A stretch of DNA of 64,000 bases, taken from positions 2,784,001 to 2,848,000 of the forward strand of contig OZ219754.1 in NCBI GenBank assembly GCA_964291295.2. Reading direction: 5' to 3'. Shown here in pieces: positions 1 to 64,000 of the stretch. The translations under genes and the position numbers were made by a program. Within the stretch, counting starts at the first letter, position 1, and the number at the start of each line of letters is the position of its first letter. The DNA is from an uncultured Candidatus Binatia bacterium. GTDB lineage: Bacteria > Desulfobacterota > Binatia > UBA9968 > JAJDTQ01. Below the pieces are notes generated by a model. That model was not told the DNA's origin. It ran no database searches and saw nothing but the letters and a program-made list of their open reading frames with translations.

Positions 1-420
1 GATGCCCACGAGGTCCCGGCCCTTTCCCGCGTCGAGGATGGACTCCAGCACCTGCCCCTCGTCTTCGGCCAGGCGGTTGGGATGGCCGGACTCGCTGGAA
101 CGGTTTTCCGCCGCGTAGTTGAGGAAAGGATCTTCCGGGACGAGTTCCAGCCTTTCGCGCCCGGCCTCCACCGCCTTCCGTATGCGTTCCCGATCCAGCC
201 CGGCGGCGCCGGATACGGTTACGTCGACGGTGACCCGGCGCCGGCCGGCAATCAGATGGAGGGCGAGCTCCCGCTGCTCCACGGCGCCGGCCTGACGTAC
301 CCTGCTGCGGTTGAAGCGGACGAAGCTGGACTCCTCGCCGGTGAAGCCCAGCAACAGCACCTCCCGGCCCTTCAACAGCGATTCGGCGAAGTCCGCCAAC
401 TCGAAGAAGCAGCTCTGCAT
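1..420 (-). CDS. TldE/PmbA family metalloprotease subunit (runs off the window edge)
   Basis: Minus-strand frame from ATG at 420 reads MQSCFFELADFAESLLKGREVLLLGFTGEESSFVRFNRSRVRQAG, a typical PmbA/TldE N-terminus; starts 7 nt after the TldD stop. Confidence 0.8.
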   Translation of the reverse strand, partial: MQSCFFELADFAESLLKGREVLLLGFTGEESSFVRFNRSRVRQAGAVEQRELALHLIAGRRRVTVDVTVSGAAGLDRERIRKAVEAGRERLELVPEDPFLNYAAENRSSESGHPNRLAEDEGQVLESILDAGKGRDLVGI

Positions 421-427
421 TGCCCGC

Positions 428-1876
428 TCAGGACTCTCCGCCGAAGACCTGGACGCCGGCGAACACGCATGCGGGCGCGGTGTGCCCGACGCGGATCACC
501 TGGTTCGGCTCGCCCTTGCCGCAGAACGGCGTACCCAGCACCTCGCGGGTCGCGGGATTGCCGACGCGGCGCAGACTGCGCCAGAAGGTGGCGGAGACGC
601 CGCGGTAGTTGGGTTTCCGGACCACCTCCCGCAACGCGCCGTCTCGTATCAGGGTGCCGCGCTCACAGCCGAACTGGAACTTGTTGCGCGAGTCGTCGAT
701 GGACCAGGAGCAGTTGGTCTGCATGAAGACCCCGCGCTCGATGGAGCGGACCATCTCCTCGAAGGTGGCGTCTCCCGGCTCCAGATTGAGGTTGGCCATG
801 CGGTCGATGGGCGGCCGGTTCCAGCTTCGGGCGCGGGAACCGGCCACTCCCGCAAGGCCGCTGCGCTGCTGGGACAGGTGCCCGCCCAGGCCGCGCAGGA
901 GCACACCGTCCCTGATGATGTATTCCCGGTGCGCGGGCAGTCCCTCGTCATCGAAGCCGTAGCTGGCAAACTGTGCCGGGTTGGTGGGATCGAAGGTGAC
1001 ATTCAGGAGCTCCGATCCGTAGCGGTAGCTGCCGAACATGTCGGGGGTGACGAAGCTGGTGCCCGCGTAGTTGCGTTCGTCGCCGAGGATCCGGTCCAGT
1101 TCCAGCGGATGGCCGATGGACTCGTGGAGCTGGAGAATGAGCTGGTCCGGGGCCAACAGGAGATCCATGGTTCCGCCGGGACAGTTGGGCGCGGCCAGAA
1201 GTTCCAGGGCTTCCTCGGCCAGAACCGGAGCCGCGTCGTGGAAACCGGTCTGGTCCAGCACCTCCAGCCCTCCTTGGCGGCAGAAGCCGCGCCCGCCAAA
1301 GGTGCGGCTCACCGTTTCCGTACCGTCATTGGCGGTACAGGCCAGGTTCGGGACCACCTGCTCCAGGGTCTGGTGCACGCGGGCGCCGCCGGCGGTTACA
1401 TGGAGGGTCTCGGTTTCCGAGCGCCACAACGACGCGTCCCAGTCCACGATGCGGGGGTCGGCGTGCAGCCGCTCGCCTTCGACACGCAGGAGATCGATCT
1501 TGTCGCGCAGCGGCACGGAGTCCCACGGAACCGCCACCGGAGTACGGTAATCGCCCCGTCGTATCTCCCGGCACATTGCCAGGGAAAAGTCCGTCAGGCT
1601 GTGCGTCGCCGTCCGTGCCGCCCAGCCCCGCGCGCGCTCCAGCGCCCGCTGAAGCCCTTGCGGGCTCAGGTCGCAGGTGCCCGAGTAGCCGAGCCCGCCG
1701 CCGTCCGCCACCGTGATCATCACGCCGGCATCGTCCCCGGACACCACCGGCTCCACCACGCCGCGCCGCACGCCGAGCCTCTCGAAACGCTCGCCGACGT
1801 AACGGAGCGAGCAGAAGCCGGCACCGGGTGCGGCCTTGCGGAACCATGCTTCAAGCGCTTCTGGCAGACTCGACAC
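428..1876 (-). CDS. tldD: TldD family metalloprotease
   Basis: 482 aa; HESIGHPLELDR zinc motif, RARSWNRPPIDRMANL, CGKGEPNQ; GGAGGAGGA RBS upstream. Confidence 0.9.
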   Translation of the reverse strand: MSSLPEALEAWFRKAAPGAGFCSLRYVGERFERLGVRRGVVEPVVSGDDAGVMITVADGGGLGYSGTCDLSPQGLQRALERARGWAARTATHSLTDFSLAMCREIRRGDYRTPVAVPWDSVPLRDKIDLLRVEGERLHADPRIVDWDASLWRSETETLHVTAGGARVHQTLEQVVPNLACTANDGTETVSRTFGGRGFCRQGGLEVLDQTGFHDAAPVLAEEALELLAAPNCPGGTMDLLLAPDQLILQLHESIGHPLELDRILGDERNYAGTSFVTPDMFGSYRYGSELLNVTFDPTNPAQFASYGFDDEGLPAHREYIIRDGVLLRGLGGHLSQQRSGLAGVAGSRARSWNRPPIDRMANLNLEPGDATFEEMVRSIERGVFMQTNCSWSIDDSRNKFQFGCERGTLIRDGALREVVRKPNYRGVSATFWRSLRRVGNPATREVLGTPFCGKGEPNQVIRVGHTAPACVFAGVQVFGGES

Positions 1877-1971
1877 GATGTCCTCCTCCGATCAACCTAT
1901 ACCATGAAAACCGCTCCTGACGCGCGAAACGGAGTCCGGTCCGGCGGACGGCGACCCTTGGAGTGAATTGA

Positions 1972-2001
1972 TTGACCCGTGATGGCGATGACCCCTATAG
2001 T
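1972..2001 (+). promoter_or_regulatory. putative sigma70 promoter for the TerB-family gene
   Basis: TTGACC-N18-TATAGT. Confidence 0.45.
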
Positions 2002-2225
2002 GTCGGCAACCGACGAGGCCCTTGCCGGGGATGTCCGGCAACGAAGGGCCGGCAACGAAACCGTCCCGTCTTGACCCACCGAGGCTGATCCATGAACTGT
2101 TGCAGCACCCGCGCCGTTCGGCGCAGCCGCTCCGGCGCCGGCACTTGGGAGACCACCCGCCCGGCCGACAAGTGGAACAAATGGAGGGACTGTCCGGTGC
2201 GGCTCCTCAAGGGTGCGGCCCGGTA

Positions 2226-2690
2226 ATGCTGCGGGCCATCCAGCGGTTCTTCGACAGCCGCATCGACCCCGGCCACGGCGACGTCCGGCAATCGGACCGC
2301 CACCGGTTGCAGGTGGCCACCGGCGCGTTGCTGATCGAGATGATGCGCACGGACGCGGAGGCCACCGAAGGCGAACGCGCGGTGGTGCTGGCGGCGTTGC
2401 GGAGCAAGTTCGACCTCACCGACGAAGAAACCCGTGAGTTGGTGAAACTGGCCGAGGTCGAAGCCCGCGACGCCATCGATCACTACCAGTTCACATCTCT
2501 CATCAAGACGGCCTTCTCCCGGGAGCAGAAGTGCAAGGTGGTGGAATACCTTTGGGCCGTGGCCTACGCGGACAAGAACGTCGACAAGCACGAAGAATAC
2601 CTGGTGCGAAAGATCGCCGGCCTCATCGGCGTTTCACACAAGGAATTCATCGAGGCAAAGCTGCGGGTCCGGGACGCGCGCACCGCCTGA
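2226..2690 (+). CDS. TerB family (tellurite resistance-like) protein
   Basis: LQVATGALLIEMMRTD...IDHYQFTSLI...LWAVAYADKNVDKHEEYLVRKIAGLIGV; start taken at ATG 2226. Confidence 0.8.
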   Translation: MLRAIQRFFDSRIDPGHGDVRQSDRHRLQVATGALLIEMMRTDAEATEGERAVVLAALRSKFDLTDEETRELVKLAEVEARDAIDHYQFTSLIKTAFSREQKCKVVEYLWAVAYADKNVDKHEEYLVRKIAGLIGVSHKEFIEAKLRVRDARTA

Positions 2691-2751
2691 GTCCGGCAGG
2701 GTCGGTCCCGCACCATCCGCCGGCGGAGACCACCTTCCGGACCAACACGCC

Positions 2752-3093
2752 TCAAGGCAGCCTGCCCAGCCTCAACGGCAGCGGCGTGCCCAGCCACAGC
2801 GAGCGGTCCTGGTGGTCGCCCCGGTGCTCTCCGGTATCGGGATGGACCAGGATGTCCAGGTCTTCCCGGTTGAGCATCAGCCACGGCACCACCCGGGCGA
2901 ACTCGTCGGGCGCGAAGGCGACCTGATACATGGCCTTGGCGTGAGGGCCCACCGGCACATCGTGCCAGCGCCCCAGCACGACGTCGAAGCGGGAACCCAG
3001 GCCTTGGCGCACCCGGTCCGCGACCTCACGGGTGGCGGGGTCGTAGTAGACGTGAGCGTGATAGCCGGCAATCTTCGATGGCTGTTTCGACAT
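2752..3093 (-). CDS. DOPA 4,5-dioxygenase family protein
   Basis: YHAHVYYD, GRWHDVPVGPH, WLMLNR, ILVHPDTG...DH...WLG motifs. Confidence 0.88.
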   Translation of the reverse strand: MSKQPSKIAGYHAHVYYDPATREVADRVRQGLGSRFDVVLGRWHDVPVGPHAKAMYQVAFAPDEFARVVPWLMLNREDLDILVHPDTGEHRGDHQDRSLWLGTPLPLRLGRLP

Positions 3094-3199
3094 GGTATGG
3101 TCTCGGTCGGTTCCCCTGGGGCGGGTCAAGGCCCATGACACTATGCCCATGACAAGGGCTCCCCTTGGCAGAGGAAACCCTCATGACAAAGCCCCATGA

Positions 3200-3615
3200 C
3201 AAAGCGGGCTCTCCTCCGTTTGGAGAGCCCGCTCCCGGCGTGCATCAACGCCGGTACGAACTGTCTGTTTTTTTCCGTGGCTCCGCGGTGTCGGCTCATC
3301 CGGGATCGGTCTTCCGGGAGGGGAGCCCCCTCCTCCGCTGCTTTCCTGTCCCCTGAAGTCGCGGCGTGCCTGGCGGCTTGCCGCTGTGTTGTCCAACACT
3401 CGAGTCGGGACGGTCAGCCGATGGACCGCGTACGGCGAAACCCCGGGAACCAGCCTGCCCGCCTTTCACGGGCGTTCATTGTCGGGCGGAGTGGTTTTTG
3501 TCATCGGACACCTCCCGGAGTCAGGATGACCGAGGCGATGACCCCGAATCGCTCACATCGAATCGCCGATCCAGTGCGCTCGACCCACGCCTCGTGCCCG
3601 TTCGCGAACAAGGCC
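3200..3615 (-). ncRNA. candidate structured ncRNA or long leader RNA, family not recognised
   Basis: Bounded by a near-consensus promoter and a terminator hairpin; no long credible ORF; long interrupted helix (3275-3302 with 3411-3435) enclosing several hairpins. Confidence 0.45.
3201..3233 (-). terminator. intrinsic terminator-like hairpin
   Basis: 12-bp perfect stem AGCGGGCTCTCC (3203-3214) / GGAGAGCCCGCT (3222-3233) with a 7-nt loop; short U tail (TTTGT) on the minus strand. Confidence 0.6.
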
Positions 3616-3620
3616 ATTCA

Positions 3621-3658
3621 AGTCTAGTGCCGCTCCGCACCGGTTGTCAAGAAAAAAA
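3621..3658 (-). promoter_or_regulatory. strong sigma70-type promoter
   Basis: TTGACA (3650-3645)-N18-TAGACT (3626-3621), with a T7 tract just upstream (UP-element-like). Confidence 0.65.
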
Positions 3659-3690
3659 TGCCGCGCGGGAGATATCGGCGGAAGACAGCG

Positions 3691-3719
3691 TTGAACGGCA
3701 ACGACAGGCCTGCTATGGG
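3691..3719 (+). promoter_or_regulatory. putative promoter for the GMC oxidoreductase (divergent from the previous one)
   Basis: TTGAAC-N17-TATGGG with TG extended -10. Confidence 0.35.
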
Positions 3720-3751
3720 TACGCAGCAATTGTCGAACCACACGAGAGGAG

Positions 3752-5272
3752 ATGATGGCAAACGACCCGGATGTGATCGTGGTGGGAGGCGGCTCGGCGG
3801 GTTGTGTAGCCGCGGCGCGCCTGTCCGAGGACCCGAAGCGGAGGGTTCTGCTGCTGGAGGCCGGACCCGACCCGCAGCCAATCCCCGAGCTGGTGGCCGT
3901 GGCCGCCGAACGCGTACGCCTGCTGCTCGAAACGCCCTACCTCAACATGTACCCCACCGAGCGCAAGCTGGATGGAAGCATCTTCTATTCCCTCGCCGGA
4001 AAGATCATGGGCGGCGGTTCCTCGGTAAACGTGATGTCGGTCATCCGTCCCATCAAGGCCGACATGGATGCGTGGGTGGCGGCCGGCAACCCCGGGTGGT
4101 CGTGGGAGCGCGTGGTGCCGTACCTCAAACGCATCGAAAACGATCGGGACCATCCCGGCAGCCCCGACCACGGTCACGGCGGGCCGCTCTATTTCGAACG
4201 GCACTACCGCTTCGGCCAGGAAGTCCCCAAGCCGGTACAGACCTTCATGGACGCGGCCCGCAGTCTGGGGCTGCCGGAAAGCGATGTGAACGATCCGAAT
4301 CCGTTCGGGGTCTGCACGTCACCGTTCAACATCAGGGACGGCATGCGCCAGTCGACCACGACAGCCTATCTGGACGCGGCCCGGGGCCGGCCCAATCTCA
4401 CGGTCATCGCCGAAGCCCCGGTCGTGTCGCTCTCCTTGTCGGGCAACCACGTCACGGGCGTGCACTACGAGAAAGACCGCCAGCGGAAAACCGCGGTCGG
4501 AGCCGAGGTGCTGCTGACCGCCGGCGCATTCCACAGCCCCCACATCCTCATGCTCTCGGGCATCGGTCCGGCGGCAGAGTTGCAACGGCACGGCATCGAA
4601 GTGCGTTACCACCGGCCCGGCGTGGGCGAGAATTATCAGGACCACGCCATGCTGCACATGGGCTTCGAGGGGCGCGGCACCTTCGACGTGGACTGGGTGG
4701 TGCCGCCCTTCCGTCTCATCACCAAGAGCGATCCGTCACGGGAGACCGGGGACTTCCATATCTTCATGCGCCCTCCCACGGTGCTGGAGGGCGTGGGCCG
4801 CACATTGAACATCTCGGCCGCACTGCTGGAGCAGCGCAACCGCGGCCGGGTGTTCCTCAGAAGCGCCGACCCGCACGAACTGCCGGGGGTGGACGCCCGG
4901 ATGCTGGAAGACCCGGGCGACATCACCGCCATGGTGGCCGCCATGGAGTTTCTGGAGTTGCTGACCCGGACCGGAGACATGCCCGAGTTCTACGGGCCGC
5001 CGATCCAGCCCCGGCGCGGCCAGGACTGGAGCCGGTTCGCGCGCACGGCCTTCGACAGCTATCACCACGCCGCCGGCACCTGTCTCATGGGACCGGCGTC
5101 CAACGCCATGAGCGTGGTGGACGAGGAACTGCGGGTTCACGGCATCGACAACCTGCGGGTGGCCGACGCCTCCATCATGCCTGCCGTCACGCACGCCAAC
5201 ACCAATGTGACCTGCATGATGATCGGCGAGCGGGCCGCGGACTTCATCAAGGGTGGTTCGGGAGGCTGCTGA
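3752..5272 (+). CDS. GMC family oxidoreductase (choline dehydrogenase-like)
   Basis: VVGGGSAG FAD motif, GKIMGGGSSVN, YHHAAGTCLMG, LRVADASIMP...ANTN; GAGAGGAG RBS. Confidence 0.92.
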   Translation: MMANDPDVIVVGGGSAGCVAAARLSEDPKRRVLLLEAGPDPQPIPELVAVAAERVRLLLETPYLNMYPTERKLDGSIFYSLAGKIMGGGSSVNVMSVIRPIKADMDAWVAAGNPGWSWERVVPYLKRIENDRDHPGSPDHGHGGPLYFERHYRFGQEVPKPVQTFMDAARSLGLPESDVNDPNPFGVCTSPFNIRDGMRQSTTTAYLDAARGRPNLTVIAEAPVVSLSLSGNHVTGVHYEKDRQRKTAVGAEVLLTAGAFHSPHILMLSGIGPAAELQRHGIEVRYHRPGVGENYQDHAMLHMGFEGRGTFDVDWVVPPFRLITKSDPSRETGDFHIFMRPPTVLEGVGRTLNISAALLEQRNRGRVFLRSADPHELPGVDARMLEDPGDITAMVAAMEFLELLTRTGDMPEFYGPPIQPRRGQDWSRFARTAFDSYHHAAGTCLMGPASNAMSVVDEELRVHGIDNLRVADASIMPAVTHANTNVTCMMIGERAADFIKGGSGGC

Positions 5273-5315
5273 GGCGCGCGGCCGTCGGAGTCAGAAGCGC
5301 CGCATCAGTGCCGCT

Positions 5316-5573
5316 TCAGCGCTTGAGCAGCGCGTCGAGCCGGCCGTCGGCATCCATGGCCCGCAGTTCGTCGTAGCCGCCGACGAGACTGCCGTTGATG
5401 AAGATCTCCGGAACGGTCCATCTGCCTTCGGAGCGCTCCCGCATCTCTTCCTGTCTGCCGGGATCCCGTTCGACGTCGAACTCCATGAACTCCTGCCCCT
5501 TTTGCGCCAGCAGACGCTTGGCCATGCGACAGTACGGACACCAGGACTTGCTGTAGATCTCGATGGTGGCCAT
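5316..5573 (-). CDS. grxC: glutaredoxin 3
   Basis: CPYC active site, TVPEIFI, GGYDEL. Confidence 0.92.
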   Translation of the reverse strand: MATIEIYSKSWCPYCRMAKRLLAQKGQEFMEFDVERDPGRQEEMRERSEGRWTVPEIFINGSLVGGYDELRAMDADGRLDALLKR

Positions 5574-5604
5574 GGATGATGGATCGACCCGCCCGGGCCG
5601 TTGC

Positions 5605-6027
5605 TCACGAGCCTCCCGGGGAGCCGGCCAGCTCGAACACCGGCAGCTTGATGTCGGGGTCTTCAGTCTCCATGAACGTGACGGTCACGGGTGCGCCGGA
5701 AGTCACCTGGTCACGGTTCGCACCCACGATGCGCGTCACCATGCGAACGCCCTCATCCAGTTCCACCTCCGCGACATGAATGGGCACCTCGTCCATGAAC
5801 GCACGGTTTCGGGGCACGCGGCAGAGCGAAAACGTGTGCACCCGGCCCTTGCCGCTCACCGGCGCCCACTCCAGGTCATGGCCGAGACAGGCCGTGCAGA
5901 CGGCGCGGGGAAAGAACTGGAGCACGCCGCAGGAGCGGCATTTCTGAAGCCGCAATTCACCTTTGGCGGCCGCTTCCCAGAATCCGCGGTCGATGGCGTT
6001 GACAACGGGTAGACTCTTGCCGGCCAT
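5605..6027 (-). CDS. Zn-ribbon/OB-fold (DUF35) protein
   Basis: FWEAA...LQKCRSCG...PRAVCTAC...SGKGRVHTF...VELDEG; TAATG overlap with the thiolase stop. Confidence 0.9.
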   Translation of the reverse strand: MAGKSLPVVNAIDRGFWEAAAKGELRLQKCRSCGVLQFFPRAVCTACLGHDLEWAPVSGKGRVHTFSLCRVPRNRAFMDEVPIHVAEVELDEGVRMVTRIVGANRDQVTSGAPVTVTFMETEDPDIKLPVFELAGSPGGS

Positions 6028-7178
6028 TACCATCTCCTTTCCAGGATCAGCGCCGCCGTGGTGTTGAGATTGCGCGCGTAGGACAGCCAGCCGATGCCGG
6101 TCACCAAGGCGGTTTCGCAGGACTGGACCTGCCGTTCTCCGGCCTCGCCGCGCAACTGCCGCAGGGCTTCCACGACGTGCAGCATGCCCCCGGCCAGGCC
6201 CGCCTGCCCCACGGAGAGCTCGCCGCCGCCGGTGTTCACCGGGAAATCGCCCCCGAAGGTCAGGTCGTGGTCGTCCACGAACTGCCCGCCGTCGCCCTTG
6301 GCACAGTAGCCCAGGTCCTCGATCTGCATCATGACCGCGATGGGATAATCGTCGTAGATGGCCAGGAGATCGACGTTGTCGCGGCTCATCTCCGAGAACA
6401 GGCGCTCCCCCACCACGCTCATGCCCGTGACGGTCTTGTCCGGCAGCATGTTGGCGGCCTGGAAGCCGATTTTCTCGGCGTCGGTCACGAGATACACCGG
6501 CTTGTCGGTGATCTGCCTTGCGCGTTCTTCGGAAGCCACCACCACACATTCGCCGCCGGAACAGGGCATGACACAGTCGAAGAGCCGGATGGGATCGGAG
6601 ATCAGCCGTGAGCCGACGTAGTCCTCGATGCTCATGGGCGTCCGCAGCAGCGCCTGGGGATTGGGGCCGGCATTGTGCCGCTGGCTCACGGCGATCTTGC
6701 CGATCTGCTCCAGGGTGGTGCCGTACGCCTCCATGTGCCGGCGCTGCACCAGCGCGAACAGCGTGTTGGGACCGCCGTAGCCGTAGACGTCCACATAGTT
6801 GGCCCGCTGGTACTCCAGCACCCGCTGGTGCGACACGTTCCTGTCAAAAGCGTTGCCGGCCACGATGAACGCCACGTCCAGATAACCCGCCTCGATGGCG
6901 TCCGCCGCGCGCCGTATGGCACACACCGCGCCGGCCCCGCCGCAGTCGCCGTTCAGTACCCAGTCCAGTTCCAGACCCAACTGCTCAGCCACGTAGGGCG
7001 AGTAGTCCGGGCTTGCCTGGGTCACCATGGAGAACCCGTGGATCTCCTTCTTGGTAATGCCGGTCTGGACCATGGCATTGTGCATCGCCTCGGCGTAGTA
7101 GGACAGCAGCGGGCGGTCGGACTTGCGCGAGTACTCCGTCGAGCCGTAACCGACCAGGCAAACCTTCTTTCTCAGCAT
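6027..7178 (-). CDS. thiolase superfamily protein (SCP-x/Ltp2-like)
   Basis: ISDPIRLFDC, AIYDDYP, PVNTGGGELSVGQ, EALRQLRGEAGERQV. Confidence 0.88.
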   Translation of the reverse strand: MLRKKVCLVGYGSTEYSRKSDRPLLSYYAEAMHNAMVQTGITKKEIHGFSMVTQASPDYSPYVAEQLGLELDWVLNGDCGGAGAVCAIRRAADAIEAGYLDVAFIVAGNAFDRNVSHQRVLEYQRANYVDVYGYGGPNTLFALVQRRHMEAYGTTLEQIGKIAVSQRHNAGPNPQALLRTPMSIEDYVGSRLISDPIRLFDCVMPCSGGECVVVASEERARQITDKPVYLVTDAEKIGFQAANMLPDKTVTGMSVVGERLFSEMSRDNVDLLAIYDDYPIAVMMQIEDLGYCAKGDGGQFVDDHDLTFGGDFPVNTGGGELSVGQAGLAGGMLHVVEALRQLRGEAGERQVQSCETALVTGIGWLSYARNLNTTAALILERRW

Positions 7179-7254
7179 GGCGACTTTCCCTCCGCGCACA
7201 GGGCTTCGAGACGAACGGGCCTTCGAAACGAATCTCCAAGGCGAATCCCGAAGG

Positions 7255-8001
7255 TCAGATCATGAAGTCCCCGCCGTTGACGAGGATGGTCTGCCCGGTA
7301 ACATAACAGGCCGAATCGCCGGCAAGAAAGCCGACAACGTTGGCAATGTCCCGGGGCTCGGCGATACGGCCCAGGGGCACCTGGGCGCCTCTCTCGCGCA
7401 GCGATTCCTCGGAGCGGTGCTGGCGCGGCATGGCGGTATCGGCGGTGCCCGGGGCGACGGAGTTCACGGTAATGCCATGGGGCGCCAATTCCCGCGCCAG
7501 CCCGCGGACAAGACCCAGCACCGCGGCCTTGGAGGCGGCGTAGTGCGCGTGTCCGGCGGCTCCCTTGAAGGCGATGGACGACGCGGTGCAGATGATGCGT
7601 CCGTTTCCCTGCCGCTTCATAGCCGGCACGAAGGCCCGGGCGCACAGGAACTGACCGCCGACGTTGACGTCGAGCACGCGGTCCCACTGCTCCTCCGACA
7701 TGTCCACCACCGTGGAGCGGGGATAGATGCCGGCGTTGGCGACCAGGATGTCCACCCGCCCCCAGCGGTCCAGCGTACGGTCCCGCAACGCGTCCACGGA
7801 AGCCTCGTCGGCCACGTCCACCTGGACCGCCAGCGCTTCTCCCCCCGCCCGCGCCGCCTCGGCGGCGACGCTCCCGGCCGTGGCCGGGTCCATGTCCGCC
7901 GCCACCACCTTCGCTCCGGCGCCCGCCAAGGCAAGGACGATGGCCCGGCCAAGCCCCTGCCCGCCTCCGGTCACCACCGCCACCTTTCGCTCGAGTTTCA
8001 T
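7255..8001 (-). CDS. SDR family oxidoreductase (FabG-like)
   Basis: TGGGQGLG, ANAG, YAASK, YVTGQTILVNGG. Confidence 0.92.
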   Translation of the reverse strand: MKLERKVAVVTGGGQGLGRAIVLALAGAGAKVVAADMDPATAGSVAAEAARAGGEALAVQVDVADEASVDALRDRTLDRWGRVDILVANAGIYPRSTVVDMSEEQWDRVLDVNVGGQFLCARAFVPAMKRQGNGRIICTASSIAFKGAAGHAHYAASKAAVLGLVRGLARELAPHGITVNSVAPGTADTAMPRQHRSEESLRERGAQVPLGRIAEPRDIANVVGFLAGDSACYVTGQTILVNGGDFMI

Positions 8002-8309
8002 GGTTCGGTTCCCCTCTCCGCTTCGTGGTGAGTAGCCCGCTTCCGGATGGCTGTCAAACAACGCGGGCCGCGGTCCCGGGCGGCCGCGGAGCCCCTTGGC
8101 ATCCCTGCGGCGATGGCCTATACCGGCGACGGACTTGGCTTCCCCGCCGCCAAGGGGCCAACGGCTCCGGCAATGCCGGACGATGCCACTGCAGTGCCCC
8201 ATTGGCCGGGTCGCCACGCCGGATCGCCGCGGTGGGCCGCTGGCGGACTACGCCGGACCCTCCGGAGAGCGCGCGGCCGGCCGCGAATCCATCGGTCGAG
8301 GTTGACACC

Positions 8310-9251
8310 ATGGCAGACAGCCACATTCCCTGCGGCATCGAGATTCCCCAGGTGTTCATCAACGGACCCGTCGATTCCGGGCACATCAGAAAATTCGTCG
8401 TCCGGGCCGAGGAGCTGGACTACGACAGCCTCTGGACCCAGGAGCGGAATCTCAGCGATTTCTCCATGCTGGAACCGCTCACCCTCATGACCTATGCGGC
8501 GGCGGTGACCTCAAGACTCAGGATCGGCGCCTCGGTGCTGCTGACGGTGCTCCGCAACCCCCTGCAGCTCGCCAAGAGCTTGGCCAGCCTGGACCAGTTG
8601 AGCGGCGGGCGGATCATCGCCGGCATCGGGCTGGGCGGTGTCCGCGGGCGCATGTGGCCGGAGTCGGAGACCGTCTACGGCTATGCTTCCGAACACCGCG
8701 TGACCCGTTTCGTGGAGGGCATCCGGGTCATGCAGGCGCTCTGGCGCGACCCGCAGGTCACCTTCCAGGGCCGGTTCTGGAATTTCACCGATGTCGCCAT
8801 GGAGCCCAAGCCGGCACAGCGGCCATTCCCCTTGTGGTTCGGAGGCCACGCGGAGCCGGCGCTCCGGCGGGCGGTCCGGTTCGGCCACGGATTCATGGGA
8901 GCGGGTTCCTCCCCCACCGAGCGTTTCATCAAGGAGCATGAACGGATCACGCGTTTCCTGGACGAGGCCGGACGGGACCCCGCGAGCTTCGCCATCTCCA
9001 AGCGTGTCTACCTGGCCGTGGACAACGACCGCCACCGGGCGGAGCGCCGTCTGCGGGAGTTTTTCGCGGTGCGGTACCGGAACGCCGACCTCGCCTCGCG
9101 GGTGTGCATCCGGGGCGGACGCCAGGAGGTCATCGACAGGCTCAATGAGGTGGTGCGCGCCGGCGCCCGCCACCTGCTGCTCAATCCCGCCTTTGACGAG
9201 ATGGAGCATCTCGAACTCCTTGCGGAAGAGGTCGTCCCTCACTTGGGCTAG
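8310..9251 (+). CDS. LLM class flavin-dependent oxidoreductase
   Basis: AEELDYDSLW, LAKSLASLDQLSGGR, PKPAQRPFPLWFGG; start at ATG 8310. Confidence 0.88.
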   Translation: MADSHIPCGIEIPQVFINGPVDSGHIRKFVVRAEELDYDSLWTQERNLSDFSMLEPLTLMTYAAAVTSRLRIGASVLLTVLRNPLQLAKSLASLDQLSGGRIIAGIGLGGVRGRMWPESETVYGYASEHRVTRFVEGIRVMQALWRDPQVTFQGRFWNFTDVAMEPKPAQRPFPLWFGGHAEPALRRAVRFGHGFMGAGSSPTERFIKEHERITRFLDEAGRDPASFAISKRVYLAVDNDRHRAERRLREFFAVRYRNADLASRVCIRGGRQEVIDRLNEVVRAGARHLLLNPAFDEMEHLELLAEEVVPHLG

Positions 9252-9253
9252 CC

Positions 9254-11700
9254 CTACCCATGCCCCACAAGTGATGCGAGAGTAAAGAGGGTGGCCGTTG
9301 TTTTCACGTTATCTGCTCCATCATGAGTTGGTATCCGATGCACCATTCAACGAGGGTGAGGTGACCCCGCCAGATCACCATTGTTCCCGGGGGTGGTCCA
9401 CGGGTGCGATGGATATGACCGCCGATCCGCGCCAGGGTGAGGACGGCGGTGGCCAGGGTATCGGGAGGGGCGTAGCGCTGTCGCGCGGCGAAGGCCTTCA
9501 GCGCCTTGATTTCGAGTTCGGAGAACAGGATGTCGGGTGACAGGTCCGGATGATCGCGTCCGAGCAGTGTCATCAGGTGAATGCGCCATGCGATGACAAG
9601 GTTGATGGCGACGGCCCGGGCGAGGCGGTCGGCCGAGCGGTTTTCGAGTTCCTCGACCTTGCAACCGGACTTCAGGATCCGGTGCCAGTCCTGGATCCGC
9701 CAGCGCCGGGCGTAGTACCCGACCAGGGTCCTGCAGTCCTCCAGGGTGTCGGTGGGAAGGGTGGTGAACAGCAGCCAGCGGATGGGGACGGCATCGACGG
9801 GCGTACGCTCCTCCTCGACCATCACCGCCTGCAGGCGGATCGGCGGCTTGCCCTGATTCTTGGGGCTCGTGGGTGCGAGTTCCACGGTCTGGGCGCGCAC
9901 CGTCAGGGTGGCGCAGCGCGCCGTGCGGGCGGCCTTGGCCGGGCGCTTGCTTCGCTTGGGCCGTGGGGTCAGCCGGTCCAAGGCGACGATCAGGGTGCCG
10001 AGGACCGGGGCCGCCTGCAGGGCCTTCCGCACCGATGTGGCCGGGCCGGTGGCGCCGTAGGCATGGACAGCGGCCACCCGGCGGGTCTGCTTGCCTCGCA
10101 CCAGGATGTCGGCGTCCGGGTGCGCCTGTTGCGTCTCGAAGACCTCGAAGGCGTCCGCCTCCCGATCCATCACGCAGACCACCCGGCCCTCCGGGAGGTC
10201 CCGGCCCAGCGCGGCACAGTTCCGGTACCCTTCGAGCCAGCGTCCGGTCTTGCTCGGTTCGGGTGTCCTCGGCTCGTCCTTGGCCGGCGGTGCATCAAAA
10301 CGGGCCCCGACAACCCCCAGCGGCAGGCCGCTCGGGGTCACCGCCAGTGTCGAATGCAGATGCAGGCCCCGTGAAACGGCGCCGGTCTGGTTGACACCGA
10401 TGACCCCGAGCCCCTCGCAGCCCGGACGCGATGCAAAGTTCAGGTCCGTGCCGTCCTGGATGCACAGCACCACCGGCTCGGCCCGCATGCGCTCCCGCGT
10501 GCGGGCACGGTGCGGCTCCAGGATGGCCGCCGGCGTCACCGCGGTCCTGTGGGGCTGGTCGATGAACCGGTAGTACCCCTTGATCTCGGCCCGGTTGCCG
10601 CTCGCGGCCTGCGGAAAGGACCCCATCGGTCGTGCTCCCTTCAACTGCGCAATCGCCACCAGACGGGCGCTCAGACGGGCATCGCCGAACGCCGCGCCGC
10701 CCAACTCCGCCCCGGCCCAGGACGGCCCGTCAAGACCCTCCGCCGGGTCCAGCCTGAGGGTGTCCGCCGGGGGCGGTGAGACACCCAGGCGGGTGCGCCA
10801 GTCACCCACCAGTTCATGGATATAGACCGCCTTGCCCCCCACCGCCACAGCGTGGCCACCGTCCTGCCGACCCCGGCCTGCAGTCTCGCCCAGCCACCGC
10901 CAGTTGCCGGCCCGCAGGCTGGCCCCACCATGGGGCGGCGACACGAAGGTCTCCATGAGCCATGGCGCGAAACCATAGCGCGCGGCAAAATCCGCCCCGA
11001 AGCGGCGCAGAAGCTGTCCCAGCACATGCGACGCCAAGTTGCGGCAGCGCACTTCCGGTCGGATCAGGAACCGGGACAAACCCACCACCCGGTGCAGATG
11101 CTGCCGGCGCGTCGCCGCGTCCCAGCCGATCCAGCGGTCCCGCACCGCAAGCTGCAGGGCCGATGCCGCCACCCCCATGGCCCCCAGCCAGCCGTGCTCC
11201 GACCCCAGCAAATACCGCATCTGCCGGCCCACCAGCGGCCCGGCCCCCTGCGGATGCTCGTGCTCCATCAGTCCCTGCCAGATCTCCCGCTGTGCCGGAT
11301 CCACAACCGCAACCAGCGCCAGACCCCGAACCTCACCAACCTCCGCCGGAACCCCCCGTGCCGGCGCCACCGGCGACGACCGGCGCCGCCGGACACAACT
11401 CCCACCGGGCGTTCGCCGGGCCGGAAGCCGGATCTGCCCGGCCCGCTCCAGAGCCCGCAGGGCGGACAGGCAGGTGGAAATCTGAGGCTGCCCCCGGCCA
11501 TCGCGGAAACCGAAATCAGCACACAGACGTTCGGCAAGCGCCGTGCGATGCGGAATGCCCCCCGCATCCAGAAGCTCGGTGATATGATGCACCGACCCAG
11601 GCTGGGCAAGCTGGTGCCGGATCTGGTGCTGAACATCCATGGCCCGCACCGTAGCACCGCCCGAATCAAATGTCCAGCATCACTTGTGGGGCATGGGTAG
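9254..11700 (-). mobile_element. IS4-family (IS50-like) insertion sequence with DUF4338-fused transposase
   Basis: Perfect terminal inverted repeats CTACCCATGCCCCACAAGTGATGC (9254-9277 / 11677-11700; match extends to 28 bp, 9250 / 11704) enclosing one 781-aa ORF. Confidence 0.9.
9304..11649 (-). CDS. DUF4338 (DruA-like)-IS4 family transposase fusion, catalytic Glu apparently replaced by Gln
   Basis: N-terminal RDRWIGWD...RFLIRP...NLASHVLG...METFV...NWRWLGETAGRGR; Tn5-like WAGAELGGAAFGDARLSARL; DDE region IQDGTDLNF, VMDREAD, YARRWRIQDWHRILK. Confidence 0.88.
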   Translation of the reverse strand: MRAMDVQHQIRHQLAQPGSVHHITELLDAGGIPHRTALAERLCADFGFRDGRGQPQISTCLSALRALERAGQIRLPARRTPGGSCVRRRRSSPVAPARGVPAEVGEVRGLALVAVVDPAQREIWQGLMEHEHPQGAGPLVGRQMRYLLGSEHGWLGAMGVAASALQLAVRDRWIGWDAATRRQHLHRVVGLSRFLIRPEVRCRNLASHVLGQLLRRFGADFAARYGFAPWLMETFVSPPHGGASLRAGNWRWLGETAGRGRQDGGHAVAVGGKAVYIHELVGDWRTRLGVSPPPADTLRLDPAEGLDGPSWAGAELGGAAFGDARLSARLVAIAQLKGARPMGSFPQAASGNRAEIKGYYRFIDQPHRTAVTPAAILEPHRARTRERMRAEPVVLCIQDGTDLNFASRPGCEGLGVIGVNQTGAVSRGLHLHSTLAVTPSGLPLGVVGARFDAPPAKDEPRTPEPSKTGRWLEGYRNCAALGRDLPEGRVVCVMDREADAFEVFETQQAHPDADILVRGKQTRRVAAVHAYGATGPATSVRKALQAAPVLGTLIVALDRLTPRPKRSKRPAKAARTARCATLTVRAQTVELAPTSPKNQGKPPIRLQAVMVEEERTPVDAVPIRWLLFTTLPTDTLEDCRTLVGYYARRWRIQDWHRILKSGCKVEELENRSADRLARAVAINLVIAWRIHLMTLLGRDHPDLSPDILFSELEIKALKAFAARQRYAPPDTLATAVLTLARIGGHIHRTRGPPPGTMVIWRGHLTLVEWCIGYQLMMEQIT

Positions 11701-12843
11701 GGCTGCGCTGGGTATCCTGGGAGTTGCGGGTGGGGGTTTCGGGCAAGTCGTCGATCTCGCGTGCGCGCAGCCGTCTGGGATCAAGGCCGTTTCTGGAGTT
11801 GCGCGATGCTTGCGTGAAGCCCCTGGCGGTCCATTCGACGATGGGGTCATGGTACCGGGGCCTTCGTCTGATGGCGATGGACGGCACGACGCTGGCGGTT
11901 CCGGATGAGGCGGAGAACCGGGAGCCGTTCGGACTTCCCGGCCCGTCGCGCGGTCGTGCCGCCTTTCCCCAGCTCAGGCTGTGGGCTCTCACGGAACTCG
12001 GCACCCGGGCACCGTTGGCTTGGTGCGCTGGCCCGTTGTCCGAATCGGAGATGGAACAAGCCGAACGGCTCGTGTCGCACCTCAAGCCGGGCATGCTGGT
12101 GCTGGCGGACCGCTACCATAGCGGGTTTCCCCTGTGGTCGGCGGCCCATGCGAAGGGTGTGCACCTCCTCTGGAGAGTCCGGTCGAACCGGACATTTCCC
12201 GTGCACAAAAGTCTCCCGGACAGCTCCTGGTTGAGCGTCTTCAAAGGTTCCGGCAGGGACCGCAAGCGCAGTCAGGGTAGTGGCCCGGTGCGGGTGGTGA
12301 GCTACCGCCTGCCTGGAACCGATGACACCTATACCTTGATTACCACGCTGCTCGATCCCCAACGAGCACCGGCCTCCGAACTCGCCGCGCTCTACCATGA
12401 ACGCCGGGAAATCGAGACCCCCTGCGACGAGGTGAAAACACACATGCTCGGACCCGGCGCCATGCTCCGCAGCAAAACCCCTGATCTGGTCCATCAGGAA
12501 CTCCACGGCCTGATGCTCGCCCTTTACGCCGTGCGCCACCTCATCCACCAAGCTGCACAACCCTCTGGCGAAGACCCGGATCGACTATCCTTCCTTCACG
12601 CCGTCAATGTCCTCCGTCGTCGCATCGTCAATCCCCGTGATTTTCCCCCCAGGAACCCAACCCATGAACCCTGAACTCGATATTCTCAGCGAAATCCTCG
12701 AAGAACGCGCCGTCTCCAGCCGCGGGCAACTCAAACCCCGAGGCGTCAAGCGCAAAATGAGCAACTTTCCGATTCGGGCTCGAACCCCTCTGTCCCGCAA
12801 GCTCCACCCCTGGACCCCCGTATTCTCCCCTGTTCCTGCTTAA
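11701..12843 (+). pseudogene. IS4 family transposase, 5'-truncated, C-terminal tail in another frame
   Basis: SSISRARSRLG, LMAMDGTTLAVPD, VLADR, LYHERREIETPCDEVK; main frame ends 12674, tail EILEERAVSSRG...RGVKRKMSNFP ends 12843; N-terminus cut at the adjacent IS end. Confidence 0.82.
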
Positions 12844-12856
12844 TGCAACACTATTG
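12839..12856 (+). repeat. orphan right terminal repeat of the truncated IS4 element
   Basis: CTTAATGCAACACTATTG (reverse complement CAATAGTGTTGCATTAAG) resembles IS4-group ends and lies right at the transposase 3' end. Confidence 0.5.
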
Positions 12857-12858
12857 GG

Positions 12859-13044
12859 GCTAAACTGACTCATCAACGTCTGCGCCGCAGTGTCTTTCGC
12901 AGCGTCCCGGAACGGATTGCGGCCATCAAGCACTCCTTGGTTTGCCACAATGCCAATCCCAAGCCTTTCGTCCGGACCACCTCCGTCAATGCCATCTTCC
13001 TCAAAATCTCAAAATGCAATACCATTCATGAGACATACCACCAG
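12859..13044 (+). mobile_element. IS630 family 3'-end fragment (copy 1)
   Basis: Highly similar to the reverse complement of 16117-16302; encodes AKLTHQRLRRSVFRSVPE.../...HNANPKPFVRTT. Confidence 0.8.
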
Positions 13045-13045
13045 G

Positions 13046-13170
13046 CGGAACTTCCTTCCGGCGACATCAGCAGGCATACGCAAGCATCAGGGAAGGAGAA
13101 GCATCAAGGAGTTCGCCGCATTTCATTTTCAGGCAACCATGCACCACGGAGAGGCAGCCTGTGCAAGAAT
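13046..13170 (-). repeat. diverged second copy of the lipoprotein upstream/promoter region
   Basis: CGGAACTTCCTTCCGGCGACATCAGCAGGCAT...CATTTCAT...GTGCAAGAAT aligns with 15266-15371. Confidence 0.8.
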
Positions 13171-13295
13171 TCCAGAATTATCCGCCCGGCGATTCAAACC
13201 GGTGGACTGTCAGGCCCGTGCGTTCCAGCCGGCACCCGCGACCGCGCCCCTGCCGGTCACCCCGGCCCGCATCGCAGCCCCCGTCAGCGTTCGAG

Positions 13296-13335
13296 AAAAA
13301 AAGGGCGCCCGATCCGTAGATGGATCGGGCGCCCT
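13296..13335 (-). terminator. rho-independent terminator of the lipoprotein gene
   Basis: 14-bp perfect stem AGGGCGCCCGATCC / GGATCGGGCGCCCT followed by a T-run on the minus strand. Confidence 0.9.
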
Positions 13336-13368
13336 GCTGCGTGAATCACCGCCGGTGACGGCGGCCCG

Positions 13369-15204
13369 TTACTCCCTGCGGCCGCCGAAGGAGCCGCGAA
13401 ACTCGCCGCTCTTCTTGTCCTTGGACGTGACGTCGAACACGCCGCCCACCTCTTCGCCGTTCGGTCCGAAGAAATGGCCGCTGTACTCCCTCAACTCGTA
13501 CAGGCTGCCGTCTTCGCTCATGGCAAAGCCCACAACGTCACGAAGTTGGGCGGCGGTGAATCCGCCGGCACCGGTTGTTGTGTTGTTGACATTGGTCACT
13601 TTACTGCCAGAGAACCGGTTGCCGTCGATGGTGCCGTGGAATGTGGCGACAGGGACGAGATGTCCGTGGCTCTTTTTGGCAGCATTCGGCCAGAATACCA
13701 CCCTGCGGATTTCCGTCTTGATGGTGCTTTCCCCGAAATCCACCGTTGTGGTTGCGGGTCCATCCATACCTCCGACGGTTGGAGGGTTGTTCTGGGTGCG
13801 CAGTTGCCAAACTGCATCGCCCTCGTAGGTGGCGGTACCGAAGCTTGGCATGTTGGCAGTCGGGGTCGGCCCCTTGCCCGGCAGCGCCTGGACGAATGTG
13901 ATGCCAAGGTGGGTCCGGTTTGACTTCTTGTTCCACATGCCGAAGTTCATGTGCTCGTAGGGCTTCGTCTCCGGGAAATCCGGCACATCGTAGACGAGCA
14001 ACGGACGGTACTTGAGTCCCGTGGCACCCTCGGCTCCGGTGCTCAGAAGATAGACCTTTTTCCCGCTGCTATCCGTGTAGTAGTAGACCCCCACGCCCGC
14101 GTTCGCGTCCGTGTGCGTCACATTGATCCAGTCATTGGCATTCGTCTTGTCGAATTTCGTATGCTCATCGGTGTCGACACGATAGAACTCCCCCTCCGCC
14201 CGCATGATCTTGTAGGTCTTGCTGTCAACGGTGCGCGAGCCGAACGGATTTTCTGCCGTGACCGGGGCCGTGAACTCGGCACCGTTAGTACCGCTGTCCT
14301 TGCGGTAGGCCTTCACCGCCTTGGTGTTGGTGATATATTTGTCGATCAGCCAGAGACGAAACTGCTCCGATTCGGTGATGGAACCCAGCTCCTCCGAGTC
14401 GATGCCGGAACCGATCTGTTCCGAGTCGGTGTAGGAACCGATCGTGATGATGCGTCCATAGAATCCCGTCCGGGCAGCCACCTCCGGCTTGTTCTCGGTT
14501 GCCGCCACGTAGGCGACGGGTTCCTTTGAGTGACGAGTTGAGTCGTCCGTGAGGTCGCCGGCCTTGCCGCTCTCCACCGTCTTGCCGCCGGTCTTGACCG
14601 TGACCTTGGGGGCACCTGCGGTGATGCGCGTGCCGCCGTACTCGTAGGTCATTCCCTCGACATGCCGGACCTCCCTGGCTGCGGCTTCCGTGGCCATCTT
14701 CGCCTTTTCGGCGGCTGTCGCCGCCTGAGCCTCGGCCTGAGCCTGAGCCGCCTCGGCTGCGGCTTGGGCCTTGGTGGCCGCACGCACGTCGCTCGTGGCC
14801 GCGGCCTTGTCCGACTCCATCTTGGCCTTGTCGTACTCGGCCTTCGCCATGTTGGCCGCGGTCCGGGCCTCATCCGCGTAGGTCTTCGCCGTCATGGCGC
14901 CCTTGGGAACATGGTGGAACACCAGACCCATGGTCGCGGTTTCCGCCTCATCGGCCGACGTCCCGGCGTTGTCGGACGCCGTCATGGCCTTGCCGGATGC
15001 CGTCATGGCCGCGGTCCGAGCCTCCTTCAGAATCGTCTCAACTTCCGTCAGCGGGGGGGGGGGGGGGGGGGTAGGAGTGTCCGGGGTCCGGTTGTTGCTG
15101 CTGCCACCGCATGCCGCAAGCCCGACGGCCAGCACCACCGCACCGAAGATCGCCCCCACATTCCTGTGCCTCATCCTGTACTTCAATATCCTCTCCCTTT
15201 TCAT
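13369..15204 (-). CDS. surface lipoprotein with TbpB-like C-terminal beta-barrel domain
   Basis: Signal peptide and lipobox LAAC-GG, Pro linker, Ala-rich helical stalk; C-terminus HMNFGMW...MPSFGTATYEG...VDFG...GTIDGNRFSG...GHFFGPNGEEVGGVF...GSFGG; GGAGGAG RBS before ATG 15204. Confidence 0.8.
   Translation of the reverse strand: MKRERILKYRMRHRNVGAIFGAVVLAVGLAACGGSSNNRTPDTPTPPPPPPLTEVETILKEARTAAMTASGKAMTASDNAGTSADEAETATMGLVFHHVPKGAMTAKTYADEARTAANMAKAEYDKAKMESDKAAATSDVRAATKAQAAAEAAQAQAEAQAATAAEKAKMATEAAAREVRHVEGMTYEYGGTRITAGAPKVTVKTGGKTVESGKAGDLTDDSTRHSKEPVAYVAATENKPEVAARTGFYGRIITIGSYTDSEQIGSGIDSEELGSITESEQFRLWLIDKYITNTKAVKAYRKDSGTNGAEFTAPVTAENPFGSRTVDSKTYKIMRAEGEFYRVDTDEHTKFDKTNANDWINVTHTDANAGVGVYYYTDSSGKKVYLLSTGAEGATGLKYRPLLVYDVPDFPETKPYEHMNFGMWNKKSNRTHLGITFVQALPGKGPTPTANMPSFGTATYEGDAVWQLRTQNNPPTVGGMDGPATTTVDFGESTIKTEIRRVVFWPNAAKKSHGHLVPVATFHGTIDGNRFSGSKVTNVNNTTTGAGGFTAAQLRDVVGFAMSEDGSLYELREYSGHFFGPNGEEVGGVFDVTSKDKKSGEFRGSFGGRRE
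15053..15071 (-). repeat. C19 homopolymer inside the lipoprotein CDS
   Basis: 19 consecutive G on the + strand; reads ACC (CCC)5 CCG = TPPPPPP. Confidence 0.9.
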
Positions 15205-15338
15205 TCTCGAATCTCCTCCCGCCTTCAGAAGCCGCTTTGGTACAATGCGCCTTGGTACGATGCCACGGAACTTCCCTCCGGCAACATCAGCAGGCATTCA
15301 GAAAGCGTCAAGGCTTCGTCCCATTTCATCTCCGGCGG

Positions 15339-15367
15339 CCTATACCACAGAGAGGCTGACCGTGCAA
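15339..15367 (-). promoter_or_regulatory. sigma70-type promoter of the lipoprotein gene
   Basis: TTGCAC-N17-TATAGG with TG extended -10. Confidence 0.6.
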
Positions 15368-15414
15368 GAATCTGCAAGGGGTCGAGCGCGACCCACGGTG
15401 AGGCTCCGGAAGGG

Positions 15415-16116
15415 TGTGCGCTGTCAGAGGTGGAGGTGTGTCTGGTGAAACCGGAGGAGCGTCCGGACTGGGACGTGCTGATGGACACGCATCATTATCT
15501 GGGTTTTCGCCGTCTGGCAGGCCGCGGCCTTCGCTATGTAGCCACCTTCAGAGGTCGATGGCTGGGCTTGCCGGCGTGGCAGAACGGCGCCTTCAGGTGC
15601 CGACCGCGGGACCGTTGGACCGGCTGGCGGACGAAGCAGCCGTTCGAGCTTCTGGGTCTGATCGCCAACAGCACGCGCCTTCTGCTGCTCTCCAAGCCCG
15701 GTGTGTTTCCGAATCTTGCCTCCCATTGCGTGGCGCGGATGACCCGCCGGCTGACGGACGACTGGCTGGCGGCGCACGGTCATCAGGTGCTTGTGGCCGA
15801 GACGTTCTGCGATCCGGGGTTGTTTGCGGGCACGCTTTACAAGGCGGCGGGCTGGCAGGCACTGGGCAGGACCCGCGGGTTTGCCCGCGCCAACGGGCGC
15901 TACATCGACCCTCATGGTCGGCGGAAGGAGATAGGGGGCACGCCGCTGCGGCCCGACGCCCGGGCGCTGTTTTCGAACCCGCGTCCGCTGCCCCCCGAGG
16001 TGGCGCCTCCGGCCGCCCTCGGTCTGGCTCCCCGCAACCCGGTGGCGATGCGCTCCCTGTATGCCGAACGGGCGGCCGTGCCGGACTTCCGCCGGGCGCA
16101 GGGCCGGAAGCACTCG
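15415..16116 (+). pseudogene. DUF4338 (DruA-like) N-terminal part of a probable ISAs1-family transposase, truncated
   Basis: HHYLGF...GLRYVA...RDRWTGW...NLASH...AETFCDP...GTLYKAAGWQALGRTRG, then VPDFRRAQGRKH (ISAs1-like N-terminal motif), cut by the IS630 end at 16117. Confidence 0.72.
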
Positions 16117-16520
16117 GTAGTGGTGTGTCTCATGAATGGCCTTGCATCTTGAGATCTTGCGCAGGATGGAGTTGACGGGGGTGGTCCGGACGAAAGGCTT
16201 GGGATTGGCATTGTGGCAAGCCAAGGAGTGCTTGATGGCCGCATTCCGTTCCGGGACGCTGCGAAAGACACTGCGGCGCAGACGTTGATGAGTCAGTTTA
16301 GCGAACCAACTCTCGACGAGATTGGGCCAAGAGGTACGGGTAGGCGTGAAATGGAGTTGGAAGCGGGGGTGAGCGGCCAGCCACCGGCACACCGCTTCAT
16401 GCTTATGGGTTCCGTAGTTGTCCAGGATGATGTGCCGGGTCCGGTCGCGGGGGAACGCACGGTCGAGGCGCCGCAGGAACTCCTGATGCCGATGGCGTCC
16501 GTGGCACTGACCGATGAAGG
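16117..16520 (-). mobile_element. IS630 family transposase 3' fragment with right end (copy 2)
   Basis: GQCHGRHRHQEFL...HIILDNYGTHKH...HPRFQLHFTPTRTSWPNLVESWF; ends at a TA dinucleotide. Confidence 0.85.
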
Positions 16521-16582
16521 CGCTTCGTCCAGGTACGACCGACCCCGACCGTGCAGCAGCCGGCCCGCTGACGGCTACGGTC

Positions 16583-17608
16583 TCAGCGCCCGGGCGTGGC
16601 GGCCAGCACCTCGTCGAGGCTCGCCGCCACCAGCACGGCCTCCGCCCAGGCCTCCAGTTCGGAGGCCGACGCACGGCGAACCCGCTCGCCCACCGCATCC
16701 GGCACATCACCGAAGCGCAACGCCAGTTGACGAAGAAGAAGTTCCGCCAAGGCCTGTATCCGGCCGCGTTCGATTCCCTTCTCCATTCCCTCGGCTCTTC
16801 CTTCAGCTCTTCCCTGCTCGATTCCCTGCTCCATTCCCTCAGCTCTTCCCTGTTCGATCCAGGCTTGTGCGACTGTGCCCATCAGCGCCTCCCAACGGTC
16901 CGGCTTTGTCCGGCGCAGCGACGCCTCCAGCAAGGGCGGCGTCAGGTTCATGCACTCGGCCATGTAACGCACAATATGACGCTCGAACGCACTCCCTGCA
17001 ACCGGCCCGCCCGTCATCTGGTCCAGAAGATCCGTCGGTATGTCCTCGGCATATACCACCTTGAGCGCCAGAAGCCCGGCCCGCACTTCGGGCGAGACCG
17101 ACAACCGCCCTGGCGCAATCTCGCCAAGGTCATGCAGCACATAGGCGAACTCCCTGACGAAAGGCTCCAACTCCCCGGGCGCGTCGATCATCCCCGGCAC
17201 CGAGGGCGCCGCGGTCCAGCGGCCCCGACCGTGGTAGAAAACCAGCGGAATGATCGCCGGCAGCCGGTCCCCGCCAGCGCCATTCTCGACCTCGCGGCGC
17301 CAGATGTTGACCATGTATTTCAGGAGTTGGAGCGGCGTGTCCGCGTCGACGCGGCTCTTGTGTTCGAGCAGTACATAGAGCCGCGCATCGTGGCCGCTCC
17401 TCAGTCTCACCCGGAACAGCGCATCGCACTGAGTCCGCGCGGCGTCCTCGTCGACGAAGTGGCCCTCCACCGCCTCGGGCGGGGCCTCGGGGTCGAGGAG
17501 AACGGCGACTTCTTGCGGCAGGTATTGCGCCAGCAGCGCGGCGGCGCGGGCCGGCTCGGAGACCAGTACCCGGAACAGCGCATCGTGGGGCGTCGTCGGA
17601 AGGCTCAT
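16583..17608 (-). CDS. Rpn family recombination-promoting nuclease (YhgA-like PD-(D/E)xK)
   Basis: PHDALF, CDALF...YVLLEHKS, LPAIIPLVFYHG, C-terminal (EQG/RAEG) repeats, RQLALRFG...LEAWAEAVL. Confidence 0.9.
   Translation of the reverse strand: MSLPTTPHDALFRVLVSEPARAAALLAQYLPQEVAVLLDPEAPPEAVEGHFVDEDAARTQCDALFRVRLRSGHDARLYVLLEHKSRVDADTPLQLLKYMVNIWRREVENGAGGDRLPAIIPLVFYHGRGRWTAAPSVPGMIDAPGELEPFVREFAYVLHDLGEIAPGRLSVSPEVRAGLLALKVVYAEDIPTDLLDQMTGGPVAGSAFERHIVRYMAECMNLTPPLLEASLRRTKPDRWEALMGTVAQAWIEQGRAEGMEQGIEQGRAEGRAEGMEKGIERGRIQALAELLLRQLALRFGDVPDAVGERVRRASASELEAWAEAVLVAASLDEVLAATPGR
16770..16860 (-). repeat. 12-bp-period coding repeats in the Rpn C-terminus
   Basis: Encodes IEQG RAEG MEQG IEQG RAEG RAEG MEKG IERG. 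Confidence 0.8.
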
Positions 17609-17625
17609 CGGGAAGGTTCCCCGGC

Positions 17626-17778
17626 GTCTTTCGCAGCGTCCCGGAACGGATTGCCGCCATCAAGCACTACTTGGCTTGCCACAATACCAATCCCATACCT
17701 TTCGCCCGGAACACCCCCGTCAATGCCATCCTCCTCAAAATCTCAAAATGCAACGCCATTCATGAGACGTACCACTAG
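17626..17778 (+). mobile_element. IS630 family 3'-end fragment (copy 3)
   Basis: GTCTTTCGCAGCGTCCCGGAACGGATTG...CATGAGACGTACCACTAG, homologous to copies 1 and 2, ending in CTAG. Confidence 0.8.
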
Positions 17779-17793
17779 AAACCAAACCGCCGG

Positions 17794-18972
17794 TCACGGG
17801 GACGGAGGCCGTCTTCCCAGCACCGTCCAGCAGCCGAGAACCAGCGCGGGCGCCGCCAGTCCCATGAACACGGGAAGGAAACCCGAGGCGTCCAGACCTG
17901 CGCTCACCACCATAGGCCCCAGGAACAGGCCGACATCCCCCACGGTCCGTTGCAACGCAAGGGCCTGCGGGCGCCTGGCCGCGGGAACGACGGACAGAAT
18001 GCCCACCTGGCTCGCCAGATTCACCATTCCGGCGCCGGCGCCGATGGCGGTGTGCACGACCAGAAGCGCCGGGAAGCCATCGGTCCAGGGAACCAGCGCA
18101 TATCCCGCCGCCGAAACGAAGTAACCGCCGGCCAGGCAGGCCGTGACCCCCGAGCGGTCGGTCCAGAGTCCGCCGAAGAAGCGCCCGTTGATGTTGCCGA
18201 GCTGGCTGATGCCTCTCATGATGCCATAGGAGCTGACCGACAGCCCCAAGGCTTCGGTGGCGTAGAAGGCCAGCGCGAGAGAGCGGGCCGGCTGGTAGAA
18301 GAGCGAGAAAAAGCTGGAGGCGCAAAAAAGGGCCGCGCCCGGCGCCGCCAGGATGTCCCGAAGGACCCGCAGCTGCAGGCCCCGGCGCTTCCCGTGCGTC
18401 CAGGACGGCGAGGCGCGCACCAGCAGCAGCGGCAGCCATAGAACCACCAGAGCCGACACGGCGAACAGGCCGCGGTATCCGAAATAGTCGGAGATGAAAC
18501 CGCCAAAGGCGATGCCCACCATGGGGCCGGAACCGAGAAACAGGCTCAGAATCCCCATGGCTCGGCCCCGCCGGCCGGATTCCGCTCCTTCGAAGACCAT
18601 CTGGCGCAGGGAGATCTGCACCCACGCCACCCCGGCGCCGATGAAGAAGAACGCCCCGGTGACGGCCCAGGCGCTCGGGAACAGGGCGCAGGCCAGCAGC
18701 GCCAGGCCGGCGAGTGTCACCCCGAAAGCCAGCATGGTCTGGGGTGAGCGCCGGCCGCCGGCAACCACCACGGCCGCGGCATCGAAGGAAAAGCGCCCCA
18801 ACGCGCGCACGCCCAGCGGCAAGGCACTCATGAAGTAGGATGAGCCGAGGCTCTTCATGTAGAGCGGCACGAAGGTGGTGGCGGCGCTCATGGAACTGGC
18901 GACGCAGGCGCCTGCGACGTAGTTGAGCCTTCGCGCCCAACCTTCGCCGGCGATGGCCCGGCTGTTCGGCAT
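17794..18972 (-). CDS. MFS transporter
   Basis: About 12 hydrophobic segments; RRGRAMG...GPMVG, GGLWTDRSG, GDVGLFLGP. Confidence 0.85.
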   Translation of the reverse strand: MPNSRAIAGEGWARRLNYVAGACVASSMSAATTFVPLYMKSLGSSYFMSALPLGVRALGRFSFDAAAVVVAGGRRSPQTMLAFGVTLAGLALLACALFPSAWAVTGAFFFIGAGVAWVQISLRQMVFEGAESGRRGRAMGILSLFLGSGPMVGIAFGGFISDYFGYRGLFAVSALVVLWLPLLLVRASPSWTHGKRRGLQLRVLRDILAAPGAALFCASSFFSLFYQPARSLALAFYATEALGLSVSSYGIMRGISQLGNINGRFFGGLWTDRSGVTACLAGGYFVSAAGYALVPWTDGFPALLVVHTAIGAGAGMVNLASQVGILSVVPAARRPQALALQRTVGDVGLFLGPMVVSAGLDASGFLPVFMGLAAPALVLGCWTVLGRRPPSP

Positions 18973-18985
18973 GGTCCGGCGCGCC

Positions 18986-19399
18986 TCAGTCGAACCGGTT
19001 CCGCACCGCCTGCGGGATGGGCACGGCGCGCATGGAGCGGGCCGTGCCGGAGGCGCGGCCGGCCCACGCGCGGGTCTCGCAACCCTCCACCGCCAGCTCA
19101 CCCTCGCATTCGATCCGGTGCTTCACGACGAACACCTTCGCGCGCCAGGAGTCCACCCAGCTCTCCAGACGCACCCGTTCACCGTGGCGACAGGGACGAA
19201 GATACCTTGCGCCGGTTTCCAGCAACGGCAGTCCGACAATGCCGTGCTCCGCCTCCATCGCGCGGTAGGTCAGTCCCGCCGATGCGAACAGGCGTTCGGT
19301 GGCGCGGTCGAACCAGATGTAGAAGTTCGGGTAGAAAACGATTCCTGCCGAGTCGCAGTCGGCGAACTCGACGTGGCGTTCGGATACGAATCGCTTCAA
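18986..19399 (-). CDS. acyl-CoA thioesterase (4-hydroxybenzoyl-CoA thioesterase family)
   Basis: VEFADCDSAGIVFYPNFYIWFD motif; TTG start with GGAGG RBS. Confidence 0.88.
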   Translation of the reverse strand: MKRFVSERHVEFADCDSAGIVFYPNFYIWFDRATERLFASAGLTYRAMEAEHGIVGLPLLETGARYLRPCRHGERVRLESWVDSWRAKVFVVKHRIECEGELAVEGCETRAWAGRASGTARSMRAVPIPQAVRNRFD

Positions 19400-19517
19400 G
19401 ACAAGACCTCCGTCCTCACGATGCACGGGGCCGTTCGTCCTTCGATACGGGCGGCGGGCACCTTCAGTTCCCCGGCACGATGGTGTAGAGTCCCTCTTGA
19501 GGGAATCGAACGTTCAA

Positions 19518-22025
19518 ATGCGCAAATTCATCGCCGTGCTTTTGGTCCTTATTATAGTTGTTGCCGCATTGCTAGGATGGGCCCTCTACAATATCGACTC
19601 GCTTCTCGCCTCCTACCGGGAGCAGATCATTGCGGCCGCCGAGCGGCACACCGGCCGGAAGGTTGCCTTCGATGGCATCAACGTCGGGTTTCGCGGCGGC
19701 ATCGGCATCCGGGTCCGCGGCTTCTCCCTGGCGGAAGCCCCGGCTTTCGGGACCGGGCATTTCATTCGAGCCGCCGATATCCATGTGAATCTCAGGATTC
19801 GTCCACTGGAGCGCCGGATATCCCTGACCCGGGTGGTCTTCAAGCGGCCGGTGATCCAGGTCATCCGGGACGCCCGCGGCACCTACAACTTCTCCGACCT
19901 GGCCTCGCGCCTGGTTGCGGTGCGGCGATCCCCGCGGTCGAAGGGCTTTCATCGGGTGGCCGACGCCTTCGCCGCTCCCGGCAAACAGGAGTCCGGCCCG
20001 GCCCGGGGACTGCCGGTGTTCGCCGGGATGGTCGTAGACCCCGCGGTTGCCCGGGTGGAGGTCTCGAAGGGGACCCTGCACTATCGAGACCACCGGCGGC
20101 GCCATCAGGCGAGTCTCCGGAAGTGGGATCTGACCGTCGACGACCTGAGCCTGGACCGGCCCTTCAGGGCGGAACTGGCCGCAGCCTTCCTGTCGGACCG
20201 GCAGAACCTTCACTTCAAGGGCGCGGTGGGACCCGTGGGAACGGCCCCCCGCGCCGACGCCATTGGCGTCGACGGCACCGCGGAGGTTGCGCCGCTGTCA
20301 TGGGAGGCCCTGCGGCGGGCCTTTCCCGGGATGAGCGAGGCCTGGCCGAAGGCCCTGGAAGTGACGGGAAGCCTCAAGGGCGATGGGCTCGCCGTCAAGG
20401 GCACCCTGAAGTCACTCCACGTCACCGGGGCCCTGGATCTCACGGACAGCGGTTTGAAGTACGCCGGAGTCCTGGACAAGCCCCGTTCCACGACGCTGCG
20501 GATCGAATCCGACGTGCGTGTGACGCCCGGCGGCATCACCGCCAGGCAACTGGATGCGACCCTGGACGATTTCACCGCCAACGGCCGGGCAGAGCTGGAC
20601 TTCGGCAGTCCGGCGACCCTGGATCTCAGCCTGAACCTGCCGCGCACGGACCTGGGCGGGCTGGAGCGCCGAATTCCCTTGCTGGCCGACTATCGGCTGT
20701 CCGGCCATGCGTCGGGCACGGTACAAGTGACCATGGAGCCGGGCGGCAAGAGCCTTCCACGCATTCAGGGAACGGCCGCGATCCGGAAAGCAAACGCCAG
20801 GGTGCCGGCCTGGAACCGGACTCTGGAGGGACTCTCGGCGACCGTGGAGTTCTCCGGTCACGGCGCCACGTTTCGGCAGGTCTCCGCCCGCATCGGCCAG
20901 ACCCGTCTCGCCGGTCGGGTGACCCTGGAGAGCTTCGCCCCTCTCGCCATCACCTACCGGCTGACGTCTCCGTCGCTCCGGTTGGCGGATCTCGGATTCC
21001 CGCCCGACGGCACCGTGCTGGAAGACGCCCGGGGCTCCGGCCGTCTGACCCGCCGCGACCGCACGGCGAGTCTGTCCTGGGAAGGCGACGTCACCGCCGC
21101 CCGGGGAAAGCTCCTGGGACTCGATATCATCGACTCCACCGCGCGGATCGCCGTCCGGCAGCCGTGGCTGACCCTGGCGCCCCTTCGCCTCAAGACCCTC
21201 GGGGGTTCGCTGGAGGCCGACGGACGGATGCAGATCGGAGTGGACGCTCCACGCTTCAAGGTCACCGGGCGGCTGCGCGGCATCGATATTCGGCAGTACC
21301 TCGCCGGCACCGCCCTGTCCCCCGAGGTGGAGGGATCTCTTGATGCCGATTTCGACGTGACGGGACAGGGCCGGACGTGGGCGGCCGTCAAGCCCACGCT
21401 CGAGGGCACCGCCAAGGCAACCGTGCGAAAGGGCCGAATCCTGGACTTCAACCTTGGCGAGCGGGCCTTGCGGGGGGTCGCCGGCATCAAGCGGCTGACG
21501 TCGCTGCTCAACCGCAACATCAGCGAAAAGTATCCGCACATCTTCAAGAACGAAACCACCGTGTTCGATCAGATCCACACGGAGGTCCGGGCGGTCGGAA
21601 GCCGAATCGTCGTGAACCGCATCGCATTGACGGCCAAGGACTATGAAATCGGCGGCAAGGGCTGGGTGGACCTTGACGGGAACACCGATCTCGACGGCGT
21701 GCTCACGGTGTCGGAGAATCTCGCCGCGGATCTCTTTCCCGGCTTGCGCCTGACGCCCCTCATCAACGACAAGGGGCAGATCGAGGTGCCTTTCACGCTC
21801 CGTGGACCCATGGCATCGCTGAAACTGCAGCCGCGGCTCAAGCTCATACGGACCTTCCTGGAGAAGAGCGTGGGCCGAGGGGTGCAGGGACTGCTGGATC
21901 TGATCCCGGAGCTGGCCCCCCGGGGAAGCAAAAAGGGAAACGGGGAGAAAGCCGAGGAGGCGCCCGTGGATCCGATACGAGGACTCATCAAGCGGACCCT
22001 GAAGCTGTTCGGCGGTGAGCGATGA
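19518..22025 (+). CDS. AsmA family protein
   Basis: N-terminal membrane anchor, TGRKV, RDARGTYNFSDL, beta-rich repeats, C-terminal GKGWVDLDG...VPFTLRG. Confidence 0.8.
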   Translation: MRKFIAVLLVLIIVVAALLGWALYNIDSLLASYREQIIAAAERHTGRKVAFDGINVGFRGGIGIRVRGFSLAEAPAFGTGHFIRAADIHVNLRIRPLERRISLTRVVFKRPVIQVIRDARGTYNFSDLASRLVAVRRSPRSKGFHRVADAFAAPGKQESGPARGLPVFAGMVVDPAVARVEVSKGTLHYRDHRRRHQASLRKWDLTVDDLSLDRPFRAELAAAFLSDRQNLHFKGAVGPVGTAPRADAIGVDGTAEVAPLSWEALRRAFPGMSEAWPKALEVTGSLKGDGLAVKGTLKSLHVTGALDLTDSGLKYAGVLDKPRSTTLRIESDVRVTPGGITARQLDATLDDFTANGRAELDFGSPATLDLSLNLPRTDLGGLERRIPLLADYRLSGHASGTVQVTMEPGGKSLPRIQGTAAIRKANARVPAWNRTLEGLSATVEFSGHGATFRQVSARIGQTRLAGRVTLESFAPLAITYRLTSPSLRLADLGFPPDGTVLEDARGSGRLTRRDRTASLSWEGDVTAARGKLLGLDIIDSTARIAVRQPWLTLAPLRLKTLGGSLEADGRMQIGVDAPRFKVTGRLRGIDIRQYLAGTALSPEVEGSLDADFDVTGQGRTWAAVKPTLEGTAKATVRKGRILDFNLGERALRGVAGIKRLTSLLNRNISEKYPHIFKNETTVFDQIHTEVRAVGSRIVVNRIALTAKDYEIGGKGWVDLDGNTDLDGVLTVSENLAADLFPGLRLTPLINDKGQIEVPFTLRGPMASLKLQPRLKLIRTFLEKSVGRGVQGLLDLIPELAPRGSKKGNGEKAEEAPVDPIRGLIKRTLKLFGGER

Positions 22026-22099
22026 GTCCGGACCGGTCCGGACGCCATCGCCTGCCGATTGCGGCGTGACCACGCCGAGCCTGCGCCGAACCCGATCCA

Positions 22100-24301
22100 A
22101 TGCCGGAGAAGGCAGTCAAGCAACCCGATCTTCCGAAGGAGCCGCTGCACGGCCTGGTGGAGCGGATCACCTTTCACAGTCCGGATACCGGCTTTTGCGT
22201 CCTCCAGGTCAAACTGCGCGGCCGCCGGGAGCTGGCGACGGTGGTGGGCCACGCCGCCGCGGTGAATCCTGGCGAACAACTGGACTGCCAGGGCGCCTGG
22301 GTGAACGACACCACCTACGGCCTTCAGTTTCGCGCTGCCACGCTGCGAGTGATCCCGCCGACGACCCTGGAGGGTGTGGAGAAGTACCTCGGTTCCGGTC
22401 TCATCAAGGGCATCGGACCGCATTTCGCCCACCAACTGGTCAAGGCCTTCGGCGCCGAAGTGTTCGAGGTCATCGAATGCGAACCGGAACGGCTGCGGAC
22501 CCTGGAGGGCATCGGCGCCAAACGGCAGGCACAGGTAACCGGGGCGTGGCGCGAACAGAGGGCGATCCGGGATATCATGGTCTTCCTTCATTCCCACGGC
22601 ATCGGCAACGCCAGGGCGGCGCGCATCCATCGGGTGTACGGCGACGACGCCATCCATCGGATCCGTGAAAACCCCTATCGTCTGGCGCTGGACATCAGCG
22701 GCATCGGTTTCATCACCGCGGACACCATCGCCCGAAAACTCGGCATACCTTCCGATTCGCCGGCGCGGATACGGGCGGCCCTGCACCACGTGCTGTGGGA
22801 GTGCTCCACCGAAGGACACTGCGCGGCGGCCAGGCGCGACCTGGTGGAACGCACGGTGCGGTTGCTTGAGGTCGCCCCCGAGGCGGTGGAGCAGGCCATC
22901 GGACTCGAACTGGCGGCCGAGAACCTCGTGCGTGAATCGCTGGACGGCGAGCCGGCGCTCTTCCTGGCGCCGCTCTTCCGCGCCGAGGCCGGGGTCGCCG
23001 GCCACCTCCGGCGGCTGCTCGAAGGTCCGCCGCCCTGGGGCGGCATCGACAGCGACCAGGGCATCCCGTGGGTAGAGGCCACCACCGGACTGCGCCTTTC
23101 CGCATCGCAGCGGGAGGCCATGAGCACCGTGTTGAGCGGCAAGATCACGGTATTGACCGGCGGACCCGGGGTCGGAAAGACCACCATCGTCAACGGCATC
23201 CTGAAGCTCGTGGAGGCGCGCAACCGGAGGGTGCTGCTGTGCGCGCCCACCGGGCGCGCCGCCAAGCGGCTGTCGGAGTCCGCGCAGGCCGAGGCCCGGA
23301 CCATTCATCGGCTGCTCGAGTTCGACCCCCGGCAGGGGGGCTTTCGCAAGGACGAAGCCGACCCTCTGGATGCAGACATGGTGATCGTCGACGAGGTGTC
23401 GATGGTGGACGTGCTGCTGATGAACCAGCTCCTGAAGGCCGTGCCCTCCCATGCCGCCGTGCTGTTGGTGGGGGACGTGGACCAGCTTCCTTCGGTGGGC
23501 CCGGGCGCGGTGCTGCAGGACATCATCGAGTCAGGACGGGTGCCGACGGTGCGGCTCACGGAGATCTTTCGGCAGGCGGCTTCCTCAAGTATCGTGGTCA
23601 ACGCCCACCGCATCAACGCCGGCGAACCCATCAAGACCCGGGACAGCGCCGAGTTGCAGGACTTCTACTTCATACCGGCGGAAACCCCCGAAGCGATTCA
23701 AGACAAGCTCCTTCAAGTGGTCACCGAACGCATACCTCGGCGCTTCGACATGAATCCGGTCCGGGACATTCAGGTGCTGACGCCCATGAACCGGGGCAGT
23801 CTTGGCACACACTCCCTCAACCTGGAGTTGCAGAAACGGCTCAACGCCGGCGCGGAACCGCGGGTGAGCCGTCTCGGCTGGACCTATGCGCCGGGCGACA
23901 AGATCATCCAGACCGTCAACGACTACGACAAGGATGTCTTCAACGGCGATATCGGCCTGGTCTCGCGGGTTGACCTGGACGAGGGGCACATCCAGGTCGC
24001 ATTCGACGACCGCACCGTGCCCTACGAATTCAACGAACTCGACGAAGTCACCCTCGCCTACGCTACCTCGGTGCACAAGAGCCAGGGTTCCGAGTATCCG
24101 GCGGTGGTCATTCCGCTGGCCATGCAGCACTACCTGCTGCTCCAACGGAACCTGCTCTACACTGCGACAACCCGCGGCAAGCGGCTGGTGGTGATCATCG
24201 GACAACCCCGGGCGCTGACCATGGCGGTGAACAACGTGCGCTCCACCCGACGCCTGACCGGCCTCGCCGCCCGCCTCGCCGGAGCGGCTTCATGGGAATG
24301 A
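22100..24301 (+). CDS. recD2: ATP-dependent RecD2-like DNA helicase
   Basis: HhH motifs (IKGIG, GIGFITAD), TGGPGVGKT, APTGRAAKRL, DEVSM, GDVDQLPSVG, SVHKSQGSE, LLYTATTRG. Confidence 0.93.
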   Translation: MPEKAVKQPDLPKEPLHGLVERITFHSPDTGFCVLQVKLRGRRELATVVGHAAAVNPGEQLDCQGAWVNDTTYGLQFRAATLRVIPPTTLEGVEKYLGSGLIKGIGPHFAHQLVKAFGAEVFEVIECEPERLRTLEGIGAKRQAQVTGAWREQRAIRDIMVFLHSHGIGNARAARIHRVYGDDAIHRIRENPYRLALDISGIGFITADTIARKLGIPSDSPARIRAALHHVLWECSTEGHCAAARRDLVERTVRLLEVAPEAVEQAIGLELAAENLVRESLDGEPALFLAPLFRAEAGVAGHLRRLLEGPPPWGGIDSDQGIPWVEATTGLRLSASQREAMSTVLSGKITVLTGGPGVGKTTIVNGILKLVEARNRRVLLCAPTGRAAKRLSESAQAEARTIHRLLEFDPRQGGFRKDEADPLDADMVIVDEVSMVDVLLMNQLLKAVPSHAAVLLVGDVDQLPSVGPGAVLQDIIESGRVPTVRLTEIFRQAASSSIVVNAHRINAGEPIKTRDSAELQDFYFIPAETPEAIQDKLLQVVTERIPRRFDMNPVRDIQVLTPMNRGSLGTHSLNLELQKRLNAGAEPRVSRLGWTYAPGDKIIQTVNDYDKDVFNGDIGLVSRVDLDEGHIQVAFDDRTVPYEFNELDEVTLAYATSVHKSQGSEYPAVVIPLAMQHYLLLQRNLLYTATTRGKRLVVIIGQPRALTMAVNNVRSTRRLTGLAARLAGAASWE

Positions 24302-24329
24302 GCGGCATTGCGCCCCGCGATGGCCGGAT

Positions 24330-24359
24330 TTGACAGCCCATGCGCCTTTCCAGTAGACG
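24330..24359 (+). promoter_or_regulatory. putative sigma70 promoter of the amidohydrolase operon
   Basis: TTGACA-N18-TAGACG. Confidence 0.5.
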
Positions 24360-24398
24360 GCAACCACCTCCGAGAGATTCCAGCGAGGGTGCACAGAG

Positions 24399-25847
24399 AT
24401 GAAGACACTCGTTCAAGGCGGCTGGGTGGTGGGCTGCGACCACGGGAGACACGAACTGCTGCCCGAGGGCGTGGTGGTCTATGAAGGGGACCGCGTCGTC
24501 CATGTGGGCTACGGCTTCGACGGACCGGTGGACCGGACCATCGACGCCCGCGGCCGGCTGGTGAGCCCCGGCCTCGTCAACTGCCACATTCACGCGGGCA
24601 CCAACGCCCGTCACGTCATGCTGAACGACGCCAGCAAGGCCGACTACCTGGGCATGAATTTCCTGTCCTACGGTGCCATGCGGCGCGGCGCCAAAGGCAT
24701 GGGGCCGCCGCCGCAGGCCGACATCGAAGGCAAGTTCGGAGTGTGGGCGGCGGTGCGCGGCGGCGCCACCACCATCCTGGATGTGGGAACCCGCGGCGCC
24801 ATGATCGAGGGCTTCACCGAGATGATCGGCGCACTGGGGGTTCGCGCCTACCTTGGAGCGGGCTACCGGAGCGCCACCTACGTTCTCGACGACCACGGCC
24901 GCATCCAGTGGGACTGGGACGAGGAAGCCGGCGAGCGGGGCCTGGTGCAGGCGGAGGCCTACGCCAGGAAGCATGACGGCGCCTTCAACGGCCGGATTCG
25001 CGCCATGCTCTATCCCGGACAACTGGACACCTGCACCCCGGAGTTGCTCAAGGCCACGAAGCGGGCCGCCCGGGAACTCGGCATCGGCATACAGCTCCAT
25101 GCCGCCATGAACATCGTGGAGTTCCAGTCCACCGTGCGGCAACGAGGCGTGACACCGGTCCAGTACCTCCATGACCTGGAGTTTCTGGGCGAGGAGGTGC
25201 TGCTGGGGCACTGTGTCTTTCACGGCCGGCACTCCTGGTGCCACTACCCCTACGGCGATGATCTGGCAGTGCTGGCGGACAGCGGCGCTTCCGTGGCCCA
25301 CGCCCCTTACAAGTACGCCAAGATGGGCATCGCGCTGGAGTCCTTCGACAGCTATCGACAGCACGGCATCAACGTGGTGCTGGGCACCGACACCTTCCCG
25401 CAGGACATGGTGCACGAGATGCGCCTGGCCGGGCTCGCCTGCCGGATGGTGGAGGGAAGCTTCCGCGCCGGCAAGCCCCGGGACGTGTACCATGCCGCCA
25501 CCCTCGGCGGGGCCCGGGCGCTGCGGCGCGACGACCTGGGACGACTCGCGCCCGGTGCCAGGGCCGACATCATCGTCGTCGATCTGGGCAAATTCCATTT
25601 CGGTGCCGTGCGCGATCCCATCAAGTCCTTCGTGGAGGGGGGCAGCGGCAGCGACATCGAGACCATCATCGTCGACGGCGAAACCCTGCTGGAGGGCGGC
25701 AAAGCCACCCGCTTCGACGAGACGGCCCTGCTCGACCAGATTCAGGAGCGGGCCCGGCCGGTGTGGGACTCCGTCCCGGAATGGCGCGCGCTGGGCGAGA
25801 CCATCGACGACGTGGCACCCCTGAGCTATCCGGTACGGAAACGGTAG
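24399..25847 (+). CDS. amidohydrolase (chlorohydrolase/deaminase family)
   Basis: PGLVNCHIH, IQLHAA, LGHC, LGTD, ATLGGARAL, GRLAPGARAD. Confidence 0.88.
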   Translation: MKTLVQGGWVVGCDHGRHELLPEGVVVYEGDRVVHVGYGFDGPVDRTIDARGRLVSPGLVNCHIHAGTNARHVMLNDASKADYLGMNFLSYGAMRRGAKGMGPPPQADIEGKFGVWAAVRGGATTILDVGTRGAMIEGFTEMIGALGVRAYLGAGYRSATYVLDDHGRIQWDWDEEAGERGLVQAEAYARKHDGAFNGRIRAMLYPGQLDTCTPELLKATKRAARELGIGIQLHAAMNIVEFQSTVRQRGVTPVQYLHDLEFLGEEVLLGHCVFHGRHSWCHYPYGDDLAVLADSGASVAHAPYKYAKMGIALESFDSYRQHGINVVLGTDTFPQDMVHEMRLAGLACRMVEGSFRAGKPRDVYHAATLGGARALRRDDLGRLAPGARADIIVVDLGKFHFGAVRDPIKSFVEGGSGSDIETIIVDGETLLEGGKATRFDETALLDQIQERARPVWDSVPEWRALGETIDDVAPLSYPVRKR

Positions 25848-25849
25848 CG

Positions 25850-26656
25850 ATGCCCTTCGTCGAAAGAGACGGCGCCAGGCTCTACTACGAAACCCACGGT
25901 TCCGGCCGCCCGTTGCTGTTCCTGAGCGAGACGGCATGTCATTGCGACGTCTGGAAGCTTCACCAGGTGCCGGCGTTCTCACGGGACCATCAGGTGATCC
26001 TGTGCGACTATCGCGGTACCGGACGGTCGGACTGGCCGTCGGAGCCCTACCGTGTCAAGGATTTCGCCGACGACGCCGCCGCGGTGCTTGAGCGTCTGGG
26101 TGCGCGGGACGTGGTCGTTTGCGGCCATTCCATGGGCGGGTCCGTTGCCCAAGTCATGGCCCTGGACCATTCCGACAGGGTCTCCGCCATGATCTGCGCG
26201 TCGGGCCGCGGCTTCCATCCACGGCCCGGCGGCATTCCGCTGCGCATCGCCAGGGAGATGGTGGAGTGGGGTTACGTGCGCTACCTGCGGGATCACGGCA
26301 TCGCCGTGGGATTTACCGAGGAGTTCGTCAAGCGTTTCCCTCAACGCGTCGAGGGCTGCCTGGCCGTGCGCATGGCCCGGCTCAACCCCGTGGAGCACTA
26401 TCTGCGCCACGTCATCGCGCGCCAGCAACACGACCTCCGGGACCGGCTTGGGGAGATCCGCATGCCGACGCTGATCCTGGTGGGCGCGGAGGAACACCAC
26501 ATCACCAGCGACACCTCGCTGCGGCAGGCGGCGGACGTGCTGGCGGCGGCGATACCCGGAGCGGAATTCGTGGAGCTGAAAGGTGAGAAACACAGCTACT
26601 TTTTCGTGAATCCCGACGCGGCCCACGCCGCCATCAGGAGATTCCTGGGCACTTGA
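25850..26656 (+). CDS. alpha/beta hydrolase
   Basis: DYRGTGRS, GHSMGG nucleophile elbow, C-terminal His; 2 nt after the amidohydrolase stop. Confidence 0.88.
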   Translation: MPFVERDGARLYYETHGSGRPLLFLSETACHCDVWKLHQVPAFSRDHQVILCDYRGTGRSDWPSEPYRVKDFADDAAAVLERLGARDVVVCGHSMGGSVAQVMALDHSDRVSAMICASGRGFHPRPGGIPLRIAREMVEWGYVRYLRDHGIAVGFTEEFVKRFPQRVEGCLAVRMARLNPVEHYLRHVIARQQHDLRDRLGEIRMPTLILVGAEEHHITSDTSLRQAADVLAAAIPGAEFVELKGEKHSYFFVNPDAAHAAIRRFLGT

Positions 26657-26711
26657 CCGGCGCGGGCGGCCACCGCCGTCCCGCTGACACCGCCCGCGGG
26701 GAGGGACAAGC

Positions 26712-27149
26712 ATGAACGCCATCTTTCAGACCGAACCGAATCTCGCCCTTGTCGTCCTGCGGCTGGGGCTGGCCGTCACCTTCTTCGCCCACGGCACCCA
26801 GCATCTGTTCGGCTGGCTGGGAGGAAGAGGCATCCAGGCCCAGGTGACCAATTGGAAAGAGCGCTACCGGATCCCCACCTGGATCGGCGTCATCGGAATC
26901 TTCACGGAAATCCTCAGCGTCCCGGCCATGATCCTGGGTTTTCTGACCCGTCCCCTGGCCCTGGGTCTGCTGATCTTCCTGGCCGTGGCCATCTGGAAGA
27001 GCCACTGGGAGCACGGCTTCTTCCTGTCCGGAGGCGGACGCAAGGGCATGGGGATCGAATACTGCCTCGCCCTCTTCCTGATGGCGCTGGCGGTACTGGT
27101 GGGCGGCAGCGGAGCACTCTCCATTGACCACCTGCTCGGCCGCCCGTAG
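26712..27149 (+). CDS. DoxX family membrane protein
   Basis: LRLGLAVTFFAHGTQHLFGWLGG, GFLTR, GIEY, GSGALSID. Confidence 0.88.
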   Translation: MNAIFQTEPNLALVVLRLGLAVTFFAHGTQHLFGWLGGRGIQAQVTNWKERYRIPTWIGVIGIFTEILSVPAMILGFLTRPLALGLLIFLAVAIWKSHWEHGFFLSGGGRKGMGIEYCLALFLMALAVLVGGSGALSIDHLLGRP

Positions 27150-27205
27150 TCTTCACCCCGGAAGACTTTAGCGGCACGAAGAGCCGCCAGGGCCCCGATC
27201 GCTGC

Positions 27206-27271
27206 CGTGCGGGTGCCGTACGGGTGCCGTGCGGGTGCCATATTGGTACCGTGTTGGTGCCGGGTTCGTGT
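27206..27271. repeat. degenerate 11-bp tandem repeat (6 units)
   Basis: CGTGCGGGTGC CGTACGGGTGC CGTGCGGGTGC CATATTGGTAC CGTGTTGGTGC CGGGTTCGTGT. Confidence 0.75.
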
Positions 27272-27369
27272 CCGACACGAGGCCGCGGATGTCCGGCATA
27301 CCGGACGAAGAGCCGGGCCTGGCTGCCCACCAGCCGCCTCCCGACCGCGGGCCGCCGGGCTCTTCGCCA

Positions 27370-27663
27370 TCACGAGGAGCGTTTCCGGCGGGGGGCCGTT
27401 GAAGCGCGAGGCGTCCGGCGGGGTGCGCCGCTTCGGGAAGCCAGCTTCGATGCAGGCCGTTTCCGCCGCCAGAGCTTGGCCTTCCCCCGCCGCCACCGGG
27501 AGCGGATGGCCGCCGTGACGGCCTTCGCCGTGACCCAGACGACCGCGGAGGCGACCCATACCGGCAGGCTGGCTTGAAGGATCAACCCCCGGTCGCGATA
27601 GAACAGGAAGCAAAGCAGGGTCCAGAAAAAGCTGAGCCAGATGAGCGCGATGGCCGACCGCAT
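27370..27663 (-). CDS. hypothetical small membrane protein
   Basis: Two hydrophobic helices and a basic tail; fills the gap downstream of the XdhA-like gene. Confidence 0.45.
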   Translation of the reverse strand: MRSAIALIWLSFFWTLLCFLFYRDRGLILQASLPVWVASAVVWVTAKAVTAAIRSRWRRGKAKLWRRKRPASKLASRSGAPRRTPRASTAPRRKRSS

Positions 27664-27702
27664 GGTTTCATGAGGGGCGGGCCGAGAGCCGGCCCGCGGG
27701 TT

Positions 27703-29988
27703 TCAGGAACCTTCGGCCCCGGCGTTTCTCAGCGCCCGCCACACCCGCTCCGGCGTCAAGGGGAGTTCCTGGATGCGGACGCCCGTGGCCCGGGCCACGG
27801 CATTGCAGACCGCGGGCGCCACCGGGATGATGCCGCCCTCCCCCATCCCCTTGGCTCCGTAAGGCCCGGGGCCGTCGCCGTTCTCCAGAAGGCACGATTC
27901 GAACGTACGCGGCATGTCCCGGAACCCCGGCACCCGGTAATCCACCAGATTGGGGTTGAGGGGCTGTCCCTCCGCATAGACCAGGGATTCGAAGAGGGTG
28001 TGGCCCATGGCCATGACCGCGGCGCCCTCGTCCTGTCCTTCGGCCTGACGCGGATTGATGGCCTTGCCCACGTCCGCCACGCTGGCATAGCACTGGACGG
28101 TCACCTCGCCGGTGTCGCGGTCCACCGCCACCACCGCGCCGCCGATGCCCACTTCCCAGAAGATCGGCAGGACCGGCGAGATGCCCCCGCCGGCCCGCAC
28201 GTAGCCGCGCCCGATGAGCTCGCCGCCGGGCATGCCGAAGTAGCCGGCCACCACCTCGGCGTAGTCACGCCGGGCTTCGCCGCACCAGGCGGCACCGTCC
28301 CTCAGGATCACGCGCCGCCGGTCCACGTTGAACTGCTCCGCCGCGATGGCCTCGATCTGGCGGCGGACGTCGGCCGCGGCAAACTTCACCGCGGTTCCCA
28401 TGACCGTGGTGGAACGGCTCGCGCCGGTGGATCGGTCGAAGGGGGTCGTATGGGTATCGGTTCCGCGCAGCAGGACCCGTTCGAGCGGAACGCACAACTC
28501 TTCGGCCGCGATCTGACTCAGCACCGTGCGCACCCCCTGTCCCACCTCGGTGCTGCCAGCCATCACCACCACGTTGCCGTCGCTCAGCAGACGCACGATG
28601 GCGGTGGACACGGGGTTGGCCTCGCTGTCGGTGATCCCGACGGCGAGGCCGGCGCCGGCACCGGGCCCGGACGAACCGGCATCCCGGATCATCCCGGCCA
28701 CCATGGCGAGCCCCTGTCGCAGGTCGCCGTCGATGCCCCGGGAACCGGGCCGGATCGCCTCGTCACGACCGAGCAGGTGTTCCAGCCGGTACCGCAGAGG
28801 ATCCAGGCCCAGGGCCCCGGCAATGCGGTCCATCTGCGCTTCCACCGGCCACACGGACTGGGGTCCGCCGATGGAACGCATGGAGCCGGCTGGCACCGAG
28901 TTGGTGTAGACGCCGTAGCTGTCGGAGCGGAAGTTGGCACAGCGATAGGCTCCGTGAACCCGCAGTACCGCCCGGGCCACCACCCGGGGGCCGTTGTCGG
29001 CGTAGGCGCCGGTGTCAAGATGCATCTTGACCTCCCGTGCCACGATGGCGCCGTTGCGCTTGACGCCGGTCCTGATCCGGCAGCGGGCGGAGTGGCGCCG
29101 GGCGGTCAGCATGGACTCGGTGACGGAGTGCTCCAGACGCACCGGCCGTCCCCGGGTCTTCCGCGCCAGCGCCACCACCAGCGGTTCGATCTTGAGGTAG
29201 GACTTGCCGCCGAAGGCCCCGCCCACGTAGGGCACCACCACCTGGACGTCGGCCATGGAGAGACCGAAGAGGCGCGCCAGTTCCGACCGGATGAGAAAGG
29301 GATGCGCCGAGGCCGACCACAGCGTCACCCGCCCATCCTGAAACCGCGCCGCGGTGGTATGGGGCTCCATGGAATAGTGGCACACCATGGGAAAATGGAA
29401 GACGTCATCGAAGACCACGTCGGACTCCGCAAAGCCCCGATCCACGTTGCCCAGTTCGATGTGTTCGTGGTGGCAGATGTTCGGATGCTCCCGGTCGTCC
29501 GACAGGTTGACGTCGTGAAAGTCCCCCGAACCGGCTGCCTGCGCGTGCAGCACCGGCGCGTCGCCGGCCAGGGCCTCGTCCAGCGTGCCGGCGTACGGAA
29601 GCTCCTCGTATTCGACCTGGATGAGGGAGACGGCCTCTGCCGCCGCCAGCCGGTCCCGGGCGGCCACCGCGGCCACGGGCTCGCCCACGTAGCGGACCCG
29701 TTCCATGGCCACGATGGGGCGGTCGCGCAAGCAGTGGCCATAGTAGGGATCCAGATCCCGCAGGTCGTCCCGGCACAGGACGGCCGCCACCCCCGGCACC
29801 TTGAGGGCCGCGCTCACGTCGATGGAACGAATGCGCGCGTGTGGAAAGGTGCTTCGCAGCACCCGGGCGTCGAGCACCCCGGGGATGTCCAGGTCCGCCG
29901 AGAACCTGGCCCCGCCCGTGACCTTCTCGACACCTTCGATGCGGTTGCGGCCCTTGCCGACGACTTCCATCCGTTTCGTCCCGTCCAT
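27703..29988 (-). CDS. xanthine dehydrogenase family molybdopterin-binding subunit
   Basis: EKVTGGARF, HYSMEPH, VGGAFGGK, GSMRSIG, EVGQG, TGASRST, GAKGMGEGG. Confidence 0.92.
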   Translation of the reverse strand: MDGTKRMEVVGKGRNRIEGVEKVTGGARFSADLDIPGVLDARVLRSTFPHARIRSIDVSAALKVPGVAAVLCRDDLRDLDPYYGHCLRDRPIVAMERVRYVGEPVAAVAARDRLAAAEAVSLIQVEYEELPYAGTLDEALAGDAPVLHAQAAGSGDFHDVNLSDDREHPNICHHEHIELGNVDRGFAESDVVFDDVFHFPMVCHYSMEPHTTAARFQDGRVTLWSASAHPFLIRSELARLFGLSMADVQVVVPYVGGAFGGKSYLKIEPLVVALARKTRGRPVRLEHSVTESMLTARRHSARCRIRTGVKRNGAIVAREVKMHLDTGAYADNGPRVVARAVLRVHGAYRCANFRSDSYGVYTNSVPAGSMRSIGGPQSVWPVEAQMDRIAGALGLDPLRYRLEHLLGRDEAIRPGSRGIDGDLRQGLAMVAGMIRDAGSSGPGAGAGLAVGITDSEANPVSTAIVRLLSDGNVVVMAGSTEVGQGVRTVLSQIAAEELCVPLERVLLRGTDTHTTPFDRSTGASRSTTVMGTAVKFAAADVRRQIEAIAAEQFNVDRRRVILRDGAAWCGEARRDYAEVVAGYFGMPGGELIGRGYVRAGGGISPVLPIFWEVGIGGAVVAVDRDTGEVTVQCYASVADVGKAINPRQAEGQDEGAAVMAMGHTLFESLVYAEGQPLNPNLVDYRVPGFRDMPRTFESCLLENGDGPGPYGAKGMGEGGIIPVAPAVCNAVARATGVRIQELPLTPERVWRALRNAGAEGS

Positions 29989-29991
29989 CGC

Positions 29992-31119
<1,128 letters not shown>

Positions 31120-31370
31120 CTATGGATATCGGCGCCGGGTCTCCAGGTTACGGGATCCGCCGGGCGAGCCGGCACTGTCGCGTCTTCCGCCTCACGCACC
31201 GTCGTCATTCGAGCTCTCGGACACCCTGGTTCCTGCGGCGGTTCCGGTCTTCCCGCTCCAAGGGCATCGACCATCCTCCGGCTCCGGAGTTCCGGCTTTC
31301 CGAAGCGGCGGGGCGGCTACCTCGTCCACGGCCGCCGTCGCCGCCACGCGCCCCCGCAGTCGGGCCAGGG

Positions 31371-32762
31371 TCAGCATCCCGGCCCGGGAGGCTTCGAGAC
31401 CCGCGCCTCCGGCTCCGCCAGGGTGAGCTGTCCGGGGGTGCGCAGGCGGCGGTCGATTTTCGGCGGCAGGGGAAGCTCCGTGCTTGCGGCGCCCAGTTCC
31501 CTGAAACGCCTGGCCGCCGGAAAGAGACGGCTCTCCAGCGAGCCCACGGCGTCGTTGTAGGCCCTGACGGCATTCTCCAGGCCGCTTCCGGCGCGCTGAA
31601 AATGCTCCACGAACCTGGCCAGGCGGTCGTGGAGCTCCTTCCCCTGTTCCGCGATCTCCCGGGCATTCTCCGCCACCTTGTGCTGCTGCCAGCCGTAAGC
31701 CACGGTCTTCAACAACGCCAGCAGCGTCACCGGGGTGGTGGGCAGCACGCGCTGCCGCATGGCGTACTCGAGCAGGTCGGCATCTTTCTCGAAGGCCGCG
31801 CTCAGGCAGGCATCGTTGGGGACGAACATGACCACCATCTCCGGAGCGCGCTCGAACTGCTCCCAGTACCGCTTCTGGCTGAGTTCGCGAATGCGCCCGC
31901 GGATGGCGCTGGCGTGCTCCTTGAGTTTGACCTCGCGGTGCGTGCCGTCGCCATCCTCCAGTGCCTCCAGATAGGACTGCATGGGCGTCTTGGAATCCAC
32001 CGGGAGAATGCCCCGCGCCGGCAGATGGACGATCATGTCGGGACGGCCGTTGTCGGTGACCGCCTGCTCCTCGAAGTCCACATGGGGCACCATGTCCGCC
32101 AGTTCCACCACCCGGCGCAGCTGCAACTCCCCCCAGCGGCCGCGGGCCGCTGGCGCCGCCCGCAACGCCTGCACCAGCGGTCCGAGCTGCCGAAGCTGCT
32201 CCTGGAGGCCCTGGTACGCCCCTTCGCGCTTCTGCTCCATCTGCTGCACCTGCCGGTCCAGCTCCTGCACGGTCTTGCCGAGGGGCTCGACGAGATTGCG
32301 CAACTCCTCCTTTTGGGTGCCCCAGTCGCCGCGCACCTCCGTCAGCATGTGCCCCATCTGTTCCCGGCTATGCTTGAGAAACCCCTCGGTGTTGTCCTGG
32401 AGCGAACGGGAGGCCAAGGCCTGGAACACCTCCCTGAGGCGCGTCTCGGCAGCCTCCACCCAGCGCAGCTTCTCCGCATCCGCCTCCCGCTCCTTGCGTA
32501 CTTCGGCGGCCTGGACATGCGCGCGCTGACAGGCTTCCTGGACCTGCCGCAGCTGCTCCTCGAGACCGGGAACCCGATCCGCCACCTGCTCCGCCCGGGC
32601 CTTGTCCTCCGAAAGCTGACGAATGGTCTGCTGCGCTTCCTCGACGCGGTCGCGCGCTTCATGCCGCCAGCTCGCCAGCTCCCGGGCCGCGGCAATTCGA
32701 GCGACCATCCAGGCCACCAGCGCGCCTGCCGCCGCGCCTATGACGACAAGGACAAATTCCAT
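31371..32762 (-). CDS. rmuC: DNA recombination protein RmuC
   Basis: N-terminal TM segment, coiled coil, RGRWGELQL, RPDMIVHLP...DSK, VMFVPND, TPVTLLALLKTVAYGW. Confidence 0.9.
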   Translation of the reverse strand: MEFVLVVIGAAAGALVAWMVARIAAARELASWRHEARDRVEEAQQTIRQLSEDKARAEQVADRVPGLEEQLRQVQEACQRAHVQAAEVRKEREADAEKLRWVEAAETRLREVFQALASRSLQDNTEGFLKHSREQMGHMLTEVRGDWGTQKEELRNLVEPLGKTVQELDRQVQQMEQKREGAYQGLQEQLRQLGPLVQALRAAPAARGRWGELQLRRVVELADMVPHVDFEEQAVTDNGRPDMIVHLPARGILPVDSKTPMQSYLEALEDGDGTHREVKLKEHASAIRGRIRELSQKRYWEQFERAPEMVVMFVPNDACLSAAFEKDADLLEYAMRQRVLPTTPVTLLALLKTVAYGWQQHKVAENAREIAEQGKELHDRLARFVEHFQRAGSGLENAVRAYNDAVGSLESRLFPAARRFRELGAASTELPLPPKIDRRLRTPGQLTLAEPEARVSKPPGPGC

Positions 32763-32915
32763 GAGCGGCTCATGAGGCCGGGGGTCGGGAGTTCCCGGCA
32801 CCGCAGTGCGCGCCGGTGCCGATGAATTCCGGCCGTCGGGCGCACTTCCGGTCTTGCGCGCACCCCGTCTTGCGCGGCCCGCCGGCCACACCTCTCGAAG
32901 CCGGCACGCCGGCGT

Positions 32916-33728
32916 TCACCGTCGGACCCCGTGGCCGCCCTTGCGAAGAATGCGCTGGATCTGCTGCAACTTTCCCCCATCCCACGTCTGCAACGCGCTT
33001 CCTTCGGGAAGCTGCGCGATCACCTTCCGGGTGTTGGCAATACGGGTTTCGGTGGCGGGATGGCTGGACAGGAAGCTCGGTGCCGAGCGGCCGCCCTCTT
33101 TCCTGAGGGTCTCGAAAAAGGTCACCAGCCCTCGCGGATCGTATCCCGACCTGAACATGAGCCCCACGGCAAATGCGTCCGCCTCGTTCTCGGCCTCCCG
33201 GCTGAAGGTGTTGAGGTAGCCCATGGCGGCAAAACCGCCGAGGGCGTGTATCGCCCGGCCGGCTTCCGGCCCGCCGGCCAACTCGGCCACCATCACCCCT
33301 GTCTGATGCAGGATGTTGGTGGTCAGGGCGCGATTGAAGTTCTTCGCGACGTGGCGTCTGGCGACGTGTCCGATCTCGTGAGCGATGACACCGGCCAGTT
33401 CGCTGACATTGCGCGCCTTGAGCAGCGTTCCCGTGTAGAGATAGATGTGACCGGCCGGTGCGGCGAACGCGTTCACTTCGTCCCTGGCCACCACATGAAA
33501 GCGATAGGTGAAGGGTTGCGGGGCGGCTTCCCGCAACAGCCTCTCGCCGATGACCGAAACGTAGCCGACCACGTCCGGATTGCGCACGAGATCGGCGCGG
33601 CGATTGAAGGAACGGGAGAAATCAGCACCCAGGCTGCGTTCCTGGTCCACGCTCAACGGCATGCACGCCGCCGGCGTCATTGCCAGAAGGGAACAGATCA
33701 AACATTCCACGGCCCGGACCCAACGCAT
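32916..33728 (-). CDS. M48 family metalloprotease (BepA-like)
   Basis: VNAFAAPAG, AHEIGH, FSREAENEAD, FLSSHP. Confidence 0.9.
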   Translation of the reverse strand: MRWVRAVECLICSLLAMTPAACMPLSVDQERSLGADFSRSFNRRADLVRNPDVVGYVSVIGERLLREAAPQPFTYRFHVVARDEVNAFAAPAGHIYLYTGTLLKARNVSELAGVIAHEIGHVARRHVAKNFNRALTTNILHQTGVMVAELAGGPEAGRAIHALGGFAAMGYLNTFSREAENEADAFAVGLMFRSGYDPRGLVTFFETLRKEGGRSAPSFLSSHPATETRIANTRKVIAQLPEGSALQTWDGGKLQQIQRILRKGGHGVRR

Positions 33729-33863
33729 GCCCCAAGGTTAACCGCAGCCATCCGCCCTTTCAAGCAGTGCGGCCGGGCCGCCACCCGGACCGGCCAAAGC
33801 GCCGCGACGGATTCTCAAAGGAAACGCGGTGCGTTACAATCCGCGGACGGCTGGAGTGAACGG

Positions 33864-34559
33864 ATGAGGGCGGCATCAAATCCGAAAAAGATCGCTGGAG
33901 AGCGCGCTGCGGAGTACGCCGCCAATGACATGATCGTGGGGCTCGGCACGGGCTCGACGGCCTGTTTCGCCATTGTCCGCCTGGCGGAGAGAATCCGGGA
34001 GGAAGGACTGCGCATCCGTTGCATCGCGACCTCCGAACGCTCCGCGACCCTGGCGCGGCAACTGGACGTTCCGTTGACCGGCTTCGACGAGGTGCTCCAC
34101 GTTGACCTCACCATCGACGGCGCCGACGAAGTGGACCCGGCCTTCAATCTCATCAAGGGGGGCGGGGGGGCGCTCCTGCGCGAAAAGTTCGTCGCCTCCG
34201 CCACCGATATCGAACTGATCATCGTCGACGAGGGGAAGCTCAAGCGGCGCCTCGGCGCCTTTCCCGTGCCCGTGGAGGTGGTCCCCTTCGGCTGGCGGCT
34301 CACGCGTCAACGCCTGCAGGGGCTGGGGTGCGAGGCACGGTTGCGCGCGTCCGACGGGCACCCTTTTGTCACCGACAACGGCAACTATATCGTGGACTGC
34401 TCCTTCGGCGCCATCGAGGACCCGCCCGGGCTCGAACGCCGGATGGTCGAAACCTGCGGCGTGGTGGAGTGCGGCATCTTCGCCGGACTCGCAACCCGGA
34501 TCGTGGTCGGAAAGTCCGACGGGAGCCTGGAAGAGAGAGCCGAGCCCGCCCGGCTCTGA
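33864..34559 (+). CDS. rpiA: ribose-5-phosphate isomerase A
   Basis: GLGTGST, DGADEVD, IKGGGGALLREK, TDNGNYIVD. Confidence 0.95.
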   Translation: MRAASNPKKIAGERAAEYAANDMIVGLGTGSTACFAIVRLAERIREEGLRIRCIATSERSATLARQLDVPLTGFDEVLHVDLTIDGADEVDPAFNLIKGGGGALLREKFVASATDIELIIVDEGKLKRRLGAFPVPVEVVPFGWRLTRQRLQGLGCEARLRASDGHPFVTDNGNYIVDCSFGAIEDPPGLERRMVETCGVVECGIFAGLATRIVVGKSDGSLEERAEPARL

Positions 34560-34599
34560 CGGAAGCTCTGAACCACCCCGGTGCGGGCGGCGGTGCGGC

Positions 34600-37500
34600 T
34601 CACCGCTCCGGCTCGAAGACAAGTTCGGGCACCACCACCTCCCAGCCATGGCATTTCGCGGTGTCGCGGTATTTCGGGTCTGAAGCCTCGCGGCTCCAGC
34701 CCACCACCGCGAACACTTCCGCCCACCGGCACCGGGTTCCGGACGGCGGTCTGAACGACCCGGCCATGCGCCCCACGGTGCGGCCGGCCCGGTCCAGCAA
34801 CAGCCAGCGCCCGTCGCTTCCGATCCGCACGTCCAGGGCATCGCCGATGGACAACGCGGCGATGGCGCCGTGTATCGGGTCGTCCGCATGACAGCGTCCG
34901 GCGAACCCCAGATCGACGTCCCCGAGAGTCGGCCGGACATGGCGATACGACACCGCCTCGGGGCACGGCGGAAGCTCGGCGGCCTCCCGGAGCACCGTGG
35001 CGGGATGGTCCAGCAATTCGTCCTGCAGACCTCGGGAACCGTCGAGGCGCGCCAGCGTGAGCGTCTGCCGCGCCCGCGTCATGGCCACATAGTACAGGCG
35101 CCGCGGCGCATCGAAATCCTCGTTGTGGCCCACGCGTTCCCAGCTGCCGTCGAGCACCGCCACGTGATCGAACTCCAGCCCCTTGGCGCGATGGGCGGTG
35201 AGCAGCAACAGTCCCCGCTGGCGGCGGCGTATGCCCTGGCCCCACTCGGCCAGCCACTCGATGAAATGCTCCACCGGGGTTTCCCCGCCGCCGGTTTCCA
35301 GCGCATGTTCCTCGACGGCCTGGCGCAGCAGATCGTGCCAGGGATCGGCGGGCCACGCGTCCGCCCGGCGGCGCAGGGACGCGCCGTCGACGATCCGCGT
35401 TTCACGCTGGCACAGCCAGTCGACGAACGTCCGGGTCTCCCGCAGGTGCCAGAAACTCGGTATCTCCTCGTTCGCCATCTGCACCGGAATGGCATGCGCC
35501 TCGCAGAATGCCCGCACCGGCACCAAGTACTCCCACTCGCGCGCCACCGCCGCGCACCGCGACCAGTCCCAGGCGGGGGCCCGTGCGGAGAGACGCTGCA
35601 ACTCCGCCATGACCGCCCGCGCCTGGTGGACCGCATCGCCGCCGGCCGGCAGTATCTGTACCCGCCCGCGCGCCATTGGATCCAGGGCCGTCCACGCACC
35701 GCCCGGCGGCTCCTTCTCGCGGGCGCGGTTGACATGGATGGGATGCTCCGCCTTCATGCGGCTCCGCGCGGATTCGATCACCGCGTTGGCCGCGGCCACG
35801 ATATGGGCCGTCGAACGGTAGTTGGCGGTGAGGTAGCCGGGCTTCGGTCCGTAGTCGGCCTCGAAGCGCCGGATGAACTCCACCGACGCGCCATTGAAGG
35901 CGTAGATGTTCTGATCGTCATCCCCGACCGCGAACAGGGTCAGCTTGCCGGCGTCGTCTTCCAGCGTCCGGCCGGCCAGCGCCGATATCAGTTCGTACTG
36001 CTCGGGGCCGACATCCTGATACTCGTCCACGAGAATCCAGCGAAAACCCGCCAGCAGCCGTTCGCGGCGCTCATCCGCCTCTTCCGGCGACAGATCTTCG
36101 CCCCGGAGCAGTGCCACGGCCCGGCGCATCACCTCCCTGAATGTCTCCTGGTCCGGCCGCTCCCACCGGCCGGTGAAGCTTGCGCCCGCCAGGCGCATGG
36201 CCAGGGCGTGGCAGGTGAGCACCGTCACGCCGCGGGCGTCGCCGCCGATCAGCTCGCCAAGCCGGCGGCGGATGTCCACGGCCGCGTGGCGGTTGTAGGC
36301 CAGCGCAAGGATGCCCCGGGCACTCTCCCGTCGGACGCGGATCAGCCAGGCGATGCGATGGACCAGCACGCGCGTCTTGCCGGAGCCGGGGCCTGCGAGC
36401 ACCAGCACGTGGGTGCGGTCCCGATCGTCGGCCACGATACGCTGCTGGACCGGGTTTCCCAGAGCTTCGACGATGGCGCGCCACGACGCCGGCGTCGTCT
36501 GCCGGCCGATCTCCCGGTCCCGTCCGGGAAGCCAGCGGGCGAGGAACTCCTTCGTCCCGAGGGCGAAATAGTCCATCGCCAGGCGCAGCGCCTCGCTCAT
36601 GGCGGCAAGGCCGCGCTCGGCGAACTCCACCATGACGTGGACCTGCAGCACCTGACCCCTGTAGTGAAGCGCAAGAGGTTCGAAGTCCGCCCTGGAAAAG
36701 CCGCGCCGCTCCCGCTGCTCCAGCCGGATCGTCATGGCCGGGCGGAACACCGCCAGCCCCTTGTTGAGGCGAAGCACCTCCTGCTCGTGGAGCCAGAGCA
36801 GAGCCCGGTCCAGCAGCCGGGTCGGGTTCCGAACCCTGCTTTTCAGGAGCAGGTCGGACTGGATCGCCTGCAGGAGTTTCCCGAGCGTGCTCTCGGCCAG
36901 AAGATCGGTACCCCGGCTGCCGGAGGGCAGGCAGCCGAGCAGATGTTCCAGAAGGCGGGCGGCCGCCTCGCGGCGCAGGCGGGCGGTTTCTTCGAGCGCG
37001 CCCCACTCGCGTTGCAGCGTGACATGCGCGGTCTCCGCATCGCGTTTGCGGACCGTGAGGCTGCCGGCGGCGCCGTCGTCCTCGCCGCGCCCGTCCCAGG
37101 CGATGCTGCGGATGATGCGGAACAACCGTTCCGGCAGAGGATCCACCAGACCCTGGTCCCGCAACACCTGGGCGGCGACGCGCAGATGGAGAGTCGAGCG
37201 GTCTCCCTTCCCGAGGTCGGGAGCGGCCTCCCGCATGTGGGTGATGAGGGCGGTTTCCAGCGCCGCCGCCTCTTCGAGACGCTTCCGCGACGAGCGCTCC
37301 ACGCCGGTGTGGACGAACGCGGTCAGCGCCGTGTCGTTGCTGGCAATGCCGACCCGCTCAAGGTCGTACAGGGCACCGCGTACACCTTCGGGAGTCAGGC
37401 CCGAGACCCCCATCAGCTCGTCCGTGCTCATCCCTTCGTCGGCGTTCGCGCCGATCAGTACTTCCACGATGCGCAGCAACTGTGCGCGATAGGCCGCCGC

Positions 37501-39762
37501 GGTCCCGGCCTTGGCCAGCCGCTGTCGGGCCTCGTCGATTGAATTCACCCGCAGCGAAGACGGAAACACCTGGACGAAGTTCTCCTCCCGGGTCAGGAGT
37601 TGCGATTCCTCCAACCAGGCGATGGCGGTGCGCACCCGGGTATCGTCGGTGGCGGAATCGCGTTCGAACACCTTTTCATCGTCCTCACCAAGGATTTCCC
37701 CGGCGGTGGCCACCACGTCGCCGCCAAAGCGCTTCTTGCGGTCGAGATTGCGCAGGGCTCTCAGCACCCCGTGAATCTCCTCGCGGGTGAGCCGCGAGAG
37801 CGCCGACATGCCGAACTGACGCTCGACATCATCCGCCGCATAGAGAAGAACGCAACGCGCCGGATCGCGGTCGCGCCCGGCGCGGCCGGCCTCCTGGAGA
37901 TAGTTCTCCAGCGAACCCGGTATGGCGGCGTGGATCACCAGCCGCACGTCGGGCTTGTCGATCCCCATGCCGAAGGCGTTGGTGGCGGCCACCGCGCGCA
38001 GATCGCCGGCGATGAACCGCCGCTGCACATCCTTCTTCGTCTCGGGAGACAGACCCGCGTGGAAACGTTCCGCCGCGACACCCTTCCGCTGAAGGTACTC
38101 CGCGATGTCCTCGCTTTGCTGGCGCGTCGCGCAGTAGACGATGGTGCCGCCGGGCTGGCCGGGAGGCAGATGGGACGTGATCACCTGGAGAATGTCCGAG
38201 AACTTCTCGCCTCCCGTGGCGGGGATCACCTCGAAGTCGAGATTGGCGCGCTCGGCGCCGCCGTCGAACACGGCCAGTTCGATGCCGAGCTTCTCCCGGA
38301 AATGCCGGGCGATGTCTCCGACGACATCGGGCTTGGCGGTGGCGGTCAGGCACAGCACCGGAGGCACCGGCCCGCCGCCCGCCTTCTCCCGGATGAAACG
38401 GCCCACATACCGGTAGTCGGGCCGGAAGTCGTGGCCCCAGCGCGACAGGCAATGCGCCTCGTCCAGCACCCAGGCGCCGATCTCGCGCTGGGCCAGCGCC
38501 CGCCGCAGGGCACGGGAGCGCAACTGCTCCGGCGAGATCAGCAGGATGCCGGCGTCGCCCAGCCGGACCCGATCCAGGGCGTCGGCGCGCTCCGGCATCG
38601 ACAGCAGCCCGTTGACGGTGACGCAGCAGCCGACGCCGTGCTGCTCCAGCCCGGCCACCTGGTCCGCCATCAGCGCCACCAGGGGCGAGACCGCCACCGT
38701 CAGCGCGCCGGTCTTGTGGTAGCGCGACAGCGCGGGGAGCTGGTAGCAGATGGACTTCCCGGTGCCGGTGGGGAGAATCCCGAGCACATGCCGTCCCGCC
38801 AGCACCTCCTCGACGATGACCTGCTGCAGGGGCCTGCCGTCCTGGTCCGCGGGTTGGGGTCGAAAGCCGTCATGGCCGAACCAGCGTTTCAACTCCCTGA
38901 CCGCGTCATGATATTCCCGGCACCAGCCGCAGGCCGGATCGGTGCAGGCGGTGTCCCTGAGGCGCCGCACCCAATGCCCCGCTTCTGGAAACTGCTGGCG
39001 CACCCAGGGCGGCATCACCGAGTTGCCGCCTGCGACCGACAGCCACGCCAGGGCATAGGCCAGCGCCCAGCCGAGTTGTTCCGCGTTCTCCATGGCGCTG
39101 TGCGCCTGGGTCCCGCAGGCGGCACCCTCCAGCCTCCGTTCCATTGCCGCCGCGGCCTCCGCCCGGGACGGACGCCGGGCTCGGCGAACCTGCCGGAAGA
39201 ACTTGTCCAGAGCCCGGTCCGCACCGGCAGGATCCGGCGTGCACAGCCAGTGCCATGCAGCGAGCAGATCCGGCGCGGCCTTGGCCAACGCTTCGCGCTC
39301 GTCGCCGAAGAGCTCCAGTGCCAGGCGGGAATCGAGTTCGGGATCGTTCACGCGGCCGCGCCTGAGGCCACCGTCCTGGTAGTGCTTGACGAGGTGGTGA
39401 TAGGGATTGCGGGGGAAGGCCAGCGGACTGAGGAGCAACGTGTCCACCGCGGGCAGCTTCAGCAGCCGGAGGTCCGGCTTCGCCGCCGCCAGGTGGGGCA
39501 GGTCGAATGCGATCAGATTGTGCCCCAGCACGAAGGAGGCGCCCTCGGCGAAATCGTCGAGCTGCGCCAGAGCGGCGGCCCGGCTGTCCACCGCATGCGT
39601 CATGCTGCGGCCGGTATCCGCGCGCACCGCCCCCAGGGCATGAATATTGCCGTTCCTGCCGACCTCGATATCCAGGGAAACGCAGGGCGGCCGGAAGAAG
39701 GCGCCCGGCCGGGACGAGGCCCGGCCCGAGTCCGGTGGGGCGTTGGCCGCTCCGTTGCTCAC
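34600..39762 (-). CDS. exonuclease-like + RecQ (SF2) + UvrD (SF1) multidomain helicase, ~1720 aa
   Basis: LDIEV/GHNLIAFD/DTL; PTGTGKS, DEAH, TATA, AFGMGIDKPDVR, QEAGRAGRD; AGPGSGKT, DEYQD, VGDDDQNIY, NYRS, HRAKGLEF, YVAMTRAR; GTG start 39762 with GAGGA RBS. Confidence 0.9.
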   Translation of the reverse strand: MSNGAANAPPDSGRASSRPGAFFRPPCVSLDIEVGRNGNIHALGAVRADTGRSMTHAVDSRAAALAQLDDFAEGASFVLGHNLIAFDLPHLAAAKPDLRLLKLPAVDTLLLSPLAFPRNPYHHLVKHYQDGGLRRGRVNDPELDSRLALELFGDEREALAKAAPDLLAAWHWLCTPDPAGADRALDKFFRQVRRARRPSRAEAAAAMERRLEGAACGTQAHSAMENAEQLGWALAYALAWLSVAGGNSVMPPWVRQQFPEAGHWVRRLRDTACTDPACGWCREYHDAVRELKRWFGHDGFRPQPADQDGRPLQQVIVEEVLAGRHVLGILPTGTGKSICYQLPALSRYHKTGALTVAVSPLVALMADQVAGLEQHGVGCCVTVNGLLSMPERADALDRVRLGDAGILLISPEQLRSRALRRALAQREIGAWVLDEAHCLSRWGHDFRPDYRYVGRFIREKAGGGPVPPVLCLTATAKPDVVGDIARHFREKLGIELAVFDGGAERANLDFEVIPATGGEKFSDILQVITSHLPPGQPGGTIVYCATRQQSEDIAEYLQRKGVAAERFHAGLSPETKKDVQRRFIAGDLRAVAATNAFGMGIDKPDVRLVIHAAIPGSLENYLQEAGRAGRDRDPARCVLLYAADDVERQFGMSALSRLTREEIHGVLRALRNLDRKKRFGGDVVATAGEILGEDDEKVFERDSATDDTRVRTAIAWLEESQLLTREENFVQVFPSSLRVNSIDEARQRLAKAGTAAAYRAQLLRIVEVLIGANADEGMSTDELMGVSGLTPEGVRGALYDLERVGIASNDTALTAFVHTGVERSSRKRLEEAAALETALITHMREAAPDLGKGDRSTLHLRVAAQVLRDQGLVDPLPERLFRIIRSIAWDGRGEDDGAAGSLTVRKRDAETAHVTLQREWGALEETARLRREAAARLLEHLLGCLPSGSRGTDLLAESTLGKLLQAIQSDLLLKSRVRNPTRLLDRALLWLHEQEVLRLNKGLAVFRPAMTIRLEQRERRGFSRADFEPLALHYRGQVLQVHVMVEFAERGLAAMSEALRLAMDYFALGTKEFLARWLPGRDREIGRQTTPASWRAIVEALGNPVQQRIVADDRDRTHVLVLAGPGSGKTRVLVHRIAWLIRVRRESARGILALAYNRHAAVDIRRRLGELIGGDARGVTVLTCHALAMRLAGASFTGRWERPDQETFREVMRRAVALLRGEDLSPEEADERRERLLAGFRWILVDEYQDVGPEQYELISALAGRTLEDDAGKLTLFAVGDDDQNIYAFNGASVEFIRRFEADYGPKPGYLTANYRSTAHIVAAANAVIESARSRMKAEHPIHVNRAREKEPPGGAWTALDPMARGRVQILPAGGDAVHQARAVMAELQRLSARAPAWDWSRCAAVAREWEYLVPVRAFCEAHAIPVQMANEEIPSFWHLRETRTFVDWLCQRETRIVDGASLRRRADAWPADPWHDLLRQAVEEHALETGGGETPVEHFIEWLAEWGQGIRRRQRGLLLLTAHRAKGLEFDHVAVLDGSWERVGHNEDFDAPRRLYYVAMTRARQTLTLARLDGSRGLQDELLDHPATVLREAAELPPCPEAVSYRHVRPTLGDVDLGFAGRCHADDPIHGAIAALSIGDALDVRIGSDGRWLLLDRAGRTVGRMAGSFRPPSGTRCRWAEVFAVVGWSREASDPKYRDTAKCHGWEVVVPELVFEPER

Positions 39763-40142
39763 GCGGCGTCCTCGCTCATGTCCGTGAATCGGCGTGCAGG
39801 GCGGTAAGCAGAGCCTGTGCCCCCGCCCGCTGCCGTCGCTGCCCGGAACTGCGGCCGGTGGGCGCCGCTCCTTGCTTCGGTCTTGGCGCCGGCGGCTGTC
39901 AGGACATGCCAAGATGCCGCGAGGCCGTCCCCGGAGTCTGCGCCGCAGGACGTTTCGGGAGGTGAGGGGCGGGAGAACAGTTCCGGATTCTCGTCCAGAA
40001 TTCCGGAAGTGTGCAGCCTCGCCCCATTGGAAAACAGGAGGCGGGCGTCAACGGGACATGGCCCGGGAGCCCCTTGGTACTCCGATGGATCTCTGCCCCG
40101 GGAAGATTTTCTGCGGCCCAGACTCGCAGCCGAAGAGTCCGG

Positions 40143-40436
40143 CTACCAGCGGTTCGTGCCGCCGCCACCTCCGAAACCGCCGCGACGTTCCTGCGGGCGC
40201 GCTTCGCTGACCGTCAGCTTGCGTCCACCCAGTTCCGAATCGTGCAGGGCATCGATGGCCCGTTGCGCCTCTTCGCCGGACGCCATCTCCACGAAGCCGA
40301 ACCCCCTGGAGCGTCCGGTGAACTTGTCCGTGATCACCCGGGCCGATACCACGGTTCCGTGTGCGGCGAAGACATCCTGGAGCTGATCCTCGGTCGTCGA
40401 ATAGGGCAGACCACCCACATAAAGCTTCTCGTTCAT
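40143..40436 (-). CDS. RRM-domain RNA-binding protein
   Basis: KLYVGGL (RNP2), RSRGFGFVEM (RNP1), Gly-rich tail. Confidence 0.95.
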   Translation of the reverse strand: MNEKLYVGGLPYSTTEDQLQDVFAAHGTVVSARVITDKFTGRSRGFGFVEMASGEEAQRAIDALHDSELGGRKLTVSEARPQERRGGFGGGGGTNRW

Positions 40437-40574
40437 GCTCTCCTCCATCTTGCTTGACAGCCACGAGACAGGCACGGCGAAAGGAGCAGAGCAAACGTGG
40501 GATGATCACGACACTCCGGACGGCTTTGGTCTTACGCTGTCTCCATGCGCACAACTCGGTCGTCTACGGTGTCA

Positions 40575-40603
40575 CTTATATTGACCTGCATTGCGCATGT
40601 CAA
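40575..40603 (-). promoter_or_regulatory. near-consensus sigma70 promoter with overlapping inverted repeat
   Basis: TTGACA-N17-TATAAG; TTGAC-N13-GTCAA dyad at 40581-40603. Confidence 0.7.
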
Positions 40604-40680
40604 CCGGCCGACACCACTTGTCACCAATTGTTCACGAATCGCCAATGGTCCATGCCCGATCCGGGAAGAAGCGGACGCCG

Positions 40681-41841
40681 TCAGCGAAGAAGCCGGTAGA
40701 CCAGTGGCGTACCCAGCGTGATGAGCATGAAGAAACACCCGGCGGCCAGGAACATGGCTTCGAACCCCCACGCATCGGCCGCCCAGCCGAGCAGCAGGGG
40801 AAGCGCCATGGGCGCGATGTTCCAGCCGAGGCCGGTGGCGGCCATGACCGCGGAGCGGTCGCGGGCCTTGCTCAGGTCCACGGCCTGCACCTGATTGAGC
40901 AGGTCGGCCACACCGCCGGCCATGCCCAGACCGGCGATGCAAAGCCCCAGCAACACCAGTCCCCCGGTCCAGGCGCTGGCCAGGATGCAGATGCCGAGGC
41001 CGCCCATGCCGAGTGCATAGAAGAGCTTCTCCCGCTCGATGGTGATCTCCGAGCCGAAGGCCAGGCCAATGACCACAGGGCCGACGGAGCGTACGGCGAT
41101 CACCACGCTGATCCATCCCTCGGGAAAATCGAGTCCGCTCATGTACACGGGATAGATGGACTGGGTGATGCCGAATGGTACCGCGGCCGCGCATGAACTG
41201 GAGAGCAGCAACCAGGTGCGCCTTTCGACCAACCGACGGCTCATCTCCACGGTGACCTGCCAGACGGTGCGGCCGCCCATGTCCAGGCGGATCGGCGGCA
41301 GCGCGAAACCCAGCAACATGCTGGCGACGCATGCCAGCGCCACCAGGATGAAGGTGGGACCGTAACCGAGCCAACCCGCGAGAATCCCCCCGAAGGCGAG
41401 TCCCAGCAGCTGGCCGGTGTAGTTGGCCGCGGAGAGCTGGCCCAGCATCCTGCCGGGATTGATGCTGTCGAGTTGACTGGCCATGGACTGGGCCGGGACC
41501 CAGAACATGCTGCGGGAGAGATTCGCCAGTGCGCTGGACAGCATCAGCGAGAAGAACCCGCTGGCCATGCACAGGGCCACCGCCGCCAGAACGTTGAGGG
41601 CATAGCAGGCCTGCAGCATGCGATGCTCGCCGTAGCGGTCCGCGAAGGCGCCGCCGACGAAACGCATGACGAGGGTCATCAGGTAGGGAAGTCCGACCAG
41701 GGAGCCGATATCGAGTACGGACAGGCCCAAGCTCACGCCGAAGAGCGGCGTGAGCACGAACAGCATGCCGTTGCACATGTTCCAAAGGAGCGCTCCCAGG
41801 AAAAGCACCCCGCGGACCGGCCGCCCGTCACGGCCGCGCAC
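40681..41841 (-). CDS. MFS transporter
   Basis: GAFADRYGEHR motif A, about 12 TM segments. Confidence 0.85.
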   Translation of the reverse strand: MRGRDGRPVRGVLFLGALLWNMCNGMLFVLTPLFGVSLGLSVLDIGSLVGLPYLMTLVMRFVGGAFADRYGEHRMLQACYALNVLAAVALCMASGFFSLMLSSALANLSRSMFWVPAQSMASQLDSINPGRMLGQLSAANYTGQLLGLAFGGILAGWLGYGPTFILVALACVASMLLGFALPPIRLDMGGRTVWQVTVEMSRRLVERRTWLLLSSSCAAAVPFGITQSIYPVYMSGLDFPEGWISVVIAVRSVGPVVIGLAFGSEITIEREKLFYALGMGGLGICILASAWTGGLVLLGLCIAGLGMAGGVADLLNQVQAVDLSKARDRSAVMAATGLGWNIAPMALPLLLGWAADAWGFEAMFLAAGCFFMLITLGTPLVYRLLR

Positions 41842-42000
41842 GCTGGTCCAGAGCGTGGCAGACCGCCCGGTTGCCGCGGAGGCGCTTGTACCTGATGGAC
41901 CTGATGGGCATGTCGTTGTCGAGAACCCTGTATCCGTTCCTGACCATCGTCCCCCTCCCTGATATCCGGAGGAGTCCGGTGCCGGGCCGCATGCCGGTTC

Positions 42001-42375
42001 CTACCCTTTCCAGGCACCCCAGGCAATGCTGAGCCAGCCCAGCAGGAACGCGAGTCCGCCGATGGGGGTCACGGCGCCCAACCACCGGAAGCCCGAGAGG
42101 CTCAGTCCATAGAGGCTTCCGGAGAACAGCACCGTACCGGCGACGAAGAACCAACCGGCCGTCGAGAACTCGCTGCGCGGCCAACGGGAGGACGCCAGCG
42201 CCACCACCAGCAGCGCCAGCGCATGGTAGATCTGATAGCGAACTCCCACCTCAAAGACATGGAACATCTCGTCCGCCAGCCTTCCGCGGAGGCCGTGGGC
42301 GGCGAAGGCGCCCAGCATCACGCCAACAAGGCCGGACAGGGATCCCAGCAAGAGGAACAGGCGGTCGGTGTTCAT
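42001..42375 (-). CDS. DUF423 family membrane protein
   Basis: GAFAAHGL, VRYQIYHALAL, LFSGSLY, GAVTPIGG. Confidence 0.9.
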   Translation of the reverse strand: MNTDRLFLLLGSLSGLVGVMLGAFAAHGLRGRLADEMFHVFEVGVRYQIYHALALLVVALASSRWPRSEFSTAGWFFVAGTVLFSGSLYGLSLSGFRWLGAVTPIGGLAFLLGWLSIAWGAWKG

Positions 42376-42656
42376 GGAAACGTCGCGGTCAAGGTTCGTA
42401 TGGCTGACAACGTGTGGCTGCCAAGGAGTTCGGCAGTCTGGCGTAGTCTTCCACACGAGGGGGCGGGATTGCAACAACGCCGGTTTGACGGCTGGCGCCA
42501 CGCCCGCCGAACGGCCGGCCGCGGCAACCGCGGGGATGGACAATTTGAAATGTTCAGGATAGTCTGTGAAGTCATGAGACCGAGCGGTCGTCCTGGCGAC
42601 TGTACCCGCGGTTGTACTTTTTCGGGCAAGGAGGATCAGCGCAGGATGCACACGAC

Positions 42657-42878
42657 ATGAGCAAGCAGGACAATATCGAGGTTACCGGCACGGTGATGGA
42701 GAGCCTTCCCAACGCCATGTTCAAAGTTGAGTTGGACAACAAGCACAACGTTCTCGCGTATACCGCGGGCAAGATGCGAAAATTCTACATCAAGATTCTG
42801 CCCGGCGACCGCGTCACTCTCGAGTTGTCACCCTACGACCTGAGCCGCGGACGGATTACCTACCGGCATCGAAACTAG
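42657..42878 (+). CDS. infA: translation initiation factor IF-1
   Basis: [11 protein letters not shown]...[10 protein letters not shown]...GKMR...ILPGDRV...[13 protein letters not shown]. Confidence 0.97.
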
Positions 42879-42927
42879 TTCGACCGCGCGCAAGCGGACC
42901 TTCCTGCAGCACCCGATCGAGGCCCCG

Positions 42928-44295
42928 CTACCTGGCGTCCAGACGCCCCATGAGGTCGCCCCGGGCGGCCCGGGCACTCCGGAGGATCTCCCCTTCGTCC
43001 AGCGAGGTACAGCGACGGTGGCGCATCAGCAGCCTTCCGTCCACCATCACCGTATCCACGTCCGTAGACTTGGCGCAGTGCACCAGCTGACTCACCAGGT
43101 CGTTGACCGGTTGAAAGTGCGGCTTCTGGATATCCACCAGGATCAGGTCCGCGCGCTTGCCTTCCTCCACCGTACCGCAGACCGACGCCAGCCCCAGCGC
43201 ATGGGCGCCGTCGACCGTCGCCATGCGCAGAACGCTGTAGGGATCCACGACACCGGCGTCTTGATGCTTGACCTTCTGAAGCAACGACGCCGCCTTGATG
43301 GTCTCGAACAGATCCTGGCCGTGGTTGCTCGCCGCCCCATCCGTACCCAGACCGACCCGGACCCCGGCCGCCAGCAACTCCACCACCGGTGCGATTCCGT
43401 CGCCCAGCATCATGTTGCTCACGGGATTGTGCGAGACCGCCGTGCCGGTGTCCGCCAAGTGCCGGATCTCTTCCGGCGAAAGGTGGACGCTGTGGGCGAA
43501 GATGGCATCTTCCCCCGGAATGTCGAACTCCTTCAGATGAGCCACCACACCCGGCCTGCCGTACTCCCGGCGGGTGACATCCACCACCGACGCCGACTCC
43601 GCGACGTGGGTGCTGATGCCGATGGAATGATGGTCGGCAAAGCGCCGTATTTCCCGCAGCAGGTCGGGAGAAGCGTTGAGGGGCGGCGTGTTGGGACCGG
43701 TACGGAACGTGATCCGGTTGCCTTGTCGAAGTGAGTCGGCGGGTGGACGCCCCATCAGGTCCTCGATTCTCGCAAAGGCCGTCTCGGGGGTCTCCCTGGT
43801 GCAGTCCGGCACGATCTCCCCGGTGTCCATGATGGTTCGGGCGAAGACGCCCCGGAGACCGGAACGGGAAAGCGCATCAACGGCGGCGGCGGCGCACTCG
43901 GGTCCGGGGTTGAGGAAATTGTGCTCGCAGACGGTGGTGACCCCGCCCTTGAGATTCTCCAGACAGCCCGCCAGGGTCCCGGCGCGCATGTGCTCCGGGT
44001 TGAGGGCTTCCGCCACACCGTAGATGCGCTTCAGCCACGCCAGAAACGGCAGATCCTCCCAGACCGCCCGCAGCAGCACCTGGTAGAGGTGGGTGTGGGC
44101 GTTGACCAGACCGGGCATGAGCACCATCCCGCGGCCGTCGATGAGCACCTCCCCTTCCCTTGCCGGCGGCTCCCCCGCCGCCACCTCGGTGATGACGCCA
44201 TCCCGGACCCTTGCGTAGCCCGATTCGATCACGGCCCCGGGCGCTGTCATGGGAAGAATCGTGCACGCGGTGATGGTGGTCGCTTGCCCGTCCAT
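42928..44295 (-). CDS. amidohydrolase (MTA/SAH deaminase-like)
   Basis: PGLVNAHTH, THVAES, AHSVHL, HNPVSNM, LGTDGAASN. Confidence 0.88.
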   Translation of the reverse strand: MDGQATTITACTILPMTAPGAVIESGYARVRDGVITEVAAGEPPAREGEVLIDGRGMVLMPGLVNAHTHLYQVLLRAVWEDLPFLAWLKRIYGVAEALNPEHMRAGTLAGCLENLKGGVTTVCEHNFLNPGPECAAAAVDALSRSGLRGVFARTIMDTGEIVPDCTRETPETAFARIEDLMGRPPADSLRQGNRITFRTGPNTPPLNASPDLLREIRRFADHHSIGISTHVAESASVVDVTRREYGRPGVVAHLKEFDIPGEDAIFAHSVHLSPEEIRHLADTGTAVSHNPVSNMMLGDGIAPVVELLAAGVRVGLGTDGAASNHGQDLFETIKAASLLQKVKHQDAGVVDPYSVLRMATVDGAHALGLASVCGTVEEGKRADLILVDIQKPHFQPVNDLVSQLVHCAKSTDVDTVMVDGRLLMRHRRCTSLDEGEILRSARAARGDLMGRLDAR

Positions 44296-44387
44296 TTTCA
44301 CTCCGAATTTCGCTTGGGATTTCGCTCCAAAGACGAAGGGGCGGCGTATCCGCCGCCCCTCCAAGGGTTCCACTCTTGATCGTGGTG

Positions 44388-44651
44388 TCAGAAATCGCGC
44401 GTTCGCCGTTCGTGCGCCTCGTTCACTTTCAGCACGCGCCCCTGCAACTCCGTTCCGTTCAGGGCCTCCATGGCGGCCCGGGCCTCGGCCTCGGAGCCCA
44501 TCTCCACGAAACCGAAGCCGCGGGACCGGCCAGTGAAGCGGTCCGTGACGATGCGCGCCGATGCCACGGTCCCGTGCTCCGAAAAGAGCTCCTGCAACTG
44601 GGCTTCGGTCACCGCGTAGGGCAGTCCACTTACATACAGTCTGTCCCCCAT
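44388..44651 (-). CDS. RRM-domain RNA-binding protein (second paralog)
   Basis: RLYVSGL, RSRGFGFVEM, LKVNEA. Confidence 0.93.
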   Translation of the reverse strand: MGDRLYVSGLPYAVTEAQLQELFSEHGTVASARIVTDRFTGRSRGFGFVEMGSEAEARAAMEALNGTELQGRVLKVNEAHERRTRDF

Positions 44652-44807
44652 GAGCCAACTCCCGGTTCGAGATGACGACAGCCGATCCTGGCAGGACCAT
44701 CTCGGAGACCCCGCCGTGAAACGCGCTGATTCTATCCCCATGTCTGCCGCAATGCAAACCTTCGGCCGCGGCCCTGAATGCCGCCCGCACATTCCGCCCG
44801 CGGTTCG

Positions 44808-45575
44808 TCAACCGGACCGGTAGGCAGCCATGAGGCGGTTCCAGTCACCGGGTCGAACCCTCCGGCGCTGAGGGTCCAGTTTGTTGACTGAACGCAGCAG
44901 CCGGCGGAGGTTCCGTTGTGCCCGCGCGTCCGGCACGGCTCCGGGAAAGAGACGCGCCTTGTCGAAGTCGATGATGTAGATCCTCGGAAACGGCTCATCG
45001 TCCCGCACCAGGATGTTGCGCAGGTTGAGATCGGCGTGGTCGATGCCCAGCGTGTGCATGAGGCGCAACGTGCGCCCGACAAGCGACAGCACCATCTCCG
45101 TCCCGGCGCCGGAGCGTTGCCCCGGAAGCGCCGCCCAGAGGTCGCGGGCCCCCGTCAACTCCCGCGTGACCAGCCAACCTCGATACCACGGGCCGATGCC
45201 CCGCGCCACCAGCGCCGCCAGCACTTCCGCGGTGGCGAGCCCCCGTTCCCGGGCCGCGGCCGTGACGGCCAGTTCCGCGAACGGCCGGGGCGGCCGGCTG
45301 ACGAACCAGTGCCGGGTGATCCGGCGCAACAGCCCTCCGTGCCGGCATGAACGCACCAGCGCGTGACCACCCTCCGGGAGCGCCACGGTCTGCAACGCGG
45401 CACGACCGAAATGGCGTGCCGGCACCTCGGCAACCGGGCTCCGCATGCGGGCGAGCAACCCGCCGGCATCCACGCCGGAGGCCACCACCATGGTCACTCC
45501 CGGCTCCGGGGACACCCGCTGGAAGCCCGCCGGCACCGTATCCCCCGGCCTGTTCGAACGCATGTTATCCGTCAC
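44808..45575 (-). CDS. kdkA: Kdo kinase / LPS kinase (KdkA-like)
   Basis: RHGGLL, HADLNLRNIL, IIDFDK, NLRRLLRSVNK; directly after lpxK. Confidence 0.8.
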   Translation of the reverse strand: MTDNMRSNRPGDTVPAGFQRVSPEPGVTMVVASGVDAGGLLARMRSPVAEVPARHFGRAALQTVALPEGGHALVRSCRHGGLLRRITRHWFVSRPPRPFAELAVTAAARERGLATAEVLAALVARGIGPWYRGWLVTRELTGARDLWAALPGQRSGAGTEMVLSLVGRTLRLMHTLGIDHADLNLRNILVRDDEPFPRIYIIDFDKARLFPGAVPDARAQRNLRRLLRSVNKLDPQRRRVRPGDWNRLMAAYRSG

Positions 45576-46689
45576 CGCCGCGCGAGGAGGAACCGGCTCT
45601 CCTCACGACGTCCACGACGTGGTCCAGCAGCGCCTCGGGCCTGTCGAAGGACATCTCGACCCGCAGCGCCCGCAGCTTCCCGGCGGAGAACGGGAACCGC
45701 GCCAGCTTCACGTAGTCCTTCTCGGTCGTCACCACCATGTCCACCCGGTGCCGGCTGATCTCGCGCCAGTCCCGTTCGCTGTAGGCATGATGGTCGGGAA
45801 ACTCCAGGGTGTCGCCGATGATCCCTTCACACTCGCGGATCATCTCATAGAACCCTTCAGGCCGGGCCACCCCCGCAACCGCCAGAACCCTGCTGCCGGC
45901 CAGGGCGGCCAGCGACGATTCTTTCAGACCTTCCTCCGTGCGGCCCAGGAGCCCGCGCGGCCGGAGGCAGGCATGGAAGACCCGGGAATCGTCGAAGCGT
46001 TGTTGCAGAATCGCCCGCCAGCGGTCGCGGGCGCCCGTCACCACCAGGATGTCGGCGCGCCGCAAGGCCCGGATCGGCTCCCGGAAAGGCCCGGCCGGCA
46101 GCATCGCGCCGCTGCTGTCGGCACCCAGGAGGACCATGTCAAGGTCCCGCGCCAGCCTCCGGTGCTGGAATCCGTCGTCCAGCAGGAACAGATCCGCGCC
46201 GCCGGTCCCCTCGCTCAACGCCAGACCCGCCCGGTAGCGGTCGGCGCCGACCACCACGGTCTGCCCATGGAGGGCGCTCAACATGACCGGTTCGTCGCCG
46301 TAGTCCAGCGTGCGATCGCCCGACCGACCGCGCAGCCTTTCCGGGCTGAGGACGGCGGGCCGGGGACCGTGCTGCCGGCCGCCGTAGCCGCGGGTCAGGA
46401 TCGCGGCCTCCAGGCCGCGCCGCCTCAGGCCTTGCGCCAGCCACAGCCCGGTGGGGGTCTTGCCCGTCCCTCCCACCGTGAGATTCCCTATGCTCACGAC
46501 CGGAAGGGGCAGTTTTCGGACATTCATGCAACCGGCGTCGTAGAGCCGGTTCCTCACACCGACGACCGCGCGAAAGACCGCGCTCCAGGGCAGCAGCAGG
46601 GTCCGAAGAATCCGGCCGGCGATGCTGCGGCGGCTCCACGCCGCCCGCACCAGAGCGTTCCCCTTTCCAGCGGCGGCCGCCATGGTCAT
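45565..46689 (-). CDS. lpxK: tetraacyldisaccharide 4'-kinase
   Basis: [47 protein letters not shown]. Confidence 0.95.
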
Positions 46690-47966
46690 CCGCGAGGTTC
46701 CGCCCCGTGACGGAGCTGCCGGCACACCAGTCGGAGACTGCGCGCCAACACCTCCGTGTCGGCATCGGCCACGTGGCGGGCGCGGCGCCCCATGGCCGCA
46801 CAGCGCGCCCGGTCGGAGAGAAGCGCGCTCACCTCCCGAACCAGCGCGTCACGCCCATCCACCTCGACGCCGCCGCCCTGCCGCAACAACTTCCGCGCCG
46901 TCTCGGCAATATTGGAACGATACCGCCCGAACAGCACGGGCTTGCCCCAGCGCGCCGGTTCGACGAGGTTGTGGCCACCCACAGGCACCATGCTCCCGCC
47001 CACGAAGGCAACGTCGGCACAACCGTAATAGCGCGGCAACTCACCCAGGGTGTCCAGCAGCAGCACCGGGCAGTCCCCCGCTGCCGCACCGCCCGCTGCG
47101 CTGCGCTTGCGGTAGCGCCACCCGCATTCCCGAAGCAGCCGCTCGACGGCACCAAACCGTTCCGGATGCCTCGGGGCCAGAATCAGCAGAAGGCCCGGAT
47201 GCCGGCGGCGCCACTCGGAAAGAGCGTCCAGCAGGATTTCCTCCTCGCCGGCGTGGGTGCTCCCCGCCACCACCACCGACCGCGGCCGGCCGCCGAGGTC
47301 CGGCAGCGGCGCCGCGGCCGCTTCGGCATGCTTGAGAGAGCCCGTCACCGTCACCTTGAGCGGGTCCACGCCCAGGGCCAGCATCCGCCCGGCGTTCTCG
47401 TCGTCCTGCATGCCGAAGCCGGCAACCCGGTCCAGCACCGGCCTGAAGAGCGCCCGAAAACGTGCGTACATCCGCGCGCCCCGGGGCGACAGGCGACCGC
47501 TGAGGACCAGCGTGGGGGTTCCCCATCGATGGGAGGCGCGAATGAAGTTCGGCCATATCTCCGTCTCCAGCAGGATGATGAGCTCCGGACGAAGCCGGCG
47601 CAGGCTTCGGGAAACCAGCCACGGCAGGTCCAGCGGGAGATAGGTCACGCCGTCGATGTCGGGCAGGGCGTCCCGGACCGTGCGGTGTCCGGTAACGGTG
47701 ACTGTGGAAACGAGCAGCTTGCGGTCCGGCCACTTCGTCTTCATCCGCCGCACCAGCGGCGCGGCGGAGCGCACCTCGCCCACGGAGGCGGCGTGGATCC
47801 AGATGGGACGGCCACCCGCGAGTGCGGCCAGCAGCTCCGGAGGATAGGCGGCAAGGCGCTCGCGCAGCCCCGCGAAGACGCTCCGGCGCCACAGGAACGC
47901 CAAAGGCCAAGCCAGCAGCGCGACAAGCAGCCCCGCATGCAAGACCGCATTGTAGAGCCCGAGCAC
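46686..47966 (-). CDS. waaA: Kdo transferase
   Basis: WIHAASVGE, ETEIWPN, AGSTH, APRHPER, DTLGEL, GGHNLVEP. Confidence 0.95.
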   Translation of the reverse strand: MLGLYNAVLHAGLLVALLAWPLAFLWRRSVFAGLRERLAAYPPELLAALAGGRPIWIHAASVGEVRSAAPLVRRMKTKWPDRKLLVSTVTVTGHRTVRDALPDIDGVTYLPLDLPWLVSRSLRRLRPELIILLETEIWPNFIRASHRWGTPTLVLSGRLSPRGARMYARFRALFRPVLDRVAGFGMQDDENAGRMLALGVDPLKVTVTGSLKHAEAAAAPLPDLGGRPRSVVVAGSTHAGEEEILLDALSEWRRRHPGLLLILAPRHPERFGAVERLLRECGWRYRKRSAAGGAAAGDCPVLLLDTLGELPRYYGCADVAFVGGSMVPVGGHNLVEPARWGKPVLFGRYRSNIAETARKLLRQGGGVEVDGRDALVREVSALLSDRARCAAMGRRARHVADADTEVLARSLRLVCRQLRHGAEPRG

Positions 47967-47970
47967 CGGC

Positions 47971-49713
47971 CTACGCCTCCGTGGAAAGACCTTCGCCGAC
48001 GGCCTGAAGACCGTAGAGGCGGCGATATTCTCTTTGCCTGGCCAGGAGCTCGGCATGGGTGCCTTCTTCCACGATGGTTCCCTTGGCCAGCACGACGATG
48101 CGGGTGGCGTTGCGGACGGTGGACAGCCGGTGAGCGATGACCACGCTCGTGCGGTTCTTCATGAGGGCTTCAAGGGCATCCTGGACCGATCGCTCCGACT
48201 CCGAGTCGAGAGCGGACGTCGCTTCGTCGAGGATCAGTATGGGGGCGTTCTTGAGCACCGCCCGCGCGATGGCGATGCGTTGCCGCTGCCCGCCGGAGAG
48301 TTTCAGGCCAAGCTCGCCGATGACCGTATCGTAGCCGGCCGGCAGCGCAGTGATGAAGTCATGGGCATGGGCGGCCTTGGCAGCCATCACCACGTCGTCC
48401 ATGTGCCGGGTCGGGTCGCCGTAGGAAATGTTGTTTCGCACGCTGTCGTTGAAGAGAAACGTGTGCTGGGTCACGATTCCGATCTGCCGCCGGAGCGACT
48501 CCAGGGACAGCTTCCGGATGTCCACGCCATCCAGGGCGATGCTGCCCGAGGTGACATCGTAGAACCGCGGAATCAACGCCGACAAGGTGGTCTTGCCGGC
48601 TCCGCTCATGCCCACCAGCGCCACCGTCTCGCCGCGGCGGACCTCCAGATTGATACCGGTCAACACCGGCTCCTTCCGGTAGCCGAATCCGACATCGCGG
48701 AAGGCGATACGGTCCGAGAAAGGCGCGGCGGGAACGGCGTCCGGAGCGTCGGCAATATCCAGGGGGGCGTCCAGGACATCGAAGATCCGGTCCCCTCCGG
48801 CGATGCCCTGATAGATTTCCGGAAAGGTCCGGCCGAGGTGCTTGACCGGCTCGTATACCAGGAACACGGCGGTGAGAAACGCAAAGAACTCGCCCGCCGT
48901 ACGTCCGCCGTCCATGACCGCGTTGCCGCCGTACCACAGGACCCCGACGATCCCCAATCCCGCCAGCAACTCCATCGCCGAGGGAATCATGGCTCTGGCG
49001 CGGCTGGCCTTCATGGTGTGGCGCAGAATATCACGGTTCTCCCGGTTGAACCGTTCGAGCTCGTAACGCTCCATCCCGAAGGCCTTCACGATGGAACTGC
49101 CCTGAAGGCTCTCCTGAAGAATCGCCGCCATGGTGCCGGTGCTGGCCTGACTTCTTCGGGTCGCCCGTCGGATGCGGCGGGTGAGTCGCCTGACGGGAAG
49201 GACCGAGCCGGGAAATGCCACGAAGGCGATGGTGGCCAGCAGCCAGTCCATGTAGAAGGCCACCGCCGTCAACGCCACCACCGAAGTGCTGTTGCGCGCC
49301 ACCGACGCGACCGAACTGGTGAGGGCGACCCGCACCAGCGTCACATCGCTGGTCACCCTGGAAAGCAGCGTGCCCGTGGGGTGCCGGTAGATGTACGCCA
49401 GCGACAGCCATTGCAGCCGCTCGCACATGGCCGACCGCAGGTCGCGAACGATCCGCTGGCCAACATGTTCCATCAGGTAGACTTGGCCGAAATTGCAGGC
49501 GCCGCGAATGCCGAACACCAGCAGCACCGTGACAAGGATGTATCCCAGCCTGGCGCGGTCCTGGCTCCCGAACACGTCGTCCACCATGTCCCGAACCAGA
49601 AAGGGCATGGCCGCCGTGGTGGCGCTGTACCACAGCATGCAGAGTACGGCGCCGCAGAAATGCGGCCACAGGTAGGGGCGCAGGTACTGAAGCAGACGCC
49701 GGTAGATGCTCAT
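47971..49713 (-). CDS. msbA: lipid A export ABC transporter
   Basis: TM domain plus GMSGAGKT, LSGGQRQR, DEATSALD; position in the lipid A operon. Confidence 0.9.
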   Translation of the reverse strand: MSIYRRLLQYLRPYLWPHFCGAVLCMLWYSATTAAMPFLVRDMVDDVFGSQDRARLGYILVTVLLVFGIRGACNFGQVYLMEHVGQRIVRDLRSAMCERLQWLSLAYIYRHPTGTLLSRVTSDVTLVRVALTSSVASVARNSTSVVALTAVAFYMDWLLATIAFVAFPGSVLPVRRLTRRIRRATRRSQASTGTMAAILQESLQGSSIVKAFGMERYELERFNRENRDILRHTMKASRARAMIPSAMELLAGLGIVGVLWYGGNAVMDGGRTAGEFFAFLTAVFLVYEPVKHLGRTFPEIYQGIAGGDRIFDVLDAPLDIADAPDAVPAAPFSDRIAFRDVGFGYRKEPVLTGINLEVRRGETVALVGMSGAGKTTLSALIPRFYDVTSGSIALDGVDIRKLSLESLRRQIGIVTQHTFLFNDSVRNNISYGDPTRHMDDVVMAAKAAHAHDFITALPAGYDTVIGELGLKLSGGQRQRIAIARAVLKNAPILILDEATSALDSESERSVQDALEALMKNRTSVVIAHRLSTVRNATRIVVLAKGTIVEEGTHAELLARQREYRRLYGLQAVGEGLSTEA

Positions 49714-50888
49714 TGCGGTGCCCGGGTGTCGGACTGCGCCAACAGGGCCATGGCCATGTCGGCCACGCGCGCCGGAGCGCCCGGAGGTCCCAGCCGCTCC
49801 CGCACCGCCTCAAGCCTGCGTACCACGGCGCCGCGCACTTCCGGCTCCAGCATGCGCCGGGTTTCCGCCAGGATGCGCTCCGCCGTCACCTCGTTCTGGA
49901 TCAGCTCCGGCACCACCCGTTCGCCCGCGATGATATTGACCATGCCGATGTGATCCACGCGGACCAGCAGACGCCCGATCCAGTAGCTCAAGGGTGACAG
50001 GCGGTAGGTGATCACCATGGGTTTCCCGAGCAGCCCCGCTTCCAGCGTGGCCGTGCCGGAAGCCACCCACACCAGATCCGCCGCCGCCAGCATGTCGTAC
50101 GTGCCGCCCTCGGCGATGCGGACGGTGACGGGCGATCCGGCGATGGCCCGTTCCAGTCCGCTCCGCTCGATGGTGCTGGCGCGTATCAGCAGGAACTGCG
50201 CGTCGCGTTCCCGGGCCAGGCGGCGGGCGGCCTCGAGCATGGGGTCCAGGAGCGCGGCAACCTCCTTCCCCCGGCTTCCGGGCATGACCGCCACCGTGAG
50301 CTTCTCCGGGTCCAGTGCCACGGACCGAAGACTGGTCTCGCGGTCCCGCCGCGGCTTCACCACGTCCACCAGGGGATGCCCCACGAAGGCGGCTCCGGCA
50401 ACGCCGAACGCCCTGTAGAGGTCGGCCTCGAAGGGAAAAACGACGGCCAGCGCATCCACGTTCGACGCCACCTGCCGGATGCGGTACCCGCGCCACGCCC
50501 ATATCTGCGGGCCGATGTAGTACAGAACGGCGATGCCGTGGCGGCGCGCCAGCCGCGCCAGCCGCATGTTGAATTCCGGAAAGTCGATGAGGATGAGCAA
50601 GGCCGGCCGCACCTCCAGGAGCAGCCGGCGCAACATCCGGTAGGCACGCCAGATGTGACGAAGATTGCCGGCAAGCTCCGAGAAACCCACGCTCGCGACT
50701 CTCGCGATATCGTGGACGACCCGCATGCCCGCTTGCCGGAGGTTGACTCCGCCCATGCCGAAAAACTCCGCCGAGGGCTCCCGTTGCCGCAGATGGTGCA
50801 CCAACTCCGCGCCCCGGGCATCTCCCGACGCCTCTCCCGCCACCAGCATGATGTCCAATGGCCGCCGCACTGCCGAATGACGGGCCAT
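49710..50888 (-). CDS. lpxB: lipid-A-disaccharide synthase
   Basis: AGEASGD, IDFPEFN, PQIWAWR, FVGHPL, PGSR, SGTATLE, VPELIQ. Confidence 0.95.
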   Translation of the reverse strand: MARHSAVRRPLDIMLVAGEASGDARGAELVHHLRQREPSAEFFGMGGVNLRQAGMRVVHDIARVASVGFSELAGNLRHIWRAYRMLRRLLLEVRPALLILIDFPEFNMRLARLARRHGIAVLYYIGPQIWAWRGYRIRQVASNVDALAVVFPFEADLYRAFGVAGAAFVGHPLVDVVKPRRDRETSLRSVALDPEKLTVAVMPGSRGKEVAALLDPMLEAARRLARERDAQFLLIRASTIERSGLERAIAGSPVTVRIAEGGTYDMLAAADLVWVASGTATLEAGLLGKPMVITYRLSPLSYWIGRLLVRVDHIGMVNIIAGERVVPELIQNEVTAERILAETRRMLEPEVRGAVVRRLEAVRERLGPPGAPARVADMAMALLAQSDTRAPQ

Positions 50889-51820
50889 TACAGCCGCTCA
50901 CTGATCGCCGACGCAATCTCCAGCGCGTGCAACCCGTCCTCGCCGCTCACCAGAGGGCTCTTGCGGGTGGCCACCGACTCCAGAAACGATTCAATCTGGT
51001 CCCGCAGAGCGTCGCCATCCTCGGCGGCGATCATCTCCCCCCGAATCCCCGCCCAGCCCCGGCTCCGGTCCTCCACCCGGTAGACCTCGGCCGTCTTGGC
51101 GCCGTAGTCCAGGGAGATATAGGTGTCCGACTGGAAGAACCGTATCTTCCGCTCGCGTTTCATCGACACCCGGCTGGCGGTCACGTTGGCCACGCAACCG
51201 TCCTCGAAGCGAATGCGCGCATTGGCGATGTCCGGTCTGTCCGTGAGCACGGCAACCCCGTTGGCGTCAATGGCGGCTATGGGCGCACGGACCAGGCTGG
51301 CGATGACGTCGATGTCGTGGATCATCAGGTCGAGCACCACGTCCACATCCGTACCCCGGGTCACGAACGGTGCCAGCCGGTGGCACTCGACGAACCTGGG
51401 CTCCAGGATGAACCGGGTGAGTTCGCGTACCACCGGATTGAAGCGTTCGAGGTGACCTACCTGGAGGATGCGGCCGTTTCGCCGCGCCAGATCCACCAGC
51501 TTCCGTCCGTCCGCCACCGAGTCCGTAATGGGCTTCTCCACCAGCACATCGACACCGGCGGCCAGGCAGTCCCGGGCCACCCGGCCGTGTTGCCGCGTGG
51601 GTACCGCGATGCTGACGCAGCGGACCCTGTCCAGCAGCTCCCGATAGTCCGCCACCGCGGGCGCCTGATAGCGCTCGCCCGCCTCCCGGGCCCGTGCCTC
51701 GTCGATATCGGCCACGCCCACCAGCCTGGCGACCGGTGACGCGGCGTACTTGGCCGCGTGCAGGCTGCCCGCGTACCCGACTCCAATCACTCCAACCGCG
51801 ATGGGCTCCGTTATCGTCAT
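50888..51820 (-). CDS. Gfo/Idh/MocA oxidoreductase (GnnA-like)
   Basis: GVIGVG, VEKP, VGHLERFNP, DLMIHDID, TASRVS; located between lpxI and lpxB. Confidence 0.85.
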   Translation of the reverse strand: MTITEPIAVGVIGVGYAGSLHAAKYAASPVARLVGVADIDEARAREAGERYQAPAVADYRELLDRVRCVSIAVPTRQHGRVARDCLAAGVDVLVEKPITDSVADGRKLVDLARRNGRILQVGHLERFNPVVRELTRFILEPRFVECHRLAPFVTRGTDVDVVLDLMIHDIDVIASLVRAPIAAIDANGVAVLTDRPDIANARIRFEDGCVANVTASRVSMKRERKIRFFQSDTYISLDYGAKTAEVYRVEDRSRGWAGIRGEMIAAEDGDALRDQIESFLESVATRKSPLVSGEDGLHALEIASAISERL

Positions 51821-52641
51821 TCCGGTTCCGGGGCCAGCGCCACCACGGCCAGACCTGCGTCATCCGCCGCCGCCAGCAACGCCTCCTTCTCCAACAGGAT
51901 GGATCGTCCCGCCTCCACCGCCAGCACCCCTCCCCCGGCACGCCTCAGGGTCTCGATGGTTCCGGGACCGATGGCGGGCATGTCAAAGCGCAGATCCTGG
52001 TGCGGCTTGCTCATCTTCACCACCACCACCGGACCTTCCGCCAGTGCGCCGGCGCGGCGAATGGCCGCATCCGTGCCTTCGATGGCTTCCACCGCGAGAA
52101 TCACGCCCTCCTTCAGCACCAGCGTCTGGCCGATTCCCATGCGGCCCAGCGTCTTGGTCATGGGGATGCCGAGGCGCACATCCTTCCACTGTTCCGGATC
52201 GGGCGAGGTTCGGGTAAGCACGCCCGGCTGTTGCGGGATGATCCGCTTCAGGAAAAGCGTCGACTCCAGAACGCGAATGCCCTCGCTCTCCAACTCGGCG
52301 GCCACTCCGCGCAACAATTGATCGTCGTCACGGCCCGGCGTTCGGGCCAGCAGCGCCAGCCCTCTGGCATCGGGCCGGAAATTGGAAAACAGCCGTACCT
52401 TGCGGATCCCTCCGGCCATGACGGCATGATGCACGTCCGCCTTGCGAAATGTGCGGATGATCTTTCCCAGTTGTCCGACGCGAATCCAGGTGACCTCCTC
52501 CACGAACTTCCCGATCTCTTCAGCCGTCTCGCCGCGGTGCGCCACCGCAATCACGCGGACGCCGGCCTCCCGCGCATTTCGGGCGAATATCAGCGGGAAC
52601 CGACCGCTGCCGGCAATCAGGCCGACCTTGTCGATGGTCAT
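51817..52641 (-). CDS. lpxI: UDP-2,3-diacylglucosamine hydrolase LpxI
   Basis: GLIAGSGRFP, IGQT, AVEAIEGTDAAIRR, KPHQDLRFDMPAIG. Confidence 0.92.
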   Translation of the reverse strand: MTIDKVGLIAGSGRFPLIFARNAREAGVRVIAVAHRGETAEEIGKFVEEVTWIRVGQLGKIIRTFRKADVHHAVMAGGIRKVRLFSNFRPDARGLALLARTPGRDDDQLLRGVAAELESEGIRVLESTLFLKRIIPQQPGVLTRTSPDPEQWKDVRLGIPMTKTLGRMGIGQTLVLKEGVILAVEAIEGTDAAIRRAGALAEGPVVVVKMSKPHQDLRFDMPAIGPGTIETLRRAGGGVLAVEAGRSILLEKEALLAAADDAGLAVVALAPEPE

Positions 52642-52658
52642 TTCCCGGAGTTCGCCCA

Positions 52659-52790
52659 TCAGCGGCGGATTCCTCGCCGGGAGCTCCAGCCGAATCCGAT
52701 CATCGATCCACCTCACGGGTTCGGGGGACTGCCCGAAGGACACTGTTCAAGGCGTCCTTCAAACGAAGGCTGGAGCGGAACAGCAGGACC
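52659..52790 (-). pseudogene. lpxA: lpxA remnant (C-terminal ~43 codons, frameshifted)
   Basis: LLFRSSLRLKDALNSVLRAVPRTREVDR, then after a 1-nt shift MIGFGWSSRRGIRR*, resembling the LpxA C-terminal helix; occupies the canonical lpxA slot between fabZ and lpxI. Confidence 0.72.
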
Positions 52791-52923
52791 AGGCCGCGCC
52801 TTGCCGGCATGGCGGACCAGCAAGGGGCACGCCGGTCCGGACGACAGGCTGAAGGAAGGTCCGGACGACAGTCCGGACATGCCCCCACTCGCCACCTTCC
52901 AGAGCGTCCTGCGGCGCGGGCTC

Positions 52924-53352
52924 CTAGACCGCCATCTCCATCCCGGACAGTTCCGCCTCGGCCACCTGCCTGCCGTCCACCGTCACGTGACCGGCCAGGC
53001 GCCAGTAATGTTTGCGCCGCCGGGAAACCTCCACCTCGATCCTCAACTGGTCGCCGGGCTCCACCGTTTGCTTGAACCGCACCCGGTCGAGCCCGGTCAG
53101 GACGAGGACCCTGTCCGCTTCCTGTCCGCTGCACTTGGCGAGAACCGCGCTCACCTGGGCGATGGCCTCGCAGATCAATACGCCCGGCATGACCGGCTTG
53201 TCGGGGAAATGGCCCTGAAAGAAGCCTTCGTTGATACTCACGTTCTTGATCCCCACGACACGCCGGTCGGGCTCCAGCTCCACGATCCGGTCCACCAGGA
53301 GGAAGGGATATCGATGAGGAATCAGTTTTCGTATCTCGGTGACGTCCATCAT
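52924..53352 (-). CDS. fabZ: 3-hydroxyacyl-ACP dehydratase
   Basis: PHRYPFLLVDR, FFQGHFP...MPGVLICEAIAQ, VEPGD. Confidence 0.95.
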   Translation of the reverse strand: MMDVTEIRKLIPHRYPFLLVDRIVELEPDRRVVGIKNVSINEGFFQGHFPDKPVMPGVLICEAIAQVSAVLAKCSGQEADRVLVLTGLDRVRFKQTVEPGDQLRIEVEVSRRRKHYWRLAGHVTVDGRQVAEAELSGMEMAV

Positions 53353-53413
53353 GTCTTCACGGAACTCCCCGGCGCGGCGCCTCACCAGCCCATCGTTACC
53401 GAGAGACAGCGCG

Positions 53414-54454
53414 TCAACCCTGCCGCGACGACGCGCGCATGCGTCGTTCGATGGCCGAAACCCGCCGCCACAGGGCCGGCAGTTTCGGCAGCAGCCGCAT
53501 GGTCCGAAGCCACTGACCGTGAGGCGCGGCCTCCACCAGGCCCGACAGCAGGGAGCCGGACGGAACCGACCGCATCACGTTGCTCTTCGGTCCGATGACC
53601 GACCTTGCACCGATCTCCACATGATCATTGATGCCGGCCTGCCCGGAAACCATCACATCGTCGCCCAGCACGGCACTGCCGGCGATTCCCGTCTGGGCAA
53701 CGATCAGACAGCGTTCACCAATGACCACATTGTGTCCGATCTGCACGAGATTGTCGATTTTCGTGCCGCTCCCGATCCGGGTGCTGCCAATGGTGGCCCG
53801 GTCCACGGTGGTGTTCGCGCCGATCTCCACCTTGTCGCCGATCTCCACGATACCGGCCTGGGGTATCTTGAGACGTGCCGGACCGTGCCCGGCGTAACCG
53901 AACCCGTCGCTTCCGATCACCACGCCGGCGTGGAGTATGACGCGGTCGCCGATCCGGCACCCCTCGGACACGGTCACGTTGGAATGGAGCACGCAGCCCT
54001 CGCCGACCTGTGCCCCCGCGCCGATGACCACTCCGGGCATGAGCACCGTCCCGGCGCCGACTCTGGCGTTCCGTCCGACGTAGCAGTGTGGATAGAGTGC
54101 GGCCTCCGGACCGATGACGGCGCCGGGGTCGACAACCGCCAAGGGGCTTGTGCCGGCGTCATGGACCGGCGGGGGATTGAACAGTGCGTGGATGCGGGCG
54201 AACGCGCGGTAGGGGTCGTCGACCCGCAGAAGATTCAGGACCGCGCCGGTGGCCGACTCGCCGGCCACGATAACCGCGCTGGCCTTGCAGGAAGTCAGGT
54301 GCCGCCGGTACCGCGGGCTGGCGAGAAAGGTGATATCCCCCGGACCCGCATCCTCAATGGACGACACCTTCTCGATGGTCGCGTCGGGGTCGCCGATCAC
54401 CCGTCCGCCGACCAACTCGGCGAGCTCCGCGAGCGATTTGCCTTTGCGCGTCAC
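53414..54454 (-). CDS. lpxD: UDP-3-O-acyl-glucosamine N-acyltransferase
   Basis: Hexapeptide repeats, IGSDGFGY, KIPQAG, GANTTVDR, KIDNLVQIGHNV. Confidence 0.95.
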   Translation of the reverse strand: MTRKGKSLAELAELVGGRVIGDPDATIEKVSSIEDAGPGDITFLASPRYRRHLTSCKASAVIVAGESATGAVLNLLRVDDPYRAFARIHALFNPPPVHDAGTSPLAVVDPGAVIGPEAALYPHCYVGRNARVGAGTVLMPGVVIGAGAQVGEGCVLHSNVTVSEGCRIGDRVILHAGVVIGSDGFGYAGHGPARLKIPQAGIVEIGDKVEIGANTTVDRATIGSTRIGSGTKIDNLVQIGHNVVIGERCLIVAQTGIAGSAVLGDDVMVSGQAGINDHVEIGARSVIGPKSNVMRSVPSGSLLSGLVEAAPHGQWLRTMRLLPKLPALWRRVSAIERRMRASSRQG

Positions 54455-54978
54455 CTGTCCGTGTCGGCCGGTTGGTTGTTGTAGCGTTCGTCGTAGAGGC
54501 TGATCACATTGTCCGTGATATCGGTTCCCTTGTCGGTGTAGAGCAACTGACCTCGTTCGAGGATCATGGTGAAGTTGCTCGTCCTGCCGAATTCCGCGAT
54601 GATCTTCTGCAGATCCTTGAGGATCGAGTCGGTCAACTCGCGCTCTCTGAGGGAAAGCTCCTCCCGCATGTCCCTTGAGTCGCGCTCCCAGTCTCGCACG
54701 CGAAGCTGCAGTCGCCGCTGCGCCTTGGCCCGCTCGCTGGCCTTCATCAGCAGGGCCTGCTTTTCGAGTTCGCTTTTCTGCTTCTCAATGGAGGCCCTTT
54801 CCTTTGCCAGCGCCTCCTGCCTGCGCTGGACGCTGTCCTGGAAGGCCGCGCGCGCCTCCTTGCCACGCTTCGATTCGATCATGGCCTTCTGGAGGTTCAC
54901 GAAGCCGACCTTGAGTTCCTGGCCCCACGCGGGAATGGTCGGTATCGCCAGCAGAGCAATCAACAGGACTCGAACCAC
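54451..54978 (-). CDS. skp: OmpH/Skp periplasmic chaperone
   Basis: Signal peptide, KVGFVN, coiled coil, DITDNVI. Confidence 0.9.
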   Translation of the reverse strand: MVRVLLIALLAIPTIPAWGQELKVGFVNLQKAMIESKRGKEARAAFQDSVQRRQEALAKERASIEKQKSELEKQALLMKASERAKAQRRLQLRVRDWERDSRDMREELSLRERELTDSILKDLQKIIAEFGRTSNFTMILERGQLLYTDKGTDITDNVISLYDERYNNQPADTDR

Positions 54979-55011
54979 GATATTCTCCCGGGTGCTCCGG
55001 CACCTCGCCTG

Positions 55012-57405
55012 TCAGAGGCCGCCGACCGCGCCGATGGCGAAACCGACAATCTCCTTGTGATCGGTGGGTTCCGCGTTCAGCGGCACTGCCCAACTCAAGT
55101 TCACCGGGCCGATGGGCGAACGCCACTGCATCGCCAGACCCACCGAGCGCTTGAGATCCTCGATGCTTATGTTCTCGGACGGCCCGAACGCCTGTCCCTG
55201 GTCGAAGAACGCCGAACCCCTGAAGCCCCACTGCTGCAGGATCGGAAAATGCAGCGCCGCCTTCAGGATCAATTGCTTGTTGCCTCCCACCGCCTCGGGA
55301 TCATCACACTCCGGATCGTCGCCCGGACACTCCTGCGGACCCAGGGTACGGTACTCGTAACCACGCACCGAGTAGATGCCTCCGGCGAAGTAGCGTTCGA
55401 ACAGCGGCAATTCGCGATCATTCCAGGACTCTGCGTAACCGATCCGCCCGCCCAGCATCAGGGCGAAGTTCTCACCCCACTCGAAGTCCTTGAGGATGGG
55501 GTAGTACCATGTCAGCGAGGCGTCGCTCCGCATGAATCGGTTGTCGCCCCCCAGTCCGGCGAGTTTGACCGACAGCACCGACCGCACCCCCTCGGTGGGC
55601 GAGAAGAAGTGGTTGCGCGTGTCGTACCGCAGCCTTGTCCGGACGGCGCTGGTGAGGGACCTGCCGGGCTTGATGCTCAACGGCGCGTCGGCGTCCACGT
55701 CCGTGATCTTGGAACGGAACAGTTCGTAGCCGATATCGCCGTGGAGATGGTCCAGGATGGAGAAGCCCGGTTCCATGTAGGGTCCGTCGCCGCGCAGGAC
55801 GTCGGCGCGGCGGCCGAAGTAGGGCAGCCGGACATAACGCATGGGCACGCCGATACGGGTGGCAAACCCGCTGCGCCGGTTGGTCCAGGAAGTGTACTCG
55901 ACGGTGGTATGAACGACATCGAGGCCCAAGTCCGCACGGCTGCCGAAGACACGCGGCTCCACCAGGCCGACCACGATATCCTGATCGGTATCGCTGAGGT
56001 CGAGGCTGGCCGATACCCGCCTGCCGGTGCCGAACAGATTGCGCTCCTCAAGCGAGGTTCGGAACGAGAAGGCGCTGGCGGTGCTGTAGCCGGCGCCGAC
56101 GCTGAACGTTCCGGTAGGCGCCTCCTCAACCTTCACCAGCAGGTCCACCTGGTCTTCCTTCCCGGACTTTTCGGTGGAGACGACAACGTCCTTGAAGAAA
56201 CCGGTCCGCAACAAGGCGTTGCGGCTCTCCGTCACCCGGGTGGAAGAGAAGCGCCCCTTCTCCGCCACTTCCAGCTCGCGGCGAATCACCTTGTCCCGGG
56301 TCTTGACGTTCCCGGCGATCTTCACCTGGTTGAAGAACACCGGCGGCCCGCGCTTGATGGCGTACGTGACGTTCACCAGACGGCCGTCGGGGTCGAACCG
56401 GGTGACGGGCGAAACGTCCGCGAACGCATAACCGCGGTCGGCATACCGTTGCTTGAGAGCGGTCACGTCATTGAGCAGCCGGCTCCTTCGAAAGATCTGC
56501 CCCGATGTCAGGGTCACGTCTTCCAGCAATCGGCCTGGGTCGTCCTCGAGGTCCCCCCCCAGCCTTACCTCGCCGACCCGATAACGTTCGCCCTCCTGAA
56601 TCCGGATGACGACCTCCAGCCACTCGTCGCGTGTGAGTATGACAGGCTCGTCGATCTTGTGGTTGACGAATCCGTGATCGTAATAGAAGGAGGACAACAG
56701 CGTGGTGTCGTTGGTCAGCACGTCCGGATCCAGAATGCCGCGGCTGCTGAACGGAAGGAACCACTTCTCCTTCGTGTTCATGATGTCCTTCAACTCATCG
56801 TCGGAGAACTCCCGGTTTCCCTCGAAGGTGATCTTCCTGATCCGCAGGGTCCTGCCTTCGGTAATGGTGACGGTGACGGTGGTCTGGTTGTTCTCCTCGG
56901 CCGTCAGGGCATAGTCGACGCGGGTGTTGACGTGCCCCGCCTCGCTGTAGAGCCGCAGCACCCGTTGCAGGCCTTCCTGGAGCCGGCCGCCATCCAGAGC
57001 GGTCCGCAGCCGGATCCCCAAGGCGGCTTCGATGTCTTCCGTCGACAGCTTGTCGTTGCCCAGAATCTCCACCTGCTTGACGTACGGCCGCTCTTCGACC
57101 GCGTAGGTCAGGATCCCCTCAGCGGAGAAATCCGCGCTCACGTCGTCGAAAAAGCCCATGCGGTAGATGGCCTTGACGTCGCGGCTTACCGCGTCCTGAT
57201 CGAAGGGCTGCCCCGGCTGCACCTGAATGCTCAGACGGATGGCGTCCTCGTCGACCCGCAGGTTGCCCTGGACGCGGACCTCGTTGACGAGCGCAGCCGC
57301 CGGCGCAAGACTGTTCCAGGCCGCAAGACCGAACGCGGCTGCGAGGAATGCGGCGGCAAGACGGCCCGCAGTCTTGCCGCCAATTTTTCCCGCAGTCTTG
57401 CCCAT
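55012..57405 (-). CDS. bamA: outer membrane protein assembly factor BamA
   Basis: Five POTRA-like repeats, GN.KTRDKVIRRE, SVRGY, WRSPIGP; start at ATG 57405 is an estimate. Confidence 0.93.
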   Translation of the reverse strand: MGKTAGKIGGKTAGRLAAAFLAAAFGLAAWNSLAPAAALVNEVRVQGNLRVDEDAIRLSIQVQPGQPFDQDAVSRDVKAIYRMGFFDDVSADFSAEGILTYAVEERPYVKQVEILGNDKLSTEDIEAALGIRLRTALDGGRLQEGLQRVLRLYSEAGHVNTRVDYALTAEENNQTTVTVTITEGRTLRIRKITFEGNREFSDDELKDIMNTKEKWFLPFSSRGILDPDVLTNDTTLLSSFYYDHGFVNHKIDEPVILTRDEWLEVVIRIQEGERYRVGEVRLGGDLEDDPGRLLEDVTLTSGQIFRRSRLLNDVTALKQRYADRGYAFADVSPVTRFDPDGRLVNVTYAIKRGPPVFFNQVKIAGNVKTRDKVIRRELEVAEKGRFSSTRVTESRNALLRTGFFKDVVVSTEKSGKEDQVDLLVKVEEAPTGTFSVGAGYSTASAFSFRTSLEERNLFGTGRRVSASLDLSDTDQDIVVGLVEPRVFGSRADLGLDVVHTTVEYTSWTNRRSGFATRIGVPMRYVRLPYFGRRADVLRGDGPYMEPGFSILDHLHGDIGYELFRSKITDVDADAPLSIKPGRSLTSAVRTRLRYDTRNHFFSPTEGVRSVLSVKLAGLGGDNRFMRSDASLTWYYPILKDFEWGENFALMLGGRIGYAESWNDRELPLFERYFAGGIYSVRGYEYRTLGPQECPGDDPECDDPEAVGGNKQLILKAALHFPILQQWGFRGSAFFDQGQAFGPSENISIEDLKRSVGLAMQWRSPIGPVNLSWAVPLNAEPTDHKEIVGFAIGAVGGL

Positions 57406-57558
57406 CTTGCTGATGGTGTTTTTTCTGTTGGTAATTCGCACGGGTCCGTTCACGACGCACCGGGTCTGCCTGTGTCTGCTAACAAGTTCCCACCCCGTTG
57501 TAAAGCGTGGAACCCCTGGTCGAAGGCACGCGTCCGATCCGATGCGCACACCGCGGGG

Positions 57559-58242
57559 CTATCCCGCAAAGGGCGAGAGGCGGCCGCCGCGAAGCTCGAG
57601 CTGCCGGTTCATGCGGGTGGCCAACTGGCGATTGTGGGTCGTGACGATCAGCCCCAGACCGCGCTGCTCGTTGAGGTCGCAAAGGAGATCCCCGATTTCG
57701 CCGGCGGTGACGGGATCGAGATTGCCGGTGGGCTCGTCGGCAAGGATGACCCGCGGTTCCATTACCAGCGAGCGCGCAATGGCCACCCGCTGCTGTTCGC
57801 CGCCGGAGAGCTCCCCCGGGCGGTGCGTCAGCCGGTGTCCCAGGCCGACGGACTCCAGCAGCCCGAGTGCGGCCATGCGTGCCCCGGAGCGGTCCCGGCG
57901 GGCGATGAGCGCCGGCATCATGACGTTCTCGAGGGCGCTGAAGTCGGGAAGAAGATGGTGGAACTGGAAGACGAAGCCGATGGTCCGATTCCGCAGGTGC
58001 GAGACCTCGTCGTCGCTCCAGCGGGTGATGTCGCGCCCCTCGTAGCGCACCGTCCCCCGGTCCGGGCGTTCGAGAGTCCCGATGATATAGAGCAGGGTGC
58101 TCTTGCCGATACCGGACTCGCCGATGATGGCAAGACGCTCGCTCCGGCCCAGTGACAGATCCAGGTCGGCGAGCACGTCCACCTTCCGGCTGCCCCCGGC
58201 AAAGGACTTTGCCAGCCCTCGCACTTCGATCAACGACGACAC
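57559..58242 (-). CDS. lolD: lipoprotein-releasing ABC transporter ATPase
   Basis: GESGIGKST, FVFQFHHLL, LSGGEQQR, DEPTGNLD. Confidence 0.9.
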   Translation of the reverse strand: MSSLIEVRGLAKSFAGGSRKVDVLADLDLSLGRSERLAIIGESGIGKSTLLYIIGTLERPDRGTVRYEGRDITRWSDDEVSHLRNRTIGFVFQFHHLLPDFSALENVMMPALIARRDRSGARMAALGLLESVGLGHRLTHRPGELSGGEQQRVAIARSLVMEPRVILADEPTGNLDPVTAGEIGDLLCDLNEQRGLGLIVTTHNRQLATRMNRQLELRGGRLSPFAG

Positions 58243-58248
58243 GTTCCT

Positions 58249-59493
58249 CTACTCGTACCGAATGACGTCCACGGGATGCAGTCGGGCCGCCTGCCGCGCC
58301 GGGTAAATGCTCGCCAGACAGCAGATGGCCAGGGAGGCCAGCGCCACCAGCGCGAAGTACAGAGGGGAGATGCTTACCGGTACGGTGGAAACGGGAAAGA
58401 CGCCCTCGGGCAACTCGATGAACCGGTAGCGCTGAAGCAACAGCGCCAGCACGTAGCCGATGACGACCCCGGACAGCGTGCCGATGGCGCCGATGATCCA
58501 TCCCTTCAGCAGGAAGATCCGCCGTATGCTGCCGGCGGATGCGCCCATTGATCGCAACACCGCGATATCCTTGCGTTTCTCCATCACCACCATGATCAGC
58601 GTCGAAACGATGTTGAAGGCCGCGATCAAGACCATCAGCAACAGCACCAGGAAGTATACGGTCTTCTCCAGCCGCAGGGCGGCGAACAGGTTGGGCCAGA
58701 GACGTGTCCAGTCCTCCACCCGATATCTCTGACCCACGTCGCGCTGGATCTCCGCGGCAATGCCCTGCGCGTCCGAGACGTCGTCCACGGCGATCTGGAT
58801 GCTGGTGGCGACCTTGCCGGTGCCGAAGAACCGCTGTGCATCCGCCAGGCTCAGAAAGACCAGACCGACGTCGTACTGGCGCATGCCGGAGTCGAAGACG
58901 CCGACCACGGCAAACCGCCTTATCCGTGGAACAATGCCCACCGCGGTGGGGCTGCCGACAGGCGAAACCGCCTGCAGTGCATCGCCCTTGCCCACCTGGA
59001 GCTTCTCCGCGAGCCGGTGACCGATGATGATCCCGGGGAGGAGCAGCCGGCGCCCGTCCACCACCACCGGGGTGCGGGTGGTGAGATCGCCCGGGCGTCC
59101 CTGTTGCAGGTAGGTCTGGAGGTCCACATGGGAACGGTCCGGGTCGATGCCGCGCACCAGTACCCCGGTCACCCGGCTCCCCGCCGTGAGGATGATCTGT
59201 CCGGTGAGGACCGGAGCCGCCGTGTTCACGTCTTCCCGGCTCTCCAGTCGTCCGGCCAGTTCGTCGTAGCCGGTCAGATAGGAGGCCGGCTTGACCAGCT
59301 CGATATGCGCGTGCAACCCCAGGAGACGATCCCTGAACACTTCCTCGAATCCGGTCATGACGGCGATGGCGACGTTCAGGGTCACCACTGCGATCATGAC
59401 CCCGAGGATGGAAATCAGGGTGAGCAGGGAAATGAACCGTTCGCTGCGCCGGGCCCGGAGATAGCGCAGCCCCACGAACAATTCGTACCGCAT
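58249..59493 (-). CDS. lipoprotein-releasing ABC transporter permease (LolC/E)
   Basis: GLRYLR, AVMTGF, AAFNIVSTL...EKRKDIAVLRSMG, YPARQAA...IRYE. Confidence 0.92.
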   Translation of the reverse strand: MRYELFVGLRYLRARRSERFISLLTLISILGVMIAVVTLNVAIAVMTGFEEVFRDRLLGLHAHIELVKPASYLTGYDELAGRLESREDVNTAAPVLTGQIILTAGSRVTGVLVRGIDPDRSHVDLQTYLQQGRPGDLTTRTPVVVDGRRLLLPGIIIGHRLAEKLQVGKGDALQAVSPVGSPTAVGIVPRIRRFAVVGVFDSGMRQYDVGLVFLSLADAQRFFGTGKVATSIQIAVDDVSDAQGIAAEIQRDVGQRYRVEDWTRLWPNLFAALRLEKTVYFLVLLLMVLIAAFNIVSTLIMVVMEKRKDIAVLRSMGASAGSIRRIFLLKGWIIGAIGTLSGVVIGYVLALLLQRYRFIELPEGVFPVSTVPVSISPLYFALVALASLAICCLASIYPARQAARLHPVDVIRYE

Positions 59494-59495
59494 CG

Positions 59496-60971
59496 TCAGG
59501 TGCGCAGGAGCGGGAACAGGATCACGTCCCGAATCGACGCCGAATCGGTCAGCAGCATCACCAGCCGGTCGATTCCGATCCCCTCTCCCGCGGCCGGGGG
59601 CATGGCGTACTCCAGGGCGCGCAGGTAGTCCTCGTCCCCCTCACAGGCGGTGTCGTCCCCGGCGCGTCGGGCCGCAGCCTGTTCCTCGAACCGCCGCCGT
59701 TGGTCGAACGGATCGTTCAGCTCGGAAAAGGCGTTGGCGAGTTCCCTGCCGCCGATAAAGCACTCGAAGCGGTCGACCCGCTCCGGAGCGGTATCGTTGC
59801 GCCGCGCCAGGGGCGAAACCTCCAGCGGATAACCGACCACGAAGGTGGGCTGGATCAAGTGGGGCTCCACCAAGTGCTCGAACAGTTCCACCAGCAACTT
59901 GCCACGGCCAAGTTGCGGATCGAGCTTGAGGGAGCGGCGTTCCGCGAGTCGCCGCAAAGCCCCGGTGCTGGCCAGCTCCGACTCCTCCACGCCGGCGTAC
60001 CGGGCCACGCCTTCGGCAAGGGAAAGGCGCTCCCAGGGCGGTTCCAGGTTCACCTCATGCTCCCCCCAGGGAATGCGCAGGCTGCCGCGCACCTCCTGCG
60101 CCAACGCGACAACGAGCTCTTCGGTAAGCGCCATCATGTCCTCGAAGTCGGCGTAGGCCTGATAGAACTCGACCATCGTGAACTCGGGATTGTGGCGGGT
60201 GGAAAGACCCTCGTTGCGGAAGTTCCGGTTCAGCTCGAACACCCGGTCGAAGCCGCCTACCAGCAGTCGCTTGAGAAACAGCTCCGGGGCCACCCGCAGA
60301 TAGAGATCCAGGTCCAGGGCGTTATGGTGCGTGACGAAGGGCCTGGCCGAGGCGCCGCCCGCCAAGGGTTGCATCATCGGGGTCTCGACCTCCAGAAACC
60401 CCCGCTGCTCCAGGAAGGCGCGTGTCCGCGCGATGATTCGGGAGCGGCTCCGGAACACCTCGCGAACCTCCGCATTGACCATCAGGTCCACATACCGCTG
60501 CCGGTAGCGGGTCTCCACGTCCTTCAGCCCATGCCATTTCTCGGGCAGGGGGCGGATGCACTTGCTCAGCAGCCTGACTTCCCGGGCCTCGATGGTGAGC
60601 TCCCGGGTGCGCGTACGGAAGAGACGCCCGCTCACGCCCGCGATGTCGCCCACGTCCAGCGAACGGACCCGTTCATAGGACTCATCCCCCAGCCTGTCCT
60701 TGCGTGCGTACACCTGCAGCCGCCCGCTGCCGTCCTCCAGCTCGAAAAACGCCGCCCGGCCGTGGGGTCGGAGCGCACGGATGCGTCCTCCCAGCGAGAA
60801 CTCTTCCTCCAGCGCTTCCAGCTCGGGTGGTTCGAGACCGCCGTGACGGTCGCGGATGGAGCGGGCGGTATGGGTGGGACGAAAGTCGTTGGGATAGGCG
60901 GACCGGCCCTGGGCCTGCAGCTTCGCCACCTTCTGGCGGCGCACCGTCATCTGCTCATTGACGTCGTCCAT
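59496..60971 (-). CDS. lysS: lysine--tRNA ligase (class II)
   Basis: [38 protein letters not shown]. Confidence 0.97.
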
Positions 60972-60978
60972 GCGCGGG

Positions 60979-61332
60979 TCAAAGCATGCCGAGCTGCAGC
61001 TTGGCCGCGTCCGACATGAGCCCGATATCCCAAGGCGGCTCCCAGACCACCTCGACGTGCACGTCCTTGACGCCGTCCACCGCCCGGACCTTCTCTTCCA
61101 CCTCCATGGGAAGAGACTGGGCGGCGGGGCAGTTGGGTGCGGTGAGGGTCATGGAAATGGACGCATTGCCGAGGGGGTCCACCTCCACGCCGTAGATCAG
61201 GCCCATTTCGTAGATGTTGACCGGCACCTCGGGGTCGTAGCAAGTCTGCAAGGCCTCGATGACCCGCCTCTCCATCTCTTTCTGGTCGGCAATCGTTTCC
61301 ACGAATGTCTCGCGCTCCGCTATTTGTCTCAC
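60979..61332 (-). CDS. sufT: Fe-S assembly factor SufT (DUF59)
   Basis: DPEVPVNIYEMGLIY, MTLTAPNCP, VWEPPW. Confidence 0.9.
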   Translation of the reverse strand: MRQIAERETFVETIADQKEMERRVIEALQTCYDPEVPVNIYEMGLIYGVEVDPLGNASISMTLTAPNCPAAQSLPMEVEEKVRAVDGVKDVHVEVVWEPPWDIGLMSDAAKLQLGML

Positions 61333-61338
61333 GCACCG

Positions 61339-61791
61339 CTACTCGGTGCTGACCGCTCCGTCCGCGCCATCAAGGGCGGCGCGCAGGGTGTGCCATGCCA
61401 GCGTAGCGCACTTGACGCGCGAGGGATAGGCCCGGACGCCGGCAAAGGCCGCCAGCTTGCCCATGCCGGGGAGATCGGACTCCCTTCCATCGTCGCCCGC
61501 CACCATCTGATGGAACCGCTCGAACAGGCTCTCGGCGTGCTCGCGCGTCTGCCGCTTCACGCTCTCGGTCATGACCGACGCGGAGGCGATGGAGATGGCG
61601 CAGCCCGTGCCCTCGAACCGGACCTCCTTCACCGCGCCGTCTTCCACCTGCAGGTGGATGGTGATCTTGTCACCGCACAGAGGATTGAGACCCCGGGCGC
61701 TTCGATTGGCCGCCGCCAGCGGACCGAAGTTCCGCGGCCGGCGGTTGTGATCCAGGATCAACTCCTGGTAGAGCTCCCGGAGATCAGACAC
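61339..61791 (-). CDS. sufU: SUF system NifU-family protein SufU
   Basis: LYQELILDH, NPLCGD, GCAISIASAS, RVKCATLAWH. Confidence 0.93.
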   Translation of the reverse strand: MSDLRELYQELILDHNRRPRNFGPLAAANRSARGLNPLCGDKITIHLQVEDGAVKEVRFEGTGCAISIASASVMTESVKRQTREHAESLFERFHQMVAGDDGRESDLPGMGKLAAFAGVRAYPSRVKCATLAWHTLRAALDGADGAVSTE

Positions 61792-63055
61792 CGCCGAACA
61801 GCCTCCGTACCGTTTCCAGAGCGTCGGCCAGCAGATCCACCTCGGCCTCCGTGTTGTAGCATGCGAAGGAGACGCGGACGGTGGCGGGAACGCCGAACCG
61901 CTCCATGACCGGCATGGCGCAGTGATGGCCGGCCCGCACCGCGATCCCCTGCTGGTCGAGGACCGTGCCGATGTCATGGGCGTGGATGTCGTCCAGGACG
62001 AACGACACCAGGGAGGCCCGGCGACCGGGCGTCCCCACCAGCCGCACGCCGGGAATCCGGACGAGCCGCTCCACGGCATGCGCCACCACCCGGTCCTCGT
62101 GGCGCGCCACCGTCTTCAGGCCCAGTCCGGTCAGGTACTCCACCGCCGCCCCCAGTCCGACCACACCGGCGATATTCGGTGTCCCGGCCTCGAACTTGTA
62201 GGGCAGCACATTGTACTCGGTCTCCTCGAAGCTGACCGAGAGGATCATGTCACCACCGCCCTGATAGGGTGGCATCTCTTCCAGCAGACCGGCCTTGCCG
62301 TAGAGCACCCCGACACCGGTGGGGCCATAGAGCTTGTGGCCGGAGAAGGCGTAGAAGTCGCAGTCGAGGTCCCGGACGTCCACCGTCATGTGCGGCACCG
62401 CCTGGGCACCGTCCACCAGCACCGGAACGCCGGCTCCACGGGCAGCCGCGATCATCTGCTTGACGGGGTTCACCGTTCCCAGGGCGTTGGAAACATGGGG
62501 CACCGCCAACAGCCGCGTCCTGGGACCCAGGAGCCGGTGGAACCGGTCCATCACCAGATCGCCGTCATCGTCCACCGGAATCACCCGCAGCGCCGCCCCC
62601 CTCTCGCGACAGATGAGCTGCCAGGGAACGATGTTGGAGTGATGCTCCATGGCGGAGACGACCACCTCGTCGCCGGCCTGCAGATGCGTACCGCCGTAGC
62701 ACCGGGCCACCAGGTTGATGGCCTCGGTGGTACCGCGGACAAAGACGATCTCCCGGTCCTCGGCGGCATTGAGAAACTTCCGGACCGTCGTCCTCGCCCC
62801 TTCATAGGCGCGCGTCGCCATCTCGCTCAGCCGGTGAACGCCTCGATGAATGTTGGCATTCTCGGTCTCGTAGTACTGCGCAACGCGCCGGATCACCGCC
62901 CGCGGCTTCTGGGCCGTCGCCGCGTTGTCGAGGTAGACCAGCGGCCTGCCGTGAACGGTCTGGTCGAGAACGGGAAAATCCTCCCGTACCCGCATCACGT
63001 CGAAGCCGTTTGCCGGCTTCCGCCAATCTGCCTTCGTGGCGTATCGCATCTTCAT
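61784..63055 (-). CDS. sufS: cysteine desulfurase SufS
   Basis: YLDNAATAQKP, EHHSN, DGAQ, SGHK, RAGHHCA. Confidence 0.95.
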   Translation of the reverse strand: MKMRYATKADWRKPANGFDVMRVREDFPVLDQTVHGRPLVYLDNAATAQKPRAVIRRVAQYYETENANIHRGVHRLSEMATRAYEGARTTVRKFLNAAEDREIVFVRGTTEAINLVARCYGGTHLQAGDEVVVSAMEHHSNIVPWQLICRERGAALRVIPVDDDGDLVMDRFHRLLGPRTRLLAVPHVSNALGTVNPVKQMIAAARGAGVPVLVDGAQAVPHMTVDVRDLDCDFYAFSGHKLYGPTGVGVLYGKAGLLEEMPPYQGGGDMILSVSFEETEYNVLPYKFEAGTPNIAGVVGLGAAVEYLTGLGLKTVARHEDRVVAHAVERLVRIPGVRLVGTPGRRASLVSFVLDDIHAHDIGTVLDQQGIAVRAGHHCAMPVMERFGVPATVRVSFACYNTEAEVDLLADALETVRRLFGGV

Positions 63056-63142
63056 TGCCGCATCTTCACTTTTGCCTGGTCGGCCGCGCGCCGGCCCGAA
63101 GCCGGCCGCGGCGCCCCACCGCGTTCCGGTCAGCCTTTCCGG

Positions 63143-64000
63143 TCAGCCTCCCAAGTCCGAGAACACCCGGTCCGCGATGCCGGCGCGCAATGGCTCGATG
63201 GCGACGACGTCGAGGACTTCGCTGGCGAACCCCTGGACCAGCAACTCCCTGGCCCGCATCTCGTTCAGGCCTCGCGAGCGCAGGTAGAAGAGCTCGTCCG
63301 CTTCGAGCTGTCCGATGGTGGTTCCGTGGGAACAGCGGACGTCGTCGGCCAGGATCTCCAACTGCGGTTTGCTGTCGACTTCCGCGTCCCGGGACAGCAG
63401 GAGATTCTTGTTGGACTGCTGCGCGTCGGTCTTCCGGGCCTCCTTGTGCACGATGACCTTGCCGTTGAACACCCCCCTGGAGCGTCCGCTCAACACCCCC
63501 TTGTAGAGCTCGCGGCTGGTGCCGTGGGGCCTGGCGTGCTCCACGGTGGTGCGTTGGTCCACGTGCTGCGCTCCACCCGCCACGGAGAGGCCGTGAAGCA
63601 GGCAGTCGGCCCCCTCGCCGTCGAGCCGCGCATTGATCTCCACCCGGGTCATGGCGCCGCCGGAGGTGACGGAAAGCGACCGATAGCGGCTGTTGCGTGC
63701 CTGGCGCACCTGGACCGTGCCGATGTGGAACGCCCCGGCGCCTTCGCGCAGCAGCCGGTAGTGATCGAGTTCGGCATTGTCCTCCAGGACGACCTCGGTG
63801 ACCGCGTTGGTGCAGTAGGGCGCGTCGCCCGACCCGGCATAGGTTTCCACCAGCGTGAGCCGGCTGCCGGCGCCCACCACCACCAGGGTCCGGGGGTGCC
63901 GCATGCGGTTGGATACCTGCCCGGGATCGGCGAGAAAGGCCAGGTGCACGGGACGGTCCAGAACCCGGTCCGGACCGACGCACACTGCGCCGCCGTCCTC
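63143..64000 (-). CDS. sufD: Fe-S cluster assembly protein SufD (5' part outside the window)
   Basis: KPQLEILADDVRCSHG, LFYLRSRG. Confidence 0.92.
   Translation of the reverse strand, partial: EDGGAVCVGPDRVLDRPVHLAFLADPGQVSNRMRHPRTLVVVGAGSRLTLVETYAGSGDAPYCTNAVTEVVLEDNAELDHYRLLREGAGAFHIGTVQVRQARNSRYRSLSVTSGGAMTRVEINARLDGEGADCLLHGLSVAGGAQHVDQRTTVEHARPHGTSRELYKGVLSGRSRGVFNGKVIVHKEARKTDAQQSNKNLLLSRDAEVDSKPQLEILADDVRCSHGTTIGQLEADELFYLRSRGLNEMRARELLVQGFASEVLDVVAIEPLRAGIADRVFSDLGG

Follow-up and report, generated by a model that had tools for sequence, protein, structure and literature searches.

TnaC, which is associated with tnaA, is a peptide of 24 residues that ends in Arg-Pro and carries Trp and Asp at fixed spacing from its C-terminal proline, and termination in the Salmonella mgtA and mgtCBR leaders is Rho-dependent. 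Trp-type attenuators have a short leader ORF with a Shine-Dalgarno (SD) sequence ahead of it, a chain of alternative pairings and an intrinsic terminator immediately upstream of the structural gene. In terminator-type riboswitches, a conserved core of several helices, whose unpaired blocks are invariant and whose peripheral hairpins vary, lies ahead of a terminator that precedes the gene. As described in the cited part of PMC8450073, TnaC arrests at its UGA stop codon via inhibition of RF2. For Salmonella mgtA and mgtCBR, the excerpts of PMC3641672 and PMC6460261 on which we draw report that translation of a short ORF, sensitive to proline codons and to EF-P, picks between stem-loops and controls transcription into the coding region. 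In Sinorhizobium, the terminated attenuator product rnTrpL is presented, in the corresponding part of PMC6614838, as a discrete small RNA.

The locus described here lies on the minus strand of a window of 64,000 nucleotides (contig OZ219754.1, positions 2,784,001 to 2,848,000) from an uncultured Candidatus Binatia bacterium. To our knowledge, this phylum-level lineage is represented only by metagenome-assembled genomes and RNA-based regulation in it is almost undescribed. Our literature search found nothing on riboswitches in Binatota and, in the portions of the sources that it returned, no regulatory riboswitch of a DOPA-dioxygenase gene, all of the matches listed being biosensors or engineering. 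Our analysis adds to this lineage an unannotated, well-conserved and, by prediction, cis-regulatory RNA of unusual layout, in which a strong SD and a 12-codon upstream reading frame (uORF) containing Pro-Pro-Asp and Arg-Pro-stop lead into a structured domain that hardly varies and then a terminator (Table 1). Judging from sequence comparison, this RNA of about 415 nt probably serves as 5′ leader to the mRNA that encodes a PF08883 (DOPA_dioxygen family) protein and acts as a lineage-specific transcription attenuator, rather than being a free-standing RNA gene.

The assignment to the gene follows from the arrangement of the locus and from a natural deletion. In 24 of 26 loci the ATG of the gene lies 25-45 nt past the terminator, and there is therefore no room for a promoter of the gene's own. 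In another genome of the same genus, G011, a deletion between AGAGCCCG repeats has fused the promoter and H1 to the ribosome-binding site of the gene. Because the ATG stands so close behind the terminator, and because of this fusion, we take the RNA to be the gene's 5′ leader; the same two observations support the attenuator leader for the DOPA-dioxygenase gene that the preliminary description had named as an alternative to its preferred reading. Beyond the PF08883 gene, a TerB-domain gene at 2022-2690 (+) runs convergently, and the transcription unit is therefore monocistronic. The spacer between terminator and gene is longer in the present genome by ~80 nt, in which there are four TGTCATGRG repeats.

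The T-tract and the promoter had already been recognised in the preliminary description, and we confirmed them at each of their elements. The promoter has 10 of 12 matches and is the sole promoter-like site in 2500-4500, against 0.3 expected. Its TTGACA is unchanged in all 26 aligned loci, the −10 element takes only the forms TAGACT, TAGAAT, TAGAGT, TAGATT, TACACT, TAAACT and TAGGAT, and the block 3658-3621 has a mean column conservation of 0.86. Just downstream of the −10 element, H1 is a perfect 12-bp palindrome at the DNA level. Its mean conservation is 0.96 and the changes in it are one-sided only. H1 may represent a protein operator, in which case part of the control would act on DNA.

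Table 1. Features of the leader and of the gene behind it, in order of transcription; positions are those of the window
Feature	Position	Strand	Description
T-tract, UP-element-like	3652-3658	-	Abuts the −35 element upstream; kept across 26 aligned loci
Sigma-70-type promoter	3621-3650	-	TTGACA 3650-3645, 18-nt spacer, TAGACT 3626-3621; predicted start ~3614
H1, 5′ hairpin, also DNA palindrome CGTTCGCGAACG	3597-3612	-	94% of cells paired
P2, variable stem, arms 3593-3588 / 3537-3532	3532-3593	-	Encloses a lineage-specific insert
H3, GUCAUC 3530-3525 with GAUGAC 3505-3500	3500-3530	-	Both arms invariant in 26/26 rows
uORF, 12 codons, MTKTTPPDNERP then UGA	3466-3504	-	SD-preceded AUG ORF in 28/28 sequences
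H4, GCCCGU / GCGGGC, uORF stop codon in loop	3457-3473	-	100% of cells paired
S1, putative 5′ strand of P0, the closing helix; alternatively 5′ strand of a small local hairpin	3443-3452	-	
Core domain, helices Pa-Pf	3300-3436	-	Invariant blocks plus Pf, V2 and V3
Hairpins inside core	Pf 3399-3386; V2 3384-3361; V3 3333-3317	-	Pf loop GGAC
S2a and S2, GAGCC-containing	3278-3301 (S2a 3301-3291, S2 3288-3278)	-	Candidate antiterminator strands; S2 is the proposed P0 3′ strand
A-rich linker	3255-3275	-	Poorly conserved, mean 0.59
H6, 7-bp hairpin, 6-nt loop	3235-3254	-	2 nt before terminator; 95.6% of cells paired
Intrinsic terminator hairpin and short U-tract	3200-3234	-	3234-3222 pairs with 3214-3202; GC-rich
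Spacer, terminator to gene	3094-3199	-	Conserved ribosome-binding region just before ATG
Regulated gene (predicted), 113-aa DOPA_dioxygen family (PF08883) protein	2752-3093	-	Pfam E = 9.3e-33

The layout resembles that of trp-type attenuators in its short, SD-preceded leader ORF, in the intrinsic terminator immediately upstream of the structural gene, in a predicted terminated product that would be a discrete small RNA and in a candidate chain of alternative pairings, which here would run S1:S2, S2:terminator 5′ arm and terminator 5′:3′ arms. Unlike in those attenuators, a structured and conserved core of ~150 nt lies within the proposed '1:2' helix, and the uORF ends ~13 nt before segment 1 instead of covering it. 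The uORF has conserved P-P-D and R-P-stop in place of consecutive codons specifying an amino acid that the operon synthesises, and the gene is a single PF08883 gene rather than a biosynthetic operon, the conserved codons finding no match in a controlled pathway. With mgtA and mgtCBR, as far as the excerpts cited above go, the locus shares a long leader that joins structured RNA to a short proline-containing ORF, and EF-P is encoded in this genome. It differs from them in having no sequence or Rfam similarity, in gene class and phylum, and in ending in an intrinsic terminator. The uORF peptide shares with TnaC an Arg-Pro C-terminus, which UGA directly follows in 21 of 28 sequences; Rho, too, is encoded in this genome. 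The peptide is unlike TnaC in being 12 residues long, in lacking Trp and in having its Asp at −4; the gene downstream belongs to PF08883, and between the uORF and that gene lie a large structured domain and an intrinsic terminator. The likeness to terminator-type riboswitches extends to the multi-helix core, its invariant unpaired blocks and variable peripheral hairpins, the terminator before the gene and a candidate closing helix whose 3′ strand could also pair with the terminator 5′ arm. What sets the locus apart from them is its restriction to one gene and one genus, the position of the uORF upstream of the putative aptamer, and the lack of a match to any of 4227 Rfam families in the whole window at gathering thresholds. 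With E values up to 10 allowed, the interval 3000-3800 gave two matches, both noise, and 11 homologous loci gave five unrelated matches, none recurrent and all noise. The leader RNA matches no described Rfam family.

Within its own genome the leader is single-copy; of 27 other genomes of the genus, 25 carry it, at 67-76% identity. Most of these genomes have been labelled 'Candidatus Binatia' by their submitters. The two same-genus genomes without it are G013 and G011, the latter lacking everything except the promoter and H1. Throughout our searches of species genomes, metagenomes and class genomes, the leader always precedes the same PF08883 gene and is confined to one genus, so that its gene context offers no pointer to a ligand. 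An exact-pattern scan gave 23 matches in the species-genome collection, all identical to known loci of the genus, and three in the metagenome collection, two of them new. A covariance model of the core (R1), applied with strict filters to 151 class genomes, recovered its own genome and seven of eight others of the genus, and matched none of 142 class genomes outside it. R1 was also applied, with filters off, to 64,778 bases in 20 loci, namely the G011 locus and 19 with PF08883 homologues that come from other genera and G013; the best score was 13.7 bits (E = 0.059), which we took as chance. Inspection by eye upstream of these homologues likewise revealed no similar leader. Column conservation reaches 0.85-0.96 in the conserved blocks of the leader, compared with 0.79 at the gene's third codon positions and 0.59 in neighbouring intergenic DNA, and this difference points to purifying selection on the leader blocks.

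The consensus fold comprises 73 pairs. Over 26 sequences 97.5% of its cells are paired, against 38-49% when the partners are slid, and nine pairs show double changes, compared with 3.8 in shuffles, a count reached by one shuffle in 500. These nine are located in P2, H6 and Pb. In P2, six of eight pairs have pair-keeping changes on both sides, and the enclosed insert differs in length among genomes; in H6, changes on both sides are seen in two of seven pairs. For the terminator hairpin, 11 pairs were counted, with 98.6% of cells paired and one-sided changes in six. The core of ~150 nt is near-invariant, with conservation of 0.85-0.90 and helices that are 94-100% paired and almost never vary. 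Its invariant blocks read GGCUGACCGUCCC.ACUC..GUGUUGG, GGGGA...GCAGC and UCCCGGAA. Taken alone, the core has three double-change pairs against 2.0 in shuffles (137 of 500 reach three); its helices do not vary and covariation therefore cannot confirm them. The variable hairpins differ in length: V2 falls into eight length classes (20-36 nt) and V3 into seven (15-29 nt), and both always form a hairpin. A brute-force search of all column pairs for covarying helices was too noisy to use. The folding energy of the leader, −193 kcal/mol, is better than that of shuffled sequences (−174.6 ± 6.2; z = −2.95), three of 100 shuffles being equally good.

Several structural details of the preliminary description stand. 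The 7-bp hairpin at 3254-3235 and the hairpins at 3333-3317 and 3399-3386 are all present, and so is the GC-rich terminator hairpin, with the caveat that the tract behind it reads UUUGU here (UUUCUUU or UUUUCUUU in other genomes) and that a simple terminator scan did not list the site. Its hairpin at 3373-3384, on the other hand, would need a loop of 2 nt; the minimum-energy fold pairs 3384-3380 with 3365-3361. The 19-bp interrupted helix on which it had built a multibranch domain (3435-3411 with 3302-3275) forms all 19 pairs in this sequence, but over 27 distinct homologues only 66.1% of its cells are paired, no better than in shuffles, whereas the consensus fold, in which these strands pair differently, reaches 96-97.5%. 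We therefore rejected it as the conserved fold.

It had also been stated that no long ORF lies between promoter and terminator. This is true, but it passed over the conserved 12-codon ORF with its strong SD. The uORF follows the pattern M-T-x-x-x-P-P-D-x-x-R-P-stop. SD and AUG are invariant in all 28 sequences, as are T2, P6, P7 and P12, while R11 is found in 27 and D8 in 26; codons 2, 6 and 7 show only synonymous variation. A stop codon comes right after codon 12 in 22 sequences (UGA in 21, UAG in one), and in the remaining six the uORF is 1 to 18 codons longer. We searched the whole genome for a paralogous uORF and found none, the pattern occurring once. Pro-Pro-Asp and the Arg-Pro-UGA end look like pause motifs. 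The uORF is also embedded in putative structure. H3 would hold the SD (GGGAGG, 3516-3511) in its loop and the AUG in its stem; as both of its arms are invariant, no covariation is possible and the pairing is inferred. In H4, five of six pairs are invariant and one varies on one side.

By default, transcription would end at the terminator and release an RNA of ~410 nt, leaving the gene off; expression would require terminator read-through. How read-through might be set is a question to which we can offer a tentative answer, drawn from the pairing potential of the leader. In the switch that we favour, although we rate it as somewhat less likely than not, P0, formed by S1 (3452-3443) and S2 (3288-3278), would close the core, and once it had formed, the terminator would form too. 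Were P0 prevented, S2 or S2a would pair with the terminator 5′ arm (GGCUCUCC) and act as an antiterminator. One input to P0 would be a ligand or factor bound by the invariant core, and the other a ribosome lingering on the uORF, whose stop codon precedes S1 by ~13 nt; either or both may be the sensor. PMC6238534 (legend to Fig. 1F) puts the RNase R cut 17 nt past the P-site; by this measure, the edge of a ribosome at the uORF stop would lie 1-2 nt before S1.

The pairing data bear on this switch in different ways. The best S1:S2 duplex involves the same segments in all 28 sequences; it surpasses shuffled GC-rich sequence by a modest margin, with an advantage of 2 SD or more in eight of them and a value worse than the shuffle mean in two. 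Under a second model (R2) with a fitted alignment, 89% of P0 cells are paired and two pairs have double changes, with no significant covariation. As a partner of the terminator 5′ arm in a sliding-window duplex scan, S2 ranks first to third in 18 of 28 sequences, fourth in one and outside the top five in nine; in the window's own sequence it ranks fourth. The competing partners are the P2 5′ arm, S2a and the H4 5′ arm. Folding the leaders without the terminator 3′ arm gave no consistent antiterminator partner, in a set where the start pattern was misplaced in seven of 28 rows. The terminator is far stabler than every candidate antiterminator.

A more specific version of the same switch is, in our judgement, unlikely. 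It supposes a two-input attenuator in which the core would be a new class of aptamer for a metabolite linked to the PF08883 'dioxygenase' and the uORF would encode a self-arresting peptide of 12 residues (PPD...RP-UGA), the two jointly setting P0. The peptide would arrest its own ribosome at, or just before, termination, and the outcome at P0 would set read-through. In a bolder variant, the uORF peptide, at half the length of TnaC, may itself sense a small molecule. Should the core bind a ligand, its identity would give bacterial PF08883 proteins their first functional clue; the closest solved structures to the protein encoded here, 2PEB and 2NYH, are each described as a 'putative dioxygenase'. 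If the system is ordinary, it would be one further lineage-specific attenuator.

Could the element instead be a stand-alone sRNA acting in trans, possibly with a dual function through the 12-aa peptide, the terminator being leaky and the gene a passenger? In favour of this, the promoter and the terminator are both strong, hairpins and a U-tail come after an A-rich linker, and conservation is very high. Furthermore, attenuator RNAs can act in trans after termination, as the cited part of PMC6614838 describes for rnTrpL of Sinorhizobium, and an sRNA reading is in this sense compatible with a leader. However, a separate promoter for the gene has no space in nearly all of the loci, the G011 deletion leaves the leader promoter joined to the gene, and the element is single-copy and always stands before the same gene. 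We consider a stand-alone sRNA improbable for these reasons.

About as improbable, and if anything slightly more so, is a leader that does not regulate termination: a 5′ UTR with a stabilising or translation-level role, a DNA-binding repressor at H1 and a terminator that is constitutively leaky. The palindrome near the −10 element, the only part of the leader left in G011, would suit a repressor, and the antiterminator could not be fixed, nor do the core helices covary. However, a repressor leaves unexplained why a core of 150 nt is near-invariant, why SD and uORF are kept without change, and why a conserved terminator of 11-13 bp precedes the gene. An attenuating leader remains our preferred reading.

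We regard it as very improbable that the element is a housekeeping RNA (6S, RNase P, tmRNA or SRP) in divergent form, or a protein-coding gene that has gone unrecognised. RNase P RNA (307 bits), tmRNA (201) and SRP RNA (70.9) are all found above cut-off elsewhere in the genome, in keeping with the preliminary description, which had seen the signatures of none of them here. In favour of 6S RNA (RF00013), it was not found genome-wide, with a model that detects it in only five of 14 control genomes; however, the multibranched fold with its predicted uORF is unlike the 6S rod, and two genomes of the genus, G011 and G013, lack the element. As for coding potential past the uORF, no single frame stays open throughout the 28 sequences, and the length differences in V2 and V3 are non-multiples of three.

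The probability of a CsrB/RsmZ-like sponge titrating a CsrA-type protein via GGA motifs, the stand-alone RNA that the preliminary description had preferred, is close to negligible: the 3′ half is indeed rich in GGA, as it had noticed (12 in this genome against 6.1 ± 2.0 in mononucleotide shuffles), and one of 11 homologues has a weak RsmW match over the terminator region (25.6 bits against a gathering score of 52, E = 1.8), but only two GGA triplets are invariant across 26 aligned sequences, one of them being the SD, in the window no model of clan CL00106 attains its threshold, the RNA does not stand apart from the gene, and CsrA (PF02599) has no match in this 99.13%-complete genome, with E. 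coli, B. subtilis and T. maritima positive as controls.

A public run search listed no RNA run for the interval 2700-3900, which spans the promoter, the leader and the PF08883 gene; it found the interval in three DNA-type runs, all from one study.

To judge from its sequence and comparative record, the RNA of about 415 nt on the minus strand (about 3614-3200) appears to be a real, conserved and previously undescribed cis-regulatory leader of the PF08883 (DOPA_dioxygen family) gene, probably best filed as a variant of the terminator-type attenuator or riboswitch. The promoter named in the preliminary description, a T-tract with TTGACA-N18-TAGACT, is indeed present, and a promoter scan of 2500-4500 returned it as the sole sigma-70-like site (0.3 expected in shuffles). 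The proposed terminator hairpin is also in place, but its U-tract is only UUUGU in this genome, and because of this shortness the same scan did not list it. The predicted folding energy of the RNA 3614-3200 is -193 kcal/mol, whereas dinucleotide shuffles average -174.6 +/- 6.2 (z = -2.95), with 3 of 100 folding as well. No Rfam family matches anywhere in the window at gathering thresholds, and raising E up to 10 brings in only noise.

Features of the leader and adjacent genes (positions in the window)
Feature	Position	Strand	Remarks
T-tract	3658-3652	minus	sequence reading
-35 TTGACA	3650-3645	minus	18-nt spacer to -10
-10 TAGACT	3626-3621	minus	sequence reading
H1 hairpin	3612-3597	minus	also perfect 12-bp DNA palindrome CGTTCGCGAACG, just downstream of -10
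P2	3593-3588 with 3537-3532	minus	encloses insert differing between species
H3	3530-3525 (GUCAUC) with 3505-3500 (GAUGAC)	minus	invariant; Shine-Dalgarno in loop, AUG in stem
uORF	3504-3466	minus	12 codons
H4	3473-3468 with 3462-3457	minus	uORF stop codon in loop
Core	about 3436-3300	minus	helices Pa-Pf around invariant blocks, two variable-length hairpins
V2			core hairpin; 8 length classes, 20-36 nt
V3			core hairpin; 7 length classes, 15-29 nt
S2a	3301-3291	minus	contains GAGCC
S2	3288-3278	minus	contains GAGCC
A-rich linker	between S2 and H6	minus
H6	3254-3235	minus	before terminator
Terminator hairpin	3234-3222 with 3214-3202	minus	GC-rich, then UUUGU
PF08883 gene	2752-3093	minus	113 aa; Pfam E = 9.3e-33
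GMC oxidoreductase gene	3752-5272	plus	divergent from leader

Of the readings offered in the preliminary description, the one that makes the RNA a leader of the DOPA-dioxygenase gene is favored by its surroundings. The gene's ATG, preceded by a conserved ribosome-binding region CUGACCGAGGCAGA, lies 25-45 nt past the terminator U-tract in 24 of 26 loci (107-108 nt in our genome and one other), which leaves no room for a second promoter; none was found in the scan of 2500-4500. Moreover, in the same-genus genome G011 (locus L034, 1510-1625 in leader orientation) a natural deletion has fused the promoter and H1, the only leader part retained, to the gene's ribosome-binding region. The ends of this deletion fall in a direct repeat AGAGCCCG common to the P2 5′ arm and the terminator 3′ arm. 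The short gap lacking a second promoter, together with the G011 fusion, argues that the leader promoter serves the PF08883 gene, whose expression would be possible solely by terminator read-through; the same two observations speak against a stand-alone RNA. A housekeeping role is opposed by the branched fold, the translated upstream reading frame (uORF) and the absence of the element from two congeners, G011 and G013. RNase P RNA, tmRNA and SRP RNA, none of which the element had been thought to be, are all found elsewhere in the genome. 6S RNA (RF00013) was undetected anywhere in this 99%-complete genome, but since its model rings in merely 5 of 14 control genomes, the gap may reflect a sensitivity limit. 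A CsrB-like protein-sequestering RNA is all but ruled out, as the genome lacks csrA and just two GGA triplets are invariant.

The closest solved relatives of the PF08883 protein are 2PEB and 2NYH ('putative dioxygenase'), and no NCBIfam model fits it. The following gene is convergent and encodes a TerB-domain protein; the divergent GMC oxidoreductase scores 328 bits with the MftG (mycofactocin dehydrogenase) model, near but under the cut-off of 387.

A DNA search of 60 relatives, comprising 27 same-genus genomes and 33 from the order's two other families, showed conservation within the genus: the element was matched in 26 of the 27, at 67-76% identity for full-length matches, whereas the 33 gave two short chance-level matches only. 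G011 retains just the first ~70 nt and G013 gave no match; our genome has a single copy. An exact-pattern scan of species genomes yielded 23 matches, all at genus loci already known (17 labeled 'Candidatus Binatia' by their submitters, the remainder Syntrophobacterales, Deltaproteobacteria or Thermodesulfobacteriota), and that of metagenomes three contigs, two of them new, for a total of 28 distinct sequences. When a covariance model built on the core was applied to 151 genomes from the class, it matched our genome and seven of eight same-genus genomes but none of 142 others; even with filters off, it gave no match ahead of the gene's homologs in other genera. This confinement points to a young, genus-restricted invention, and the narrow distribution limits its wider significance. 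Of 201 genomes from the class, 65 carry a PF08883 homolog; outside the genus, the upstream regions are unrelated. In the smaller genome G013, the PF08883 gene (L070) has a similar promoter-like TCGACA...TAGATT, and the ~260 nt between them are unrelated, AT-richer and unmatched by the core model. Column conservation is 0.85-0.96 in the leader's conserved blocks, above the gene's third codon positions (0.79) and neighboring intergenic DNA (0.59), suggesting that the leader sequence is under selection of its own.

What is unusual in this leader is the pairing of a pause-motif uORF with a large invariant RNA domain. The RNA had been described as having no long ORF, and none is long, but the short uORF had been overlooked. 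In each of the 28 sequences, AGGAGG or GGGAGG is followed, after a 6-nt spacer, by AUG and an ORF with the consensus M-T-x-x-x-P-P-[D/F]-x-x-[R/C]-P (D in 26, F in 2; R in 27, C in 1). The stop follows P12 directly in 22 (UGA in 21, UAG in 1) and one codon later in four; the remaining two uORFs total 16 (L033) and 30 codons (L032). Codons 2 (ACA, ACG, ACU), 6 (CCG, CCA) and 7 (CCC, CCG) vary only synonymously, as selection on the peptide, and not on RNA alone, would predict. The pattern occurs nowhere else in our genome, and past the uORF each reading frame is interrupted in at least one of the sequences. Motifs requiring EF-P include Pro-Pro-Asp, and Pro ahead of UGA slows termination. The genome encodes both EF-P and Rho. 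TnaC arrest is reported to occur at a UGA stop via RF2 (PMC8450073), and EF-P loss to uncouple translation from transcription at polyproline, with increased termination (PMC5021804).

In the 26-sequence alignment, 97.5% of cells are paired in the consensus structure compared to 38-49% with slid partners, and nine pairs change on both sides versus 3.8 in shuffles (reached by 1 of 500). The covarying pairs belong to P2 (6/8), H6 (two) and Pb (one). Pc, Pd, Pe, Pf and the V3 base are essentially invariant, so covariation is silent on them; the core alone, with three such pairs versus 2.0 (reached by 137 of 500 shuffles), is indistinguishable from shuffles. The case for a folded core therefore draws on extreme conservation and variable-length hairpins at fixed positions instead. 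The 19-bp interrupted helix proposed previously (3435-3411 with 3302-3275) is fully paired here, but is not the conserved fold: only 66.1% of cells are paired across homologs, no better than shuffles. Some species might still adopt it as an alternative conformer. GAGCC occurs four times in the leader (3593-3204: P2 5′ arm, S2a, S2, terminator 3′ arm) alongside three GGCUC-like complements, so many alternative pairings are possible; in most species, but not in ours, P2 nearly duplicates the terminator. H1 may be a repressor operator instead of, or besides, an RNA hairpin.

How the attenuator might work can be sketched as a classic 1:2, 2:3, 3:4 pairing chain with the entire core within the 1:2 helix. 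Segments S1 UGGUUCCCGG, just after H4, and S2 CCGNGGAGCCA, after the core, form the best inter-segment duplex in 28/28 sequences, in several cases with matching variants (UGGUUCCC with GGGAGCCA, CGGCUUC with GAAGCUG, UGGCUCUCCC with GGGGAGCCA); its energy beats shuffles by 2 SD or more in just eight and is worse than the shuffle mean in two. S2 is also complementary to the terminator 5′ arm (GGGGAGCC-A-CG with CG-GGCUCUCC; -15 to -20 kcal/mol in 16/28), ranking among its top three partners in 18, fourth in one and outside the top five in nine. Its competitors are the P2 5′ arm, S2a and the H4 5′ arm, and folding of truncated leaders picked out no single antiterminator. A folded, perhaps ligand-bound, core would let the S1:S2 helix (P0) close, allowing termination; were P0 not closed, S2 or S2a would be freed to block the terminator. 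According to Fig. 1F of PMC6238534, a ribosome protects RNA to about 17 nt beyond the P-site. With that footprint, a ribosome paused on the uORF stop codon would end 1-2 nt short of S1 in most species and cover S1 outright in the two with longer uORFs. The L032 uORF ends at a UGA within the invariant core block GGCUGACC, so its ribosome would translate through S1. The whole switch as sketched here, with P0, antiterminator and ribosome input, is an inference.

Between terminator and ATG, our genome carries an ~80-nt insertion absent from other genomes, with four copies of TGTCATGRG (3132-3201, minus strand). The window has seven copies against 1.18 expected, and the genome one other such cluster. 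It may serve as an array of sites for a regulator, or it may be what is left of a small inserted element.
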